Shown: in pieces, positions 1-64,000 of the stretch | Numbering within the stretch: the stretch's first letter is position 1 | How the letters are laid out: every line of letters starts with the position of its first letter | Assembly: GCA_024704765.1 (NCBI GenBank) | Contig: JAKMXF010000297.1 | Span: forward strand, 62,001 to 126,000 | Source of the DNA: Oopsacas minuta | Taxonomy: Eukaryota > Animalia > Porifera | Length of the DNA: 64,000 nt | Direction of reading: 5' to 3' | The notes under the pieces: model-generated | What the model saw: the letters and a program-made list of their open reading frames with translations, nothing else | Told to the model about the DNA's origin: nothing | Databases searched by the model: none | Position numbers and translations under genes: made by a program

Positions 1-2228
1 TTAAGACGACCTGCTATGAGTCCAGCTGCTACCTCAGGGATTTGATAAAGAGGAATTCTCACCTGCTTCATACTGTTACGCTCTCTCATTGTAACGCTGT
101 CATACTTCAAAGTGTCAAAGTCAATAGTAATTCCAAATGGAATAGCTATCTCGTCTGTACGAGCATAACGTCTTCCGATAGATCCACCTGAATCATCTAC
201 TTTATGTGTAACTCCTGCATCAGTAAGACCTGATGTTATCTGCTGTATGTAATTCTGAAATACTTCATTGCTAGAAATTGGTAGTATCGAGCAGGCACAG
301 GGGGCAATGCATGAAGGGAGGGAGAGCCAATTTCTGTTCTCATCGTCCTTTCTTCCTTGAAAATTATGTTCCAAAATAGCGTATAAGATACGCCCAATAC
401 CAAATGATGGTTCTATAACACCAGGAGTGTATTCTTCATGATGTACCATCTTGCTTTCAGATTTAAAATGCACCATACTAGCCTCCAGCTGGAATGTCAA
501 ATCTTTAAGCGTGACAGTTACTGGGCCATTTTTGAGAGCTCCTTCCAGCTGTTTCATTTCGCATAGCTCTAGACTGTTCAGATGTTCTAGTAGCACTTTA
601 GAATCTGATTTGAATATCTTACCAATTTCTTGTTTATTTGGTATTATATCTAAACTCTAATAAAACAATCAGCAATAAACTGAGTATAAAAAGATACAAG
701 TATTCAACGTGTTATCGATTACCTCTACAAAGACAGGTGCTGGAAGAGGTCGTTTAGCTGATACAATCTTCTTAGTAGCAATTGCATGAGCATTGAGATC
801 ATAACAAGATCTATCAGCACAGCCAACGCACTCAATCCATCCGTATGATGTTAGCAGCTCTGCATCCCAGCAATCAGTAGCATAATGTGCCATCTCATTA
901 TTCAAGTGTTGTCGGAATCGTAGTCTACCAGAATCAGCTCCAACCTTTAATAAGAATAGATGTATTCTAGCCATGAAGTAGCCTAATGTTTGATTAGCTA
1001 CCAGTCCTGTCTCTACTGCTTCTCCTATACTTACGCGCTGAGCTGAGCCTCCCTCCATCTGGGAACATCCCGAGAAGAGAGATAGCTCTGTATCTGCTAT
1101 CTGTAATCAATACATGACGTCATACAATTACAATCACCAGGTAATAATATTAGGTATAGTCACCTGAAGGAATTTAGGATGAGTCTTATCAGTTGGATCT
1201 ACAAAGTGCTCTATCTCTGCTAAGGTGAACTCTCTGACTCGTAACAGTCCAGACCCTGGACTGATCTCGTTCCTGAAGGCTTGTCCTATTTGAGCTGCCG
1301 CGAATGGGAGTTTCCCTCCGTTGAATTCGAGGAGACGTTTGAAGTTAACGAATATTCCCTGAGCAGTCTCAGGTCTTAAGTATCCTGACACCTGTTTACT
1401 CGGTCCTATACTAGTTGGGAACATAAGATTGAATTCAGTAGGCTCTGATAGAGGTTTTCCAGAGGAAGGAGAGGTTATATTGAATTCCATTATGACATCT
1501 CTTAACTCTTCCTTTCCTAAGTTATCAATTTGTCTCAGGAGCTCATCACACCTCTTCTTCACGCCCTCTGTTGTCTTCTTGTCTGCTTTAACACGCTCTA
1601 AGGAAGCTTCTAACAGATGATCAGCTCTGAAACACTCTCCTGTTACAGTATCATGTACCATGTAGTCAGTGAACTTATCCACGTGACCAGATGCTCGTAG
1701 TATAGGCTCTGGAGTCAGTACAGTACAGTCTACCTCTAACATCTGCTCTGCTAGCACAAAATGACGTCTCCACTCACTCAGGAGGTTAGCCTTGAGAGCA
1801 CACCCCATAGGACCGTAGTCAAACAGTCCTGCTACACTGGGGTAAAGAGGAAATGACGAAGCGTAAAAGAATCTTCTTTTCAACAGCTGTTCTAGTTTGG
1901 ATCTATCGAAGTGTGATTGTTTAGGTCTCATTTTAAGCTCAGCTTCTTGTAATTCTTTTTGTTTAGCTCTCAGTTTACTGACACATTGAGTAAACTCAGT
2001 CTGCAGATCTAGCTTGGTAGCACCAGTAGCTGTTTGTGCATTCATTTGTGCCTGCTGTACACGTAGACCTGCTTGCTTAACAGCTGTGCGGTACGGAGCT
2101 AGGGCTATCTCAGGATCAGCACCTGTCAGATCTCCTGCTGTCTTCTCTGCCATTGAGTATAATAGTTTATGGGCTAATTGTCCGTGCACTGGAGTTAGGA
2201 GTTGAAACAGCTGTCTAATTACTAGCAT
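1..2228 (-). CDS. GARS1: Glycyl-tRNA synthetase (alpha2 type), 3' end runs off the window; exons 1164..2228, 723..1100, <1..656
   Basis: Class II motifs LRPETAQGIFVNF, AAAQIGQAFRNEISP, RVREFTLAEIEHF, DCWDAELLTSYGWIECVG, VIEPSFGIGRI and anticodon-domain GSIGRRYARTDE. GT-AG introns 1101..1163 and 657..722 join the ORF-track pieces in frame. Confidence 0.97.
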
Positions 2229-2420
2229 ACCATTCTTACAATCTGTCAGTTAGCGTTTCAACTTTGATTTCCTGTCACCTGTACGTATCAACAAATTATA
2301 CATTAATTAAGAGTAGAGAGAAATATACTGATTCAATGTACGAACTTGAATAATATTATATAGTTAGTATAAGTAGGAGATAAGTGATCGGATAGCTATG
2401 CATCTTTGAGAAGGAGGTGA

Positions 2421-3185
2421 TTATTTCTTGATACCAGAAGAGCGTATCCCTTCCAACTGTTGTTTGAGCTGCTGATTAGTTTTCTTCAAGAACTGCAATT
2501 CATCTTGATGTTTTGCTTCCTCAAGTTTCCTCCTCTCACTATCTCTCTTAACATTCTCCTCTCCAGCTCTCTTCTCATCAGCCAGCTTCTTCTCTAGCTG
2601 TTGTCTTTTCTCTTCCAGTTCTTTCACATCCTGGTCCTTCTGTGATCTTCCCTGTTCAGCTTCAAGAGATTTCCTAGTACCAAAAGCTACACTACTCTCA
2701 TATAGAGTTTGGTAAGCTGCTAGAGTCATTTTTATTTCATCACGTACTTTCAATAGAAGCAATCCTCTCTCAGCACAATCAATGGTTACTTGACGTATCA
2801 ACTCGTCAAAACACTCAGAGAATAGTTCTCTGCGGATTGGACATATACCAGAGTCTCTTGCTTGTCTCTGCAACAGACGAGTATCAATCTGGTCTTCTAG
2901 CTCCACCACGTCCTGTCTGGAAGCTGGGCCAGAGGACACACACTGTCTCCAGCTCTGTCCTCCATGAGCCCACTCACGAGGCGGGAGAATCTTGTTGAGG
3001 ATCTCTTCTATCTGTCGAGATCTCTGGATGTCTGAGGTGGTCTTAGTAGGAGGATGGGAGGGGAGAGGGCCAGAAGGCCCCGTAACTGCTGGGGTTACCC
3101 TTGTTTTGTGCTCTTTCTTGTCTCCATTGCGTTGAGATGAGTGAGGGCTGTCGTACTTTACAAGAGAGTTCACAGAAGTGTTCAT
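2421..3185 (-). CDS. DNALI1: Axonemal dynein light intermediate chain p28
   Basis: NSLVKYD N-terminus, ILNKILPPREW, QARDSGICPIRRELFSECFDELIRQVTIDCAERGLLL and a C-terminal coiled coil. CDS is intronless; probable 5'UTR intron 3201..3282. Confidence 0.95.
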   Translation of the reverse strand: MNTSVNSLVKYDSPHSSQRNGDKKEHKTRVTPAVTGPSGPLPSHPPTKTTSDIQRSRQIEEILNKILPPREWAHGGQSWRQCVSSGPASRQDVVELEDQIDTRLLQRQARDSGICPIRRELFSECFDELIRQVTIDCAERGLLLLKVRDEIKMTLAAYQTLYESSVAFGTRKSLEAEQGRSQKDQDVKELEEKRQQLEKKLADEKRAGEENVKRDSERRKLEEAKHQDELQFLKKTNQQLKQQLEGIRSSGIKK

Positions 3186-3483
3186 GACTAATGAAATCCT
3201 CTAAAGTGATTAGAAATTTATAGAATATGTAAAGTTGATGGATCGCAAGTGTTTCATCTAGCCACACCCTCGAGGGCGTTACCTGCCCCGAGAATAAGTT
3301 TACACAGCCAAACAACAACAAATATTAACATTACGTCTGTTATAATTAGTTACTTATCGCTTAATTAAGGTTGGTTAACGTTAATTAATGATAACTAATG
3401 CTAAGTCATTTGATGAAATAGTAACCTTTTCAAATCTTACACTTGAACTATCTAATTAATTCTATTAACAAAATACGAACGAG

Positions 3484-4446
3484 TTAAATAGTTTCTTTCT
3501 CAGCTGTTTGTACAGTATCTTCTACTGGGAATTCAAGTAACGGCCAATGCACTTGGTCATCTTTAACAAGACAAACTTCTACCTTAGTTTTGAGATATTG
3601 TACAGTAGATTTCTCTGGAATAATTGTAGAGTAGAGATTAAATAATCTCTCAAAAGATTTATTGCCACCTTCAAACAGTAAAGATATTTGTAAATTCGTG
3701 GAGTTAGCATTCACAGTGCATACAACATAATCACACAACTTTCCATAGAAAGTAATTACTAAATTCCTACCTCGCTGGAAATGATCGAATCTAATTTGTG
3801 ATGAAGATACAGGTTTTCTACCCCACACCCATTTATGAGTGCCCATTATACAACCTTGTTGTTTTAAAAACTCCTCAAAGTCAGTTGTCTTCCTTTGACA
3901 ACAGGACCAAAATTTGAGGCCTTCGTGGAATACAACAGTTCCTGAATGGTAGACACAATTTGTATCATCTGAGATTCCATCCTTTTTTAACACTTTACAA
4001 CCACCATTCTGACAAGACTGTATCTGTTCCTCTTCAGAAGAAGGCTCTGCTTTACTCTTCTTAGAGATTTTAAGCTGTGTTACAAGAGATTCATCCACCT
4101 TAGCAGTAAGAGGGATCAATACGGTAGGAGAGGTTGGTCTTGGGGCGGGTCCTGGAATAGACACTCTTGATTCTGACTGAGATATAGGGAGTATGTCAGG
4201 TGTCTGGTCTGGTACCTGCTTCTCAGGGGGGCTTTGTTTGACTGGATTATGAAGACCTTTCTCACAGCCTGGAAACTCAAGGAAATCAGTAAAGCTAGTT
4301 GTCCTCTTCTTACAACAACTCCATCCTTTCATACCTTCATGGAATATAGGAACTCCAGGATGATACTGGCAAGATAATGAATTATTCTCTGACTCGATAA
4401 ATTTTTTCTGAACACACCCTCGGTTATAGCAAGTAAGTAGTGACAT
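3484..4446 (-). CDS. CHORDC1: CHORD domain-containing protein (two CHORD domains plus CS domain)
   Basis: Two CxNxGC...CxYHxG...FHEGxKxWSCC repeats followed by a CS/p23-like domain. Confidence 0.95.
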   Translation of the reverse strand: MSLLTCYNRGCVQKKFIESENNSLSCQYHPGVPIFHEGMKGWSCCKKRTTSFTDFLEFPGCEKGLHNPVKQSPPEKQVPDQTPDILPISQSESRVSIPGPAPRPTSPTVLIPLTAKVDESLVTQLKISKKSKAEPSSEEEQIQSCQNGGCKVLKKDGISDDTNCVYHSGTVVFHEGLKFWSCCQRKTTDFEEFLKQQGCIMGTHKWVWGRKPVSSSQIRFDHFQRGRNLVITFYGKLCDYVVCTVNANSTNLQISLLFEGGNKSFERLFNLYSTIIPEKSTVQYLKTKVEVCLVKDDQVHWPLLEFPVEDTVQTAEKETI

Positions 4447-4626
4447 AATCCTGAGTAAGTAGAACTAATTACTGATATTTCAGTATTATTATAATTAATT
4501 AAAGGAATTGAAGATACCCGATATAATTAAATACAACAACATGAATAAATCCTAATATTAATCAGTCCTATCAACACCAGTTGAGTGCGAATAAAATAAT
4601 AAATCTGTGCATTGGAGTGATGCTGG

Positions 4627-7104
4627 TTATTTGGAGGTCGAGTTAAGCAACTGTTTCAGATAAGGATACATGAGTACAACCTCTCCGTTCCTACTTACGG
4701 ATTGTTCGTAGTGAGAGAGACAATTGTGTAGAAGTTCGAGTCTAACAGTCTCTGTAGATCTTAGTAATGTATCTGAGCACTCAGCAGTGCTCCAACCTTT
4801 GAGCTGCTGGGGGGATTTGAAAGAGGGAGGGGTTCTTGAAATCAAATGAAACAGAATAAAACTTCTTGGTAGAACATCTAGTATAGTCTGACTGTTGGTC
4901 AAATCTTTAGATTCTGTATACACCAGTTTCCTCAGACAACGTAGCATACGATACGCGTGTCCTAGATCTGAAAGTCTGTTTTTACAGAGAGGAGCTACAG
5001 CTAGTTCTATTTGAGCCATGTCAGCTGTCATACGCATTAGTCCATGGTCCCCAAGTGGTCTTACTAAGCAACAATTCTGTACATAAGCTTCAATACAAAA
5101 TGTGACAATTTCTTCACATTTCGTCTGTAATAGTTCCCCACACTCGTAACATACCAAATGGTCCATATGTATCCTGGATATGAAGCTCTGTAGCTCCTTC
5201 ATGAAGTGAGAGCACTGCAGATCTTCTAGCACTAACTCATGCTTTGAATCTGTATGTGGTGGAGCTGTGTTGAAATTCTCTTCATGCATGCTCGTTAATA
5301 TCATTTGTATTGATATCTGAATCTGAGAGATGAGTGGTGATATGATCTTATCAATATCTTGCCTGAGAGTGTTCAGGATAATTTCTAAGTTCTCAACAGC
5401 TTCAGATGGAAGAGAGGGAGTATCTGATAATATCAGTTGTGTCTGACTGTAGAGCTGATATATAGCAGTAACTAAGTTCTGATTTTTGGTTTGAAGTTGA
5501 GTTGGAGTCGTTATAACTTGTACTGCTTCAGGTCCAGTCTTTAAAATCTGCTCACAGCGAGCTGAGAACAGCTTAAGACCTTTACAGATATTCTGTGCTA
5601 TGACTCTTAACAGCTTCATATCTTGAGACACTATCTATTAAGACCAAATCTGTCTAAATAATTACTATAATAGATGGAATAATAAGATCCTTACCTGTAA
5701 CTCATTACGAAATGTCTTGACAATAGTAGTAATGTCAGTAGAACTAGGAGCATTCCTGGAAGAGACTGACAGGTTAACAGGTTCTGATACACGAGAGAAG
5801 GAGCGAGAGAGGAAAGATGTCTCAAAGCTAGCTAACGCTATTCGTATTGTTACTTCAGGATCATATTCAGAAGAGATAGAGAATTGAGGTTGTTTTAATC
5901 GCGCAAATAGATCTTTGAATAACCGCAAGAGTCTGGGATACTCAGTCTCAAGAGCTTGGGAGATTTGAGAAGAAGCTCGAGTGGAGGCTCTGAGCTCAAT
6001 TGATAATATCCTAGCGGTCTCCTCCCAGAAAATAGTGGGTGGGGGAGTAAACTTCTGAGATTCAAGTTGCTCCATAAACGTCAGGTGAGTAAGAGGATCT
6101 CTCCTCTTAGCAAGTACAGTCATGAGTAACATAACTTGTGTGTGAGAGGTCTGTATATGATCCATCAGTCTCTCCAATCTAGTCCATAGATTAGCTCGTA
6201 ACACTACACTACTGGAGGCTGTCATCTGTGTGGTTCTGCTACCGGAAGTACCTAAAGATTATAACATAAGTGTAACACATTTAGAAATATTCTACAGTAA
6301 TAACTAACTTGTAATAGGTTCTTGCATAGCTGAATGATCCAATGCTACCTGCATTTCCTCCTGCAGTCTAGTAACAATATAGTGTAAAGCTTCTCTTACA
6401 TTCAGCTCTAAATCTCCCAGCTGATTGTACACCTGTAGTCCTACTCCTACCTGTGATAAGCTAGCATGTTCTAGTCCCTGATGTACCATTATTAGTGCTT
6501 GCCTCTCTACATCCTTCCTAGCACCAGCTACAAATTCTAGATCATCTTCCAGGACCTGTATTCCTGTCAAATCAGTATCACTCTGAAGGTAAGCTATGTC
6601 ACTGAGTGTCTGAGCAGCCTTTATAATCTCCTTCCCTCCGGACTGGACCTGTCCCCTGAGCTTTTTCACAAGAAATAACATCCGTATGACTCCTCTCAAA
6701 AGATCACAAGCTGTCTGCAGTCGAGACAGCTGTACTGTTCGTACTCGTAAATGTTTGAAGGGTTCTGATACACGAGTGCGGATCTTCTCTATAGATGTAG
6801 TGAGAGTAGCAATCCTCTGTCCCATCACATCAAGCACTACTTCTAACTCTTGGACACCTCTTGCATGTGCCAGGAGGTATTGATGCTTCTCTGCCACTTC
6901 AGTCTGTAGATCATCCTCAATAAGTAACAATCCCTGTGATAATCTACTGATAGCATCAACTAGTCCCATCATATCTAGCGCTGTCATAGCCAGAGACTTA
7001 TCATGATCTTGTGTAGGTTGCAGTGAGTGACGTAACAACTCGTCCTGCTCCAAATACCCAAGAGATCGGAGCTTACTACCCTCTTCGGCCCCCTCTGATG
7101 CCAT
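4627..7104 (-). CDS. COG5: Conserved oligomeric Golgi complex subunit 5; exons 6309..7104, 5695..6251, 4627..5634
   Basis: QLSRLQTACDLLRGVIRMLFLVKKLRGQ...KEIIKAAQTL and LVRPLGDHGLMRMTADMAQIELAV match COG5. Introns 6252..6308 and 5635..5694 are GT-AG and phase-compatible. Confidence 0.92.
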
Positions 7105-8150
7105 ACTAGTCTATAAACGCATGAGTTAGTTAGGGGATATTATGGTGAATATGTATTGTATGTTATGAATTCTAAATAGATGTCCGTCTATCTGTTTGTC
7201 TGTCCAGAGAAGGAATTTCCATATATTAGAAATAAGATTCACATAATGTCATACCCGTTAGATGTCTTCTGTGTGTTTTTGTGGTTATGTAGGTAATTAG
7301 TGGAAACCAAAAACATCCATGTATAACTAACTCGCATGCTCTGTGTACTTTTAATACCCCGATGTAAGCCACATTTTTGGTGGCTCAAACACTTCGCATG
7401 GCTATATCCCAGAAACTATTCGTTCATTTGATAGCTCAAAATTGCAAAATATAGTCCGGTGTGTACTATTTAGAGAAAAATTCCAGTTGTCATTTTCTCC
7501 ATCATCTTACTGGGGTCTTAACTCTTAAGGTTTGTTTGGAACACAAATATCGTATATAATTATTTAATCGTAGTTTTGAGAGGCATTAAAAAGTCGAGTG
7601 TGCATGCGCACAGAATTCACGTCGTGATCGTAACGAATCCAAGAAATAATGCCAAATTCACTTTTAGTGAGTATAAATCCACTTACAACCAATATTGTCG
7701 CTATTTTAAGAAATTTCCAATTCAACATCATGTAACACTCCTTCTATCGCTGCTCTACATACTGAGAATGCACACTCGACTGTTTATTATATGTGATTTT
7801 AATATGTCAATGTTAGTTGAGCAATATATAATTTATACAAATGAGTAATAGTGGTGAGATAGGTCAATAAATATACAACTTATGCCAAATATATAGATTT
7901 ATATGATACGTAAACTGGTAAGAAAATATTAACTATTTTTTCTTGCCATCTTCTTCAGGTTTTGGAATTGGATTAAACGTCCCTCGATTAGTACTACAAA
8001 GAGAACAAGCGTTTAAATCAGGCTGATTCATGAAGGTACACACTTGGCAAGCCCATGATTTCTCCGCTTCAAGATCAGGGACATTTCCTCCAGAAGACAT
8101 AATTACTATTATCAGATTAAAGTGAAATAAGGCAATGTAAATAATACTTA

Positions 8151-8276
8151 TACAGTGGGTCCTTTCTAATTGTCAACAAGTTGGCAATGGGGTTGAAGCG
8201 GACAATTAGAGAATTCGAAGTGAATAACGATTACGAGATTTATGTATGAACAAGTGGACAATTAGAGAGGACCTGT
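8151..8276. mobile_element. Short non-autonomous pogo/Tc1-like MITE
   Basis: Starts TA|CAGTGGGTCC. Inverted repeat GGTCCTTTCTAATTGTC (8158..8174) vs GACAATTAGAGAGGACC (8257..8273), one mismatch. The core is shared with 61160..61190. Confidence 0.65.
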
Positions 8277-9032
8277 CATACCATATTTGGTCACCCCAAG
8301 TCGGTCCGGCCGGACCATATATAATATAGCGCGAAATATACCAGTCCTATTGCCATGAAATTAGTACATACATTTTAGGGTCTAGATTTTCAAATTTTCA
8401 AAAGTTCGTAAATATGGTCGAAAATTTTTACAGAAAAAATGATCGCGATCTTCCATCCGATGACTGTTTATAAATGATCAGCGATCATCCTCCGATCGTC
8501 AAAAATAGATCACGATACTAATTCCCGAACTACAATACTTCCCGTTACATGAACCCTTATGAGTTATGAATATTACAAGCTGTCATTGGCCGATGACAAC
8601 AGCTTGATATGGGGGAAACATGTTAAGTTACCCTCTTTCTAAAAATAGAGACCGCTCCACCTCCCACTTCCTAATTCATCATTAGAATACTCGAGGACCC
8701 TACTACCTCATACATGTATCTTATCTATTTTTATAATTTTGATATCACAATGTAATACAAAACTCCTCTAAATTTAGCTCAAACTTTCACCCTATTAATT
8801 TCTTTCTGATTAACTAAAATTAATATAAATAATTATATTTTAATAATAGGCCTGTCTGATATATTTAAGTTCTATCATTTACCCAAAATATATTAGTGCA
8901 TTTTTAGTTGATTATCATCTTTCAGGTAAATTATTCGAGTATCAGATCAGTATCGTCGCCAGGTCTGTTTGCAGATTTAATAGTACGTATATTACTTAAT
9001 ATTAATTCATTGATTTATTGTATATGTAGTGG

Positions 9033-9500
9033 AAAGACCCTGATCCTCTCTTAAAGGTAGTTACTTATGGGCTTTTTTGTCACGTTGGATAGTATTCCTT
9101 GTGGATGATTTTTCCCCGAACATTATTCACAAGGGAATATTGTTCCCCAAACAGTACAAAGTTGAGCTATTAAAAATGTAAATCCGCATCGGCATGCGGA
9201 ATATGTTAAGAGAGGATCAAAGGTCTTTATTTACAAATTTTGATATTGGGGAATGATTAATTTGAACTAAAGTACTTAAACACAATTCCATTGGGGTAGG
9301 GATCATGTCTTAATTTAAAAACTTTTGATGATGGAAGGAAAGGATTAAATTTAAGTTTCTCATGCGGGTATACTTTTTGAATATCTTGATTCTGTATGTG
9401 GATTTACATTTTTAATAGCTCCTTCAAACTGATTCCCTAGTGTATAATGTTCTTGTGAATATGAGGGACCACTATTCACTAGGGGGAACCATATTCCCTA
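9033..9500. repeat. Foldback/inverted-repeat element upstream of the IP3R-like gene
   Basis: Perfect 22-bp inverted repeat 9164..9185 / 9400..9421. A second ~22-bp inverted repeat 9033..9054 / 9206..9228. Recurring AGGGAATA(T)TGTTCCCC-type subrepeats. Confidence 0.6.
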
Positions 9501-9680
9501 TTGCTGTCATTAGAATATTGCCATTATTTACATTATTGTGCCTTCTCAGAGTAAGCATCGCAAAATCTAATATATTACCTAATTAGGGCTGAGCAACATT
9601 TAGTTTTGGATAATTTTCAGTAAAATCTGTGCTTTTAGCTCTGATAGTCAAACTTAGGATTCAATACAAACGGTATCAAC

Positions 9681-12600
9681 ATGTCGATCTCGGATCACAA
9701 TCCTGAACGACGTGGGACCACCTTCAATGAGAAGAGTTTGGACTCAGGAGATTATACCATGTCCCTCTCGAGTCACCCCCAAGAGTCACTTCGTTATGGA
9801 GACAGTATCTACCTAGTCGTGACAGGAACAGAGCCTAATTCTATCAAACTTGTGACGTCATACATCAGCAGTCCTATTCACCTTATCGTAACACTAGATG
9901 AGCATTCATACGGTGAAGATTCAGATCCTATTCCCGACTTGCATATGGCTGCATTCCGAGTGTTAGCTCCCAACAAGAGTCAAGCTCAAGACGGACTGAC
10001 TAAGTTCATGGACAAGCTAGGAGGGAGGAAGAAACTGACCCCTGAGGAAGATAATCATAATTTTCTCCTGAAGAAAGAGGTAGAGAGTGAATCGAAAGAG
10101 AATCGTAGTGAACAGAAACGCTTGATTGGTAAAGAAATAGTCTATGGTAGTTACGTACAGCTCCAGCATCACTATTCAGGAGATTACCTAGGAGTTAGTG
10201 ATAGTCAAACGTCAGTAGTTGACAGAGCTAGTCTCAAGGTTACTCTGTTTGAAACCAATGGAGATCATGTGCAGTTCAAGATAACACCCAAATACAAAGT
10301 TAGTAATATCGGTGATAAGATTCGTATTGAAGATCAGATCGTATTGGAGAATGTGAAAGCTCAGCAATACTTGCATATTAGCAACTCAGAAATACGTAAC
10401 TCCTTTTATGGAATTAATCCGAACAGTCACGAGGTGAACGCATCCGCTATTGATTCAGCCTTCTCCATATACTCACATATCAGATTAGAGCACGAGATTA
10501 CGTCATCACAGATACAGAACATCCGCGGTGGTTCAGTACTGAGACTCTATCATCTACAAGTACAGTGTTATGTGGTAGCAGCTGGGTCCTGTGGTTTTGA
10601 TGATGACCAGATAACAACTGAGGTAATTACCAATGACGTACATCTCAGAACAAGACAGATCAAGTTCGGAGACCTGAAGCCTCCATCTACATCTGCTATT
10701 ACCTACTGGGAAATAGAGTTAGCAAGATCGCCTCTCTCAGGTGATGAACTCAAATACGATGAACCTTGTCGGCTTAAGCACTTGCTAACACAGAGATATC
10801 TCTCTATTGTGACAGCTAAAGACCAATTGGAGATGAAATTGGTCAAGTTATCAGAAGATGCATCTGGGATAGATACCTGCTTCGTATTCAAACCTTTCAT
10901 CAATGAAGGAAAGGAATTGATAGAGTTTGAGTCATACGCTAGAATATATCATCCAAATACTAATAGTTGGGTTAAAGCTAGTGACAAACCTTATGAGAGT
11001 GATCATGTAGCTACTGGACCTCTTGCAATGTCTGGTTTTAGATGGGATAACGCAACCTGCTACCAAGTGCTAGTGGAACCTTCAAAGGGGTATCATGATG
11101 CGTTTACCTTAGAGCAAGTTGATGATGAGCTTTTGGGACATTTCCATTATGTACTGGGGTATCTAACTGTTATAAGGAACTATCTTCTCAGTTACAATAT
11201 AGAAATTAAGACTTCTACAGCAATGGAGCGATCTCTACAGAACCTAGCCGACTGGATGTTTGATGTAGTTGACAACAAGGACAGGAAAAAACGTCAAAAG
11301 TTACTGCGTAATCTCGGAATAATTGAGCTAATGATGGAAATACAGAATAGATTCAAAGAAATACCACATGATATGAGAACTGGGTTGAACTATGAGCGTC
11401 GTAAGAACACAACTAAGAAGATATACAAAGTAATAGAAGCATATTTGAAGGGAGACAGTCGTAAAAATGAAAACTACACCGCAAAGTTTATTCCTATATT
11501 CGAGTCTCATTTTGATCTTAACATAAACGCAGAGGCTACGCTAATTGAACTCGTACGTGACAATAAGGCAATTATTGCCCAATTTAGCGAAAATTTCCAT
11601 AAAGTTACAGAAGAATTGTTCGTAAAATTATCAGCAACTAAGAACTCAGAAATTTTCTATTATTTCGGTGTTATGTGTGTTGCGAATATGAATCCAATCC
11701 AAGAGAACCAAATTGTACTAGCGAAACAGCTTTTACTCCCTGAAGTACAAGAATCTATATTTCTAATGAAACTTGATGATCCAAATGGTGATACTCCCAC
11801 ACTCCTTGCTACCTCTCCCATTCAACCAGAGGGTTACAAACTCCTCTCTGAATATGTATCCAAGCATGATCAGAACATAATTCGACCTACTTTCCAATAT
11901 CTCCGTGCTCAGTTAGACTTCTTCTCCAACTTGTGTCAGGGAAATAACGAAAAAGCAATTAGAACCTTGCAGCAACAGTTCTCATTCGAAGTTGTATTCT
12001 CTGGCTTAACTGATGAGCTTATTCACCCACTCATACGAGTCAAGTTTGCACAGCTCATTAATACCATGTTCATTGATGTCGGAGCTAACAGAGCTGTTCT
12101 TGAGAATCTAACACTAACTTTCATCTACGAAGACTGTACTGAGAATCCAGGCGAGGAAGAACAAGGAGCGAGTAACATTGCATTGAGCGGAGTTGAGAAT
12201 GTATACTTCCCTCGAATGAGAGACTGGTTCAAAGAGTTTTTCAATAATCTAGTGATATATGGACATGAAGAATACACATATTCTAACCAACTGATTGCTG
12301 CTGTGCTGGACATGCTCTTACTATTTGTAAAGTTTGGCTATTATGATGATCATGAGGATGCTGATGTGTTACTGAACTTGCTTATTAATATATTAAATGG
12401 AAAGAAAGACAGATACTTTCCAAGAGATGGCAAATCGAAAGATCTCCCACCTGCATATGCATTCTTCAGGAAAACTGGAAGATATCAGAAGACGAAAGCA
12501 AATGCTCCTATATTCGATGTTAAAGTGAAATGTTTGCAGATATTCGAATTATTCATGAATTTCAGATTCTATAAACGATTACAACGTCTTCTTTTCCTCT

Positions 12601-15600
12601 ACAGAGTCGTTAAGAAGGAGATGAAGGTAGGTGGGGATGCACCCAGAGCAATACTCAACATCATAGAGACTCCAGAAGATGCACTCTACCATCATTTATC
12701 TCAACTACACAATCCATCATACAACATTTTACAGCACGATAATTTATCCAGGAAAGCGAATGAGCATTTAACTGAAGGAATTTTAGCATTCGCTACGTAC
12801 ATGTTTGAGAATACAGTTGGTCCTGACTCATTCGTGAATATTCTCCTTGACCTGACTCAATATGATAACCTTGATCTAGTAACAACTGCTCTCCGTCTAC
12901 TTAACAATCAATTCATGGTTGAGAATAATCTCTTCGAGAGAGCTATTCAGACTCAAGTGTTAATTAACGATAATTCTATTGAATTATTCAAAAACACAGA
13001 TCGAAATCTCCCTGAATTCCGTCGTCTATTGAAGGCATCACTCACTAACAGTGATATATGTAACCGTTTGATTGGTTTATTAGTTACTTTTGTTGAAGCT
13101 TGTGAACTGCCGAATGATAGAACAGAAGCACATCAACAGAATCAAAAGATCCTATACAACTTCGGAATACTAGAGGACGTAATGACCTTGCTTGAGAAAA
13201 CACAAGATGATCGCACTCCACTGGTTACTTCCTCACAGGCCGGTATGACTGCAGAAGATGGACCTACTCGGCTAGCTAAAGTAGCATGTGTTCTCTTATG
13301 TAGGATGGCAACAGACAACCTCGTGGTACAACAACGGTTGTACAATCGTCTCGAGATCCTAACTAATGAAACATTATTTGATTGTGCTCCTCACCAGTTG
13401 TCCAGCTTACTAACTCAACTATTTACAGGGGCACAGGACATTGTGATGAACGTGAAAGCAGATGACATCAAGTTGATCTGCTCACTGATGAGACCCAGAG
13501 ATACCCTACAGCTGGAAGATATTCCTCCTATCATAGAAATCCTGAAGGCAATTACAAAAGTAGAAGAAATAGATCTTCCTCTTCATTTCAATCAAGTTCA
13601 CATTATGAACAGCTTTATGCCAATCAAGCCTAAACACATTGATAATATTCTCGGAACAGAAGATGGGAAATCTGCTAGGAGGATGGAGCTGTTGAATTCT
13701 GAAAACCCTCAAGATGATGATTTGATAATACTTAATTTGATGTTATCTACATACGATCTGATGGCCTCACTCTGTGAAGGAGAGAACCTACATCACGAAT
13801 CAGTTTGTCAGTCAATGATTACACAAGAAGAACTTCTTGAAATTCTCAACAACAAGAAATTACCTTTCGATAGGAAATACCAGTTCGCCTCCTTTTTCAA
13901 CTGGGTCTACCTGAACACTCATAAGACCTCTTCTAGTTATGACGGGGCCAGTGTAGATGATGATCCAGCTTTCTGGGAATTCCTTGAGAACACAAATGAT
14001 GTTTTATCCGCCATGTTAGCTTACTTGGACAGAACTTCTCCAGAGGAAGCCTCAAATATCAGAAAGACTATTCGTAACCAGGGTGATAGTTCTCTAAAAT
14101 CTGATATATCTGGTTCAGATGCTAAATCTTCCATGCTGTATATTGGCACTTTCGATTTCGGTTTAATTAACTATCTGATGAAAGGTATCCTCCCTATTAT
14201 CCTAGTGTTCTACCCTCGATACTTCTCTACCCGTAAGAAGGAAGATGAAGCTCTCAAGGCGTTTGACCCCTTGATGATATCATTCAGTATTTGTGGGAAA
14301 CTTTTCGAGCTTTCAATCAAGTTACAGACATTCCTAGCTACCCAATATCATGCTAAGCTACTCTATAACGCAGCTCTTGCTATACTAACACACCCAGAGA
14401 TCAGATCACTGCCTCTTGATAAGATTGCTTCTTATGTAGACAGTGAACAGCTCAAACAATTCTCATTTTTAGTTAGAGATGAGAATAAATTCGTTGCTCA
14501 ACCAATCAGAGACTACAATCTTGAATATATGGCAGAGATACAATTGAATGATCAGTTCAATACTTACGTTAAACATATTAGGAGAGCATATTGGCGTAAG
14601 AACACGGTTAAAGACCAAATTGGAGCAATGCACCACACTCCTTATTCACAGTTCCTGGATCCTCTTTGTGAACATCCTTCTCCTGATGCTATGCCTCTAG
14701 GTCCTTCGTTCCAAAAACATTTGAAATTATTCTTTAAACACACAGACGATGGTTGTAAAGTAGAACACTCAATCGCGAGAAGTATTGTTTTACAGCTAAA
14801 ATATTCGTATGACAACTTTTATAATCTGAATGAGAGGGAGAAGTTAAAACAGGAACGACTTGACACTAAATCTTTACAGCTGTTACGTGGTGCAATTCAC
14901 AATGAAATTTTGTATATCGACCCAACATTGAAAGACGACAGGCCAGTACAGTTTAGAAATGAATTGGAAAAAGTTGAGTATGTTCAGAAAGCAATAGAAG
15001 ATCTTGATAACACTTGTATCAAGGCTTTAATATTGATAGATCATCCTAGCAAATCTGTTTCTTCTCAGAGCATAGCTCTACTCGCTGACATGCTGTATGG
15101 AGGTAACGAGTATATTCAAACACAGCTTCAAGCTTTAGCTGATACACGTGAAGAGAAATTCTTTGATCAGATGGAAGCTATCCTATTCTATGGTGGCAAT
15201 AGTTTGGTAGAGAGTCGGTCTCTTGCTGATGAACTCGAGAAACGAAGTTCATTCTTCAAAGAAATGAGAGAGCATCTTAGTCAATTGGTTATCCTCCTCA
15301 CAGACGCACCAAGACCTACAACTGCAGAACTCCGTAGATCTCCTACATTCACTACTGTGGACAGAGACGATGAAGGTGATAAGAAGCCTCTCGTATTGGA
15401 TAAAAGTGCCATTGAGTTACAGCCTGTAGTCCGAACTAATTTGAGCCTTGATTTAAACGCTCCGTTATCTTATAACGAACAACCAACAAAGTTTGGTGAA
15501 GAACCTGAAGAAACAGTTAATATATTATCAAGGATGGAACTGATCCGAGAAGAAGCTCAGATGATGGCTGCAGCTGGAGCTAGTGATTCTGCACTACAAG

Positions 15601-17777
15601 GAGTTGCATATCAGAATAACCTTAGAAATATACAGGTATCATTCAGACTGATGGGTCTTATGTGTGATGGTCAGCAAAAGTTTCTACAGGATTATTTCCG
15701 TGAACAGCCAGATAATCCTGAGAATATTAACATGGTGATAAAGACAGTAAACTTCCTAAAGATATTCTACACAGATATCAATCAAGATAATATCGGTCTA
15801 GTCGAAGAGGTGTTCAGATCTTTAACTGAATTTGTTAGTGGAAACTTTGATAATCAGAACGATGCTTACGGCGCTAAAATAATGGATGTTGTTAATCGCA
15901 TATTTCAAACTCCAACATTTAAATCTTGCTCTCTTGGAGATATGGTAAACTTATATGACTCGATAATACGTTTCCTACAAGTGATGCTGGAGGAGACTAG
16001 CCTACAGACCAAGGTCCTAGCTAAAGAACTGTACACTGTATTGGATATTGGTAGTGTTCATCAGGTGATTGCATTGCTCTATCAAGTTAGAAGTGATAAC
16101 ACTGTGGATAGCGCTATCCGAGATATAGCTGATGAAGATTTATTCCGTTTATACCATTTTATCATTCACTTACGTGATTTTGACGCTATCCTACAATCTG
16201 AAGATAGTTCCCGTATAATTCCCCAGGAGAATGTAGATCAAGAATCAGTACTGAGAGCCTGGAATTTCTGTACAAACCGGTCTAAATCCGTCGAGGTAAC
16301 ATACTACACAGAAGACAACACACCTATCTTAAACAAGGTTCATTTCAAGAGTTTAGATTCAGGGAACTTATCAGAGGATGTTCGAGAAAATGTGAAATGG
16401 AATATTAACCGCGATTCTGCAGAGGACAAACTTAGAGACTTTTTAGACTGGTTCAAAGCTGTGAAAATCGACCAAAATTACAGCTACAAATTAAGAAATA
16501 CCTTTGGGATAAAGTTATACCTCAAATTTCAAACTTTCAGAAAATACTTTTTCTTACTTTGGTCTCTCCTGATAAACATCTTTTTACTGTCAACTTGGAA
16601 CTCTCCTTGCGTTTCTGTTAGCACTAACACAATTAATGACACTACAATGTATAGTTGCAGTAGAGTTAATCCAGAGGTAGTGCTTACCCCACCAATCCCA
16701 CCTGTAGTCCCAGATTGGTATAGTTATGCGTTCTTCCCACTTGGCGCTATCCACCTCTTGCTTGCTCTAGATCTCTTAATATTATTCTATATCGTGAATG
16801 GTATTAACTTTTATATCCCAGGTATTTTCCATCGAATTATTCCGGTAGGATTTGATAAGAGGAATTATCGCATCAAGTGGAAGCAGCCTCCAGAAAGAAG
16901 GTATCTTCAGATTAACATCATTGGTCCTAAGGTTATTTTTATCTGGATGATCTTCCTTTCTTCCATACTTTCACTACCATTCCATGGGTACTTCTACCCA
17001 ATTTCCCTGCTTTTCATTTTGGAGAGGAGTGATATATTACAACGTGTGTTGCTAGCTGTTACTAAGAATGGGAAATCTCTCATTTTCGTTGCAATATTCG
17101 GGGTTATTGTGATATATATATTCTCAGTTGCTGGATTTGCTCTATTCTACGAGCAGGCACAAGCTACCATTGAACCTGGCAATTCAGAGTACGTATTCTG
17201 TAGAAATCTTTTTGAGTGTTTCATCAGTATAGGTAGATGGGGTCTTATAGAAACAGTAGCGGTCATTCTTCCTCAGAGAACTGCAAATTTTGTTGGAGAA
17301 ATAGACCGTATTATCTTCGATGTATTATTCTTTGTCATTGTTACGGTGATTGGATTGAATATCGTGTTTGGTATAATAGTGGATACATTCTCAGAGCTTA
17401 GGGACGAGAAGTACTCACAGGAGAAAGACATGAAGAGTGTGTGCTTCATTTGTGGAATTGAAAACTACCTCTTTGACCGGAAGGGGAAAGGCTTCAAGAC
17501 TCATGTCAAACATGAACACAACATGTGGGACTATTACAGCTTCTTCCTGTATCTAGATAGCGTGGATCCTAGCGACCATACTGCAACTGAAAGCTTTGTG
17601 TTCAAGAAGTTGGAAGAGGATGAGACTATCTTCTTTCCTCAAAATGCTGCACGCTCCATCCCGGTTGAAGAAGACGAGACTGCACATGAACTGACCATAC
17701 TTGTCAACAAACTTGAAGAACAATCCAACCAACTCAAGGACATTCTGAATAGAGTAAAGAAACTCGAGAAAAACTAG
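9681..17777 (+). CDS. ITPR: Inositol 1,4,5-trisphosphate receptor-like Ca2+ release channel, 2698 aa, intronless and divergent
   Basis: N-terminal suppressor/MIR beta-trefoils (YGSYVQLQH, TYWEIE), RIH segments (RQKLLRNLGI, DSRKNENY), RIH-associated region (RLMGLMCDGQQKFLQDYFREQ), six TM helices, LNIVFGIIVDTFSELRDEK and C2H2 CFICG...HVKHEHNMWDY. Confidence 0.93.
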   Translation: MSISDHNPERRGTTFNEKSLDSGDYTMSLSSHPQESLRYGDSIYLVVTGTEPNSIKLVTSYISSPIHLIVTLDEHSYGEDSDPIPDLHMAAFRVLAPNKSQAQDGLTKFMDKLGGRKKLTPEEDNHNFLLKKEVESESKENRSEQKRLIGKEIVYGSYVQLQHHYSGDYLGVSDSQTSVVDRASLKVTLFETNGDHVQFKITPKYKVSNIGDKIRIEDQIVLENVKAQQYLHISNSEIRNSFYGINPNSHEVNASAIDSAFSIYSHIRLEHEITSSQIQNIRGGSVLRLYHLQVQCYVVAAGSCGFDDDQITTEVITNDVHLRTRQIKFGDLKPPSTSAITYWEIELARSPLSGDELKYDEPCRLKHLLTQRYLSIVTAKDQLEMKLVKLSEDASGIDTCFVFKPFINEGKELIEFESYARIYHPNTNSWVKASDKPYESDHVATGPLAMSGFRWDNATCYQVLVEPSKGYHDAFTLEQVDDELLGHFHYVLGYLTVIRNYLLSYNIEIKTSTAMERSLQNLADWMFDVVDNKDRKKRQKLLRNLGIIELMMEIQNRFKEIPHDMRTGLNYERRKNTTKKIYKVIEAYLKGDSRKNENYTAKFIPIFESHFDLNINAEATLIELVRDNKAIIAQFSENFHKVTEELFVKLSATKNSEIFYYFGVMCVANMNPIQENQIVLAKQLLLPEVQESIFLMKLDDPNGDTPTLLATSPIQPEGYKLLSEYVSKHDQNIIRPTFQYLRAQLDFFSNLCQGNNEKAIRTLQQQFSFEVVFSGLTDELIHPLIRVKFAQLINTMFIDVGANRAVLENLTLTFIYEDCTENPGEEEQGASNIALSGVENVYFPRMRDWFKEFFNNLVIYGHEEYTYSNQLIAAVLDMLLLFVKFGYYDDHEDADVLLNLLINILNGKKDRYFPRDGKSKDLPPAYAFFRKTGRYQKTKANAPIFDVKVKCLQIFELFMNFRFYKRLQRLLFLYRVVKKEMKVGGDAPRAILNIIETPEDALYHHLSQLHNPSYNILQHDNLSRKANEHLTEGILAFATYMFENTVGPDSFVNILLDLTQYDNLDLVTTALRLLNNQFMVENNLFERAIQTQVLINDNSIELFKNTDRNLPEFRRLLKASLTNSDICNRLIGLLVTFVEACELPNDRTEAHQQNQKILYNFGILEDVMTLLEKTQDDRTPLVTSSQAGMTAEDGPTRLAKVACVLLCRMATDNLVVQQRLYNRLEILTNETLFDCAPHQLSSLLTQLFTGAQDIVMNVKADDIKLICSLMRPRDTLQLEDIPPIIEILKAITKVEEIDLPLHFNQVHIMNSFMPIKPKHIDNILGTEDGKSARRMELLNSENPQDDDLIILNLMLSTYDLMASLCEGENLHHESVCQSMITQEELLEILNNKKLPFDRKYQFASFFNWVYLNTHKTSSSYDGASVDDDPAFWEFLENTNDVLSAMLAYLDRTSPEEASNIRKTIRNQGDSSLKSDISGSDAKSSMLYIGTFDFGLINYLMKGILPIILVFYPRYFSTRKKEDEALKAFDPLMISFSICGKLFELSIKLQTFLATQYHAKLLYNAALAILTHPEIRSLPLDKIASYVDSEQLKQFSFLVRDENKFVAQPIRDYNLEYMAEIQLNDQFNTYVKHIRRAYWRKNTVKDQIGAMHHTPYSQFLDPLCEHPSPDAMPLGPSFQKHLKLFFKHTDDGCKVEHSIARSIVLQLKYSYDNFYNLNEREKLKQERLDTKSLQLLRGAIHNEILYIDPTLKDDRPVQFRNELEKVEYVQKAIEDLDNTCIKALILIDHPSKSVSSQSIALLADMLYGGNEYIQTQLQALADTREEKFFDQMEAILFYGGNSLVESRSLADELEKRSSFFKEMREHLSQLVILLTDAPRPTTAELRRSPTFTTVDRDDEGDKKPLVLDKSAIELQPVVRTNLSLDLNAPLSYNEQPTKFGEEPEETVNILSRMELIREEAQMMAAAGASDSALQGVAYQNNLRNIQVSFRLMGLMCDGQQKFLQDYFREQPDNPENINMVIKTVNFLKIFYTDINQDNIGLVEEVFRSLTEFVSGNFDNQNDAYGAKIMDVVNRIFQTPTFKSCSLGDMVNLYDSIIRFLQVMLEETSLQTKVLAKELYTVLDIGSVHQVIALLYQVRSDNTVDSAIRDIADEDLFRLYHFIIHLRDFDAILQSEDSSRIIPQENVDQESVLRAWNFCTNRSKSVEVTYYTEDNTPILNKVHFKSLDSGNLSEDVRENVKWNINRDSAEDKLRDFLDWFKAVKIDQNYSYKLRNTFGIKLYLKFQTFRKYFFLLWSLLINIFLLSTWNSPCVSVSTNTINDTTMYSCSRVNPEVVLTPPIPPVVPDWYSYAFFPLGAIHLLLALDLLILFYIVNGINFYIPGIFHRIIPVGFDKRNYRIKWKQPPERRYLQINIIGPKVIFIWMIFLSSILSLPFHGYFYPISLLFILERSDILQRVLLAVTKNGKSLIFVAIFGVIVIYIFSVAGFALFYEQAQATIEPGNSEYVFCRNLFECFISIGRWGLIETVAVILPQRTANFVGEIDRIIFDVLFFVIVTVIGLNIVFGIIVDTFSELRDEKYSQEKDMKSVCFICGIENYLFDRKGKGFKTHVKHEHNMWDYYSFFLYLDSVDPSDHTATESFVFKKLEEDETIFFPQNAARSIPVEEDETAHELTILVNKLEEQSNQLKDILNRVKKLEKN

Positions 17778-18629
17778 CTACTGAACTTATAGTAAATTAT
17801 TAGATTTTAATTCATTCGTTTAGATTTCTTTTCTTACTTTTAGCTTTTGCTTTTAACCCAGTATATTTTATTTATTTTATTACCATTTATAGCCAGCTGT
17901 TGGCATGGTTATATATGTTTGTATGTGTTTATCTCTATTTAGATTTTAGTTTTGATCTGTAATAAAATATATGAGATTATTAATATTATGTATGATATCC
18001 AGGGAGGGTTAATTTCAATAAATTAATTATTCAGAATGCAAATAACTGTATCGTGGTGATGTTAATAATTAAGTGACGTAGTTGAGAATGTAATATTTAT
18101 ACATATCATCTTCAAAACAAAAGTTAATCATTTATATATTCTCCTTTTCACAGAATTAGATTGATGTATTTTCATTTCATTCCTAATATTATTTGTTGAC
18201 AATACACATTACTGTCCATACATTACGTATGTTGCCAGGTGGCTGGAGCAATCAACCTATTTAGCGACGAGTATCACACGGTTGCTGGTCGGAAACATCT
18301 ATAAATATACCTGTGCTGTCTGTTAAGGATATATTTATGACTATTTCACTTACTCCATTTGCAAATCTTCGTTGCTATAGATTGCCATATTCTTAAATTG
18401 TTGCAGCACTCAGTTACAAAATCATCAGTTTTAATCCATTACGTTAACTTTCCCATGTAGGCCAGTGTTCCTTTTTCAGCTCTGCTATGTACCCCTTATC
18501 TATTTTATATGTGGACCACTCCTGAAAAACCAAAAACATAAATCTACTCTTGATAAACATATCAGATGATGTAATTGTAAATTTGGTAATTTGAGTAATA
18601 AATAATTGAATTGTTATTGTTCACATAGA

Positions 18630-19265
18630 ATGAACAACCTCTACACCAGTCCTCCTCCAATTGCTGTGAGTGAAGAGCTGTATGAAAACGCTGAAACTAT
18701 ACTCCGCAATAGTTCACAGCCGAATTATAGTTTCGTTTCAAACAGTGATACCCTGATCCATCCTGTAGCCTGTTCCCCACCTCAATCCGCTCAGAAGAGC
18801 TATGAACTGGCTGATCTCTACGATGAGCTTCAACGATACAAAAGAGACAACGAAGCTCTGAGAAAAAATTTAGATTTCACATATAATAAACATGAAGAAA
18901 TTGTTAGAAGATTGCAGACAAAGATATTTGACCTTGAGAAGGAAAGAGAAATAATACCTGTTACTAGGCCACCAGCTACACGATCTGAATCTGTTTGCTA
19001 CGATCGTATGCCTAATATGCATGCCAATCTGTCAGAACTATCCAAATATAGAGATGAAGCCATGAATCTACAGGCAGTGGTTGTCGCGTACCAAGAAGAC
19101 GTAAAGAACATCAACGAACAACTAAATGAGTGTCAGAGAGCTAAGAACGTTTTGTCCAGAGAGGCTCAGGAGAGAAATGAGAAGATTGTAGGTTTGGAGA
19201 ATGAAATTGCTTCTCTCACATTTCTTCTCAAAGATTATTCATCAGCAAGGAATGTTAATCTTTAA
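18630..19265 (+). CDS. Uncharacterised coiled-coil protein (first ATG 18630; the ORF track starts at TTG 18606)
   Basis: Open frame of ~210 codons with two heptad-rich segments. An acceptor-like cacatag sits just before the ATG, so a 5' exon is possible. Confidence 0.65.
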   Translation: MNNLYTSPPPIAVSEELYENAETILRNSSQPNYSFVSNSDTLIHPVACSPPQSAQKSYELADLYDELQRYKRDNEALRKNLDFTYNKHEEIVRRLQTKIFDLEKEREIIPVTRPPATRSESVCYDRMPNMHANLSELSKYRDEAMNLQAVVVAYQEDVKNINEQLNECQRAKNVLSREAQERNEKIVGLENEIASLTFLLKDYSSARNVNL

Positions 19266-19471
19266 TTTGATTATTTCAGTATTTGGAATTTTGTAATGCA
19301 GCTGTACATACATATACATGTTGAATTCTTTGTTTGTTTATATGCTTAAATAATATATGCGTACATATATGGATATTTTGACATATGATCACGTCATCGA
19401 TATTAGTTGTGTACTCCGGAGAATTATGAATATATATATACATTTCAAAACGAACAGGTTTATACCTAGAG

Positions 19472-21544
19472 ATGGAGAGTAAGGTAGACATCGTTCAGTT
19501 AAATGTAGGAGGTCGTAGATTCACTACCTCTAAACAGACTCTAACTTGGATACCTGAATCATTCTTTGTGAGTCTTCTAAGTGGACGTATACCGTCAATG
19601 CGTGATGAGATTGGAGCAATATTTATTGATAGAGATCCAGACATGTTTGAGATAATTCTACATTTTATGCGCACCAAAGAAGTAAATCCTAAAGGTCATA
19701 ATATTCGTAATCTCCGTACAGAAGCTGAGTATTACGGCCTACAGCCGTTAGTTATCCGGTTGAATCTATGTGACGAGTTAGAAAGGTCTCTATGTGGAGA
19801 CATCCTATTCTCTGGAATTATGCACCCACAGGACTTCACAACGGACCAAGAATCTACCTTATCGGTCCAATCTAGCTCTACAGACTCTAGTAGTATGGTG
19901 CTAACAATGACCAGCTGTGGTAATTGGGTGGGTGTAGCTTACATACATCACATCTGTTGCTACAGTCTAGAGGAAAGTATGGGGTGGCAACGAAGCTTCT
20001 ACTCTCCTCTCCTCTCCAAACCTCCTGAAAAGATTACTCTTAACACGAAGGGACACTTAATGCTAGCTGCTTCATTCGGTAATGAAATAAAATTATGGAA
20101 TTGTAAGCCTCAAGCTCAGCAAGTGGAAATAGGTACATTTGACCTGAAGAGTCCAGTTAGTGCTCTATTCTTCATTGGTCCTCAGCTAGTGGCGATTAGC
20201 AGTGTTGGGAAGGTAGGAGTATGGCATTATAGCAATCAGAACTGGACAGCTCAAGGGGTGTACGAAATAACCAGTTATACCTCCGTAGGATCTCTCCTTG
20301 TATGGGGGTCATCTAACGGAATTATAAACTCTATAGACGTACAGAAGTTCCCTCTCCGTATGAGTGACAATGATCTCTTGATAGTAGAGCTATTCAATGA
20401 CCCTCTGCATGAACCTCCTACAGCCATGAGTGTGTTTGGTAACCCAGGAGCTGGTAACGTGAGGAACAGCTGGAGTGACGTAGAGTCGATAGGTAGATGG
20501 CTAGAAGTGGCTTATGGTACCACTAGTGGTAAGATTAGGATTGTAGTACAACATCCTGAGAACTTTGGTCACGGTTTTCAGATTGTACAAACTCTGACTG
20601 TCCATACTAGTCAGATTTATACTATGTTCTTGGGAGAGAAACATCTAATATCTGTGTGTGCAGATCTTCACGTCAGGACATGGAAACTGACTCGATTCAG
20701 AGGCAGACTTGCCACCCAACCCGGACCCACCCCCCTCGCATCCTACCGTCTCCTCTCCCTTGACGCTGCTGTATGTACCCCTCTCTGCTCATTTCAGGGT
20801 CCCTTCGGAGAGCTAGACAACCAACAAGTATTTCTACAGAAAGTTGTACCTGACACTAACACTTTGTTTGTACGTCTATCTTCAACCGGAGCTCGTGTCT
20901 CTAAGATACAATCTGTAGATAATAGTAACATAACAGCTTACTACGTACACGAGTGCGAAGCTCTAGGGAGGCTAGGCTATAGACCTAGGAAGTTTGTATT
21001 CACAGGACATATAAACGGTAGTGTACAGTTATGGGACTTAACTCATACTCTCAATTCACTGAGTGAGAATACAACTGATATGACAGAAGGTGGACCCAAA
21101 CAATCTGAGTTATTAGATCTCTTAAAGCATTGCGATCTGTCTACGTCTAGATCATCTAGTCGTGTGACGTCAGTAAATCCCTCTCCTAGTCCCTCTGTAC
21201 TCAGCGTGAGGTTCCCACAGCTCCGTCCCTCTATTCCTATTACTGTCAACACGCACAGCCCTCTCCTTAGAAGAACTGCATCTCTCCATAGTATAACTAC
21301 TCTCAATTCCTATCTGAGACAGCCCTACTTGCTTACCCGTACAGACTCCTCTAGTAATTCTAGTATCTACACAGATGAACATGAGTTTACTTTGGGAGAT
21401 GGCATCAGTCAAATCGTAACCCCCTCTCCCTTAGAGCCTATATACTCACAAGACAATAACTCCCCTCTGACAGAGAACAATACTCCCACAGCTCAACCTC
21501 ACTTCAACTTATTCATTCAAGATAAACCAGATGCTGATGTATGA
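19472..21544 (+). CDS. KCTD3: BTB/POZ plus WD40-like protein, KCTD3/SHKBP1 family
   Basis: VQLNVGGRRFTTSKQTLTWIPESFFVSLLSGRI and IFIDRDP (BTB), then DVQKFPLRMSDNDLLIVELFNDP, EVAYGTTSGKIRIVVQHPE and FTGHINGSVQLWDL. Confidence 0.93.
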   Translation: MESKVDIVQLNVGGRRFTTSKQTLTWIPESFFVSLLSGRIPSMRDEIGAIFIDRDPDMFEIILHFMRTKEVNPKGHNIRNLRTEAEYYGLQPLVIRLNLCDELERSLCGDILFSGIMHPQDFTTDQESTLSVQSSSTDSSSMVLTMTSCGNWVGVAYIHHICCYSLEESMGWQRSFYSPLLSKPPEKITLNTKGHLMLAASFGNEIKLWNCKPQAQQVEIGTFDLKSPVSALFFIGPQLVAISSVGKVGVWHYSNQNWTAQGVYEITSYTSVGSLLVWGSSNGIINSIDVQKFPLRMSDNDLLIVELFNDPLHEPPTAMSVFGNPGAGNVRNSWSDVESIGRWLEVAYGTTSGKIRIVVQHPENFGHGFQIVQTLTVHTSQIYTMFLGEKHLISVCADLHVRTWKLTRFRGRLATQPGPTPLASYRLLSLDAAVCTPLCSFQGPFGELDNQQVFLQKVVPDTNTLFVRLSSTGARVSKIQSVDNSNITAYYVHECEALGRLGYRPRKFVFTGHINGSVQLWDLTHTLNSLSENTTDMTEGGPKQSELLDLLKHCDLSTSRSSSRVTSVNPSPSPSVLSVRFPQLRPSIPITVNTHSPLLRRTASLHSITTLNSYLRQPYLLTRTDSSSNSSIYTDEHEFTLGDGISQIVTPSPLEPIYSQDNNSPLTENNTPTAQPHFNLFIQDKPDADV

Positions 21545-21641
21545 CTGTTATAGTATTATTAATTATTCACATTACTGTTGTTATCATGTAAATATACCAA
21601 GTGGATAAGTTCATTTTTGATTATTTACAATTCGTTCTGTT

Positions 21642-22043
21642 ATGTCAGCTACCATGCCCAACTCTGGGATGTTAGACCACATTCGTTATAAGACACCGAC
21701 CCTGAATATGAGAGGCATCCGTTATGACGTCAACTGGCTCCCCTCTAAGCCACATACAGCGCTGGGCTATCATACACCCCGTCCTTCCGCGAAGTACTCC
21801 AGACACAGGAGCGGTATTTTCACACCTACAAACCCCCCTCCAACTGCGAGGAGCTTTTCTTCTCCTATCAATACCGTCCACCAGTCTCCAGGTCACAATC
21901 TAATCAGACAGATGAGGAATAACGAGTTATCTCCCTTCTTCACGCTCGGTAAAGTAACATGTGGGTATTACTACGATAGGTCTACAGATCATAAGAAGCG
22001 ATTCACAGGACTTATTGCTACCGACCCTGTCAAGTGGAGATGA
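21642..22043 (+). CDS. Uncharacterised 133-aa protein
   Basis: ATG-initiated ORF with coding-like GC content between two genes; C-terminal CGYYYDRSTDHKKRFTG...DPVKWR looks like a conserved motif, but I do not recognise the family. Confidence 0.6.
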   Translation: MSATMPNSGMLDHIRYKTPTLNMRGIRYDVNWLPSKPHTALGYHTPRPSAKYSRHRSGIFTPTNPPPTARSFSSPINTVHQSPGHNLIRQMRNNELSPFFTLGKVTCGYYYDRSTDHKKRFTGLIATDPVKWR

Positions 22044-22322
22044 TATTAATTCATATAATAACCTAATCTAACCCCCACCACTTTCTGTTATAGATATATT
22101 TTATTTATGCTCTATCCCATTTATCCAATACTTCATTTTACTTATACAGTCTATAGTGTATATTGTTAATTAATCTAGCTTTATATGTAAGACATAACAT
22201 CCATTGTTTAGACTCTTTAGACAATTATTCCGATTGTTCGAGCTATTTCAAATGGTTATTTATCATGTCTTCATATATTTTTCATAAAATTTTAGTTTGA
22301 GATTATTTCTACTTATTGATTG

Positions 22323-22481
22323 ATGGGAAGGAAGAAGGCTTACGTGGTAGTACGAGTGCTTAGTCTAGCGGGGACCGGATTCTTCTATAGTATGAGGAGG
22401 AAGAGGGCAGATCCCAAGATTACTATGATAAGATTTGATCCTGTAGTTAAATCAAAGGTATTATTTTCTGAGAAAAAATGA
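22323..22481 (+). CDS. MRPL33: Mitochondrial ribosomal protein bL33m, 52 aa (below the ORF-track cutoff)
   Basis: Manual translation MGRKKAYVVVRVLSLAGTGFFYSMRRKRADPKITMIRFDPVVKSKVLFSEKK* carries the L33 motifs S-x-AGTGFFY and FDPVV...VLF-x-EKK. Confidence 0.9.
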   Translation: MGRKKAYVVVRVLSLAGTGFFYSMRRKRADPKITMIRFDPVVKSKVLFSEKK

Positions 22482-22925
22482 AAACTATTATTATTTATCT
22501 TTAACTGAGCCTTACTGATTCTATGGGCATCTCAACGTATGAATATAATTTGAATTTTAGTAGGTTCATCATCAATATGCTTCAAACTCCGCAAATACTA
22601 TCCATTGTATGATACGAGTCAGCTGTCAGCATTTCATTATCATTATCTCATAATATTTTTATGCAATTATGTCTTCACCATAGACTATTTTTAATTAGTT
22701 ATTGTGTTGAACTATATCAAGCAGGTTATGCTTCTAAATTTATCGTATACTCACAATTATCTAGCAAAGACGCTTCGGAATCATTAAGATTATTCATAAT
22801 ACAGAGTCAATTACGTGAATAGGCGAAATTCGTACAATTAACTGCTATGAATGTTATGAATGATATTTATTATTATTATTATTGATAATAATAATAATAA
22901 TAAAATAATTGGAGCTGATTTTAAC

Positions 22926-22950
22926 TACAGTAGACCTCGGATAGCACGTA
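22926..22950. mobile_element. Solo pogo/Tigger-like TIR remnant
   Basis: TA|CAGTAGACCTCGGATAGC resembles pogo-type left termini; no partner TIR found. Confidence 0.3.
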
Positions 22951-23040
22951 CAAATCTTGTTACCAGAAAGAATATCTCTTACCTGAGTTCTTATGTAATA
23001 GTGGTCTCATTTAATTCATTAATAACTTAGCTCTAAATTG

Positions 23041-24084
23041 ATGGATCCAAATAAGTCTCGAAATTTCCGTTACTTCAAAGGGTTAACCACGCAGAAATCC
23101 CACTCACTTCAAAATGGCAGTAAACATGCACCAAATAAGAGACCTAACAAAACGAAAACAAGGACCAAATCTCTTAAGAAACAAATCCATGATACCCAAC
23201 GTCTCTTATTCAAGAATATTCTGTCTGAAGAAGGTGTCAAATCACAACAAGATAAGCTAGATAAACTGAAGAAGGCATATTCTGAAGAGAGACGGGATAG
23301 AAAAACTAATAAGAAATTCGCAAGGTATAAACCTATAAAGTTCTTTGATAAAAGAAAAGTATTGAAAAAACTCAATTCTCTCCACAAAATACTCCCTGAA
23401 GCTGATGATGAAGCTAGCAGTATGTTAGAAAAGGAATTTGATTTATACAAGGGCTATCTAAACTACATAATCTACTTCCCAGAGGATAAAAAGTACATTT
23501 CACTATTCCCGAATTCAGAGCGTTTAGATTCCAGTGCTCAGGAACAGCTGGATATTCTGTTACAAGAGATTAATTCTAAAGTGAAGGAAGGTTTGTATGC
23601 CAACGCCTGGACAGCATACTTAGCTAAAACGCCTATTGATCCAATCGCTCAAGATTCCGTATTACAAGAAATACAAGAACAGTTAATTAATAATCCTACG
23701 CCATTCCCTGTGTCTTCTACAGCCTCTCCAATGTTTATACCAATTGACACAGACAATCAAACAAGCATGAAAACTAAATCACCGAGTTCAACAAAAAAGC
23801 AGTTAAGTAAAAAATTACATTTTGATAAAAGTATTGACACGTCACTAGATAACCATATAAAGTTACAGTCAACAGATGACAACAATATGTCTCAAATGGA
23901 ATGTGCAGAAGATCTGAGATCTGATAGCTTCTTTTTCTTCGATACGATGGGGAGCGAGGTAGATACGAATCTCTTTAAAAACAGACCTCAGAAGAGAAAT
24001 TTCCAGGATACAAGAAATCCCAAACCTAATCCCAGAAATAGGAATTCAAAACCAAATCAGAAGCACAGAGGTCATCAGTATTAG
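23041..24084 (+). CDS. EFG1: rRNA-processing protein Efg1-like (DUF2361)
   Basis: LKKQIHDTQRLL, RYKPIKFFDKRK and LNYIIYFPEDKKYISLFP follow the Efg1 consensus; basic termini suggest a nucleolar protein. ATG at 23041. Confidence 0.75.
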   Translation: MDPNKSRNFRYFKGLTTQKSHSLQNGSKHAPNKRPNKTKTRTKSLKKQIHDTQRLLFKNILSEEGVKSQQDKLDKLKKAYSEERRDRKTNKKFARYKPIKFFDKRKVLKKLNSLHKILPEADDEASSMLEKEFDLYKGYLNYIIYFPEDKKYISLFPNSERLDSSAQEQLDILLQEINSKVKEGLYANAWTAYLAKTPIDPIAQDSVLQEIQEQLINNPTPFPVSSTASPMFIPIDTDNQTSMKTKSPSSTKKQLSKKLHFDKSIDTSLDNHIKLQSTDDNNMSQMECAEDLRSDSFFFFDTMGSEVDTNLFKNRPQKRNFQDTRNPKPNPRNRNSKPNQKHRGHQY

Positions 24085-24284
24085 GAAATTATTAGGGTAA
24101 TTAATATACAAATTGTTTATATGAACTATTAGAAGAATTTACCATATAATATACTGCAGTCAATGTATTTGTCTATATCAATGCCCCTCCCCCCCTTGAC
24201 TAACCAATGATATGGTTAATAGAATTGAAACAATTATTTACCATCACTTCTAATAATTAGACTTCATTACAAGTGTACGCTAAG

Positions 24285-25184
24285 ATGGCTATTTGTTTCT
24301 ATATCATATATCTCCTCTTACCAACTGTACTTCTTCAGACCATCTCAGTAACGCCCTCTGTGCCAGTTGTAGGCGGGATCGTGATGGTATCTTGCACTGG
24401 AAACTTGACTAGCGATCTATTTTGGAGTTTTAATATGATTGGGAATGGCTTCATTAATCTAACGACTATCCCATCCTATGAGCTTAATACCACTTCTACT
24501 AATTATACCAAAACGCTTACTTGGACTATTAGATTTCAAATTACTAATGCTGGATGGTACAAATGTGAATCTCGAATGAATGGTACAGTTGTGAGTAATA
24601 TACAGCGCTTGGCTACAGGCATTCGCTACAGGAACAGAGACAGAGATGTTGAAGTGGTGGAAGGAACCGCCATATTAAAAATACATTGTCGTTTCCAGAG
24701 TGCTCCACCAGGTTTCTTGATAGCTGAATGGTGCTTTCAACCGTATGTATTCCCAAGTGTGAATGAAACCAGCTGCATTCCTCTTCCGAACAATAGCGAT
24801 ATAATTCCTATCTCTCCAACCGAAAATCTTACTTCTACCAATACCTACACATCCACAGTCAGAATCAGTAATGTATTGATAAGTAATGCGGGTATATATC
24901 GATGTTTCCTTTCTGATGGTTTCACGAATTTAACAAAAGGAGTACGAGTGAGGGTCAGAGGTCGACTGGACCCCCTTTGGCCAGCTATCGGAATAATGAT
25001 TCAGCTTGTAATCATAGTTATTTTTATTGCTGGTCATTATTCCTGGGATTTTTACAAAGACAAACAAAAAAAGATTGAAAGACAAAAAAGGGAGGAACAG
25101 AACCTCGTGACGTCAAAAAATGAAATCATCCCTGAAGATGAACAGAAGGCAAACGAGCTGTTGATTAATGTAGCGCCAAATTGA
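24285..25184 (+). CDS. Basigin/neuroplastin-like two-Ig-domain type I membrane protein
   Basis: Signal peptide, two Ig folds (VSC...W...AGWYKC and IHC...EWC...AGIYRC), juxtamembrane RVRVRGRLDPLWPAIGI and a basic cytoplasmic tail. Confidence 0.8.
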   Translation: MAICFYIIYLLLPTVLLQTISVTPSVPVVGGIVMVSCTGNLTSDLFWSFNMIGNGFINLTTIPSYELNTTSTNYTKTLTWTIRFQITNAGWYKCESRMNGTVVSNIQRLATGIRYRNRDRDVEVVEGTAILKIHCRFQSAPPGFLIAEWCFQPYVFPSVNETSCIPLPNNSDIIPISPTENLTSTNTYTSTVRISNVLISNAGIYRCFLSDGFTNLTKGVRVRVRGRLDPLWPAIGIMIQLVIIVIFIAGHYSWDFYKDKQKKIERQKREEQNLVTSKNEIIPEDEQKANELLINVAPN

Positions 25185-25385
25185 GCCAGCTGTTTGTTAT
25201 TACGTCACAAGTATCTATGTATTAGATTATACTCTAGTTACTTATACTACGCTAGTTCTATGATTTTGTATATATTCTCTGCGTAGCATGTATACCCTTG
25301 TTTCGCCTCTATTTTACTTTCAATCTAGTATTACTCTATTCATTCTTATTATTAATATCCATTAGTTTATATTTAGTTTTTCAGA

Positions 25386-28300
25386 ATGACAAATACAGAA
25401 ATACTTGATCTTCAGCCAGATTGGAATTTAGCTCTCAGTGAGAAACAGCCTACTATATGGGTGTCTTACCGACGGAACAAGTCAGACACCATCCAAGAGG
25501 ACTTGTTAAAACTGTCTTACTCAGCTGAACACAGTAGCATACCGGGTAGTAGTAATTTTGAAATCGGTTATAGCCACATCATGAAAAGTAAAATTTCAGT
25601 TATTCACACCTCTTCGAAAGCTCATTGTGACTTCTTTTCACCTCAACAGACCTGGCCTGTGCATAAATACTGGGTTAATAGTCTGAACATTTCTCCCTCT
25701 GGAAACTTAGGAGTATCTTGTTCTGAAGACGGACAGTTATCTATATGGGAGACAAGTACTGGTGTAGTTCGTCGTAAACTCTCTGGTCATTTTGGTGACG
25801 TATACACTTGTAGATTCTACCCCTCAGGCGAGGTGGTGCTATCAGGAGGATCAGATTTCCGACTAAGAATTTGGTCTGTAGCTGATGGTAGTTGTCCTCG
25901 TGTCTTGTCAGGACATAAGCGGCGTATCACAAGTACTCAGATCATAGAGAGGGGGAGAAATGTTATTTCAGCATCTCTGGACGGAACTGCTAGAATTTGG
26001 GACTGTGGGAGTGGATCCTGTATTGCCCTGCTCTCTCAGGTAGTACCATATATATTGTATTATATATCTTCGTACATTTTCTTTGTAAATATTATTATAA
26101 TTATATTTAGTAAAGTCAGGCTTAAGATAAGTGTTTCAAATTGTATCGTTTGCATTGGCTAAATGCTTACTAGATTCTCTCATTCTGCAAATGGCTGCTC
26201 CTCGTAGATTCCCAGAGAACACTCCTAAAGCTAACTTAGGCTATCAACACACTCAGAAACATAAAGGAAGTTATCCTAAAGCAGCTATGCTTTACGGAGG
26301 GCAGCCAAATAATTCTCCTCCTCGACGTGTTAAGCAACAACCTCAACAACTACCTGTATTATCTACTCAATCTGTGGTACCTACTCAGAGTCCTGTTATA
26401 CAACCTCAAGTAGCTCAACAGACTATAATACAACCTGAACAACCTATTCTACACGCTCAACAACCTCTGCAACCTGAACAACCTATTCTACAACCTGAAC
26501 AACCTATTCTACAACCTCAACAGCCTGCTACACAACCTCAACCACCCATTGACCATATTATGGCTTCTTCTTCCTTATCCAGACAACCTCTTCTCCCTCA
26601 TAACTCTTCTCTTGCGAATGATACAGAATCTCTGAGCTTACAACAACATTCTGCCCACATAGTAGAGAAACCTAGAAATATACTCCTTCCTCAGAATGAC
26701 GTAATTCCTGAATTTCCCACTATTCAGCCTGACAAACCAACAGCTCAGGCTAACTCCTCATCGTTTCGTTCCTCTCAACCCGGACAGAGTGCCAAGGTTG
26801 CTGAAGACATCTCTCTAATAGATTGGGCAGAGTACTCATTCCTTGCTTGCTTTCAAGTTGAGAAGAAGATTGGGAAGGGACAATTCAGCGAAGTATTTCG
26901 TGGTAAATGCATTCCTCTGAATGCTGTGGTTGCTGTGAAGAAAGTACAAATATTCGAGATGGTAGACGCTAAGGCACGTAATGATTGTATCAAAGAGATT
27001 GACTTATTGAAACAACTTAACCACGCTAACGTCATCAGATATCTTGCTTCATTCATTGAGAATAACGAGCTGAATATAGTGCTGGAGTTAGCAGATGCAG
27101 GGGATCTATCTCGTATGATAAAACATTTCAAGAGACAAAGGAAATTGATACCAGAGAGAACTATATGGAAATATTTCCAACAAGTATGTGCAGGTCTAGA
27201 TCATATGCACAGTAAGAGGATAATGCATCGTGACATCAAACCTGCTAACGTATTCATTACTGTTACTGGGGTAGTTAAGCTAGGTGATCTGGGATTAGGG
27301 CGTTACTTTTCCTCTCAGACTATAGTCTCTCACTCATTGGTAGGTACTCCTTACTACATGAGTCCTGAGAGGATAAATGAGGTAGGATACAGTTTCAGGT
27401 CTGACATATGGTCTCTGGGGTGTTTACTCTATGAAATGTCTGTGTTTCAGAGTCCATTCTATGGTGACAAGATGACATTAATGCTATTGTGTAGAAGGAT
27501 TGAGAAATGTGACTACCCACCTCTACCCACGGACTTATTCACGCCAGAACTGAGACAACTCGTTAATCTCTGTATACAGGCTAAGCCGGATGACAGACCT
27601 GATTCAGGACAAGTTCTAGAAGTAGCTATCTTCATGAAAAGGCGTACGAACCAAACCCCCCAACCCCCTCCTGTCCCTCAGACATAGCCTATCTCCATAT
27701 GAGATATACGGTTAACTGATCGCTTAAGAACTTCTTTATTTTCTGACTTCATCTGAATTACTTATTCTTATATTTTATCTTAATATCATTGGAAACTAAT
27801 TTGTTACAAGCTTTGGGACTTTTATTTGTATTTTATAAGTAAATAAACTAATAAAGCAATCCCTTTCCTCCTTTAGCTACAGTCACCAATCAATGACATA
27901 TCTCTAATCACCTCCCCAGTAGCTTCTAACTCAACTCCTGGTGATCCACTAGAGATTGGAACAGCTGGTAAGGTATTAACAGCTGTTTGTGAGAATGGAG
28001 ATGTTAGAGGGATTTCTCTTGTTGACAAGGAACAAGTGTTTAATATGAAACTCTTATCACCTGTCAATTGTTGTTACTTCCTGTCAGATACACTTGTCGC
28101 CTGTGGTTGTGATGACGGGTTGTTATCTTTATTCGATATAAGATATTCTCTACCACTACACTCCATTCATCATTCAAATTCGCGAATTCTCTCGCTCACA
28201 GCCTACAACACTAATCTAGTTGTTTGTAGAGGAGATGGAACAACAGAAATATTCAACTCCTTAGAATCACAATCTCCTAGCCTCCTCCAGAAGCTAACTG

Positions 28301-28395
28301 GACCTCTATGTGATCCTCTCTCCTCCGTAGCTTCTTATCAGAACCTCATTTACACAGGCTGTAGAGATGGTCAAGTCAGGAAGTATAAGATGTAG
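25386..28395 (+). CDS. PAAF1: Proteasomal ATPase-associated factor 1 (WD40); exons 25386..26039 and 27877..28395
   Basis: Exon 1 has [31 protein letters not shown] and [19 protein letters not shown]. Exon 2 has EIGTAGK...VNCCYFL...LTGPLCDP...[12 protein letters not shown]. Phase-0 intron CAG|GTAGTA at 26040 to cctttag at 27876. Confidence 0.93.
26191..27687 (+). CDS. NEK7: NEK6/NEK7-type NIMA-related Ser/Thr kinase with a Q/P-rich N-terminal extension, nested in the PAAF1 intron
   Basis: [80 protein letters not shown]. First ATG at 26191. Confidence 0.95.
26401..26545 (+). repeat. Coding tandem repeat (QPEQPIL-type units)
   Basis: caacctgaacaacctattcta occurs three times, with further caacct(c/g) units. 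Confidence 0.8.
27842..27876 (+). promoter_or_regulatory. Two AATAAA hexamers overlapping a CTAAT branch-site motif, then the PAAF1 3' splice site
   Basis: AATAAA at 27842..27847 and 27850..27855, CTAAT at 27848..27852, pyrimidine tract ccctttcctccttt and AG at 27875..27876. Confidence 0.55.
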
Positions 28396-28607
28396 CTACG
28401 TATATCGAAAGTATACGTAATTACTTTTGATATGTATGATTAGTTTAAAGTTCGTAGTATAATTATTATTTGCGTGACCGATGATGTTTATTGATTTGCA
28501 TTGCACTTTATATGATGGAGTGCTACGTAAAATTGAGTAACATGAATATCTAATTACTTACATAGACATTGAATTTATTAACGTAGATACTCTGGAATCT
28601 ATATTGA

Positions 28608-30419
28608 ATGTGTGGCATATTAGTTCTGTTATTCTATTCTCAAGCTTTACCCTATGAATGGGTAGATAAGCTGTATCACTTCATAAATAGACGAGGACCT
28701 GATGGAGCAGGTGAGAAGACGATACCTGTGAAAGGAGGAGAATTCTCTCTGAGACTTATAGCTACACTCCTGCGTATGAGAGGGCTTGTTGCTATTCTAC
28801 AACCTAAATCTGACAAATCTGGTAATTCACTTTTATTCAACGGAGAGATATTCTCTGGTTACGACATAGCAGATGGAGATAATGATACCGTCGTGTTATT
28901 CTCTGCTCTTGTATCCTGTTCAGGAGCTGAGCCTCTGCTTAAATGCATAGCAGACATTAGGGGGCCATGGGCACTAGTATTCTGGCGCCAGAATGCTAGA
29001 GAACTGTGGTTTGGTAGAGATATATTTGGTAGGAGAAGTTTGTTGATTGGTCACAACCCATCATGTGGCGTACCTATCATAATATCTTCTGTTGGTTACC
29101 ATACTGATGGATTGGAATGCATTGAATTACCAGCTGTAGGCTTGTTCTGTATGGATCTCAGTGTAGAGGGAACTCCTTTAGCTCTCAAATGTTATCCCTG
29201 GCTTACAGTAGATGGTACCAGCATGTCATATGTAGATGACGTCATGGAAGCTGTTGCTAGTATTGAAAAACTCCTCTCTCTTAAAGTTGATATAATATGT
29301 TCATCTTCTTTTATCAGTATGATCCCTCCTCTGAACAGAGTACTATCTCCTATACATCCTCATGACTTAATACCACCTGTTGATATTAATTCTGCTACTA
29401 GCAATGCTACTCAGCTGTTAGCAGTTCTACAAGAAGCTGTTAGACTGAGAGTTTGTAACAGACCATGGTCTATTTCTACAGTTAATCATGCTCCTGTTCC
29501 TACACAAGTTGTAATACAAGAGTCACTTGGAGACACTGCACTATCTGAATTAGTTAAATCCAAACCGCAAATATCTCCACAACAGGGGACAGCTAAAGTA
29601 GGAATCCTATTCTCTGGGGGTCTAGATTCTGCGGTCATTGCCGCTCTAGTTGATAGAGAACTTCCTATTGAGGAAGAAATAGATTTACTAAATGTATCAT
29701 TTATTAAATCTAACACAAGCACAGCTGTTGCTCCAGACAGACAGACTGGACTATCTTGTCTTGCTCAACTGAATCCAAATAGACATTGGAACTTTGTTCA
29801 GATAGACACTTGTTTAACAGAGTTAAGTCAAATTCGAAAGGACAATACTGAACAGCTGATCTATCCGTTAACAACTGTAATGGATGATAGCATAGGAACT
29901 CCTGTATGGTTAGCAGCGATGGGACTGGGTCATCTATATCAGCAACAAGCGGCTACTTATATTCCCTATCAATCAAATGCTAGAATACTATTAGTGGGGA
30001 TGGGTGCTGATGAACAGCTGGGGGGATACACGAGACACAGGAATTTGTTCGAGAAGGGAGGATGGGAGAGACTATTGACTGAGATAGAATTTGATCTGAG
30101 AAGGATATCAGTTCGGAATCTTGGAAGAGATGACAGATGTATAAGTGATCACGGGAAGGAGGCTAGGTTTCCATTTCTAGATGAGGAGGTTGTGAGTTTT
30201 CTACAAAAACTACCTCTTAATGATAAAATGGATTTGTCTCTTACTAGAGGACAAGGTGACAAGAAAGTGCTTAGAGAAGTTGCTAATATTCTAGGGTTAG
30301 AATTTTCTGCTAAGTTGCCTAAGAAAGCAATCCAGTTTGGTTCCAACTTTGCTAAAGTCACAGGTAGTACTAAATTCAAAGCAGGTGAACAAATATTTTT
30401 CCAGAAAAATCAATTCTAA
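28608..30419 (+). CDS. ASNSD1: Asparagine synthetase domain-containing protein 1
   Basis: N-terminal MCGI (Ntn fold), RRGPDG, LLFNGEIF, FGRDIFGRRSLL, ILFSGGLDS, LVGMGADEQLGGY, RNLGRDDR, PKKAIQFGS. Confidence 0.95.
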   Translation: MCGILVLLFYSQALPYEWVDKLYHFINRRGPDGAGEKTIPVKGGEFSLRLIATLLRMRGLVAILQPKSDKSGNSLLFNGEIFSGYDIADGDNDTVVLFSALVSCSGAEPLLKCIADIRGPWALVFWRQNARELWFGRDIFGRRSLLIGHNPSCGVPIIISSVGYHTDGLECIELPAVGLFCMDLSVEGTPLALKCYPWLTVDGTSMSYVDDVMEAVASIEKLLSLKVDIICSSSFISMIPPLNRVLSPIHPHDLIPPVDINSATSNATQLLAVLQEAVRLRVCNRPWSISTVNHAPVPTQVVIQESLGDTALSELVKSKPQISPQQGTAKVGILFSGGLDSAVIAALVDRELPIEEEIDLLNVSFIKSNTSTAVAPDRQTGLSCLAQLNPNRHWNFVQIDTCLTELSQIRKDNTEQLIYPLTTVMDDSIGTPVWLAAMGLGHLYQQQAATYIPYQSNARILLVGMGADEQLGGYTRHRNLFEKGGWERLLTEIEFDLRRISVRNLGRDDRCISDHGKEARFPFLDEEVVSFLQKLPLNDKMDLSLTRGQGDKKVLREVANILGLEFSAKLPKKAIQFGSNFAKVTGSTKFKAGEQIFFQKNQF

Positions 30420-30724
30420 TATGAATAATTAATTTTTGAAACCTTAAAGGTATATCTTATACCGTTCTGTAATTCCTTGTGTTTATTCGTGGTATATTAC
30501 TTCCATATAGAGTATTTATTATTGAAAGTTGTTTATTACTCATTTTTTATTCTAATAATTAATTCTACTCAATCATGTACTTTCCTAGGAATAACATATT
30601 CTAAATTTAACTTTAGACTAACTTTTCCTACGTAAGTAATGTGACAGTATTTAACTATAAAGTGAATCTATAGAATATAATTCCTCTAAATTGTATCCAA
30701 AATATATTAGTTTTGACTAGCACA

Positions 30725-32275
30725 ATGGCAACAGGCTCTGAAATTGTACAAGATGGTTTTTGTGGAAACAGACCGACACCCCAAACACAGGGTGCCAGGG
30801 ATTGCGCTATTTGTTTCTGCCCAATGACGTCAGAGGATATAAATGTACCTCGGTTATTAACTTGTGGACATACATTCTGCACTGAATGTATAAGGAAGAT
30901 ATACCTAGCATCAACTGATGCATACAACTATAGAAGAAGGATGGAAAGAGAAATCCTATGTCCACATTGTAAAACTCCATGTCTCATACCGGACGGAGAT
31001 GCTTCGAAATTGCCAAAAAATTATATTTTGTTGGATATAATTTCTGAACAGCCGCGAATAAAGGTCGATGTCGAACGAATAACTTGTAATATACATAATA
31101 TCGTGAAGAAATCATATTGCTTCAATTGCCAGGAACTTGTATGTCCTTATTGCCAAATGAGTCATCATCAAGGCCATAACTGCGAAATTACTATAGAAGC
31201 AATCAAGGTATTCCTAACTGATTTTAAACAACATGAAGAGAGATTGGAAGCTTATGCTCAGCAACTTAAATCTGCTAAAGATAAGTTCCAAGCAACTCTC
31301 TACAGACTGAAAGAGAATAAAAGGGAGGCTTCTCATCACATCAACTTGAGATTCACAGCTATAATCGAAGAGGCATCTAAATGGAAAAATATAAATATTC
31401 GTAAACTAGAAGACATCACAAAGGAGAGAGAAGATATTTTAGAACAACAAATAGAGAGTCTAGATAGCGTTATAGATGAAACTGAGCAGAAACTTGATTT
31501 AGCTCGTCGTGTAACCTCCCCCCAGAACGAGGAGGAATTCTTCATACATCATACTCAAATAGTTAATGATAGTAAAGTGCTAATAAGCAAGGAGTTAGGT
31601 TTACAACCATTAGTTCACGAGCATATTGAGTGGCGAGTAGATCCAATTAATCATATTATCGATTATCTTAACAGAATTGCCTTTGTGAATGAAGATGCTA
31701 ATGCTGCTCCGTCTGCTGTCAAGTCTCCTCCCCAGTCTATTGAACCTATCACTGATGCTGTTGCATCACAGAAGCCAATTGTAAATATTCCAGCTTCAAT
31801 TCCAACTCTAACTCTATCTCCATATCAAAGTCCAATTTCAACTCCTCATAGTTATCCAAGTTCCCAGGTTCAGGCCTATCCTATTCAACAAATGCATCCA
31901 TTATCTCAGACCGCTAGAAGCTCAAGTGCTGAGAATATGCTTATGGGGAGGAGTTCAGGTCAACCTAAAATGCACGTCACCAATCCACATCTTACTACTC
32001 ACAATTCTTCCTTTATGCCAGTTGCAGACTCTTCACTATCACCTCGACCTCGACCTTACCCTCAAGTCCAATCAGCTAGAGATGTTGATTCATACAGGAA
32101 TAGCTATTACGCTGTGCGTGAGTCTGAGGAAAATATTAAGCCTACTCCACACCCCACTGGGATGCCTCCTGGAGACTTGAGTGAGGGAACTAGAAGTACT
32201 AACATGTACGATAGATCCGTACCAAGTGGACACATATATGAGAATCCTTTCTGCCCGGAAGAACCTACTATTTAA
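30725..32275 (+). CDS. TRIM-like RING, B-box, coiled-coil protein with a disordered C-terminus
   Basis: RING CAIC...CGHTFCTEC...CPHC, linker LPKNYIL, B-box CNIH...CFNCQELVCPYC...HQGH and a long coiled coil. First ATG at 30725. Confidence 0.88.
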   Translation: MATGSEIVQDGFCGNRPTPQTQGARDCAICFCPMTSEDINVPRLLTCGHTFCTECIRKIYLASTDAYNYRRRMEREILCPHCKTPCLIPDGDASKLPKNYILLDIISEQPRIKVDVERITCNIHNIVKKSYCFNCQELVCPYCQMSHHQGHNCEITIEAIKVFLTDFKQHEERLEAYAQQLKSAKDKFQATLYRLKENKREASHHINLRFTAIIEEASKWKNINIRKLEDITKEREDILEQQIESLDSVIDETEQKLDLARRVTSPQNEEEFFIHHTQIVNDSKVLISKELGLQPLVHEHIEWRVDPINHIIDYLNRIAFVNEDANAAPSAVKSPPQSIEPITDAVASQKPIVNIPASIPTLTLSPYQSPISTPHSYPSSQVQAYPIQQMHPLSQTARSSSAENMLMGRSSGQPKMHVTNPHLTTHNSSFMPVADSSLSPRPRPYPQVQSARDVDSYRNSYYAVRESEENIKPTPHPTGMPPGDLSEGTRSTNMYDRSVPSGHIYENPFCPEEPTI

Positions 32276-32624
32276 TCCTTGGTGCCTATCTTATTATCAA
32301 ATAATTGTTAAAATAATGAATCTTTCAACAATAAGCATAATAAACTTCTCTAATTTGCTGCTGGCTAATTTGTGTGTTGTTAGTAAGTTAATTTTGATTG
32401 TATTTTATCATTGACATAGTAAGTTTGTATTCTAAGCTAGGTGATTCTTTGTGTAGATTAATATTACTCTATATTGTTTTTGCAATCCTGATATTTTGGT
32501 TAGTTTATTGCAAGCCAACTGGGTTATTATTACTTTGGAGAAATTATATATCTTTTACTGATGTTTTGCCGTTTTTGAGTGACTAGAGATATTAGAGATC
32601 AATCGATTACTATTGTGTAAGAAA

Positions 32625-35600
32625 ATGGATATTTCTCTTGGTAAGTACAGCGAGATCCTCAATATTTATAGTTCAGTAATTGACTATGCTATTTGTCATG
32701 TAGATGACGTAATCAGTAGGAAACAACGAAATAGTAGGAATTCTTTTAACTCCGTTAGAGGTCGAGGGAGAGGAAGGGGGAGGGGCAGTATCAGAATTGG
32801 ACAAAAGGAATACAAAACGCTTACAATTAAAAAGGTATTTATATATTTTGTTAATAAATTGTATTCTTATTTTTCATTTTATATTCTACAGAGCAAACTA
32901 GGAGGTGTTGATTTATCATCAAGAGGAAAACTACGAAGTGATTCTATGAAGCCACTGGTAATAAGCAGCTCTACTCCCGGGAAACGATACTTTTCAAATG
33001 TAAGTTATCACTGATGATTGTTAATTTGTTATACGAGTCTTTGATACGTATACATCATCTGGGATTATTAAGAACATACTTTATAATTATAAGTAAATAA
33101 CAGTAAAATACAAACGAGTAATAGTTTTCATTATATATTCACAAATGATATCCTTTCCAACCTTCATATGCTATATTTCCTATAAATGTAAGTACCACAA
33201 TCGCTACTATTCCACATAACATAATGTATTTGAGTGCAGTTAAGAAATGAGACGAGTCTCTACCTCTGATTGCTATTAAATTTAGTTCATTATTATCTTC
33301 ATCCGATACATTATTCTTGTTACCGTATAACAACCCAACTAGTTCATCTGGGTATCTTCTAATTAACTCATTAGACCCTGTTATACCCTCTATTGACATC
33401 CATGTACATGATATCAATATAAAATACGTAATGTAGATATTAGAAATGTACACTGCTCCTGATTGCCATACTTCTTGCAAAAGATCTGCTCTTGTAAACA
33501 GATGAGTTATTAAAATACTACTCATACCAAGTAATGAGCTCAGTATATTTATCGATATAATAACTCTAAATTTATCTGAATATCTACAGACTCTATCAAC
33601 TATTTGAAAGTATCTCTGTTTAATCCATACAGCACTGGGTGAAACGATTAAATTCGTGAACGTTTCCACAGAATTGAGTCTGATCTCTGTCTGCAGTTTG
33701 ACGCATGCTACTCTATTCAGTAAGCAAATAATGACAGGTGACATATATCGCTGTGGAGAAATTATCGATGATAATCCTTGGTAAATATTTACAATATCGC
33801 AAATGATGATATCTTCTCTCTTACTTCTGATATAATGGTAGTTAACAAGTTGACGTATATTGTAATAGAACACTGCAACTATAACAACCACCAACAGTAG
33901 CATTAAAATACATTGCCATAGAGCTGTTAATATATTTGTACATTTGAAAGTTGTATTGAAATAATTTTTATGGCTACCCCTAACACTACTCCTTAGGAAC
34001 CGGTAATTCTCGAAATTGCGAATTATATTTCTGTTTTCCCGAGTGTTAACAATGAGTTTGTACGGAGTAAGATCGTTTGTTGCTGTATACGAATAGTAGA
34101 CTAGATATATGAGACAAGAGAGTGCTGTGATGTCATAACTAAGATCCCACAGGTATACACTTAGAAGAATATAATTCTGGGTGTAGTTAGATGTTGACTG
34201 GTTATTAGTTAATAAGACTTGACAATCTTGAATGCCAGACCATTTGAAGTGATACATTATCACGATAACAGTTTGTAGAATAATCTTTATCAGCATCAAT
34301 GAAATAGATAATATTTGGCAGATAATCTTGCTAACACAGCTTAAGTAATATACTACTTTGTTTTTTCTGGAAATACACGAAGTTACACAAGTAAATGTAA
34401 TCAAGTAGAATAAGTAAGCAAACGTTCTCATTGGGAAATCTGTAACGAAGTTGAAACCTTCTCTCTTCACTCCTCTATCCCGGATTGTTACTTCGTCCTC
34501 CTCCAGTACTTGATCTTCATCGCTTATAGAATGGGAGTGTGTTGACGCTAAACTCACTAACCTCGGATTAGAAGCTACAATGTTTTCTGCCATTCATTTA
34601 GTTTGGATGTATTCTACTGCTTAATTGTGCGGGGAACGAATGTATGTATATACGTATTACCTAATATTCTCCTATTTATTCTTACTAGTAATCTCACGAT
34701 CACGTTTCATTAGGGGATGAATATCATGGTATTTAACATTACTTCATCTAGCAGCAACAACTAGATTAACATTATGATGTGTATTATTAGTTCAAAGTTA
34801 ATAATATCAAAATGATTACAAAATGTATACTCTAGGATAATTCCTCTTTTCTATCAAACTCTACAAAGCCAAATAGCAGAGGATTTAAACGAAGATCTTT
34901 GCCTACTCAGTCTAGCCAAACTGGTATCGGAAACAGGTTGGGATCCTGGAAAGATGAAGAAAGTAACTCAACTCAAAGGAAACGTGAACTCGGGTTGAAT
35001 AGAAGGAATAGAGGATCTGTTGTTAGGCTAAATAAGTAATTACTCATATTTATACTTATTGATATATCAGATCAGCTGATACATAATCTATCTTTTAGTA
35101 CTATTCCCCGTGTGGGAAGTTCTGGTCGTGGATTTAAAGGTCTGGCCTCTAACAGTAATAGAGGTAAGGGGTATACTCGTGATTTCTTGAGATCTCCCTC
35201 TAAGAAGACAGAGCTGTTTAATGAACGTACAGAGATTAGCGAGCTATCTTACTCAAGGGGAAGGTTGTGTAATCTGAATGATCATATAGTTATAAATATT
35301 ATTGTTTTTGTAATTATAGAGGGTTCCGTAGCACAAGAGGAGGTCGTGTTGGTGGACGAGGCAGAGACAGCAGGAGTAGTTTCAATAAATCTTTTGAGTC
35401 TGAGCAAGATGAAACCAACATACAGGTGACTTTCCCTAATCCGAAGGCATCATCAAGCAGGTATTACATGCTAATAATACCTTATGGTGTTTTTTGTTAA
35501 TTATTATTTCTAAATTTAGGTCAACTCGTCACTCAGATTATGGACGTAGCAACAAAGAACCGTCATCTTCAAAACGTGTCTCTACCAGTGCTGTATCTGA

Positions 35601-37590
35601 TCCAGGAGAACATATTTTTATTTCAGTTCAAAATGAGAAAGCAAGGGTAACTCATCCACAATTTATTCCATCCCTGGTCCAATACTATTCTATCCTATCT
35701 GATCAATTAGCTTATTAACAGTTCTTGCTGTTTCTTAGATTCAAGGTTCTCTAAAGTGCATACTAATTTTTTGAAGATATCTTGTATAACTTTTTATTTC
35801 CTTTCTTCCCAAGAGTATTTCTACTTTCTCCAACCAGGATACCCTAATATATTTGATATCTTCACGGCTCTGTTCCCCTGTCTGCATCTTATGTGCTATG
35901 TTATTATGCTTGATACTAACGATTAGTCTCTCTATTGATTTCTGTGTAAACTAGTAACTAGTCTTGTATGTGTTTTCCTCACCATTGCTGAACTGAATGG
36001 AGCGGCTGGAGATTTGTTAAGTTTAATCCAATATCTGTGAACTTTAGATTGCTCATATCACAGCTTTTCCCATATCTAACTTTTGCTTATCTACAAAGAT
36101 GCACTGTTGACATATATTGTGGTTCTATTTGTGTATAATCAGATTTAAAAAGTTAACAATAATCAGAACCGAGATACCTAAGTATTTAATCTCTCCATAT
36201 TCTAAACTATGGAATTGTGAACCTATAACACCAATCAAAATCTAGAAACGATAAATTTTTATTGGAAACTGATGATTACCTTAACAAGCAAGCAAGCAAT
36301 CTATCTGATTATACAGTATGAGTAGATTATTTACCATTGATTATGAGAACTCTCCTCAGAATATCTTCATTCTTCTAATCCAACAATCTACATAGATCGT
36401 AGATACTAACTGATATTTTTGGTTCAATATCTCTATCATTCACTATTAAGAATATTCTATATTTAACATTCAACAACTGTAAACAGATGTCATGACAGCT
36501 CTCACTCTGATGGGATAATGTACCTCTGTATCTATATTGATACCTCAAACATTCAGAAATATATTAATACAAGAGCTTCATTCTCCTTAAAGTTTTCATT
36601 TATTTTAGAAATAATCCAGGAAGATCTTATTACAAATCTTATTTGTAATAACATTTTGTTTCACAGAAATGATTCATCAGAGTGGATTATGTCATTTCCG
36701 TTATGAAAACCAAAAATTAACTTTTGTTAACCTGCAATTATACGAGAAGATTCTGTCATATGTTTACAATTTTTAACTGAATTTATTCTCAATAGCAATT
36801 CAAGTTGTATGGATCAATCCAATTAGTTCTACTCTCCCTGTTAATCACAGAAAGAACAGGGTATTGTATCCATAGCAGGCTATGTTGTATCTCAAAAACT
36901 GTACTATACTATTTACTAAGAGCAGTCTCTCCTTTTGTTTGAAATACACATCACTACATTTATGCCCATGATTATCTGAGAAGGTTCTGATTCTACTAGT
37001 ACTCCATACTTCAAGGAATACCACCCTGAGAAATAACGTAATGTCTTTACCAGAAACTTTGAAAACGATGCATAGGTTTAGATTCGTTTCAATCAGTTTG
37101 TCTATATCTATTTGTTAGAAAGCATCGCCGTCTCTACTGCTGTCATATTTTGTATAGAATATTATGATATTACATTATACAAGGTCACGAGCCTTTGGCT
37201 CGTCGCTTCGCGATGAACTCGGCGCATTGCGCCTCGAGGTATCCAACGGCCAAACAACAATTGAGATTTAATAATATTGATGTTGTTTACGATATTCAGA
37301 CTCAGCATACTCGATTACCCCAGGAAGGTCGTTGAAAGTATGATTCTACATCAATTTTGGAATTTGTTTACTTTATATTCATAAAAACAACAACAAATTT
37401 ACATATGATTAATCCAAAAGTGTGAAATCGTATTCAGCATGTTCGACATATTTGGTGAAGTTTATTGAATTCTATTTACTTCCTTAATAAACACGATAAA
37501 TGCATAGTTATGTGGAAATTTCAAAAGTGCATACCATAAATCCTTTCCTTGACAACGGACAAACAAACAAGCAAACAAACAAACAAACAA

Positions 37591-37638
<48 letters not shown>

Positions 37639-40216
37639 CAATTGAGATTTAATAATATAGATTTAGTTTTCTATTTGAAGCACTTTAATTAATTATATGC
37701 AGACTTGGCCCACCACTAAATTCCGCTAATATATTTGTAACTCAAATGTATGAAAATTGAAACCAAACACGTACATCCATAATTTCAAAATATTATCACT
37801 TGGCCAGTAGGTAACGCCTGAATACCCCTCCGTATAGTTTGATTGGAGTAGTTTTATACTAATTTGCGCAAACCATATACATACATGTAATCATAGCGAT
37901 ATAACTTATATAGCGAACCTTCTATATTCTGAACACTCGCGATTTTCACTATATTTGGGAAAGTAGAATTGTGTTTGCTAATAGTGTTTCCACTGTAATT
38001 TCGGTTAACTTTCTTGTTTCATTTATACAAATAACTTAAAACTTAAATATCTTTCTGTTCGATTTCTCAAAGACAATGGAAGAGAGATTCTCGCAAAATT
38101 CATAAATAATCATTTTAATACTCCTGGGTGAAATATCAGGAGACATGTCAAATTATATAGAAGAATATTCAAAGACAGAGAATAGTTGTAAACTACAAAA
38201 ACAGATCATCTTATTGGAATATATTTACAATACTTTAATGAAAATGTGATATTCATCCTCAGGACAAGGACAAGGACTAATGCTTATATAGCATAGGAAA
38301 TATAGAGTAATCAGCATGACATACTATTATCACTTTAGCCATAATAATTGTGAATTTTTCTCTCTATCGCGAATTATCTTAGTCACAATCAAGGATCAAG
38401 TGCGCTCGAATATTGTGTATTTTGTATTCCAAACCAGGGCTTCATCTAGCCTCAGCCTATTCCCGCACTCTAGGTGCGTTTATTTTATTTTTCGCGGACT
38501 ATAGGCCTCTATTCACTCGCTGAGCACACTGAAGAAGGCCTGTGTTTCGCGTCTCCAATATTTTCTAAATATGATCCACCTCTGGGTAGCGTGCCGCGCA
38601 CCCAAATGAAGGTCAGAGAATAGTTCTCTCTGATCGAATTGACTATATTTGTGGAATAATTTATGATTATCAGAAACAGAAGTATTGCAAACAATGTGGA
38701 CGAGACACCCACATATTTATCCTGTATTTGACTTTCAATAACATGACCAAACTTAAGAAGTAGTATTAACTTCTTTGATTCTATGGTAGAACAATCTACT
38801 AATAACTATCCTATGATCGCCTTTGAATACACCTTGGTACTATACAATGCCCATTTAGTGGAGGAATTTGGCTGGCAGCCCTTCGACTCAAGTATACGCC
38901 CCTGATTCCCCTGATATACTCAACTATCAAATACTACTTTTAAACAATCCTTTTAATAGTTTGAGAAACCTCTCACCAACATGAAATCCTTATAAATATG
39001 TTCGCATAATTCAGTAATATCTGACTGATTCTCATGCACATGCAGACTAACTACACCAATAATTGTGTTTATACAGAAGTTGATAAATTCCAATAAACAT
39101 GGTGCTAGAACCGTTACCCTTGCCCGATATTTTTACTCTAATGTGCTTGCTTTATTATTCTAATTGCACCAGACGTGACCATTAAGAACTAGTTAAAATA
39201 CTACGGAGGGTTATCGAAGACGAATGTATTGCTACAAATTGCAATATTCTTCATAATGCATGTTGGTATATCGTGAATGTTTTGACTTTGGACTTTGGAG
39301 TACAATATCGTCCTAACTCACTAATTGATCTATAGTACTTGCTACAGTACATATGTCCACTGAATGAATTACATCTGCCTGATCTCCACATCTCAAACAA
39401 CAGATTCTAACTTTATTGGTTTTATCAAAATACACATATGATAGGTAAACTTAATTGTGCTACACTCGCACACTCGCACTCCAATCTATGAATTTGTAAG
39501 ATTATTAATAGACTCTAATTGAGGAGAGCTAATTGAAATCTCAATATTATTAAGTAATTCTCTGGTCACAAGAATCAACACCTTTTGCTCAAGTTACTAT
39601 CCATGTCCCATTATAAGGAAGCAATTATTATTACTGACATCTTATGTTATGCTCTACGTGGATAATTATATTATTTAATCCATCACAAACTCGCATTTGA
39701 CAACACATATGCTCTTACGTCATCTCTCTCGATATGAACTTCGACATTTCAACTTATCAATCAAATTTATGGCATCGCTATGAAACGTTATTCCACTTCA
39801 ATTCCTGGCAAAGAAACTACACTACCACACTGGTAACATTAATAATTTTACTGATTTTACCTATCTTATATTTACAGATTCTTCTGCGAATGTACGTTAA
39901 TACTCTTTTAAAATTCAGTTCTTATTTCCCAATAAAGAATTAAAATTATTTATAGGCTATTTGATATACGTATTTTATCATCCTATCATTCAATTAACTA
40001 TCACATATTCTGTCTTTTAGACTTATGTACCAGAGGGAGTAGAAATAGATCCTTCTTTCATCAGTCATAAGGTTAGGGTGTATAATGTATTTGGTAGTCA
40101 GCGTGAATTTTATCAAAATTATTTAATAGACTTCAACAAGCCTAAATGAGCGATTTTCTCAGAGCATCTCTTTCGAAGGAAAAGACAGGATTATCCAGAA
40201 GCACTCAATGAACTGA
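32625..40216 (+). CDS. FYTTD1: UAP56-interacting factor (UIF/FYTTD1)-like mRNA export adaptor; 9 exons: 32625..32640, 32704..32834, 32892..32999, 34869..35035, 35099..35263, 35320..35460, 35520..35646, 40021..40071, 40130..40216
   Basis: The spliced product starts MDISLDDVISRK (UAP56-binding motif), is RG-rich, and ends YVPEGVEIDPSFISHKTSTSLNERFS..., resembling the FYTTD1 C-terminal VPKGV...TLNERF. All eight GT-AG junctions are phase-compatible by manual translation. Confidence 0.78.
33139..34593 (-). CDS. Orphan ~7-TM membrane protein, gustatory-receptor-like (7TMIC) topology suspected; nested antisense in FYTTD1-like intron 3
   Basis: 484-aa intronless ORF with about seven hydrophobic segments, a charged N-terminus and no signal peptide. 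Existence as a CDS is well supported; the family call is tentative. Confidence 0.8.
   Translation of the reverse strand: MAENIVASNPRLVSLASTHSHSISDEDQVLEEDEVTIRDRGVKREGFNFVTDFPMRTFAYLFYLITFTCVTSCISRKNKVVYYLSCVSKIICQILSISLMLIKIILQTVIVIMYHFKWSGIQDCQVLLTNNQSTSNYTQNYILLSVYLWDLSYDITALSCLIYLVYYSYTATNDLTPYKLIVNTRENRNIIRNFENYRFLRSSVRGSHKNYFNTTFKCTNILTALWQCILMLLLVVVIVAVFYYNIRQLVNYHYIRSKREDIIICDIVNIYQGLSSIISPQRYMSPVIICLLNRVACVKLQTEIRLNSVETFTNLIVSPSAVWIKQRYFQIVDRVCRYSDKFRVIISINILSSLLGMSSILITHLFTRADLLQEVWQSGAVYISNIYITYFILISCTWMSIEGITGSNELIRRYPDELVGLLYGNKNNVSDEDNNELNLIAIRGRDSSHFLTALKYIMLCGIVAIVVLTFIGNIAYEGWKGYHL
35722..37130 (-). pseudogene. Possible decayed coding sequence inside FYTTD1-like intron 7
   Basis: Long stop-free, ATG-less stretches with protein-like composition (an ~87-codon frame DIDKLIETNL...CYGYNTLFFL and a ~55-codon frame QYRYRGTLS...YDLCRLLD) broken by stops and frameshifts. 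Family not recognised. Confidence 0.3.
37178..37661 (-). mobile_element. Non-autonomous HINE/DINE-1-like (Helentron-associated) element with (AAAC)n(AGAC)n microsatellite
   Basis: Microsatellite 37558..37636, terminus ...TAATAATATAGAT, hairpin ACGAGCC-TTT-GGCTCGT at 37187..37203, and duplicated ACAATTGAGATTTAATAATAT near 37257 and 37637. Confidence 0.6.
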
Positions 40217-40447
40217 ATACTCAGATAATATAAGCTACATCTGATACTCCCTAATTCATAAATACTAATTGACATTCTAGTTTATACTTGTTAGATACGT
40301 AAATACATAGACTACAACAATAAATTTTTCTTTTACTATTAAAATAAGGTTATTGCTGCTCCTTATTCACGAATTTCCAAAACTAAATTTATAAATCATA
40401 TATTACATTTGCAATTTGATATACCTAAGTAAGATAGTAGATCGGAA

Positions 40448-41476
40448 ATGCTGAGTGATCTGGAGGGTGAAAAAAAGAAATATACATTTTCATCAAAGAA
40501 AGCTCGCTCTATCGTTAAAGCCTATTTTGCATCTAAAATAATTGTGTATTATATTGTCCTCTTTGTGTACCTTCTCCTGGGGGGACTATTCTTCCATGTT
40601 CTAGAGGGTTCTGATGAACAGATACAGAGAGAAACTGCATTGGAGGAAATTGAACAGTTGAATTCTAATGTTAAAGTCTTTCTTAATTCGCTTAATATTT
40701 CAAATGAGACAGTTCCAATCAATAAACTAGAGTTATTAAGCTCATATATAGTCGAGTTAAGTGAGAATATCTCTGCTTTAAACTCTCAATACTCTCCTGT
40801 TATGAAATGGACATTTGGTCGTTCTATTTACTTCTCATTCATTGCCATTACAACTATCGGTTATGGAAAACTAGCCCCGAACACTCAACACGGTCAGATA
40901 TTTCTGTGTTTCTATGCACTTTTAGGTATCCCAATATTCCTATTGCTTGTTACTGAAACTTCTAAGAACTTTACTAATGCGTTTGATCTCTTAGTACTAA
41001 GCAGAGTTAAGAAAGAGAGATACAGATGGATTGCCATATTCTTAGCAATTGTATTTGGGTTAATAGCCATGATATTAATACCAGCTGCCATATATGGAGC
41101 TATAGAGAGCTGGCCTTATAGCACTTCACTGTATTTCTGTTTCGTATCTCTAACAACTATTGGGTTTGGAGATTTTGTTTTAGGAAGTAATCCTGATGCA
41201 CGATACAGTGATAACCGACACCTAGCAGATTTCTATGTTATTACTAGTATGCTATGGCTGTACTTAGGTCTCGTGTTTCTTGCTATTCTAATTAAGCAAG
41301 TTGGTATTGGGATAGTGAAACTAGACAAGCTTCTTAGTAGAATGATTGACAGAGTTATCTCTAAAAAGAAAGAAAAATTGAATGTAATTTTACAGAAAAT
41401 TCATGAAAAACATTCTCCAACAAAAGAACTTGAAGATCCAATAGAAGAACCCGAAGTGGCTACCAGCACTATGTAA
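40448..41476 (+). CDS. Two-pore-domain (K2P/KCNK) potassium channel
   Basis: Four TM helices with two pore loops, WTFGRSIYFSFIAITTIGYG and YFCFVSLTTIGFGD. Confidence 0.96.
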   Translation: MLSDLEGEKKKYTFSSKKARSIVKAYFASKIIVYYIVLFVYLLLGGLFFHVLEGSDEQIQRETALEEIEQLNSNVKVFLNSLNISNETVPINKLELLSSYIVELSENISALNSQYSPVMKWTFGRSIYFSFIAITTIGYGKLAPNTQHGQIFLCFYALLGIPIFLLLVTETSKNFTNAFDLLVLSRVKKERYRWIAIFLAIVFGLIAMILIPAAIYGAIESWPYSTSLYFCFVSLTTIGFGDFVLGSNPDARYSDNRHLADFYVITSMLWLYLGLVFLAILIKQVGIGIVKLDKLLSRMIDRVISKKKEKLNVILQKIHEKHSPTKELEDPIEEPEVATSTM

Positions 41477-42096
41477 AATATGAGTTTTAATATTAACGGT
41501 TTTAGGCTGCGAAAACCACCGAATCGTATTTATTTTTAATATTTGTAATCTACGTGCATTCTTAATGCATGTGTATATTTTAGCTAGGTAATTAATTCAA
41601 TATTGTTATTTTGTTGGGTGAATTTCTCATTTATGTAAATACAAACTGAAATATCTTTCCCTATACTACTACCATAGCATATGTGTAGACAAGAATTCCT
41701 CTTCCAGAATTGTTGTTATACTATGTGATAACGAAATTAATTGTACACCATGCTAGTTACACTCGATCATTAAATTTATATGCTAAGAATTCATACAATT
41801 CAGGCATTATTTCCTACGCGAGTATATGTCATAACATATGCCTCATCTAAAGATTAATATCGTGACTTATGAACTGTAATCTGTATTTAACATTTTAATA
41901 TTACTCTATGTAGCACAACTCGTGTGTGGTTGTGCAGTTTACCCGAGTCGGAAGTCTACAAACACTCCATGATGCCGTTAAATCATTAATAAATAATTAT
42001 ACAAATACGTTAATGTAGACATTAACTGAAGTAACTAATATATTTATATTCTAATTCAACTCTATTGACTGAAAAATATATTCTCAATACCTAACC

Positions 42097-43062
42097 ATGT
42101 CGAACGGAATTCATCGCCATACCTCCAATAAGCAATGCTCTTCTCCAAATAAAGTATCCTTAGAGGAGAAATCCAAGTCTCTGTATTCAAAAATGATCCC
42201 ATTTGATTTACAGCCAATCTGGCTTAAAGATAATGAATTCCTCCAAACTAACTATCGACCTATCAACAATTCATATTGGAAATGTATAAAAACTATGTTT
42301 CTGCTCCATACAGAAACATTCAACATATGGACACATTTACTTGGTTGTGTATTTGTGTGTTTATTGACTCTGTCTGCACTGTATATACACACATTCAAAC
42401 TGTCTGACGTTAAGATACAACTCAGCTCTCTGCCTACTATAGACAAGGCTATGTTCTCGTTATTTGCAATCAGTGCAGCGTCTTGCTTACTTGGCTCTAC
42501 AACTTTTCATATCTTCACTTGCCACTCGGAGTCCACAGCGAAATTTCTGAACAAAATCGATTATCTTGGAACAACCGTTTGCATAATCGGCTCTTCTCTC
42601 CCGTTGATATATTACGGATTCTTTTGTCATCCTTGGTTGATATTCATATATTGCACAGTATTTCTGGTAGGTGGGGGATTATGCTGTTACATATCTTTCT
42701 CTGACACATTTCGCAGACGTGACTACCGAAAAGTCCGCCCTACAATGTTCATCTTGTTAGGTTTAACTGGTATTATTCCCATATGTCATATAATATCCAT
42801 GAGAGGATTTACTGAGGTGTTTGATCGCTATGCTCTTCACTGGTTGTGTATGATGGCATTTTGCTATATATTCGGGGCATTCATCTACTCAATGAGAATA
42901 CCCGAGAGATTCTTCCCCGGTAAATTTGATATATTCGCCCACAGCCACCAAATATTCCACATGTTCGTAATCTTTGGTATTATTTCTCACTATGAATGCC
43001 TTACCAGCACAGTTTCATACTACTCTAATCATCAGTCGATATGTCAAGCTAATGTGTTCTGA
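42097..43062 (+). CDS. ADIPOR: Adiponectin receptor (PAQR family)
   Basis: WLKDNEFL, LHTETFNIWTHLLG, HIFTCHSE, KIDYLG, RIPERFFPGKFDIFAHSHQIFH; the Zn-binding histidines are present. Confidence 0.95.
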   Translation: MSNGIHRHTSNKQCSSPNKVSLEEKSKSLYSKMIPFDLQPIWLKDNEFLQTNYRPINNSYWKCIKTMFLLHTETFNIWTHLLGCVFVCLLTLSALYIHTFKLSDVKIQLSSLPTIDKAMFSLFAISAASCLLGSTTFHIFTCHSESTAKFLNKIDYLGTTVCIIGSSLPLIYYGFFCHPWLIFIYCTVFLVGGGLCCYISFSDTFRRRDYRKVRPTMFILLGLTGIIPICHIISMRGFTEVFDRYALHWLCMMAFCYIFGAFIYSMRIPERFFPGKFDIFAHSHQIFHMFVIFGIISHYECLTSTVSYYSNHQSICQANVF

Positions 43063-43796
43063 AGCACAGTCTAGCTCGCTTATATCGTCTACATTTTGTT
43101 GCAGTTTTATCGTGTATGTTTACTTTATTGAGATTATGTGCCTGTTCGTATTTATCGTTTTACTATGTATGGAGATTATGAAAATTATATATTATTATCT
43201 GTAATTACTTTTCACAAACGTAATTTTTACCCAAAAACATCGAATGAGTGCATCTGACATGTGGCCCCCATGGATTAATTTCGTGATGGACTTGCTTGTT
43301 TTAAGAATTCTTATTTCTACCTCTCTTTTTGTTTAACTATTCCCACCCATTGCCGCCAAGTTTTAGGAAACAAAGTCAGACCTGGTGGCGGGTCCACCAT
43401 GCGAAATTGCTACCAACTATGTAAATTTCACAAAAATACGGTCTCCAACAATAAACCTGGCGAGTCCACCGGTGCAGACTCCCCCAGGTACCCTAACTTG
43501 GTGCCTATGATCCCACCTTCATAGCTTGGCCTACTTGGGTACAGTTATCCACTTTTATCAGTGTTGTTTAATAATTATAACTTCAAGCTGCGTGATATTT
43601 ATAAGCGTTTCTTTTTGGACGCGTTCTTATTTTAGAAATTGGTTGGTCATATTCAATCTGAATCTTTACTTTATTATCCAACCATAAGAATCTATACACA
43701 ACTGAATAACCTTGGAAAATCTATGGAAGTGGTTGGTTTTTTAAACTATTATAAGTCAACCACTGTACCATTTGATATACACTCTAAATTATTGCT

Positions 43797-46700
43797 ATGT
43801 CCACTTCAGAAAATTGCTCACAACTTTCACAGACTCTTCCCAAGTCTAACGGAACTCAAACACAAGAAAAAATCTTATCGAAAGATGGCGAACTTATACA
43901 AAATGCTAATAATTTCGTAGATGACTTAGATAATGAAAATTCTCCTTTTGATAATGCATCCCAGAATGAAATGAGTGTTACTCAGCAATCTGACTTGCTA
44001 AATTCAAATTTTTCTTTCCAATCCTCCAGTCTTCCTAACAATAGTCTCACCTCTGTAGACATGACTCATGATGCCCACACCATTGATTTGCCCCCTTCCT
44101 CTCCTGATACTCTCTCACAGGACAGTCAGGAGAATGACAAAGATATTGAGGTTACTTCTAATATATTTATTTTCACTTGTAACCAATTTATATTTGAATT
44201 TATACCTTAGGAGTTTCTTGATACGTTCTATCCTGAACCCACTTCATCTCCCAATGTTCCAGATCATGACACAAACTCATTACACGAAATTTCTGATGTT
44301 GAAGATTCGTCAGATCAAGCAGACTCAACTGAGTTCGAAATGGACGAATCTAATTACCGTTATGGGTTGAATTCCTTTGAACAGCTCCCATTCGCTAAGT
44401 GAGTTTGTGAAAACTAGATATATTGTTTGTATTTATTTGGCATCAGATGAGTAATCATCTAATTTGAAATTCATAATTCTCCTTCAGTTACATGTTGACT
44501 GCCCACGATCAGCTTCGTCTCTGTCTGGACAAGAATCTCCAATATCAGGCTTGGATAAAACATCAGCTGCAACTAATCGAGTATGTAGAGATGAAGTTGA
44601 GAGAAGATCAGGAGAAGCTACAGACTCTAGCTAAGAACGCTACAAAGGGCACTCGTGCTCAAGCAAAGAATATGATTACTCTTAGGAAATTCTTTCCATA
44701 TTTCAGGTACTTCTAGCTTCATTTAATCTTGTTTTATACTCATTTCTGAGGACTATTTTACAAAATATGTAAATAGAGACCAGAATGGATTACCTCCTCC
44801 AGTCGATAAATCTGCTATAAAGAATGAAGCTCATCAGTACGGACTATATGATAAACCTGCTTCTAAATGGACAGATAAGGAGCGGCAGGATCTGGCTAAA
44901 GGAGTGCGTATGCAGAATTTAGAGGCTCTGTGTAGACCTATGCTATTGGAGCTTGAGAATGTGACAGAGCCTCGTGGTAGAGAGATAAAGCGAGAAATTG
45001 AAATGATAAAGAGAAAACCAGATAATGAGCTAGAGTTGAATTTAGATGGAATTGAGTGGGATAAGTTGGCTATTGACATGACACCTAACAGGTAATATAT
45101 GGAAATTGATTAGACGTTATAATCTATACATAATTATCAATATATCTACAGACATCCAGTAGAATGTAAGCTACAATGGATACAGATAGACCACCCCATG
45201 GTGTCTCGCAAAAGCTGGAATAAGCAAGAAGACAAGGCTCTATTGAAACTGGCTAAGGAGAACAAGGAGAGAGATTGGAATACTATTGCTATGAGACTAA
45301 AGTCTAATCGTACTCCTGTACAGTGTCTGCAGAGATACCAAACAGCTCTCAATACAGAGCATGTTAAGAGGGAGTGGTCAGGAGATGATGATGAAAAGTT
45401 GAGGGAGGCAGTGGCGAAATGTGGTGTTGGAAACTGGCAGGAAGTAAGTAGCACTTGTTCTTGCGTTAGTTATTGCGTACACGTAATTGGTTTCATATAC
45501 TGGATTTTTAGTTATGAGCCAACCTTAGTTTGTGATTAATTCGTTACTCAGTAAATAATGCTACAGCTTTTTTAGAGAAATCCTGATATCCAGTAAGTAT
45601 GTATCTATATGTGTATTTATTATAGGTTGCTAATTATATGGGAAACAGCCATACAGGAGCTCAGTGCCTGAATAGATGGGACAAAACTATAAAACCAACA
45701 TTTCGTAAGGGAAAATGGACTGAAGAGGAGGACGACCTTCTCAAGAGAGGAGTGGACATGTATGGGATAGGAAATTGGAAGAAGATTGCTTCTATAGTGA
45801 CTAGTAGGACAGATGTACAATGTAGAGAGAGATGGGTTAACATCTTAGATCCCACGATAGACCATGGTATGTTTTGTAAATTTGTTGATATTATATTTCA
45901 TATAAAATTTGCGATAATTTCCTTCATTTACATTGGATTCATAACAAACACGATTTTTCATATTTCTGTACGTATACCCGACTACAATATTATTTGATTT
46001 ATCAGATTAATATCTTTATGTGTAAAATATTTCACATACAACTGAGTATTTATTTCGGAACTCTCAGAAACATTATACGATACTTATTGTATGTGATTTC
46101 TTACGAAGCCATCTGTATAAGATATTTCAATTATAATATTCACCATTATGATAGTAGTAGTAGTAAATTGTAGTTCTGTTGTAATGAAATCTTCATTGGG
46201 TTCTGGATTCCATCCTCAATGTGTGTCATCACCTGTCACAAATGAAGGACAATTCCGTCTATTAATCCCACCAGATATCACTAATACTCCTAATACTTCT
46301 AGAGAAATATTATTAGACATTACAACTACTAATACTCCATCTGTTTTTGATGTGTCTAATTTGGATGCTAAGTTTTTGGAAGATTTTCTAAACTTCTCTC
46401 AAGAATTCAAAAGGGAGGTTTCTCATACGTCACAGATTCAAATATGTGGCTTCGGAAAACGATTATCTTTTTTAGCATCTCAGGATTTGATAAGTGATCT
46501 CCTGAAGCTATCCAACTGGTCTCTTCCTCCTACAGTCCTTGAGGCGTATAAGAATATAGGTATAGAGTGTATGTTCCGTTGGCAAGTGGAGTGCCTCATG
46601 AAACAGGACGTCCTTATCGGTCGTAATTTAATATACTCAGCTCCCACTAGCTCGGGTAAGACGCTAGTAGCTGAGATGTTAATCCTCAAGAGGATCCTTG

Positions 46701-49700
46701 AGGTTAAGAAGAAAGCTATCTATGTGCTACCATACATCAGTATTGTTAATGAGAAGGTTCATCATTTAAAGCAATTACTAAAAGGGTGTGGTCTCAGAGT
46801 TGGGGGGTTTATGGGTGGTTCTACCCCTAGAGGAGGATTTCCTGATATAGACATAGCTGTATGTACGATTGAGAAAGCGAATAGTTTAGTAAATCGACTC
46901 ATTGAGGAGAGAACTCTCAAGGAAGAAGTGTGTATTATAGTAGTAGATGAGATTCATATGGTTAGTGATCTACACAGAGGGTATCTGTTAGAACTACTGC
47001 TTACAAAGGTAAAGTACGTCACTCACTGTCCTGATTCATCACAACTACACAACCCTCTACAGATTGTAGGAATGAGTGCTACACTCCCCAATTTAGATAC
47101 TCTCTCAAAATGGCTATCAGCTGAGTTCTACTCAGCTGATTTCAGACCTGTTGAACTTAAAGAAATGATTCTATGTAATAATGTGCTGTATGATACAACC
47201 CTGACACCTATCCGGACGCTACCCACTCCTCCTGGTATTTCAGAGAATATCATTCATCTCTGTAGCGAGACTCTACTGGCTGGACATTCTCTACTAATCT
47301 TTTGTAGAACTAAGAAATGGTGCGAGACCATGTGTAATAATATTAGGAAATTCATAGAGAAAAATCCTAAACAATTCGGTATTGATTTGCCTGATAAGGC
47401 ACAGGCTAACAGTATATATCAAATGTTAATTGAGAGCTGTATACAGCCAGACCCCGTGTTAGTCCACTGCCTCCCCTATCGAGTTGGATTCCATCATGCC
47501 GGTCTCACCATTCAAGAGAGGGAAATCATAGAAGGTGCATTCAGTTCTGGAACTTTAAGAATCCTGACTGCTACGTCTACTCTTTCCTCAGGAGTTAATC
47601 TCCCAGCTAGGAGAGTTATTATTCGCTCTCTCACTCAGATAGGAAATAAGGTTATAGAACCTGTAACATACCGGCAAATGTGTGGTCGTGCCGGTAGAAC
47701 TGGACTAGATGACTACGGAGAATCAATCCTTGTATGTGGACCAGGAGAGATGGAGAAAGCACGTGCTCTACTAAACGCAACCTTAAAACCAGTCCAGAGC
47801 TGTCTGAACACTAACACAGACGTGTTTCAGCACTACGGAGTTAAACGAGCTCTTCTTGAGGTTATATCCTGCGGAATTGTACGGAGTAGATCAGAAGCTC
47901 AGGTTTATATCCGACACACCCTATTAGCCACTACCTTGGAGAGTACAATTCTTGAACGAATTGTAAATGAGTGTTTTAAGTTTCTCCTGGACTGTATATT
48001 TATCGAATACAAGCAGAGCTCCCATTCGTTAACAAAGAGTGATTTCGAAGAAGTTGCTCCCACTCAGCTAGGTTCAGCTACCCTTTCCTCATCTCTCTCC
48101 CCTGACGAGGCTCTCTTCGTTATTGACGAGATTAACAGAGCCAGACAGTGCTTCGTGCTTGAGAACGATCTCCACATGGTGTATCTAGTTACGCCAATCT
48201 GTCTTCGGGAACTTTGGTCAGAAGGAGAGCCTAAATGGAAAGAGTACATGAACATGATTGGGAAGTTAGAGAGAGACATGAAGAGTGTTGCTGATAAGGT
48301 TGGAATAAGTGATGGATATATTACAAGTTGTATTACACATGGAGCAAGGTTAGAGACTGATAAAGATAGAAAGTTACTAGCTATACATAGAAGATTCAGG
48401 GCTGCGCTAGCTTTGAATGAGTTAGTACGAGAAGTCCATCTTCATGATGTTGCTAAGAAGTTTGATCTACCTAAAGGTCAGCTGCAGAGTCTTCAAATAT
48501 CAGCTGGAACATTTGCAGGAATGGTAACTGTATTCTGTAGGAAATTAGGTTTTAAGAATATTGAACTTCTTATTTCACAATTACAAACCAGACTTGAATT
48601 TGGTATAGAACAAGAGCTAAATGAGTTGGTGAGGATATCTCTTCTCAATGGATACAGGGCCCGGGCTCTCTACACAGCTGGTTTTCATAATCTAGTCCTA
48701 ATAGCAGCAGCTGGAGTTGAGCTAATATCCAAAACTCTGAGAGATGCTCATCCATTCCATCGTAATGAACCTAGTGATAATCGCAAGAATTGGATATCAG
48801 CTCTCAGACAGGGACTGACTGTAAGAGAGATAGCAGCTGAGGTAGTTGAGGAAGCTAAACAGCTGTTAGAACAAAGCAGAGTGCTACCTGTTTGTCCAGA
48901 CTCACCTCCTGCTCCATCTCAACCTCTCAGCTCAGTAATTACTCCTGTTAACAAGCAGCTGATGTCTTCTAACTCTAACATACACTTTAGAAGGGTTACA
49001 GGTGATAACTTGCATAGATCTATTCGTAAACCTCTCTTCCTTTCTCCTACCGATACCGATACCGAGACCGAGACCGAGACCTCACCTCCTAAACGAATTA
49101 GACAAGATACTACTATGAACTCAGAGAATTTTCCTGAAGATCCTCTGTTACAAGTACGTAAGATTACTACTACAGATCCTGTAACATCTCTTAATGACTC
49201 ACAACACCAACATATCTCAAATCAAAATCAACGACCAATCTTATCAGAGATCAGCGATACTATTCCATTAGAATCTGGGTCTATTGAATTCAATCATATT
49301 AAGACAACAGATAATAGTTCACAGATAAACTCTATGAGCCAATTAGTCCCCAGTTCCTTCCAGGATGCTGATGGCTTTCTGAAAAGATTTGAATCCTCGC
49401 AAAATTCTGTGATGGATGTCAGTCCTCCTCCCTCTGAGCACCTGATCAAACCTCAGCCTGCGGAACCAATACCAGCTGATTCACCAAAATTACTTTCTCC
49501 CAGTCTGGAGGAGGATCGCGAGGAGTCTATTGATTTTGTTCTCACCTACTCTCCTACACAGAGCCCCTTCGCCTCTCCTAAATCCATCTCTTCCCCGAAT
49601 ATCCCAGCTAAGCCAGTCGTCTCTACTTCATCTCTCTCCTACAATGACTTCCTATATCATTCATTATTTGATAACACAACCCTATCCTTAGATAAAAAGA

Positions 49701-52700
49701 TTGGTATATCAAATGCTACACAGTATTCAGCTCCCCTCCTTACACCTGATGAGTGGATTTCTGATAAGAAACAAGAATCAAACAGAATTACTTTCTCACA
49801 AATACAAAAACCTATAGACTTAGATGTTGATACAATACTCAGAATAAATATAACTCCCAACAGTGATGAATTCCATAAACTAGAAGAGAAGTGTTCATCT
49901 TATCATTTTAGTTTTTCTTTATCAATCAAAAGTTCTAATCTCTTCTCCAGTAAGATAGCATCATCTCCAGTAGCTCCTGACCTTCTGCATGGTATAGCGT
50001 TATACTTCGGAGGTAATGAAGTATTCTATATAGATCAATCACCTCCCATTCCTCTCATTGAATCCGAATCTCTAGCTACTTCTCTCTCTATTCTATCTCT
50101 TCTTAAACCTCCTACCTGTCTTGTAGCTTGGGGGATAAAATCTAAATTACTTACTCTCCTGAAGTGTAATATAAGAATTAATGCATTACTAGCTGATCCA
50201 CAAGTTGCTATTTGGCTACTAAACCCTGAATCTGATATCCTCGCGTTCTCTAAACACTTCTCTGTAATCTGTTCCTATCCATACAGTTCTTCCTCTTGGT
50301 TAGATAGACTTGATTATGGTACACGGACACTAAATACTTGTAGTCAAGCTATATTATCACTGTTACTTATGCAAGAACTTGAGGTTAGGTTGAGACAGGA
50401 GAATATATACCAAGTATTTCTATACAATGAGATGCCAGCTGTTGCTAATTTCGCTATTCTAGAGGTTAACGGGATGTGTCTAGATTCATTTATTTTGGAG
50501 CAAAACTCGGTTCAAATTGAGAATGAATTAAAATTGCTTTCACAAAAGGCTCAGCGACTAGTCGGTGATAATTTTGATTTGTCTCGAGAATCAGAAGTAG
50601 CCAGGATTTTATTTACAAGTTTAAAACTTCCTATTCCCAGTTCTCATAAGCCAGTTAACAAGTCTTCTAGTCCTCGCAGGAACAAACATCCCAGCACTTC
50701 AAGAGACGTATTGCTTGAGCTGACAGACAAACATCCTGTAGTTAATGTCATAATGGCTCACAGGAGACAAAATTACTCTCTCAATAGATGTTTGTATCCC
50801 CTCAAAAAAGCTCTTATAAATAATAGAAACACAGGTATGTGTAGAGTATACCCTAAGAGTAATTACCATACTGTAACAGGGAGAGTTACTCTTGAAGATC
50901 CAGATCTACAACATACTCCAAAAGACTTTGACGTACCTGACTCTATTTCAAACAATAACGTATCTCTGAGTATGAGAAGCACATTCACTGCTAATCCAGG
51001 ATATGTTCTCATATCCGCAGACTTTTCACAGTTAGAACTCAGGATATTAACTCATTTATGCAGAGATCCAACTCTTGTAGCTATATTCTCATCTTCAGGA
51101 GATATCTTCAAGCTCATCGCCTCCAGTTTCTACAAGGTATTATCTTCTAAGGTATCTGACACACAGAGATTCAACGCTAAACAAATATGTTATGGTATTG
51201 TCTATGGAATGGGTTGTGTAACTTTAGCAAAGAAAATGAACATACCAGTTGATGAGGCTACCAAACTAATTTCAAGCTTCAAAGATCGTTTCAAAGAGAT
51301 TGATACTTTCATGGAAAAGCTTGTAAATAATTGTAAAGAGTTAGGCTATGTAGAATCTATATTGGGAAGAAAGAGATATATTAAAAACTTAAATAGTAAA
51401 TCCTCATATGATTCTGGTGAAGCTAGAAGGAGAGCAATTAATACCAAGATCCAATCCTCAGCTTCAGATCTCGTTAAACTCGGTCTTAACAATATTTTCA
51501 AAGAGTTACACAACCAGAATATCGGTACAACGTTATCCCGTGATGGTATTAAAAGGGGAGAAGTACTCTTCTGTAACTTTCTACATGATGAATTAATATT
51601 TGAGGTTTCAGAGCATCTAGTGCATAGAGCTGGAGACTTAATACAACGCTCATTAGCTAATGTTATAAAACTTGAACTTCCCCTTCCTGTAGTTGTCAAA
51701 TACGGAACATCTTGGGGGAAGTTAGTCCGTCTTGACTGACTGATTATTTTATAGTTGAATTGTTGAATTATACCCCTGGGGTAGCGCTATGCCATTATTC
51801 TATAATCTGTATAAATGTATGATGTATGTATATGAATCAATTATCAAATTCTAACTTGTCTGTATGTATTATTTGTAGGAGATTATCTAATTCAGATTGT
51901 TTAAATAGGCCTGAATTCAAATAATTTATTATGCATTGAATTTGCACTACAAAGATATCTTTGATTAATATGTGTTGTATTTGTTAGGTAAATGGACACG
52001 AGAGGAAGATGAGATTCTATTACGATTTGTTGCTAAGTTTGGTCCTGGTAAATGGTCTCAGCTAGCCTCAGTTATGGGTTCACGTACTGACAACATGGTG
52101 ATGAGACGATGGGAGAAACTCAACAAGCCCGGTGTGGTAGCTAAGTACAGACTTCTACGGCTAAAAGCTAAATTCGCTAGAGGAGCTGACAGCAAAGTTA
52201 AAGCTACTCTAGAGCCAGAAGATCTTGACATTAGTATTCTCCCTGAGAAAGCTAGAGAGAAGGTTAGAAGGATTAAGCGATCAGCTGGTAAAATACGAAG
52301 ACACAGCTCAAGGACTGCATATGATTGTCCATATGAGAAGGATAGACCTTACGCTAAACCGATACGCCCTACTAAGAAATATGCTACTCTAGGTCGCCCC
52401 AAAGGATCGAAATCTCGTCTCATATTCAGGGAGAGTGATACGGATGTACTAGGCTCTGACATTTCTATTCTTGAGGGAGAAGTAGTGCAATTTACAGATG
52501 GTATGTGAATACTATTTGAATTTCCGTTTAAGTTTTGTATTAATTTTACTAATATTACAGGTAAGGTACCTATTAAGAAATCAAAGCTACGTCGCAAGAG
52601 GAGGAATCCTGATGTAGACACAGACTCTAGTGACACTGGTGAGGACAGAGGCCGTACTAAACCTACAAAGAAGCGACATAGACGACAAGATGGAGAGGTC

Positions 52701-53699
52701 ATAGTAGATGGGAGTGACGCTGATATCTCCTGCTCTGATGATGACGCTCCTTACAAGCGGGGAGATGGAACTGGTCTAGGGGGACTTTCCTCCTTCCTCA
52801 GCTTCCTGCCGCTCAGAGGGGACACGATGGAGTTATTTGGACCCAACTTCCCTCGCTGGGACTACCAGACTCGACCTAATTTCCCAGTAATCCCACATAA
52901 ACCGAAAGGTAAGTTACTATTCTATACAACTATTTATAATCAAATAATTCAATGCATACCATCTTCATGTTTGGAATGTAGGCAAGCAGAGGGGTAGACC
53001 GCGTGAAACTTTCTGGGACAAGACATTCCCTTCATTCCAGGAGAGTCAAACAAATAAGAGATCTCTACCAATAGATGACCCTACTCTAGAAGCTGAGATA
53101 GCTCAATACATGTCCTCTCATGCTCCTAACCCCATAATTAGTCCTCATCCTCCTGTACCTGTACCTCTTCATCTACCTATACCATCTCTTCCCTATGTGC
53201 ACAGTAACACCTGCTCTCTCCCTTCCCTCCCTTCTTTACATACTCCTTCTACAACTGAGCCGCCCACTCCTACTACACCTGTACTCTCTAACTTGTCTAA
53301 ACTAACTCTACTCGCTAAACAAGCTCTAGAAACATACGAGAAGAAAGGTAACTTATCGTAAATACTATTTTATTGAATTTATTTACTCTATTCTTTCTAG
53401 ATAAACAGGATGTTGCTAAAGATAAGACTTGTGTAAAATCTCCCAATGAATCAGGATCTTTTCCTTTCTTGTCTCCCTCCAGAAAGGAGGATCTAGGACA
53501 TATATCAGAGCGTAATCTCACAGAGGGAGAGCTACAAACTCTACAGTCCGGAGACAACATTCCAGCCATGGCCTCTGTTATCGCGAGACGGAAATCTGTT
53601 CCTAAGACAAAAACTAGTCGCTTCAGGGCTAAGAAAGCTCTGAAGAGATCCAGTAAGAGGATATCAAAACAGAAAGCTAAGCGAGCTAAGATTTGTTAA
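43797..53699 (+). CDS. SNAPC4: snRNA-activating protein complex subunit 4 (SNAP190); 10 exons: 43797..44150, 44211..44398, 44488..44706, 44777..45091, 45152..45443, 45626..45866, 51988..52500, 52561..52908, 52982..53347, 53401..53699
   Basis: FFPYFRDQNGLPPP motif, then a half repeat and four Myb repeats (SWNKQED, EWSGDDD, KWTEEED, KWTREED). Junctions are GT-AG and phase-compatible, including the phase-1 intron 45867..51987. Confidence 0.88.
46148..51739 (+). CDS. POLQ: DNA polymerase theta (helicase plus family-A polymerase), intronless, nested in SNAPC4 intron 6; start may be ATG 46184
   Basis: SF2 motifs APTSSGKT, DEIH, MSAT, HHAGLT, QMCGRAGR; S/P-rich central linker; Pol A motifs ADFSQLELRIL, AKQICYGIVYGMG, LHDELIFE. 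Confidence 0.96.
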   Translation: MIVVVVNCSSVVMKSSLGSGFHPQCVSSPVTNEGQFRLLIPPDITNTPNTSREILLDITTTNTPSVFDVSNLDAKFLEDFLNFSQEFKREVSHTSQIQICGFGKRLSFLASQDLISDLLKLSNWSLPPTVLEAYKNIGIECMFRWQVECLMKQDVLIGRNLIYSAPTSSGKTLVAEMLILKRILEVKKKAIYVLPYISIVNEKVHHLKQLLKGCGLRVGGFMGGSTPRGGFPDIDIAVCTIEKANSLVNRLIEERTLKEEVCIIVVDEIHMVSDLHRGYLLELLLTKVKYVTHCPDSSQLHNPLQIVGMSATLPNLDTLSKWLSAEFYSADFRPVELKEMILCNNVLYDTTLTPIRTLPTPPGISENIIHLCSETLLAGHSLLIFCRTKKWCETMCNNIRKFIEKNPKQFGIDLPDKAQANSIYQMLIESCIQPDPVLVHCLPYRVGFHHAGLTIQEREIIEGAFSSGTLRILTATSTLSSGVNLPARRVIIRSLTQIGNKVIEPVTYRQMCGRAGRTGLDDYGESILVCGPGEMEKARALLNATLKPVQSCLNTNTDVFQHYGVKRALLEVISCGIVRSRSEAQVYIRHTLLATTLESTILERIVNECFKFLLDCIFIEYKQSSHSLTKSDFEEVAPTQLGSATLSSSLSPDEALFVIDEINRARQCFVLENDLHMVYLVTPICLRELWSEGEPKWKEYMNMIGKLERDMKSVADKVGISDGYITSCITHGARLETDKDRKLLAIHRRFRAALALNELVREVHLHDVAKKFDLPKGQLQSLQISAGTFAGMVTVFCRKLGFKNIELLISQLQTRLEFGIEQELNELVRISLLNGYRARALYTAGFHNLVLIAAAGVELISKTLRDAHPFHRNEPSDNRKNWISALRQGLTVREIAAEVVEEAKQLLEQSRVLPVCPDSPPAPSQPLSSVITPVNKQLMSSNSNIHFRRVTGDNLHRSIRKPLFLSPTDTDTETETETSPPKRIRQDTTMNSENFPEDPLLQVRKITTTDPVTSLNDSQHQHISNQNQRPILSEISDTIPLESGSIEFNHIKTTDNSSQINSMSQLVPSSFQDADGFLKRFESSQNSVMDVSPPPSEHLIKPQPAEPIPADSPKLLSPSLEEDREESIDFVLTYSPTQSPFASPKSISSPNIPAKPVVSTSSLSYNDFLYHSLFDNTTLSLDKKIGISNATQYSAPLLTPDEWISDKKQESNRITFSQIQKPIDLDVDTILRINITPNSDEFHKLEEKCSSYHFSFSLSIKSSNLFSSKIASSPVAPDLLHGIALYFGGNEVFYIDQSPPIPLIESESLATSLSILSLLKPPTCLVAWGIKSKLLTLLKCNIRINALLADPQVAIWLLNPESDILAFSKHFSVICSYPYSSSSWLDRLDYGTRTLNTCSQAILSLLLMQELEVRLRQENIYQVFLYNEMPAVANFAILEVNGMCLDSFILEQNSVQIENELKLLSQKAQRLVGDNFDLSRESEVARILFTSLKLPIPSSHKPVNKSSSPRRNKHPSTSRDVLLELTDKHPVVNVIMAHRRQNYSLNRCLYPLKKALINNRNTGMCRVYPKSNYHTVTGRVTLEDPDLQHTPKDFDVPDSISNNNVSLSMRSTFTANPGYVLISADFSQLELRILTHLCRDPTLVAIFSSSGDIFKLIASSFYKVLSSKVSDTQRFNAKQICYGIVYGMGCVTLAKKMNIPVDEATKLISSFKDRFKEIDTFMEKLVNNCKELGYVESILGRKRYIKNLNSKSSYDSGEARRRAINTKIQSSASDLVKLGLNNIFKELHNQNIGTTLSRDGIKRGEVLFCNFLHDELIFEVSEHLVHRAGDLIQRSLANVIKLELPLPVVVKYGTSWGKLVRLD

Positions 53700-54068
53700 T
53701 TAGTTTAATTACTGAATTTACTATAACTTCCTATCTTCACTTTCTAGCCTCAACTTACACTTTCCCCCATCTTAGATTGTCTTTCTACTACACATAGCCT
53801 GTTTGTGGTAGCAAGATTTCTATTTGAAATTAAGTCTTTACTTTTACAAGTGCATTTGATCATTCTTTAGTTTTCTATTACTTATTCCTTGTACGATATG
53901 TTCAATTGCTTTTCTCTATAATTTTCTACTTTCTTCTATTTCTATTCTGTATAGAAATATCTATGTTTATATTATTGCAATGAGAGTAATGGGGGAGGGT
54001 ATGAACATGTCAGTGATTCATATACTTTTACAATTTCCTCTTACATCAATTAGCTTTATATTTGTATT

Positions 54069-54311
54069 ATGGCTGAACCTAACTGTGCTGCCGCCCCTCT
54101 TCCTCCTCCCACTCTCCCCAACCCCCCACCCTCTCTACAAACTCCTAACACGAGGAAAGTCCACAGGTTGAATTACATGCAGAAGTTTATGAGTCCTACT
54201 GACGCTATTACTTCTCCTTGTTCTGATAAAGTTAAACATTTACAGGGAGTTAAAGTCGTTAAGCAATCTACCCTAGTAGAAGTGCCTGAAGCAAAGTCTC
54301 TACAGTTCTAA
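54069..54311 (+). CDS. Spo12-family-like microprotein, 80 aa
   Basis: FMSPTDAITSPCSDKV matches the Spo12/Bns1 signature F-x-SP(S/T)D-xxx-SPC(S/T)-x-K; proline-rich N-terminus. Confidence 0.65.
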   Translation: MAEPNCAAAPLPPPTLPNPPPSLQTPNTRKVHRLNYMQKFMSPTDAITSPCSDKVKHLQGVKVVKQSTLVEVPEAKSLQF

Positions 54312-54899
54312 CCGTTAGCAACCCTTTCTCTTCCTGAGCCCTGAGCTGAGCCGAGTTGATTTACTACTGTACTTATTGATTTCTTGTTTGTGTTTATTAT
54401 CTTTCCAATAGTTTGGTTATCTGATGGATTCACTCGGTAATTCTAAGAAAACTATCTTTCGGTTTACTTTGTGTTCTTTATCTTAATGATGCAATAAGGG
54501 TAGCCTGAGTAGAAAATTTGATGAAAATCACTTATACCGTATTTCCCTGAATAAACGCCTACCCAAACTAGTCAATACAAATATAATTAAATGCCAGGAT
54601 TCACGTAATTTCACTAGTAACCAATTGGGATAGTCAAACTCCTAAAGTTGTTATTCTTAAAAATCAAGAAATTTTTAGACCAAAAGTGACCACAAAATAA
54701 ATATAACTTTGAAGGGACTATATAGTATACATAAATGTACTCGTTATACGAAAAACTTGTCAATTCAACTGCTTTCTTATTAACGAGAATATATCGTAAG
54801 TAAATGGACAAAGAATACAATTAGAAAATCGTTATAGAAATGAAATATTTCAATCGCTAATTGATATATTATAAATTTAAGTTTAAATTTATTATTAAG

Positions 54900-55756
54900 A
54901 TGGTCTCTAAGAGGATTGGCAGAGCATTTAGCAAACGATCTCGTGCTAATACTAACGACAGTCTTCTCCCTCCTCCTCCCACCCTCTCCCCACTATCAGC
55001 TAGTTACGATTTCGAGAGAGAAGTACAACTTGTTCAGCATGTAGAACAAGCCAGTAGAAAGCTATACAAGGATATGAAGAGGAGTTCTGAATCTGGATTT
55101 CAACCGAATAGACAGCTCTCCCGCATAGCACAAGATCTTAACACAACAAGCTACAGGTCTCGTAGCCTGAAAGGTCTTTGTGTAGACTTCAATAATCATG
55201 CATCTCAGTTGCAGGAAATGGGTAGAGAGTTGAGGGCAGCTGAAGAAGCGATGTTTGTAGAGCCTATGAAGAAGTTCCATAGAGTATTTCCTAATGTTAA
55301 TGCTGCTATCAAGTTAGTATTTATTAATAGTACCCAATTGGCATACATTCCATGTGATTATTTGTTTGTAGGAAGCGAGAGAGGAAACTAGAAGATTATG
55401 AGAAAACACAAGCTAAGTTGGATCGTCTAGCTGACTCCAATCTTAGATTTGACGCGACTAGCAGAGCTGTACAAATATCACGGATGGAGTTTGAACAATA
55501 CGAACAGAAGATAGCCAGAGATATGCCTTGGCTGTATGAGGAGCGTCTAGAGTACTTAGAACCGTGTGTAGATGCTGTTATACAATCACAACTAGCTCAT
55601 TACTCGGAATCTGCTAGATTAACACAGAATCTTGTGGGTCATCTGGATAATCAGAGTTTACAACTACCTGACACAGAATACAGAGCTTTGATGGATAAGC
55701 AACTCGCGAATTTTCGCACTCTATCTATCGTCTCTCCTAGCGGTATACTTAATTAA
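54900..55756 (+). CDS. BIN3: Bridging integrator 3 (N-BAR domain); exons 54900..55312 and 55372..55756
   Basis: DFEREVQLVQHVEQASRKLYKDMKR, FVEPMKKFHRVFPNVNAAIKKRERKLEDY and DMPWLYEERLEYLEPCVDAVIQSQ. Phase-2 intron 55313..55371. Confidence 0.9.
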
Positions 55757-56119
55757 GAAATACATATGTTTATACGATTTTAATTCATATTATTTTATTT
55801 GTATATATTTTTATTCGCATTATACGTTCAAGTATTGCTGCATGGAATAAACGTGTAACAACACAAGAACATCTCACCTGCTTTATTGTGAAACCCATTA
55901 GTCTACATATCTTACTATTTTGATTTCTTTATTCAGTATATTTCACTTCTAAGAGTTTTTGCAAATGAACTTCATATACGTTATTGGTCTTGGAAGACAA
56001 ATGTTAATATTATAATGTATGTAGTTAGAGATTAGGCATTGTCTGTTTAAGCTTAATAAGAATATAGACTAGACATATCTTAGTTAGTTAATAGTTTGTT
56101 ATTTGTTAAGACAATTTAG

Positions 56120-58747
56120 ATGTCAGCTGATATAGAGAATGGGGTAGACGCGCCTCTCTCCAGTCACTCCCTGCAGCCTACAGATAAGATATACTCTAAG
56201 TGTGTTAAAGTGCCTGTCAACTTTAATGACAAGTTCCTGTGTCTGGTTAACGGGACTAGCTTGGGAGAGATGAAGTCAGATACTCAAGAGGCGGAGCGTC
56301 ATGTTAAGGAGAGAGGTCTGGAGGTTATACAGTCTCCAGATGGTACCAATTTACCAGATACTGTACCAGATAACTCAGAGATTGTGTTTGTTCTTGAAAA
56401 CTTTGAATCCACAGAATATCAAAATCTGTCCAAAACAGGACTACCCATAATCACACCTAATGTAGTCCGATCCTGTGTGTTACGTCAGGTGGATGTACCC
56501 TTCCCTATTCGCCCCATGCTGAGTGCACACATGTACGGACTGACTATTATATTCACTGGATTCAGAGAGCAGGCTCGATTAGACGACTTGGTTAAGAAGG
56601 TACATCTCATGGGAGGTGCAGTTCGGAAGGAAGTCGGAATGGGAGTGACGCACTTAGTAGCGTACTCAGTCCTCGGTACCAAGTACCAGCTGGCTTTATC
56701 ATTCGGGACATCGATGATGAGTGAGAAATGGGTACAGCAAGTATTCGAGAGGGTAGGAGACCCTAAGGCCAGTGCTCTAGACGAGGAGTTCTCTCGATAC
56801 ACCCTCTCTCCCTTCACCGGACTTACTCTATGGTTCTACGGATTCTCTGATGAAGACAGGCTAACCATGGAAAAGATGGCTGCAGAGAGTGGAGCTGTTA
56901 TTATCAATGAATCAGATGGATCTACTACAGGTATTGTTAAAGCTACACACTGTGTCATGGGGGAGGTTACACCAGAAGCTATCCTGAATGTGTCCTCTAA
57001 GATACGACTGGTTAACCAGGAATGGTTCTGGGAGAGTATCCGTATGGAGGCGTGTGCTGATGATGCTCTCTACTCACTCAGAGAAAACAAGAGACATTCT
57101 CGTAGCAAACCACGTGCTAAACATCGTAGACATTTCCGTAACAGTAACGTGTCTACTTCTCTCCACGAGGCCTCTGTACTCACCCTGAGTCCTGCCACAC
57201 CTCTTATCGACGCCTCTGCCGCTGATCTCGATCCCCGAGCTGAGCAAGACGCGTCCAGACGTCACATAGCTGTGGAACTCCTCCAGACAGAGGAAAACTT
57301 TGTCAATATTCTAGACGTGATAATAAACTCATTCAAACGACCTATTGACCAGACTGATCAGCGCGGGGGTCCTGTACTATCCGGTGAATACAGTAAGACT
57401 ATATTTGGTAATCTTGAGGATATCTATGAGACACATAAAAGGTTTAAACACAGTTTAGAGGAACGAATTGACTCATGGGATCCTAATTCGATGATAGGGC
57501 AGGTAGTGTTAGAACATGCTGAAGCCTTTTCTAAAGTATATCCTCCATTCACTAATTTCTACGAAACCGGTAAGAATATGCTAGAGAAGTGTCGACAACA
57601 GTTTCCGAGATTCCACGCTTTCCTGAAAGTAGTAGAAGCTAAACCTGAGTGTCTCCGTCAGTCACTAGTAGACCTATTGATACAGCCTGTACAGAGACTG
57701 CCTAGACTTATACTTCTATTACAAGAGCTATCCAAACACACTTCAGATGACCATCCAGATAGTAATATGCTAGTGCAAGCAATATCTAAGCTGAAGAGTG
57801 TTATGGAGTATATTAATGAAGATAAACGTAAGACACAGATACAAATGCAGATGTTTGAGATAGTTAGAGAAATACAGGATTGTCCACCAGACCTTCTGGC
57901 CTCACACAGACACTTTATTACTAAACTAGACTTTGTTGAGCCCCAGAGTCCAGCTGATACTGTATACACCTTCTTTCTGTTCAATGACTACTTTGAGATA
58001 GCTAAGAACAGAGCTGGCATGGGGAAGAAGGTAGCACATGGTAAGACACAGTATAAACATAACAAATACCTTCATCTTTCATTCGTACAAGTTGTAATTG
58101 ATGTTAAAGATATGCCAGATTACACAACACAGAACACATTTGCTATTCTCAATGGAGTATTAGGTACTGTAATGTTATTCCGTATAGTACAGTCAGAACA
58201 CACTAAAGAGGAATTTATCAAAATCCTATGCAAGACTATAGTAGAATCTCGGGGATTGAGTGATGCCTGTGAAGACCCTAACGAGCTATTGATGAGTTAC
58301 ACGTGGCAACAGCTACAGCCCTCAGTCGCTAACGAATCTCAAGCACGTGCTTTGATAGGTAACAGTCCATTCAAATTATCTCTCAAACGTGTGTTTGATA
58401 AAACAAAGAAAGTACATAGAGTGTTCTCACAAAAAATCGATAGATCCAAACAACAGAAACGAACTCGATCTAAATTTGGTCAGGGAATGTTGGATGGAAT
58501 ACCTGATCTAGCGGATGACGTATCAGAAAGTTCTATGGCAACACCACACAATCTGCAGCATAGTTTGTCCTCCAACTTCACTCCCGGTCCTATTGCGAAA
58601 CTCCATTTCTGTGAAGAACCAGATCCGAACGACTCCTTAATCTCACTTGTACCAACCCTAAACTATGGAGAGGTTCCTCCCTCATCCAAGCGTGTAGCTA
58701 CTAATGACGAGATTCTAGATCAACAAGGCAGAACCACAAGATTGTAA
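56120..58747 (+). CDS. ECT2: ECT2 RhoGEF (BRCT-BRCT-DH-PH)
   Basis: IIFTGFR...VHLMGGAVRK...VTHLVA (BRCT), QEWFWESIRMEACADDALY, ELLQTEENFVNIL, LLIQPVQRLPRLILLLQEL and INEDKRKT. Confidence 0.95.
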   Translation: MSADIENGVDAPLSSHSLQPTDKIYSKCVKVPVNFNDKFLCLVNGTSLGEMKSDTQEAERHVKERGLEVIQSPDGTNLPDTVPDNSEIVFVLENFESTEYQNLSKTGLPIITPNVVRSCVLRQVDVPFPIRPMLSAHMYGLTIIFTGFREQARLDDLVKKVHLMGGAVRKEVGMGVTHLVAYSVLGTKYQLALSFGTSMMSEKWVQQVFERVGDPKASALDEEFSRYTLSPFTGLTLWFYGFSDEDRLTMEKMAAESGAVIINESDGSTTGIVKATHCVMGEVTPEAILNVSSKIRLVNQEWFWESIRMEACADDALYSLRENKRHSRSKPRAKHRRHFRNSNVSTSLHEASVLTLSPATPLIDASAADLDPRAEQDASRRHIAVELLQTEENFVNILDVIINSFKRPIDQTDQRGGPVLSGEYSKTIFGNLEDIYETHKRFKHSLEERIDSWDPNSMIGQVVLEHAEAFSKVYPPFTNFYETGKNMLEKCRQQFPRFHAFLKVVEAKPECLRQSLVDLLIQPVQRLPRLILLLQELSKHTSDDHPDSNMLVQAISKLKSVMEYINEDKRKTQIQMQMFEIVREIQDCPPDLLASHRHFITKLDFVEPQSPADTVYTFFLFNDYFEIAKNRAGMGKKVAHGKTQYKHNKYLHLSFVQVVIDVKDMPDYTTQNTFAILNGVLGTVMLFRIVQSEHTKEEFIKILCKTIVESRGLSDACEDPNELLMSYTWQQLQPSVANESQARALIGNSPFKLSLKRVFDKTKKVHRVFSQKIDRSKQQKRTRSKFGQGMLDGIPDLADDVSESSMATPHNLQHSLSSNFTPGPIAKLHFCEEPDPNDSLISLVPTLNYGEVPPSSKRVATNDEILDQQGRTTRL

Positions 58748-59104
58748 ATTGCATGAAACTATATCACTTGAGGATTATAATAAGATCACTTGTAGTTAAT
58801 AGCAATACCTCTTCCAATCTACCTCACCAGATATATGTATGTAATTTATTGTGTAGTATGTTTGTGAATAGATTCGTTTTTATGTGGTAGTATATCTGAT
58901 ATGGATTACTATGCAATTGAGTGTCTTTAAAAAGATATCACTTATCCATGGTATTATTGAGCTTTTGTAGTTAGGTACTAGGAAAATAGTTTATTTTTAC
59001 AAATCTAATTAAATTGGATCAATTCACTCAGTCAATATATACTCACCTATGGCCTAACATTGTTGCTGCTAATTTATAAGACGAATAACTATTTGTAGAT
59101 ATTA

Positions 59105-59782
59105 CTAAGTACTGTTAATCTTCTCAAAGTTAATTTCAATGACCTTTCTCTTCGGTATGAGTTGTATATATATTACTCCAGCTAAGTCCAGTAGAATCCT
59201 AGATGCCTGTACAGATACACTATCATGCTTCTTATTACTGAAATAGTATATTTTACTAATGCCTGCTTGTATGATGAGTTTAGCACATTCATTACATGGA
59301 AATAGAGCTACATATAGTGTACAGCCTTTTAAAGTAGATTCATTTCTATTCATTATTGCATTCATTTCTGCGTGGCAAACATAAAGCGTTTTATTCTCCA
59401 AAGGGTTATCTGATCCTTTACCCCAGGGCAGAACATCATCACTACATCCATTCGGCATGCCATTGTATCCGATAGCAACAATCTTTTTATCTTCAGTCAC
59501 TATACATGCTCCTACCTAAGATAAACATGCTGATACAGTAATGCAGAATTAATTAATAGAAATCTCCAAAAATAGTGGAGGACCATAGAAGCATTAAATG
59601 AATTATTTATTAACTCTTAGATAAGGTTTTTTGCTAATCCATTAATTTGATTAGCCCAAACTCTATATACGCACCTGAGTAACAGGATCCTTGCTCCTCT
59701 CAGCTGATAGAAAAGCTATTGCCATGAAATACTCATCCCAGGATAGGTAATCTGTTCTCTTTTCACTCTGTACTTTTGCCAT
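59105..59782 (-). CDS. DCTD: dCMP deaminase; exons 59675..59782 and 59105..59515 (172 aa)
   Basis: Exon 1 (missed by the track) [36 protein letters not shown]. Exon 2 VGACIV...IGYNG...VCHAEMNAI...LFPCNECAK. Phase-0 intron 59516..59674. Confidence 0.95.
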
Positions 59783-60062
59783 TTCTAATTAAGTTGTATA
59801 ATCTAATTTTATTCTCTACACTATTATAGTACTTACACACAGTAAAGAGTAACCTTGGCGCGTGAATAAATGAAAATACCATGTTAGGCGTATTGCTTTA
59901 AGAATCTGGATCAACCATGCAGCAAGGGTGTGCTAATTAGCTAACCGATTCGAGTGCAGGTACTTAGTAGTTTAACACAGATCCAATATTTCCAAGTCTT
60001 AATCAATTAAATTTACACATATGGTCGCAAAAAAGTCGAAGTACCATATCATCAGATATATT

Positions 60063-60129
60063 AAACTCCGCTTACATCGACGTATTTATCGCAGTCTCTT
60101 GAGCTTCGATATAACGATAATTCACTGTA
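60063..60129. mobile_element. Degenerate pogo-like mini-MITE
   Basis: AAACTCCGCTTACATCGAC ... TTCGATATAACGATAATTCACTG|TA; partial inverted termini ending CACTG-TA. Confidence 0.4.
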
Positions 60130-60496
60130 TATGAAAAAGCAGTAGACAGTCTTATTTAATACTTAATCTATTTCCTTGGCGATTTGACCTCAAAATTCAA
60201 TTTACTGGTAGATATATCTCTATAGATCTTATAACAGATTTCCCAAAACACTAAAACAAGTAAGATTAGAAAATGAGAATTAAGTAGTCTCACAATTCTT
60301 AATCGTTAACCGAGATAGACGCGACGCCGGTTAACCTACATGTAAGAAATATTATAATTCATGAATATCTAATTTGGATAATAAATAAATAAAAGTACCT
60401 AAGAGATTCTTACTTGAACAGCACATCGATTAATTATCTCTACAGTCAGATGTGTCACTGCTCCAAAATATAATATCGTGCTAACTATTATACGAG

Positions 60497-60607
60497 TTTC
60501 CAACCAGCAACATAGGTTGCTAGGTGCCTCCAACAACATGTTTACTGACGTGAATCATGGATTGATGGAGTAAGTCCAGCTAGCAACCTAGATTGCTGGT
60601 TGGAAAC
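60497..60607. repeat. 27-bp inverted repeat element (MITE-like hairpin)
   Basis: TTTCCAACCAGCAACATAGGTTGCTAG vs CTAGCAACCTAGATTGCTGGTTGGAAA, 25 of 27 complementary. Confidence 0.7.
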
Positions 60608-61153
60608 CTCCTTATGTGTAAATGCTAGATTATTTCAGTAAATCATATGATATGGTAATGCAGGAGGTATAATTATAGCTGGTATGAGTACATAATTGTA
60701 TTTTTGTCATTTTGCTTGGATTCACCAATGTAGGTTTTCACTCAGTTTTAACATAGTTAGTATTTTTGATTTCTGCATTTTGCATAATCACATTATTTCC
60801 ATTGTAATTCTTAGCTATCGCTATCTATATCTCTGACTCATAGTATGTTACTCACACTTTTTAACCCTTTCCAACCTTTTCCCTCGATATTTATCGATTA
60901 CTGGGATTTTCGAAACTTCCCCAAGAAATTTGGTAATTATGATTACTAACCATTAAACTACAATGACTGGAATCAGCATATTAATGATAACATCATTATT
61001 AACTGAAGCTTAGTATTATCATTATTATTGTTTCTTCTATAAAAAATGTACTAAAGGGAGCTTTGATGAAATATCTAAATCATATCTTGTTATACATTAT
61101 CTAAGTGTGAGACATCATTGCAATAGTTTGAAATTCTAATTTATTCAGATCAA

Positions 61154-61230
61154 GGCAATGCAATGGGGTCCGAAGCGGACAATTAGAGAACCCGGACAAT
61201 AAGAGAACTGGATAATTAGGACCCACTGTA
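61154..61230. mobile_element. Right-hand fragment of the same MITE family as 8151..8276
   Basis: GCAATGGGGTCCGAAGCGGACAATTAGAGAA core; ends GGACCCACTG|TA, the reverse complement of TA|CAGTGGGTCC at 8151. Confidence 0.65.
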
Positions 61231-61822
61231 TTATATGTTGTTTTTATTAATACAATGTAAATACGGATAATAGTCCATCTTTGTTATTTTCTTTGTATTA
61301 ATTATTCATTCATTGCAAGCGTATGTGTTGTTTATGTTGTGGAAGATGGTGTCAATTCGCCTACATCTTCCACAACATTTATTATACTTGCTACTAGCTC
61401 ATTAAGTAATTAATTGGTAATATTGTTTGGTGGGGCTGTAAGATTTAATGCAACTATCCAGTTAGCAATTTTAATAATAATAATAATAATATGTTGTATC
61501 ATACATAGCATTTATATATTTACACAAATTATCTTTCTGTGCCTGATACAGAAGGTAACCATTGTGGGATGTTGTTGAACAGCTAACTCATGTTGTGAAG
61601 CAACTTAGCAGCGAAGCGCACTAGTATTTTATAGAATAAGATACAATTGATACAATATTCCTCAGGGGAACGTACCAACAATCAGCTTCATCAGTCTATA
61701 TGAGAATAAGATGATAAAACTAGTAAATTATCAGAGATTATTACTTCATAATAACAATCACCAATACTTACATTGATATTTACGATTGTATTATACAGCT
61801 GTTAGTATTATATCACTTATTT

Positions 61823-63355
61823 ATGTTACTTTATAGTAACATGTTCAGAAAGGCCCCTCACATGACATCACTTCTCCATAAATCCTACTTGCATTCTATG
61901 CGTACCTCTATCACCCTCCCCCCTGAGTATACATTAAAGAATTCTATAACTATTCATCCACAAAAACTATCTAATCCCGAAGTATCTACTTTAAATAATG
62001 GACTTAAAGTTGTTTCCATGGAATGCTACGGTCCAATCAGCTCTATAGGCCTTTTCATTAAAGCAGGTCCTCGATTTGATGTGTTCTACCCTTCCGGAAC
62101 TTCTCATCTTATCAGCAAACTGGCTTTCCTTAGCACAAATAAATACGAGAGTAGAGAGCGGATTTTAGAAGTGTTAGAGCCAACAGGAAGTGTAACTGAC
62201 TGTCAGATGGGCAGGGAAGAGATGATATACAAATTGATGGGATATAGGGACCAGATAGAGATAATGGCAGAGGTTCTGTCAGAAGTTGTATTTCGTCCTC
62301 GTATCACTCTTGAGGAGATAGAAAAAGCGCGGAACCTTGTTCTTAACGACTTAAAGACATTTAGTATGAATCCAGACATGGAGCCTCTCCTTACTGATTA
62401 CACATATGCATCTGCTTACAGTTTGAATACAGTAGGGCTTCCATCAGTATGTCCTGAGGGAGGTGTCTCTCAGATCAGGAGAGAACATATCCTATGGTAT
62501 CTCTCTGCACACTATCGTCCAAACAGGATTGTGCTAGCTGGATTGGGTATTTCACACAGTGCTTTGCTGGACATTGCAGGGAAGTACTTTGAACAGCCAG
62601 AGGTCTCTTGGGGAGAAGCTAAAGATGAACCGGACGAATCTATAGCTCAATATACTGGGGGTGAAATTAGAATCGAGAGGAATTTACCTCCAGTAATCGG
62701 TCCTAATCCCTTACCTAATCTAGCATACTTTACTATTACTTCAGAATGTGTTTCTTACGAACATCCGTTATTCTTTGCTTATGCTGTCCTCGATATAATG
62801 ATGGGCGGAGGATCGTCCTTTTCCGCAGGAGGACCTGGTAAAGGAATGTACTCCCGTCTCTACGCTAACGTTATGAATTACTACACATTTGTATATTCTG
62901 CTCAATCAATGCTTCATATTCATGGAGATACTGGTATATATTCTCTCTATGGATCTGTTCCACATGAGTTCTCAAACAAATTATGTCAAATATTGATTGA
63001 GGAAATGAAAAGGTTATCACAGCTCCCTGGTCACGAGGAGTTGAGTAGAGCCAAGAAAATGCTTCAATCAAATATGTTAATGAATCTAGAATCACATGTA
63101 ATTATGTTTGAAGATCTGGGAAGACAAATATTAGTTCACGATAGATATCACAACGCTAAGGAACTTTATGAACGACTAGAAAATGTTACTAGCCTGCAAA
63201 TAGTTGAAGCAGGGGAGAAGTTACTTGAAGGTAAGCTTAGCATGGTAGCTGTTGGTAAGCTTGATTTGATCCCAAGTCTGGAGGAGGTGGAACAAGTATT
63301 GCACAATTCTAAGAAGCGATTAGACAGTTCGAACAGATTCAAGATATTCTCATGA
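61823..63355 (+). CDS. PMPCA: Mitochondrial processing peptidase alpha subunit (start may be ATG 61841)
   Basis: STLNNGLKVVS, GTSHLISKLAF (inactive HxxEH variant), glycine-rich loop MMGGGSSFSAGGPGKGMYSRLY and MNLESHVIMFEDLGRQIL. Confidence 0.96.
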   Translation: MLLYSNMFRKAPHMTSLLHKSYLHSMRTSITLPPEYTLKNSITIHPQKLSNPEVSTLNNGLKVVSMECYGPISSIGLFIKAGPRFDVFYPSGTSHLISKLAFLSTNKYESRERILEVLEPTGSVTDCQMGREEMIYKLMGYRDQIEIMAEVLSEVVFRPRITLEEIEKARNLVLNDLKTFSMNPDMEPLLTDYTYASAYSLNTVGLPSVCPEGGVSQIRREHILWYLSAHYRPNRIVLAGLGISHSALLDIAGKYFEQPEVSWGEAKDEPDESIAQYTGGEIRIERNLPPVIGPNPLPNLAYFTITSECVSYEHPLFFAYAVLDIMMGGGSSFSAGGPGKGMYSRLYANVMNYYTFVYSAQSMLHIHGDTGIYSLYGSVPHEFSNKLCQILIEEMKRLSQLPGHEELSRAKKMLQSNMLMNLESHVIMFEDLGRQILVHDRYHNAKELYERLENVTSLQIVEAGEKLLEGKLSMVAVGKLDLIPSLEEVEQVLHNSKKRLDSSNRFKIFS

Positions 63356-64000
63356 TGAATATTGTATTTTAGGTTAAGTTTCGGTAAAGCAATTTATTTA
63401 ATTAAAATATATCAATTCGAATGAATAGTATTTGAGCTGAGACTTTTGGCTGCAGATTATCTCTTATGGACACAAGTATGTTTCCACAAACATCATTAAA
63501 TTATAGTATATACCTTAGGCTAGATGCAAATTAAGAATAACATTTAGTGATTTTCTGGTATCCTATTGTTTAGAATTGTTATTTCGCTGTTCAAAGAATT
63601 ACTGAATTTCAGAGGTATAGCCAATGTGATGTTGTGGTGCTGTAAGCCAGTAGCATTATCATGTTGTATTGCCACATCATTTTGTAAGCACGCAATAATT
63701 AGCATTAAAAACCGACACAAGCCACGGCATATTCAGGATAATTATCAATGATTACACCACCGTTAAGCTTGTTCATTAGGTGGTATCCATTCCTCGAATT
63801 CAATTTATGCCCCAAGTATGCTATAAAGTTATTTATAGTGCAGAGCCCACTGTAGTGACTCTCAAAAAGTATGTAAGTACCCCAGGACACCTGACAAGGT
63901 TTTCTTGCATTATCGATATTTAATTTAAGCATTTATCCTCTATTCAATCCGTATTTCTTCAAATCAGCTGGATTCTAGCAGTTTCTTGTTAATGAAATCG

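What the first reader, a model, noticed from the sequence alone, without database searches (positions are those of the whole stretch)
17221..17290. IP3R-like channel has lost the canonical GGGVGD selectivity filter
Seen: after the pore helix the sequence reads FISIGRWGLIETVAVILPQ. Established: IP3Rs and RyRs carry GLR-S/A-GGG-V/I-GD here. All the filter glycines and the Asp are absent and the loop is about two residues shorter. TM6 (LNIVFGIIVDTF) and the C2H2 zinc finger are intact, and the 2698-codon frame is uninterrupted, so this is not a pseudogene. Inference: a channel with altered selectivity or conductance, or a non-conducting regulatory subunit.
Basis: partly seen in the sequence, partly recalled or inferred. 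Interest (0 to 1): 0.75.

Follow-up and report, generated by a model that had tools for sequence, protein, structure and literature searches.

The report
Sponge IP3R-like channel with rebuilt pore
A glass-sponge relative of the IP3 receptor calcium channel has replaced the nearly universal GGGxGD ion filter with a different, strictly conserved loop. This trait is shared by most animal members of the little-studied IP3R-B family, so it is a testable natural pore variant, not a one-off loss.

Summary
ORF 9681-17777 (+) encodes 2698 aa with no stop and the full IP3R domain set. Opposite ITPR2 GLRNGGGVGDVL it reads GLIETVAVIL, and the stretch to S6 is two residues shorter. S6, the C2H2 zinc finger, the Ca2+-sensor acids and most IP3-contact basic residues are kept.

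It is not an assembly error: two short-read contig sets and one long contig from the same sample agree with no differences.

It is not a pseudogene. Six syntenic, intronless orthologues keep the loop while synonymous sites are saturated (dN/dS below 0.05). The pore region is the slowest-evolving part.

The loss is not special to this gene:
- The protein falls in a holozoan clade separate from classical IP3Rs. The clade fits the published IP3R-B family.
- All 39 GGG-less sequences in my set lie in this clade: demosponges, glass sponges, Trichoplax, molluscs, annelids and hemichordates.
- Homoscleromorph sponges and most choanoflagellates keep GGGLGE.
- Demosponges and glass-sponge paralogues share a related motif, [DE]-[TN]-[ILV]-G-x.

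My best reading (about 0.5) is a working ligand-gated channel with altered permeation. A non-conducting subunit remains possible. I found no functional or RNA data.

The scan noted a rebuilt RyR pore elsewhere in this genome, but not this gene.

The parts
9681..17777 (+). Intronless CDS of the IP3R-B-type channel, 2698 aa plus stop
   Evidence: orthologues of 2696-2708 aa
9783..11750 (+). N-terminal ligand-binding region: Ins145_P3_rec (aa 35-263), MIR (336-439), RIH (526-690)
   Evidence: Pfam; IP3R1 N-terminal structures at E about 1e-31
10641..10667 (+). HLRTRQIKF: R323 and T324 match IP3R1 R265 and T266; the TTGR loop is replaced (R269 aligns to I327)
11280..11312 (+). DRKKRQKLLRN: K536, R538, K540 and R543 match IP3R1 R504, R506, K508 and R511
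11454..11477 (+). DSRKNENY: S593, R594 and K595 match IP3R1 Y567, R568 and K569
15615..15905 (+). RIH_assoc domain holding the Ca2+-sensor acids D1996 (hIP3R3 E1882) and E2050 (hIP3R3 E1946)
   Evidence: role of E1946 from PMC9522344
16893..17408 (+). Ion_trans channel domain (aa 2405-2576); S5 is aa 2466-2490 (17076-17150)
17208..17249 (+). Pore helix, aa 2510-2523
   Evidence: AlphaFold2 model helix 286-299; alignment to the ITPR2 pore helix
17241..17288 (+). Non-canonical filter loop GLIETVAVILPQRTAN (aa 2521-2536); E2524 and T2525 are the only polar residues at its start
17289..17408 (+). S6 with gate F2563 and V2567 and cytosolic acids D2568 and D2575 (RyR1 D4938 and D4945)
   Evidence: PMC5715910
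17442..17519 (+). C2H2 zinc finger: C2588, C2591, H2608, H2613
17676..17774 (+). C-terminal helix aligned to the ITPR2 C-terminal tail (I recall it as a coiled coil; not tested here)
   Evidence: alignment runs to ITPR2 residue 2670

Best explanation
The gene encodes a working tetrameric intracellular cation channel of the IP3R-B branch of the IP3R/RyR superfamily. It is probably still gated from the cytosolic side by Ca2+ and by IP3 or a related inositol phosphate. The canonical glycine-rich filter has been exchanged for a short, mostly hydrophobic loop, E-T-V-A-V-I-L. Permeation would then depend on a ring of four Glu2524 carboxylates and Thr2525 hydroxyls at the end of the pore helix, not on the GGGxG carbonyls and the Asp ring. 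Conductance and ion selectivity should therefore differ from classical IP3Rs. Shown here: the sequence, its conservation, its phylogenetic place, and the retention of the gating parts. Inferred: that it conducts, which groups line the pore, and what the ligand is.
For: The full IP3R architecture and fold are present. Purifying selection is strong, with saturated synonymous sites (dS above 2, dN 0.09-0.19). The S5-S6 region evolves more slowly than the whole gene (dN 0.064 against 0.091 versus the nearest orthologue). The filter codons differ synonymously in all six orthologues while the peptide is unchanged apart from I/V at 2523 (two orthologues) and L/F at 2530 (one). A related motif, G-L-x-[DE]-[TN]-[ILV]-G-x, is kept in glass-sponge paralogues and in demosponges (Dysidea, Amphimedon). 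This is conservation of a new motif, not drift. Pore-lining and gating parts that a dead pore would not need are all kept: the S6 gate F2563/V2567, D2568 and D2575, the zinc finger, the Ca2+-sensor acids D1996/E2050, and the C-terminal tail. The basic residues matching IP3R1 R265, R506, K508, R511, R568 and K569 are kept across the clade. An acidic residue stands at the E2524 column in 27 of 39 GGG-less sequences but in 1 of 50 GGG-bearing ones.
Against: In mammalian IP3Rs a single glycine change in GGGxG (IP3R2 G2498S; IP3R1 G2506R or G2506A) gives a dead pore (PMC7939385), and here all of them are changed. The one IP3R-B that I know to have been tested, from Capsaspora, is reported not to bind IP3 (PMC9113742, citing Alzayady 2015, which I could not read). 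R269, whose mutation lowers IP3 binding (PMC7939385), has no clear counterpart, and Y567 is Ser. The acid/GGG association rests on only 5-6 independent contrasts and is not significant. The model's filter loop has low confidence (pLDDT about 55), and no tetramer could be modelled. No RNA run was found.
Confidence: 0.5

Rival explanations
1. It is a non-conducting protein. It keeps the IP3R scaffold for ligand sensing, buffering, tethering or regulating other channels, but passes no ions on its own.
For: Single filter-glycine substitutions kill mammalian IP3R pores (PMC7939385). The canonical Asp ring is gone. Capsaspora IP3R-B is reported not to bind IP3 (PMC9113742), and from my memory of Alzayady 2015, not checked here, it did not release Ca2+ either. 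GGG was lost about six times within this clade and nowhere outside it, which could mean the pore was already dispensable in this family.
Against: The pore helix, filter loop and S6 are the most conserved part of the gene, and the new motif is shared by two sponge classes. The gate and vestibule residues are retained. A scaffold role does not explain that.
Confidence: 0.25
2. It is an obligate heteromer partner. It assembles with the second glass-sponge paralogue type (filter DTIGL or DTIGQ) or with another family member and tunes conductance or gating of a mixed pore.
For: One glass-sponge assembly (ERZ25072730) holds three paralogues with two filter types, and another (ERZ20067936) holds two. 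From general knowledge, not tested here, mammalian IP3R isoforms form heterotetramers.
Against: No co-expression or interaction data exist. The paralogues are only about 60% identical in the channel domain. I have not shown that the window's own genome holds the second type.
Confidence: 0.15
3. It is an assembly error or a decaying pseudogene.
For: None found beyond the unusual sequence itself.
Against: Three contig sets from the same sample show zero differences, and a related species covers the filter without indels. The 2698-codon frame is open. Six intact syntenic orthologues show dN/dS below 0.05.
Confidence: 0.02

Closest known systems
IP3R-B family (IP3RB; Alzayady et al. 2015, as cited in PMC7992859 and PMC9113742)
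   Same: In my tree the protein sits in a 70-sequence holozoan clade (SH-aLRT 99). The clade also holds Lottia, Saccoglossus, Salpingoeca rosetta and Corallochytrium proteins and excludes insect IP3Rs. Its spread matches the published family: present in lophotrochozoans and hemichordates, and unreported in vertebrates, Drosophila and C. elegans (PMC7992859). It has the same domain set as IP3Rs.
   Different: Unlike the choanoflagellate and homoscleromorph members (GGGLGE), it has no glycine filter. Its ETVAV version occurs only in one glass-sponge orthologue group. Whether the published description mentions filter loss I could not check, because the paper is not held.
Classical IP3 receptors (ITPR1-3, insect and nematode IP3R; IP3R-A)
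   Same: It has the N-terminal beta-trefoil/ARM ligand-binding region, RIH and RIH_assoc domains, a six-helix channel domain, the zinc finger, the C-terminal tail, the Ca2+-sensor acids, and most IP3-contact arginines and lysines.
   Different: The filter GGG[VI]GD is absent. The TTGR loop of the IP3 site is replaced and Y567 is Ser. The luminal S5-pore loop is short. It falls outside the classical clade.
Ryanodine receptors
   Same: It shares the pore domain, zinc finger and Ca2+ sensor.
   Different: It has no SPRY or RyR-repeat domains and is about half the size. An earlier scan note reports that a RyR in this genome also has a rebuilt filter (GQIPGGTLNL). I did not check that.
K+/CNG/NaK-type filters (T-V/I-G-Y-G and relatives)
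   Same: PMC5715910 states that GGGIG resembles the K+ channel filter motif TV/IGYG. Laying the two motifs side by side, which is my own pairing by eye and was not computed, puts T-V-A-V (and the paralogues' T-I-G-L) on T-V-G-Y.
   Different: This is only a positional resemblance recalled from a motif. The Gly needed for a K+-type filter is Ala here. No test was possible. I do not claim membership or K+ selectivity.

Membership tests
IP3R/RyR superfamily | Ins145_P3_rec + MIR + RIH + RIH_assoc + C-terminal Ion_trans domains | tested here: met
   All five Pfam families score above their gathering cut-offs.
IP3R/RyR superfamily | Channel-domain fold like solved IP3R/RyR transmembrane domains | tested here: met
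   The AF2 model has pLDDT 80.6. Foldseek gives probability 1.0 to IP3R1, IP3R3 and RyR1 chains.
IP3R/RyR superfamily | GGG[VI]G[DE] selectivity filter after the pore helix | tested here: not met
   The loop reads ETVAVIL. Nearly all pore-bearing representatives outside the B clade have the motif.
Classical IP3R (IP3R-A) | Groups with vertebrate and insect IP3Rs in a tree | tested here: not met
   Insect IP3Rs fall outside the 70-sequence clade that holds the window protein.
Classical IP3R (IP3R-A) | IP3-coordinating residues R265, T266, T267, G268, R269, R504, K508, R511, Y567, R568, K569 | tested here: inconclusive
   R265, T266, K508, R511, R568 and K569 are kept, and R504 is Lys. T267, G268, R269 and Y567 are changed. 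No binding assay was done.
Classical IP3R (IP3R-A) | Ca2+-activation site (hIP3R3 E1882, E1946, T2581 backbone) | tested here: met
   The matching residues are D1996, E2050 and S2631. The role of E1946 is from PMC9522344. E1882 and T2581 are from my memory of the hIP3R3 structures.
IP3R-B | Clade with lophotrochozoan, hemichordate and choanoflagellate IP3R-like proteins, separate from IP3R-A and RyR | tested here: met
   Tree. The family's species list is in PMC7992859. Equating my clade with the published family rests on shared species (Lottia, Saccoglossus), not on shared sequences.
IP3R-B | No IP3 binding (reported for the Capsaspora member) | not testable with these tools
   Known to me only through a citation in PMC9113742. 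It needs a binding assay.
Ryanodine receptor | SPRY and RyR-repeat domains, about 5000 aa | tested here: not met
   No such Pfam hits; the protein is 2698 aa.

The most novel reading that the evidence does not exclude
Demosponges and glass sponges replaced the near-universal GGGxGD filter of an IP3R-type channel with a different working filter, [DE]-[TN]-[ILV]-[GA]-x. Its ion preference could be new for this superfamily, for example a Glu-ring Ca2+ filter or a monovalent-cation pore. If so, most animal IP3R-B proteins form an unrecognised functional class of intracellular channels.
Probability: 0.3. Interest if true: 0.75.

Novelty: new variant of a known kind. Interest (0 to 1): 0.5.

Why it matters
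The GGGxGD loop is treated as the invariant ion filter of IP3 and ryanodine receptors, and single glycine changes in it cause human disease by killing the pore (PMC7939385). Here the whole motif is replaced, yet the pore region stays under very strong constraint over a divergence deep enough to saturate synonymous sites. The same is true, with other sequences, for most animal IP3R-B proteins. The papers I could read call this family understudied, and one member marks leech touch neurons (PMC7992859). If these proteins conduct, the rules for permeation in this superfamily are wider than thought. If they do not, animals keep a large IP3R-shaped protein for another job. Either answer can be reached with existing IP3R-null cell lines. 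Glass sponges are of extra interest because they propagate Ca2+-dependent action potentials and seem to lack Nav and Kv channels (PMC10280926).

Tried and rejected
1. Assembly error: rejected by laid contigs.
2. Pseudogene: rejected by dN/dS and orthologue conservation.
3. Expression: the one run search found no RNA run, so expression of this gene is untested here.
4. The primary paper on IP3R-A/B (Alzayady 2015) is not held. I therefore could not check whether filter loss in IP3R-B was already described. Full-text searches for IP3R-B, Capsaspora and selectivity filter found no such statement.
5. I tried to learn whether sponges also have a classical IP3R:
   - A representative search with an insect IP3R pore domain, plus two cluster look-ups, named nematodes, flatworms, a rotifer, a mite, a choanoflagellate, ichthyosporeans, Corallochytrium and Fonticula, but no sponge.
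   - This is not conclusive, because sponge proteins could be hidden inside larger clusters or among unnamed representatives.
6. I tested whether filter loss happened more than once in animals:
   - The free tree puts GGG-keeping homoscleromorphs with the other sponges, which implies two losses.
   - The AU test does not reject one clade of all GGG-less animal sequences (p 0.30). I therefore do not claim the number.
7. The acidic residue at the E2524 column as compensation: the raw association is strong, but there are too few independent contrasts.
8. The monomer AF2 model gives no pore geometry.
Full report
**What is there**

Window 9681-17777 (+) is one uninterrupted ORF of 2698 codons. Pfam finds Ins145_P3_rec, MIR, RIH, RIH_assoc and a C-terminal Ion_trans domain, all above their cut-offs, and no SPRY or RyR repeats.

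The C-terminal 525 residues match solved ITPR2, ITPR1, ITPR3 and RyR chains at E 1e-41 to 1e-30. The N-terminus matches the IP3R1 ligand-binding structures at about 1e-31. An AlphaFold2 model of residues 2225-2640 has mean pLDDT 80.6. Foldseek matches it to IP3R1, IP3R3 and RyR1 chains with probability 1.0.

**The observation**

- HMMER places GLIET--VAVIL opposite ITPR2 GLRNGGGVGDVL.
- MAFFT aligns the same residues without a gap.
- In both alignments the three glycines, the fourth glycine and the Asp are all replaced.
- The stretch from GL to S6 is 25 residues against 27 in ITPR2.
- S6 (LNIVFGIIVDTF, 2559-2570) and the zinc finger (C2588, C2591, H2608, H2613) are intact.

For contrast, I searched 1.8 billion cluster representatives with an insect IP3R pore domain. 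Nearly all hits that include the pore carry GGG[IV]G[DE], from vertebrates down to fungi-related and protist lineages.

**Not an artefact**

Contigs from three runs of one sample cover 16266-18256 with zero differences. Two runs are short-read type with Nextera adaptor remnants, and one gives a single long contig. They come from one individual, and the long-contig run may be the assembly's source.

A run from another organism covers 15679-17603 in one contig at about 96% identity, without indels. A second, more divergent contig in that run breaks at 17248/17346. At about 86% identity it is probably a paralogue.

**Not a pseudogene**

Six orthologues are all single ORFs of 2696-2708 aa (the window, P0002, P0003, P0004, P0005 and P0006). 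Two of the loci have a sacsin gene upstream. Two have a roughly 205-aa ORF plus a BTB_2/WD40 gene downstream, as the window does at 18606-21544.

Synonymous sites are saturated between them (dS above 2), while dN is 0.09-0.19. Where dS could be estimated, dN/dS is 0.03-0.05. The S5-S6 region changes more slowly than the whole gene.

In the filter, the codons for E, T, V, A and L differ synonymously from species to species. The peptide stays GRWGL[IV]ETVAVI[LF]PQ.

**Where it belongs**

I built a tree from 89 sequences and 685 C-terminal columns, leaving the filter columns out.
- The window protein sits in a glass-sponge clade (support 100).
- That clade is sister to a demosponge clade with Dysidea and Amphimedon (99).
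- Next come the homoscleromorphs Corticium and Oscarella (97).
- The sister group is Trichoplax plus hemichordates, molluscs, annelids, nemerteans, brachiopods and flatworms (99).
- Choanoflagellates and Corallochytrium join further out (99 for the whole 70-sequence clade).
- Insect IP3Rs lie outside.

This spread matches the IP3R-B family as later papers describe it. It is present in Lottia, Helobdella, Capitella and Saccoglossus, not reported in vertebrates, absent from Drosophila and C. elegans, and 'understudied' (PMC7992859).

I call the organism a glass sponge on the word of earlier scan notes. My tree fits that but does not prove it.

**The loss is a family trait**

All 39 GGG-less sequences in the set lie in this clade. 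The fewest changes on the tree is six.

| Group | Filter region |
|---|---|
| Homoscleromorphs, most choanoflagellates | GGGLGE |
| Demosponges | DTIGL, DNLGF, DNIGL, DNLGL |
| Second glass-sponge paralogue type | DTIGL, DTIGQ |
| The window's orthologue group | ETVAV |
| Bilaterians and Trichoplax | unrelated strings such as DSPYT, GDMFE, DGLQE |

The demosponge and glass-sponge versions share a motif, G-L-x-[DE]-[TN]-[ILV]-[GA]-x. Its persistence across two sponge classes argues for a constrained new structure, not decay.

The number of losses among animals is open. The free tree implies two, but the AU test does not reject a single GGG-less animal clade (p 0.30).

One glass-sponge assembly (ERZ25072730) holds three paralogues with both filter types, and another holds two.

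**What else is kept**

- Ca2+ sensor: the window has D1996, E2050 and S2631 opposite hIP3R3 E1882, E1946 and T2581. E1946 is needed for activation (PMC9522344).
- IP3 site: R323, T324, K536, R538, K540, R543, R594 and K595 match IP3R1 R265, T266, R504, R506, K508, R511, R568 and K569.
- IP3 site, changed parts: the TTGR loop is replaced, so R269 has no clear counterpart, and Y567 is Ser.
- These IP3-site features are shared by the whole B clade.
- Pore: the S6 gate F2563/V2567 and the cytosolic acids D2568 and D2575 are present. They correspond to RyR1 D4938 and D4945, which matter for conduction (PMC5715910).

**How it most likely works**

The pore parts are the most conserved part of the protein, and all gating parts are retained. 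I therefore favour a conducting, ligand-gated tetramer with a different filter (confidence 0.5).

The model ends the pore helix at I2523 and starts S6 at 2537. The loop has low confidence. The only polar groups at its start are E2524 and T2525, so I infer that four Glu and four Thr side chains take over cation coordination.

An acid at this column is found in 27 of 39 GGG-less sequences and 1 of 50 GGG-bearing ones. With only 5-6 independent contrasts this is suggestive only.

One lead from a motif, not a test: PMC5715910 states that GGGIG resembles the K+ channel motif TV/IGYG. Pairing the two motifs by eye (my own pairing, not computed) puts T-V-A-V on T-V-G-Y. The Ala in place of Gly speaks against a K+-type filter.

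**Rivals**

- A non-conducting protein (0.25). Single filter-glycine changes kill mammalian pores (PMC7939385), and the Capsaspora IP3R-B is cited as unable to bind IP3 (PMC9113742).
- A heteromer-only subunit (0.15). This is suggested by the co-resident paralogues.
- Artefact or pseudogene is rejected (0.02).

**Novelty**

The family is known. I found no functional data, and no description in the papers I could read, for any GGG-less member. The key paper is not held, so prior mention cannot be excluded.

An earlier scan note reports a rebuilt RyR filter in the same genome. I did not check it. If both hold, glass sponges have altered pores in both branches of the superfamily.

I rate this a new variant of a known kind, with moderate interest.

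Noticed in passing
L009:3237-11295: The DTIGL-type paralogue in assembly ERZ20067936 (P0009) is called as two overlapping ORFs of 934 aa and 1764 aa that meet at 6001-6041. This could be a frameshift, a short intron or an assembly error.
   Followed up: no
L001, L005, L008 (assembly ERZ25072730): One glass-sponge genome carries three intronless IP3R-B-type genes on different contigs, with two different filter motifs (ETVAV; DTIGL and DTIGQ).
   Followed up: partly
window:17248-17346: In run X5 (another organism) one short contig at about 86% identity aligns only from 17346 onward and shows a 97-base break across the filter. A second contig at about 96% identity spans the region without gaps. 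The first is probably a paralogue.
   Followed up: no
P0017 and P0014 (JGI, unnamed; demosponge-side clade): P0017 keeps GGG but has lost the following acid (GLIMGGGLVTNA). Its sister P0014 reads GLLNGAILTNGD. These look like intermediate states of filter loss inside the demosponge clade.
   Followed up: no
window:1134-7104 (-) and 18606-24084 (+): The neighbours are ordinary, mostly single-ORF genes: a class II tRNA synthetase piece, axonemal dynein light chain, CHORD/CS protein, COG5, a 219-aa coiled-coil-like ORF, a BTB_2/WD40 protein and Efg1. The last ORF before the BTB_2 gene and that gene itself are syntenic in two other glass-sponge assemblies (L006, L007).
   Followed up: partly
P0046, P0091, P0048, P0060: Two sequences that fall inside the choanoflagellate clade (P0046, P0091) and two unnamed holozoan-clade sequences (P0048, P0060) also lack GGG (GFTDGLGTAL, GLRDGVIFPG, GLISGLTP, GLQEPLGL). 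Filter loss in this family is therefore not limited to animals.
   Followed up: no

Follow-up and report, generated by a model that had tools for sequence, protein, structure and literature searches.

In the genome of the glass sponge Oopsacas minuta, the only intron of the gene for the proteasome chaperone PAAF1 (Rpn14) wholly encloses, on the same strand, a complete and intronless orthologue of the kinase NEK7, an arrangement that, judged from the locus and its counterparts in related assemblies, is well supported as a true same-strand nested gene pair. Both genes are contained in the window, the stretch of 64,000 nucleotides that was analysed and to whose first letter all coordinates refer. 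For the locus as a whole, we consider it probable that an old nested pair is expressed by read-through splicing of the host and by a separate leader-bearing mRNA of the guest, the latter probably transcribed from a promoter of its own.

The PAAF1 host and its NEK7 guest

The first exon of PAAF1 (25386-26039, + strand) is an open reading frame of 218 codons that starts with the ATG at 25386 and encodes the first WD40 blades and, ahead of them, the N-terminal domain. It ends in the sequence CTCTCAG, followed by the donor GTAGTA with the boundary between 26039 and 26040. The intron that begins there (26040-27876, +; GTAGTA...TTTAG) is the sole intron of the gene, is in phase 0 and encompasses 1837 nt, in a gene-dense and intron-poor genome with published means of 341 bp per intron and 1.59 introns per gene (PMC10280926). 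The second exon (27877-28395, +) completes the set of WD40 blades and supplies the C-terminus in 172 codons and a stop. At its start, the host acceptor CCTCCTTTAG is followed by CTA with the boundary between 27876 and 27877, and the frame of the exon is closed upstream by the TAG of this acceptor itself. A further CAG acceptor (TTTTTCAG) is located one nucleotide upstream of the PAAF1 ATG.

The identity of the host was assessed exon by exon, with the single exons rather than the joined protein used in the searches. Exon 1 displays a WD40 match in Pfam with an E-value of 4.5e-25, and both halves retrieve generic WD40 matches only, a picture that did not change in sequence searches of the PDB, where neither half matched anything beyond generic WD40 proteins. 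The assignment to PAAF1 is manifested in the alignment to homologues from other animals. Residues 3-216 of exon 1 align with residues 6-212 of a protein carrying the UniRef name 'Proteasomal ATPase-associated factor' (P0007) at 40% identity, and residues 93-171 of exon 2 with residues 244-318 of the same protein. In a longer homologue (P0010), residues 71-222 are matched by residues 63-213 of exon 1, directly followed by residues 233-429, which are matched by residues 5-172 of exon 2. Since both halves are thus collinear on PAAF1 proteins of other animals, they abut without residues missing at the junction. The encoded protein shows a non-WD N-terminal region preceding the WD40 propeller and its best similarity is to a named PAAF1, with each half being present in a single copy in a genome search of the O. 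minuta assembly.

The guest (26191-27687, +) is an uninterrupted coding sequence of 1497 nt for a protein of 498 amino acids, in which a Q/P-rich extension at the N-terminus (about 215 residues) precedes the kinase domain. Its ATG is found 151 nt downstream of the host donor and its stop codon 189 nt upstream of the host acceptor. On its upstream side, the kinase frame is closed by an in-frame TAA (26128-26130). Residues 214-483 align with residues 27-296 in structures of human NEK7 with an E-value of 1.6e-136, compared to 1.8e-48 for NEK1 as next family by score, and the Pfam Pkinase domain is recognized with an E-value of 2.3e-61. The kinase domain shares 70-76% identity with proteins from many animals that are named NEK7 or NEK6, and its HRD, DLG and GTPYYMSPE motifs are intact. 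As the second-best kinase in the O. minuta genome is only 38% identical to the guest, latter is the sole NEK6/7 gene of the organism. The orthologues in related assemblies, with lengths of 492-568 residues, all begin with the sequence MAAP, which fixes the position of the start codon. We thus find a complete gene, with a full reading frame, conserved start and stop, intact catalytic motifs and no second NEK6/7 member in the genome. The earlier note on this DNA had described a NEK6/7 kinase of this kind within the PAAF1 intron, and its coordinates, the length and phase of the intron, the length of the coding sequence and both spacers all agree with the sequence.

The N-terminal extension (26191-26840) contains three QPEQPIL repeats. 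Extensions of 200-280 residues are found in all related assemblies, whereas in other animals the entire NEK7 comprises about 300 residues. Elsewhere in the O. minuta genome, kinase reading frames form clusters on contig 111 (at about 1.26-1.28 Mb) and contig 266 (at about 289-306 kb), suggesting tandem kinase expansions.

Conservation of the layout in related assemblies

For a comparison of orthologous loci, we used six proteins of 243-298 residues called from open reading frames of ENA assemblies, which are 61-75% identical to exon 1, and compared five of the loci. Each of the six proteins extends briefly past the donor and the extension is not conserved. The order of exon 1, NEK7 and exon 2 on one strand is the same in four relatives (L009, L013, L015 and L016), in which NEK7 is likewise contained wholly within the PAAF1 intron. 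In the same four assemblies, a donor of the form CAG/GTAnT and an acceptor of the form YCTYTAG/C (with the slash marking the splice site) interrupt the same codon in the same phase. The introns themselves differ in length, with 1840 nt in L009, 6721 nt in L013, 2200 nt in L015 and 3015 nt in L016. Across the assemblies, the distance from the donor to the ATG of NEK7 ranges from 137 to 4704 nt and the distance from the end of NEK7 to the host acceptor is always between 161 and 430 nt. L014, the most distant of the assemblies, retains the donor and NEK7, and no exon 2 was detected in the 10 kb that follow the kinase gene. In relatives, the intron has gained further content. The more than 10 kb downstream of NEK7 in L014 (L014:11561-21560) include a DDE_Tnp_4 fragment. 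A 450-residue antisense orphan reading frame is located in the intron of L013 (L013:5744-7096, - strand), and the extra reading frames in the introns of the relatives have neither a match in Pfam nor a clear relative in O. minuta.

The five related loci share a neighbourhood in which genes for a BTB/WD protein, Efg1 and an Ig-like protein precede PAAF1/NEK7, with ASNSD1 and a RING/B-box protein following, and this common order fits the microsynteny described among glass sponges (PMC10282587). The related assemblies themselves probably originate from glass sponges. In the window, a row of eight successive long reading frames on the + strand (18606-32275) accounts for seven genes, in the order Lebercilin-like, a 690-residue reading frame, Efg1, Ig-like, PAAF1 with NEK7, ASNSD1 and RING/B-box-like. 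The 690-residue frame is BTB/WD-like by its marking in the relatives, and the spacers from Efg1 to the RING/B-box frame measure about 200-300 nt.

We considered whether the two WD40 halves could be separate genes, or remnants of a decaying split gene, with NEK7 merely situated between them. Such an interpretation would account for the lack of a nearby exon 2 in L014 and for our search of the protein collection, where no O. minuta product extends across the PAAF1 junction and none contains the N-terminus of NEK7. It would have to be reconciled with pairwise dN/dS ratios of 0.08-0.23 for exon 1 and 0.12-0.26 for exon 2 (at dS values mostly above 0.7), according to which both halves are, as read from these sequences, under purifying selection, and with the conservation of GT, AG and phase at the boundaries. 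Exon 2 starts right after the TAG of the acceptor and lacks a conserved methionine, with the sequence of L013 containing no methionine at all, so that it cannot serve by itself as a template for translation. In addition, both exons abut without gap on the PAAF1 of other animals, and half a propeller would be unlikely to fold by itself. We thus regard separate or decaying halves as highly improbable. The nested reading, which had been put forward in the earlier note, is instead underlined by the collinear halves, the flanking donor, acceptor and phase in four assemblies, the dN/dS ratios of both halves and the lack of a conserved methionine in exon 2. The two exons are in this case predicted to be joined in the mature mRNA across NEK7. 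Layout, splice sites and phase persist in no fewer than four other genomes, and the pair is probably old within glass sponges.

Signals flanking NEK7 and the annotated fusion model

Upstream of NEK7, the only conserved stretch is an acceptor-like motif (GCTTACTAG, 26150-26173, +), which ends 17 nt before the ATG. A YAG (in O. minuta the TAG at 26171-26173) is located 8-19 nt upstream of the start codon in six of six assemblies, with individual distances of 17, 8, 19, 12, 13 and 19 nt. In the window, a pyrimidine-rich YAG is found within 25 nt of 12 of the 22 starts of long reading frames, compared to 27.6% of all ATGs (P = 0.007), and the signature at start codons is only moderately enriched. 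Trans-splicing of a spliced leader has been listed for hexactinellids (PMC7986045), and a leader of about 37 nt was described in Aphrocallistes vastus (PMC10282587). In combination with this published leader, the conserved acceptor at 26173, a position already named in the earlier note, favours a spliced leader on NEK7, and we infer that it may be joined at this position. In A. vastus, the leader was detected on only about 4% of long reads (PMC10282587), and conservation of the acceptor is for that reason no proof of its use.

The same AG is employed in the deposited annotation. The best protein match to the locus, with 100% identity, is LOD99_4145 from O. minuta, a model of 557 residues that joins 25386-25887 to 26174-27342 by splicing from a GT within exon 1 (at 25888) to this AG at 26173. 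If correct, the locus would encode a PAAF1-NEK7 fusion protein, and the proposed join does stay in frame. This result affects the claim of the earlier note that the local acceptors would not permit an in-frame fusion. It holds for the true donor following 26039, where a join to 26173 places 17 nt ahead of the ATG, and does not extend to the GT at 25888, from where the join to 26173 is in frame on paper. This GT is confined to O. minuta, with five of five relatives reading GGC or GGG AGC at the equivalent position, and the variation in the distance between acceptor and ATG described above implies that no fusion frame is kept. The model further omits part of the propeller and the whole of exon 2, and it terminates NEK7 within the activation segment at the sequence SHSLV, where the reading frame continues for another 115 conserved codons. 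Moreover, it originates from an annotation with almost no nested genes, listing 83 compared to 2432 in A. vastus (PMC10282587). A genuine fusion protein consequently appears extremely unlikely, and we take LOD99_4145 as a chimera of PAAF1 and NEK7 that arose as artefact of a pipeline disallowing nested genes.

Downstream of NEK7, two AATAAA hexamers starting at 27842 and 27850 (27842-27855, +) precede the end of the host acceptor by 29 and 21 nt. They are likely poly(A) signals and, given that an AATAAA or ATTAAA also precedes the host acceptor by 43-70 nt in L009, L013 and L015, we infer that the pair may be used in this capacity by NEK7. The second hexamer (27850-27855) overlaps with a branch-point-like CTAAT (27848-27852), and the signals for 3' splicing of the host and for putative cleavage of the guest share about 35 nt (27842-27876). 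Closer to the stop codon, the 3' UTR of NEK7 contains a block of about 45 nt (27708-27752, +; ACGGTTAACTGATCGC...CTTTATTTTCTGAC) that is retained in five assemblies despite saturated dS. The block is specific to the locus, as it is unique in a genome-wide search of O. minuta. A consensus fold of the block gave no pairs, and a search of Rfam across 25000-29000 gave no match.

Expression of the pair and its relation to known systems

Taken together, the described signals suggest how both genes could be expressed from the same strand. RNA polymerase would read through NEK7, and splicing from the donor of exon 1 (26040) to the acceptor at 27876, which is strong and rich in pyrimidines, would yield the mRNA of PAAF1. 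The mRNA of NEK7 would be a separate molecule, whose 5' end would be made by trans-splicing at the TAG at 26171-26173, with the leader joined at 26174, and whose 3' end would be set by the AATAAA pair at 27842 and 27850 just before the host acceptor. Its precursor would most likely originate from a promoter within the 134 AT-rich nucleotides that separate the host donor from the acceptor at 26173, although part of the NEK7 mRNA may still derive from host transcripts. A promoter of its own is favoured because, on a host transcript, the upstream donor would tend to take the acceptor in cis. In nematodes, an acceptor is preferentially used in cis when a donor lies upstream on the same RNA. With respect to transcripts, the protein-collection searches retrieved no RNA-derived product of O. 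minuta with either exon 1 (matches of 142-451 residues), NEK7 (274-871 residues) or the N-terminus of NEK7 (83-262 residues). Exact look-ups of NEK7, of the neighbouring intronless genes for a dynein light chain and a CHORD protein, and of LOD99_4145 were equally blank.

In an alternative scenario, NEK7 would have no promoter of its own and the mRNAs of PAAF1 and NEK7 would be mutually exclusive products of a single precursor that is transcribed from the PAAF1 promoter, as in an operon with one gene nested in the other. Cis-splicing would remove NEK7 in the lariat, whereas trans-splicing at 26173 and poly(A) cleavage within the intron would release the NEK7 mRNA and thereby destroy the host transcript. 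The acceptor, the NEK7 reading frame and the poly(A) signals are necessarily contained in every host transcript, the acceptor is the only conserved block upstream of NEK7 while the distance from the donor to the ATG spans 137-4704 nt, and NEK7 stays close to the host acceptor in all species. The geometry of the locus would hence be compatible with a spliced-leader operon, and the resemblance to the operons of nematodes and tunicates comprises the head-to-tail arrangement of genes with short spacers on one strand, an acceptor immediately upstream of the start codon and a candidate poly(A) signal shortly before the next acceptor. Unlike in these operons, the acceptor following the poly(A) signal of NEK7 belongs to host exon 2 and must accept exon 1 instead of the leader, and there is no 3'-end site upstream of NEK7 that would free its acceptor. 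The upstream donor should favour use of the NEK7 acceptor in cis, which would lead to a truncated and out-of-frame PAAF1. Operons have also not been reported for hexactinellids (PMC7986045). We thus deem this mode of expression unlikely, yet clearly less so than a fusion protein or separate halves. If it were true, production of a proteasome chaperone and of a mitotic kinase would be traded off by a choice between splicing and cleavage that was kept throughout glass-sponge evolution, and no operon-like unit would have been shown in sponges before this locus.

Either way, PAAF1 and NEK7 are one more, well-conserved case of a phenomenon that previous publications have described in glass sponges and ctenophores. 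In A. vastus, 2432 nested genes account for about 12% of all genes, and many of them are conserved between glass sponges (PMC10282587). The ctenophore Hormiphora californensis, which also uses a leader, contains many nested genes that are parallel to their host, and human and fly likewise have nested genes in parallel orientation (PMC8527503). The notion that nesting on the same strand would be uncommon, as stated in the earlier note, does thus not apply to this lineage. As in the cases from glass sponges and the ctenophore, a complete and mostly single-exon guest resides in one intron of a compact, leader-using genome. O. minuta differs in its annotation, where few nested genes are listed and the described pair is modelled as a chimera. 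In the portions of the two papers available to us (PMC10282587; PMC8527503), the pair of PAAF1 as host and NEK7 as guest is not described, and the A. vastus paper (PMC10282587) gives no count of nested genes residing on the strand of their host.

The finding entails the correction of a gene model, since LOD99_4145 hides two conserved housekeeping genes, PAAF1 and NEK6/7, of which this sponge has just one each. With an intron of 1.8 kb, a single guest and conserved splice signals and putative poly(A) signals within 35 nt, the locus offers a compact test case for how a leader-using genome keeps a host and a guest on the same strand apart.

Follow-up and report, generated by a model that had tools for sequence, protein, structure and literature searches.

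A DNA polymerase theta gene nested on the same strand within an intron of SNAPC4 in the glass sponge Oopsacas minuta

On contig JAKMXF010000297.1 of Oopsacas minuta, intron 6 of SNAPC4 encloses the entire coding region of an intronless DNA polymerase theta gene (POLQ), on the strand of its host, and the host exons on either side are joined in RNA. We give a probability of about 0.85 to the reading that the two are a conserved same-strand nested pair in which POLQ is, as we infer, expressed as its own cistron. Nested genes and trans-splicing have already been published for glass sponges, and this pair is one more case. It lends itself to the study of how a same-strand gene that fills an intron is accommodated in transcription, splicing and 3'-end formation: the case is clean, conserved and well defined, with both genes in single copy, RNA support for the host splice and eight genomes to compare. 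Positions below are those of the window, the whole stretch of 64,000 nucleotides that was analysed.

The SNAPC4 host gene

SNAPC4 occupies positions 43797-53699 of the + strand in ten exons and encodes a product of 1044 amino acids. Exon 1 (43797-44150), as read from the sequence, begins with the start codon at 43797 and corresponds to residues 1-118 of P0001, a 2902 amino acid GenBank/UniRef protein derived from the same DNA and named "DNA polymerase theta-like [Oopsacas minuta]" (see below). Exon 2 (44211-44398) is preceded by a 60-nt GT..AG intron and agrees in frame with P0001, exon 3 (44488-44706) encodes an N-terminal helical region that is colinear with human SNAPC4, and exon 4 (44777-45091) contains the half repeat Rh. 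The Myb repeats that follow are Ra and the first half of Rb in exon 5 (45152-45443; Pfam Myb, 5e-18), the second half of Rb and Rc in exon 6 (45626-45866; 9.8e-22), and Rd, with sequence downstream of it, in exon 7 (51988-52500; 1.1e-14). Exons 8 (52561-52908), 9 (52982-53347) and 10 (53401-53699) complete the gene, with a TAA stop codon at 53697-53699.

These are the four and a half repeats (Rh, Ra, Rb, Rc and Rd) of a SNAP190-type Myb row. Residues 82-446 of human SNAPC4 are matched colinearly by the N-terminal part and the array, and residues 455-512 by exon 7. A phmmer search with residues 150-536 of P0001 matched PDB chains 7xur_A and 7zwc_c with E-values of 7e-45 and 6e-43, respectively, the alignment beginning at query residue 40. 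A search with the N-terminal part of SNAPC4, whose length window left out long animal SNAPC4s, returned distant 4R-Myb proteins alone. The Myb repeats in the exons flanking intron 6 and the colinearity with the human protein support the assignment of the host as a SNAPC4 orthologue, which was also that of the first-pass annotation. A genome search found SNAPC4 in single copy, and exon 7 has no second copy anywhere.

Eight of the SNAPC4 introns are 53-182 nt long, and intron 6 alone (45867-51987, GTATGT..TTGTTAG) reaches 6121 nt. It lies between repeats Rc and Rd, its borders reading ...GAC CAT G/GTATGT at 45866/45867 and TTGTTAG/GT AAA TGG at 51987/51988, so that the last base of exon 6 is the first position of a split phase 1 glycine codon (G+GT). 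The POLQ open reading frame fills 91.4% of this intron and leaves flanks of 248-317 nt around the gene, the 3' flank being 248 nt. The borders, phase and length first given for the intron, its filling to more than 90%, and the placing of POLQ inside it on the strand of SNAPC4 all agree with these coordinates.

The POLQ guest gene

The POLQ open reading frame extends without introns from 46148 to 51739 on the + strand (5592 nt; 1863 codons and a TGA stop at 51737-51739). The whole frame had been taken as the coding sequence; its extent stands, and the start that is common to all relatives lies 12 codons inside it, at the ATG at 46184 (MKSS...), which gives a protein of 1851 amino acids. The POLQ-type helicase half has the Pfam domains DEAD (1.9e-24), Helicase_C (1e-11), HTH_61 (9.5e-19) and POLQ_helical (7.7e-50), a Walker A motif APTSSGKT and the box DEIH. 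In the same uninterrupted frame the C-terminal DNA_pol_A domain (5.9e-90, residues 1450-1857) follows, with polymerase motifs A (DFSQLELR), B (RFNAKQICYGIVYG) and C (HDE). Five domains and all motifs in one frame confirm, at the level of sequence, the earlier view of the guest as a complete, intact and intronless DNA polymerase theta gene.

The search for a further copy that had been recommended found none, and POLQ is single copy in the O. minuta genome; the other family A and helicase matches are a POLG-like gene (C44), a multi-exon polymerase of 28% identity (C347) and a HELQ-like helicase (C133). An intron-bearing POLQ parent, as a retrogene would have, is likewise absent elsewhere in the O. 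minuta genome. The first 400 POLQ residues, searched for glass sponge transcript-derived fragments, found nothing nearer than 56% identity.

Splicing of SNAPC4 across POLQ

The RNA evidence consists of Logan contigs of one run (X4) from one sample, which drop rare variants and indicate no transcript start, end, strand or level. One X4 contig departs from the genome at 45869 and goes on as AATGGACACGAGAGGAAGATGAGATT, the sequence of exon 7 from position 51991 onwards; the letters GTA at the 45866/51988 joint match either side, and the joint is read from 26 loose letters. The same run also splices the neighbouring intron (45443 to 45626). In DNA runs X2 and X3, which contain Nextera adapters, consistent with the O. 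minuta genome paper, neither the exon 6-exon 7 joint nor any other splice joint is found, so the junction named in the first-pass annotation as the first check of the nesting is present in RNA and absent from DNA. SNAPC4 is one gene of ten exons, and its mRNA is made by removal of the 6.1-kb intron between Rc and Rd. Since repeat Rd and the C-terminal half of the protein can be joined to the rest only by splicing, the Myb array does need splicing across POLQ, as had been supposed, and because SNAPC4 is spliced across intron 6, RNA polymerase II must transcribe all of POLQ and its 3'-end signals before it reaches the acceptor at 51988.

The two findings that had been named as fatal to the nesting, a misassembly or SNAPC4 halves transcribed as independent 5' and 3' units, are hardly credible, and nothing in their favour was found. 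Contigs of DNA runs X2 and X3 traverse the donor-side boundary, X3 record 16 traverses the acceptor-side boundary, judged by its length, and the same gene order is present in seven independent assemblies; synteny and the RNA junction together refute both.

The public annotation reads the locus differently. P0001 agrees with the present model in SNAPC4 exons 1-6 and 7-10 and makes POLQ an internal exon of one 2902 amino acid SNAPC4-POLQ-SNAPC4 fusion, with splices from 45866 to 46155 and from 51732 to 51988, for which an AG within the second POLQ codon serves as acceptor and a GT located 8 nt 5' of the POLQ stop as donor. Besides that model itself, the fusion has in its favour an open frame through the 36 nt that precede the conserved POLQ ATG, but this is so in O. 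minuta alone: in each of the seven relatives an in-frame stop lies 1-2 codons 5' of its own POLQ ATG, and each retains the POLQ stop (after ...LDV). Moreover, exon 6 is joined straight to exon 7 in RNA, no second loose end is listed at the exon 6 donor among the X4 contigs, and 1860 residues put between Rc and Rd would disrupt the Myb array. The O. minuta annotation also lists almost no nested genes, 83 against the 2432 of Aphrocallistes vastus, a difference that is attributed to annotation method by Francis et al. 2023 (PMC10282587). We regard a true fusion as very improbable; the RNA joint and the conserved ATG, stop and upstream stops make P0001 a chimera and an annotation artefact. The locus is a concrete example of nested genes that the public O. 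minuta annotation has merged into a fused protein; for an early-branching animal lineage, models of this kind distort gene counts, orthology tables and surveys of domain architecture.

Conservation of the nested arrangement

The synteny comparison that had been suggested covers seven related assemblies (L009-L012 and L014-L016), eight genomes with O. minuta, and all seven relatives have the same nesting, donor (G/GT), acceptor (AG/G) and phase, on contigs that range from 26 kb to 1.5 Mb and share one gene order. Their POLQ proteins are 55-76% identical to that of O. minuta and represent four POLQ lineages. The host exons are more uniform, at 96-99% identity for SNAPC4 exon 6 in the three relatives, and 98-99% for the first 100 amino acids of exon 7 in the four relatives, that gave a separate alignment match. 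In a further genome, L013, POLQ is not nested, and the Rc/Rd intron of SNAPC4 is absent in the two cnidarians checked.

The statement in the first-pass annotation that a glass sponge genome abundant in nested genes had been reported is borne out by the A. vastus study, in which glassin is nested in both species (PMC10282587). The present pair shares with those cases a single-exon guest, a multi-exon host intron, a compact hexactinellid genome and a layout common to more than one species; it differs in that, in the portions of that paper drawn on here, POLQ in SNAPC4 is not described and same- and opposite-strand guests are not separated.

Nested genes are classically known from flies and mammals, an example being OMG, EVI2A and EVI2B within an intron of NF1, and textbook guests of the NF1 type lie on the opposite strand, in very long introns of which they take up little. 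POLQ resembles them as a complete gene in a host intron across which the host is spliced, and is unlike them in being on the same strand and filling 91% of the intron, with flanks of a few hundred nucleotides.

Expression of POLQ

The 5' flank contains a conserved block, TTCTTACGAAGCCA followed by the TATA-like hexamer TATAAG (46116-46121), that extends over 46098-46121 on the + strand, 86 nt 5' of the conserved POLQ ATG, and is a candidate promoter or processing element. It is present in 8/8 genomes, L015 having a single mismatch, at a distance of 70-113 nt to the POLQ ATG, and none of 200 shuffles reached the conservation observed. Across the genome it is not enriched (80 matches versus 86 for the reversed control), and it is missing 5' of the non-nested POLQ of L013. 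A reading of the block as a trans-splice branch point (CTTAC) was rejected on account of the 70-113 nt between it and the ATG-proximal AG, and also of a second block, in which O. minuta and L010 retain TATTC/C and lack the AG. Rfam found nothing meaningful in either flank of intron 6 (best E-value, 0.6). Judged by its sequence, the POLQ-specific block with its hexamer would suit an intron-internal promoter no less well than release from the host transcript.

We lean towards such a promoter, in which transcription of POLQ would be directed by the conserved TTCTTACNNAGCCA block together with TATAAG, the latter some 30 nt 5' of 46145. A start near 46145 would make 46184 the first usable POLQ ATG, and the transcript may next gain a spliced leader at 46174, just after TTGTAG, and may be polyadenylated within the 248-nt 3' flank.

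The first-pass annotation had preferred a general mechanism in which guest mRNAs are released from host pre-mRNA. Applied here, POLQ would have no promoter, and its mRNA would be cut from SNAPC4 pre-mRNA by leader trans-splicing just 5' of the ATG and would be cleaved and polyadenylated in the 3' flank, with every transcript giving one mRNA or the other. TTGTAG (46168-46173, + strand), 10 nt before the conserved ATG, is a candidate 3' splice acceptor for a leader, an AG abuts the POLQ ATG in three relatives and is 2 nt off in a fourth, and publications on glass sponges describe trans-splicing of a leader (PMC10282587 and PMC7986045); in L009, L010 and L014, however, 15-26 nt separate the ATG from its nearest AG, and in PMC10282587 the leader is on only 4% of A. 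vastus long reads. One X4 RNA contig is unbroken from exon 6 through the 5' flank into POLQ (45840-49203), and another, judged by its length, extends from POLQ to exon 7 (50433-52016). Some of the RNA is thus unspliced or read-through, and in these contigs host precursor and POLQ-specific transcripts are inseparable; the continuity of the first is what any unspliced SNAPC4 pre-mRNA would give. Depth is about 1100-1360 over exon 6 and 145-347 over the POLQ contigs, contig depth being no ranking of expression. Position 46923, within POLQ, may be an allelic site or one of RNA editing. The X4 contigs, from which rare variants are dropped, contain neither a spliced-leader junction nor a contig break at 46174. 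The upstream block fits a promoter of its own at least equally well, and we consider release from host pre-mRNA the less likely account. Its fuller form is slightly less likely again: the POLQ mRNA would come from the SNAPC4 primary transcript, with a leader at 46174 and cleavage before 51988, as a binary choice kept since the deepest split of the eight genomes. If true, each SNAPC4 transcript would yield either an snRNA transcription factor or a repair polymerase, an "intronic operon".

Leader trans-splicing and operons of nematodes and tunicates resemble the locus in their tightly packed same-strand genes, in a downstream cistron that could mature from a longer precursor and in a splice acceptor near the start codon. 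They differ in that here the downstream cistron sits in an intron, with the exons on either side joined by splicing, and that no leader junction is seen at the POLQ locus in the X4 contigs. Operons have not been demonstrated in sponges (PMC7986045).

Returning to the intron-internal promoter, the 3' flank in which its transcript may end has no canonical AATAAA or ATTAAA; these are equally absent after the non-nested neighbour genes, so their absence after POLQ is uninformative. Conservation of this flank in a six-way comparison is no higher than in shuffles. We note that a palindrome, CCCCTGGGG, lies at 51773-51781 (+ strand), 34 nt 3' of the POLQ stop, and that CCCCTRGGG is found 34-65 nt 3' of that stop in five of the six genomes examined.

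SNAPC4 and POLQ gene models

The Oopsacas minuta SNAPC4 gene, read from the forward-strand sequence against a database model, has ten exons (43797-44150, 44211-44398, 44488-44706, 44777-45091, 45152-45443, 45626-45866, 51988-52500, 52561-52908, 52982-53347 and 53401-53699) that encode 1044 amino acids; its eight introns besides intron 6 are 53-182 nt long. Exon 6 ends with GAC CAT G/GTATGT at 45866 and exon 7 begins with TTGTTAG/GT AAA TGG at 51988, a phase 1 junction that restores a typical Myb linker (...LDPTIDH-G-KWTREED). The exons were searched separately, as genomic stretches or as sub-ranges of the public protein model P0001; the N-terminal part of the protein aligns colinearly with residues 82-446 of human SNAPC4 from solved SNAPc structures (E 6e-43 to 7e-45), and exon 7 aligns with human residues 455-512, which are repeat Rd.

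The sole long open reading frame found by an ORF scan of the interval is that of POLQ, DNA polymerase theta (46148-51739, + strand, 1863 amino acids), which occupies 91.4% of the 6121 nt of intron 6. It has Pfam matches to DEAD, Helicase_C, HTH_61, POLQ_helical and DNA_pol_A, and the Walker A, DEIH and polymerase A, B and C motifs are all intact. The first-pass annotation had placed an intronless POLQ on the same strand in this intron, between Myb repeats and filling over 90% of it; its coordinates and matching phase 1 hold, and with RNA and comparative support (below) the nesting is correct. The first twelve codons of the O. minuta frame are not conserved among seven relatives, in all of which the POLQ N terminus is MKSS or MKTS, corresponding to the ATG at 46184.

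The whole O. minuta assembly (61,460,524 bases, 365 contigs) was searched for the further POLQ copy that the annotation had suggested looking for, and neither such a parent copy nor a second copy of SNAPC4 exon 7 was found; the idea that POLQ is a retrogene is therefore unsupported. Apart from POLQ, the family A and helicase matches in this assembly fall on a POLG-like gene, on a HELQ-like helicase that lacks a polymerase, and on a multi-exon family A polymerase gene (G000:C347:20026-23773) that is neither POLG nor POLQ and shares only 28% identity with POLQ across the palm region.

RNA from the locus and the public fused model

Contigs of sequencing runs X2, X3 and X4 were compared with window positions 45380-51379. 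X2 and X3 are DNA, since they have Nextera adapters, flat depth and no joints, and X4 is RNA, since it has TruSeq adapters and a GT..AG joint, 45443 to 45626, that removes SNAPC4 intron 5; these assignments agree with the library types given in the O. minuta genome paper. One X4 contig leaves the genome at 45869 and goes on as AATGGACACGAGAGGAAGATGAGATT, which is exon 7 from 51991, as both the intron and exon 7 begin with GTA; the contig carries the 45866/51988 junction. A second X4 contig is continuous from 45840 to 49203, and a third, 1584 long, begins at 50433 and if colinear ends at 52016, coincident with the end of the 26 junction letters; to judge from the lengths, spliced and unspliced paths may merge there in the k=31 graph. 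The X4 contigs thus represent both spliced SNAPC4 mRNA and RNA that is continuous across both intron borders.

At 46923, within POLQ, X4 has G where the assembly and the DNA runs X2 and X3 (recorded as the same sample) have A; the change, GAA to GGA (Glu to Gly), may reflect A-to-I editing or an allele carried by a different individual. A run labelled as another organism, X5, contains DNA 95-99% identical to window positions 45576-51235, with SNAPC4 exon 6 and the intron's first 95 nt included, and probably derives from a close relative or from a different population.

The best database match of POLQ is P0001, a 2902 amino acid protein named "DNA polymerase theta-like [Oopsacas minuta]", in which SNAPC4 exons 1-6 (...TIDH/VVVVNCSS...), the whole of POLQ (...GKLVR/KWTREED...) and SNAPC4 exons 7-10 follow one another through an AG within POLQ codon 2 and a GT located 8 nt short of the POLQ stop. 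This fusion is contradicted by RNA that joins exon 6 straight to exon 7 and by the comparative data, and the model is wrong. PMC10282587 gives 83 annotated nested genes in O. minuta versus 2432 in A. vastus and states that low numbers in some genomes probably reflect annotation method; the O. minuta genome paper is silent on both nested genes and trans-splicing. Both have already been described for glass sponges, and the POLQ/SNAPC4 pair is a new and well-documented case.

Conservation of the nested arrangement

The POLQ proteins of seven related ENA assemblies are 1814-1864 amino acids long and 55-76% identical to that of O. minuta; the eight genomes together represent four lineages. The synteny comparison proposed in the first-pass annotation supports the nesting, as in 7/7 relatives the orthologous SNAPC4 exons flank a same-strand POLQ, with donor ...GAY CAY G/GT, acceptor ...AG/GR AAG TGG and unchanged phase. 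In all seven, a stop lies in frame one or two codons ahead of the POLQ ATG and another follows ...LDV, which indicates that POLQ has been maintained as a cistron of its own. Where host Myb exons align as separate matches they show 96-99% identity, and the gene order K2P channel, PAQR (HlyIII), SNAPC4 containing POLQ, BAR-domain gene and ECT2 is kept. The order of window positions 40448-58747 is found on one strand in relatives L009-L016, within the reach of each locus. An eighth intronless POLQ (L013), 47% identical, does not adjoin SNAPC4.

The guest-bearing introns are 5988-6334 nt long, apart from that of L011, which has gained an additional antisense ORF and measures 10,268 nt. This second guest (L011:2699-4462, - strand, 588 amino acids) has no Pfam family match; the O. 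minuta genome contains 77 matches to its family, many of them interrupted by stops, so the family looks mobile or expanding.

The intron before VA.YM (O. minuta exon 5/6 boundary) is common to Nematostella and Hydra SNAPC4. Neither cnidarian gene has an intron at the Rc/Rd linker, the nearest being 11-12 codons upstream (CRER/Y) and about 20 codons downstream, so the guest-bearing position is not common to them. The Hydra vulgaris SNAPC4 orthologue (L020) spans 99 kb and has intronic ORFs of 609 (-) and 787 (+) amino acids.

Expression of the guest gene

From host donor to conserved ATG the POLQ 5' flank is 283-394 nt (4549 nt in L011) and is unalignable between lineages save for one block, TTCTTACNNAGCCA, which in 8/8 genomes is situated 70-113 nt upstream of the ATG, with one mismatch in L015. 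None of 200 shuffle sets reached this conservation, and the motif is not enriched across the O. minuta genome and so is locus-specific. It is followed by TATAAG in O. minuta, L012 and L015; a transcription start about 30 nt past TATAAG would be near 46145, which would explain the non-conserved ATG at 46148. Published work documents leader trans-splicing in glass sponges (PMC10282587; PMC7986045), and a candidate acceptor, TTGTAG (46168-46173), ends 10 nt before the conserved O. minuta ATG; TAG abuts the POLQ ATG in three relatives and an AG is 2 nt away in a fourth. The annotation had envisaged a general mechanism releasing guest mRNAs from host pre-mRNA. Such a mechanism is not shown here. 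The X4 contigs, which drop rare variants, have no leader junction or break at 46174. We tentatively favour a promoter of POLQ's own, possibly with a leader added afterwards, over release from the SNAPC4 pre-mRNA.

No canonical poly(A) hexamer occurs in the POLQ 3' flank, and likewise the non-nested neighbours have none. The six-way conservation of this flank is not above that of shuffles. A palindrome, CCCCTRGGG (51773-51781), lies 34-65 nt past the POLQ stop in 5/6 genomes, and TTAAATAGG (51900-51909) is found 77-153 nt upstream of the host acceptor in four. The PAQR and SNAPC4 start codons have no abutting splice-acceptor-like AG; such an AG abuts those of ECT2 (TTTAG/ATG, 56120) and the BAR-like gene (TTAAG/ATG, 54900).
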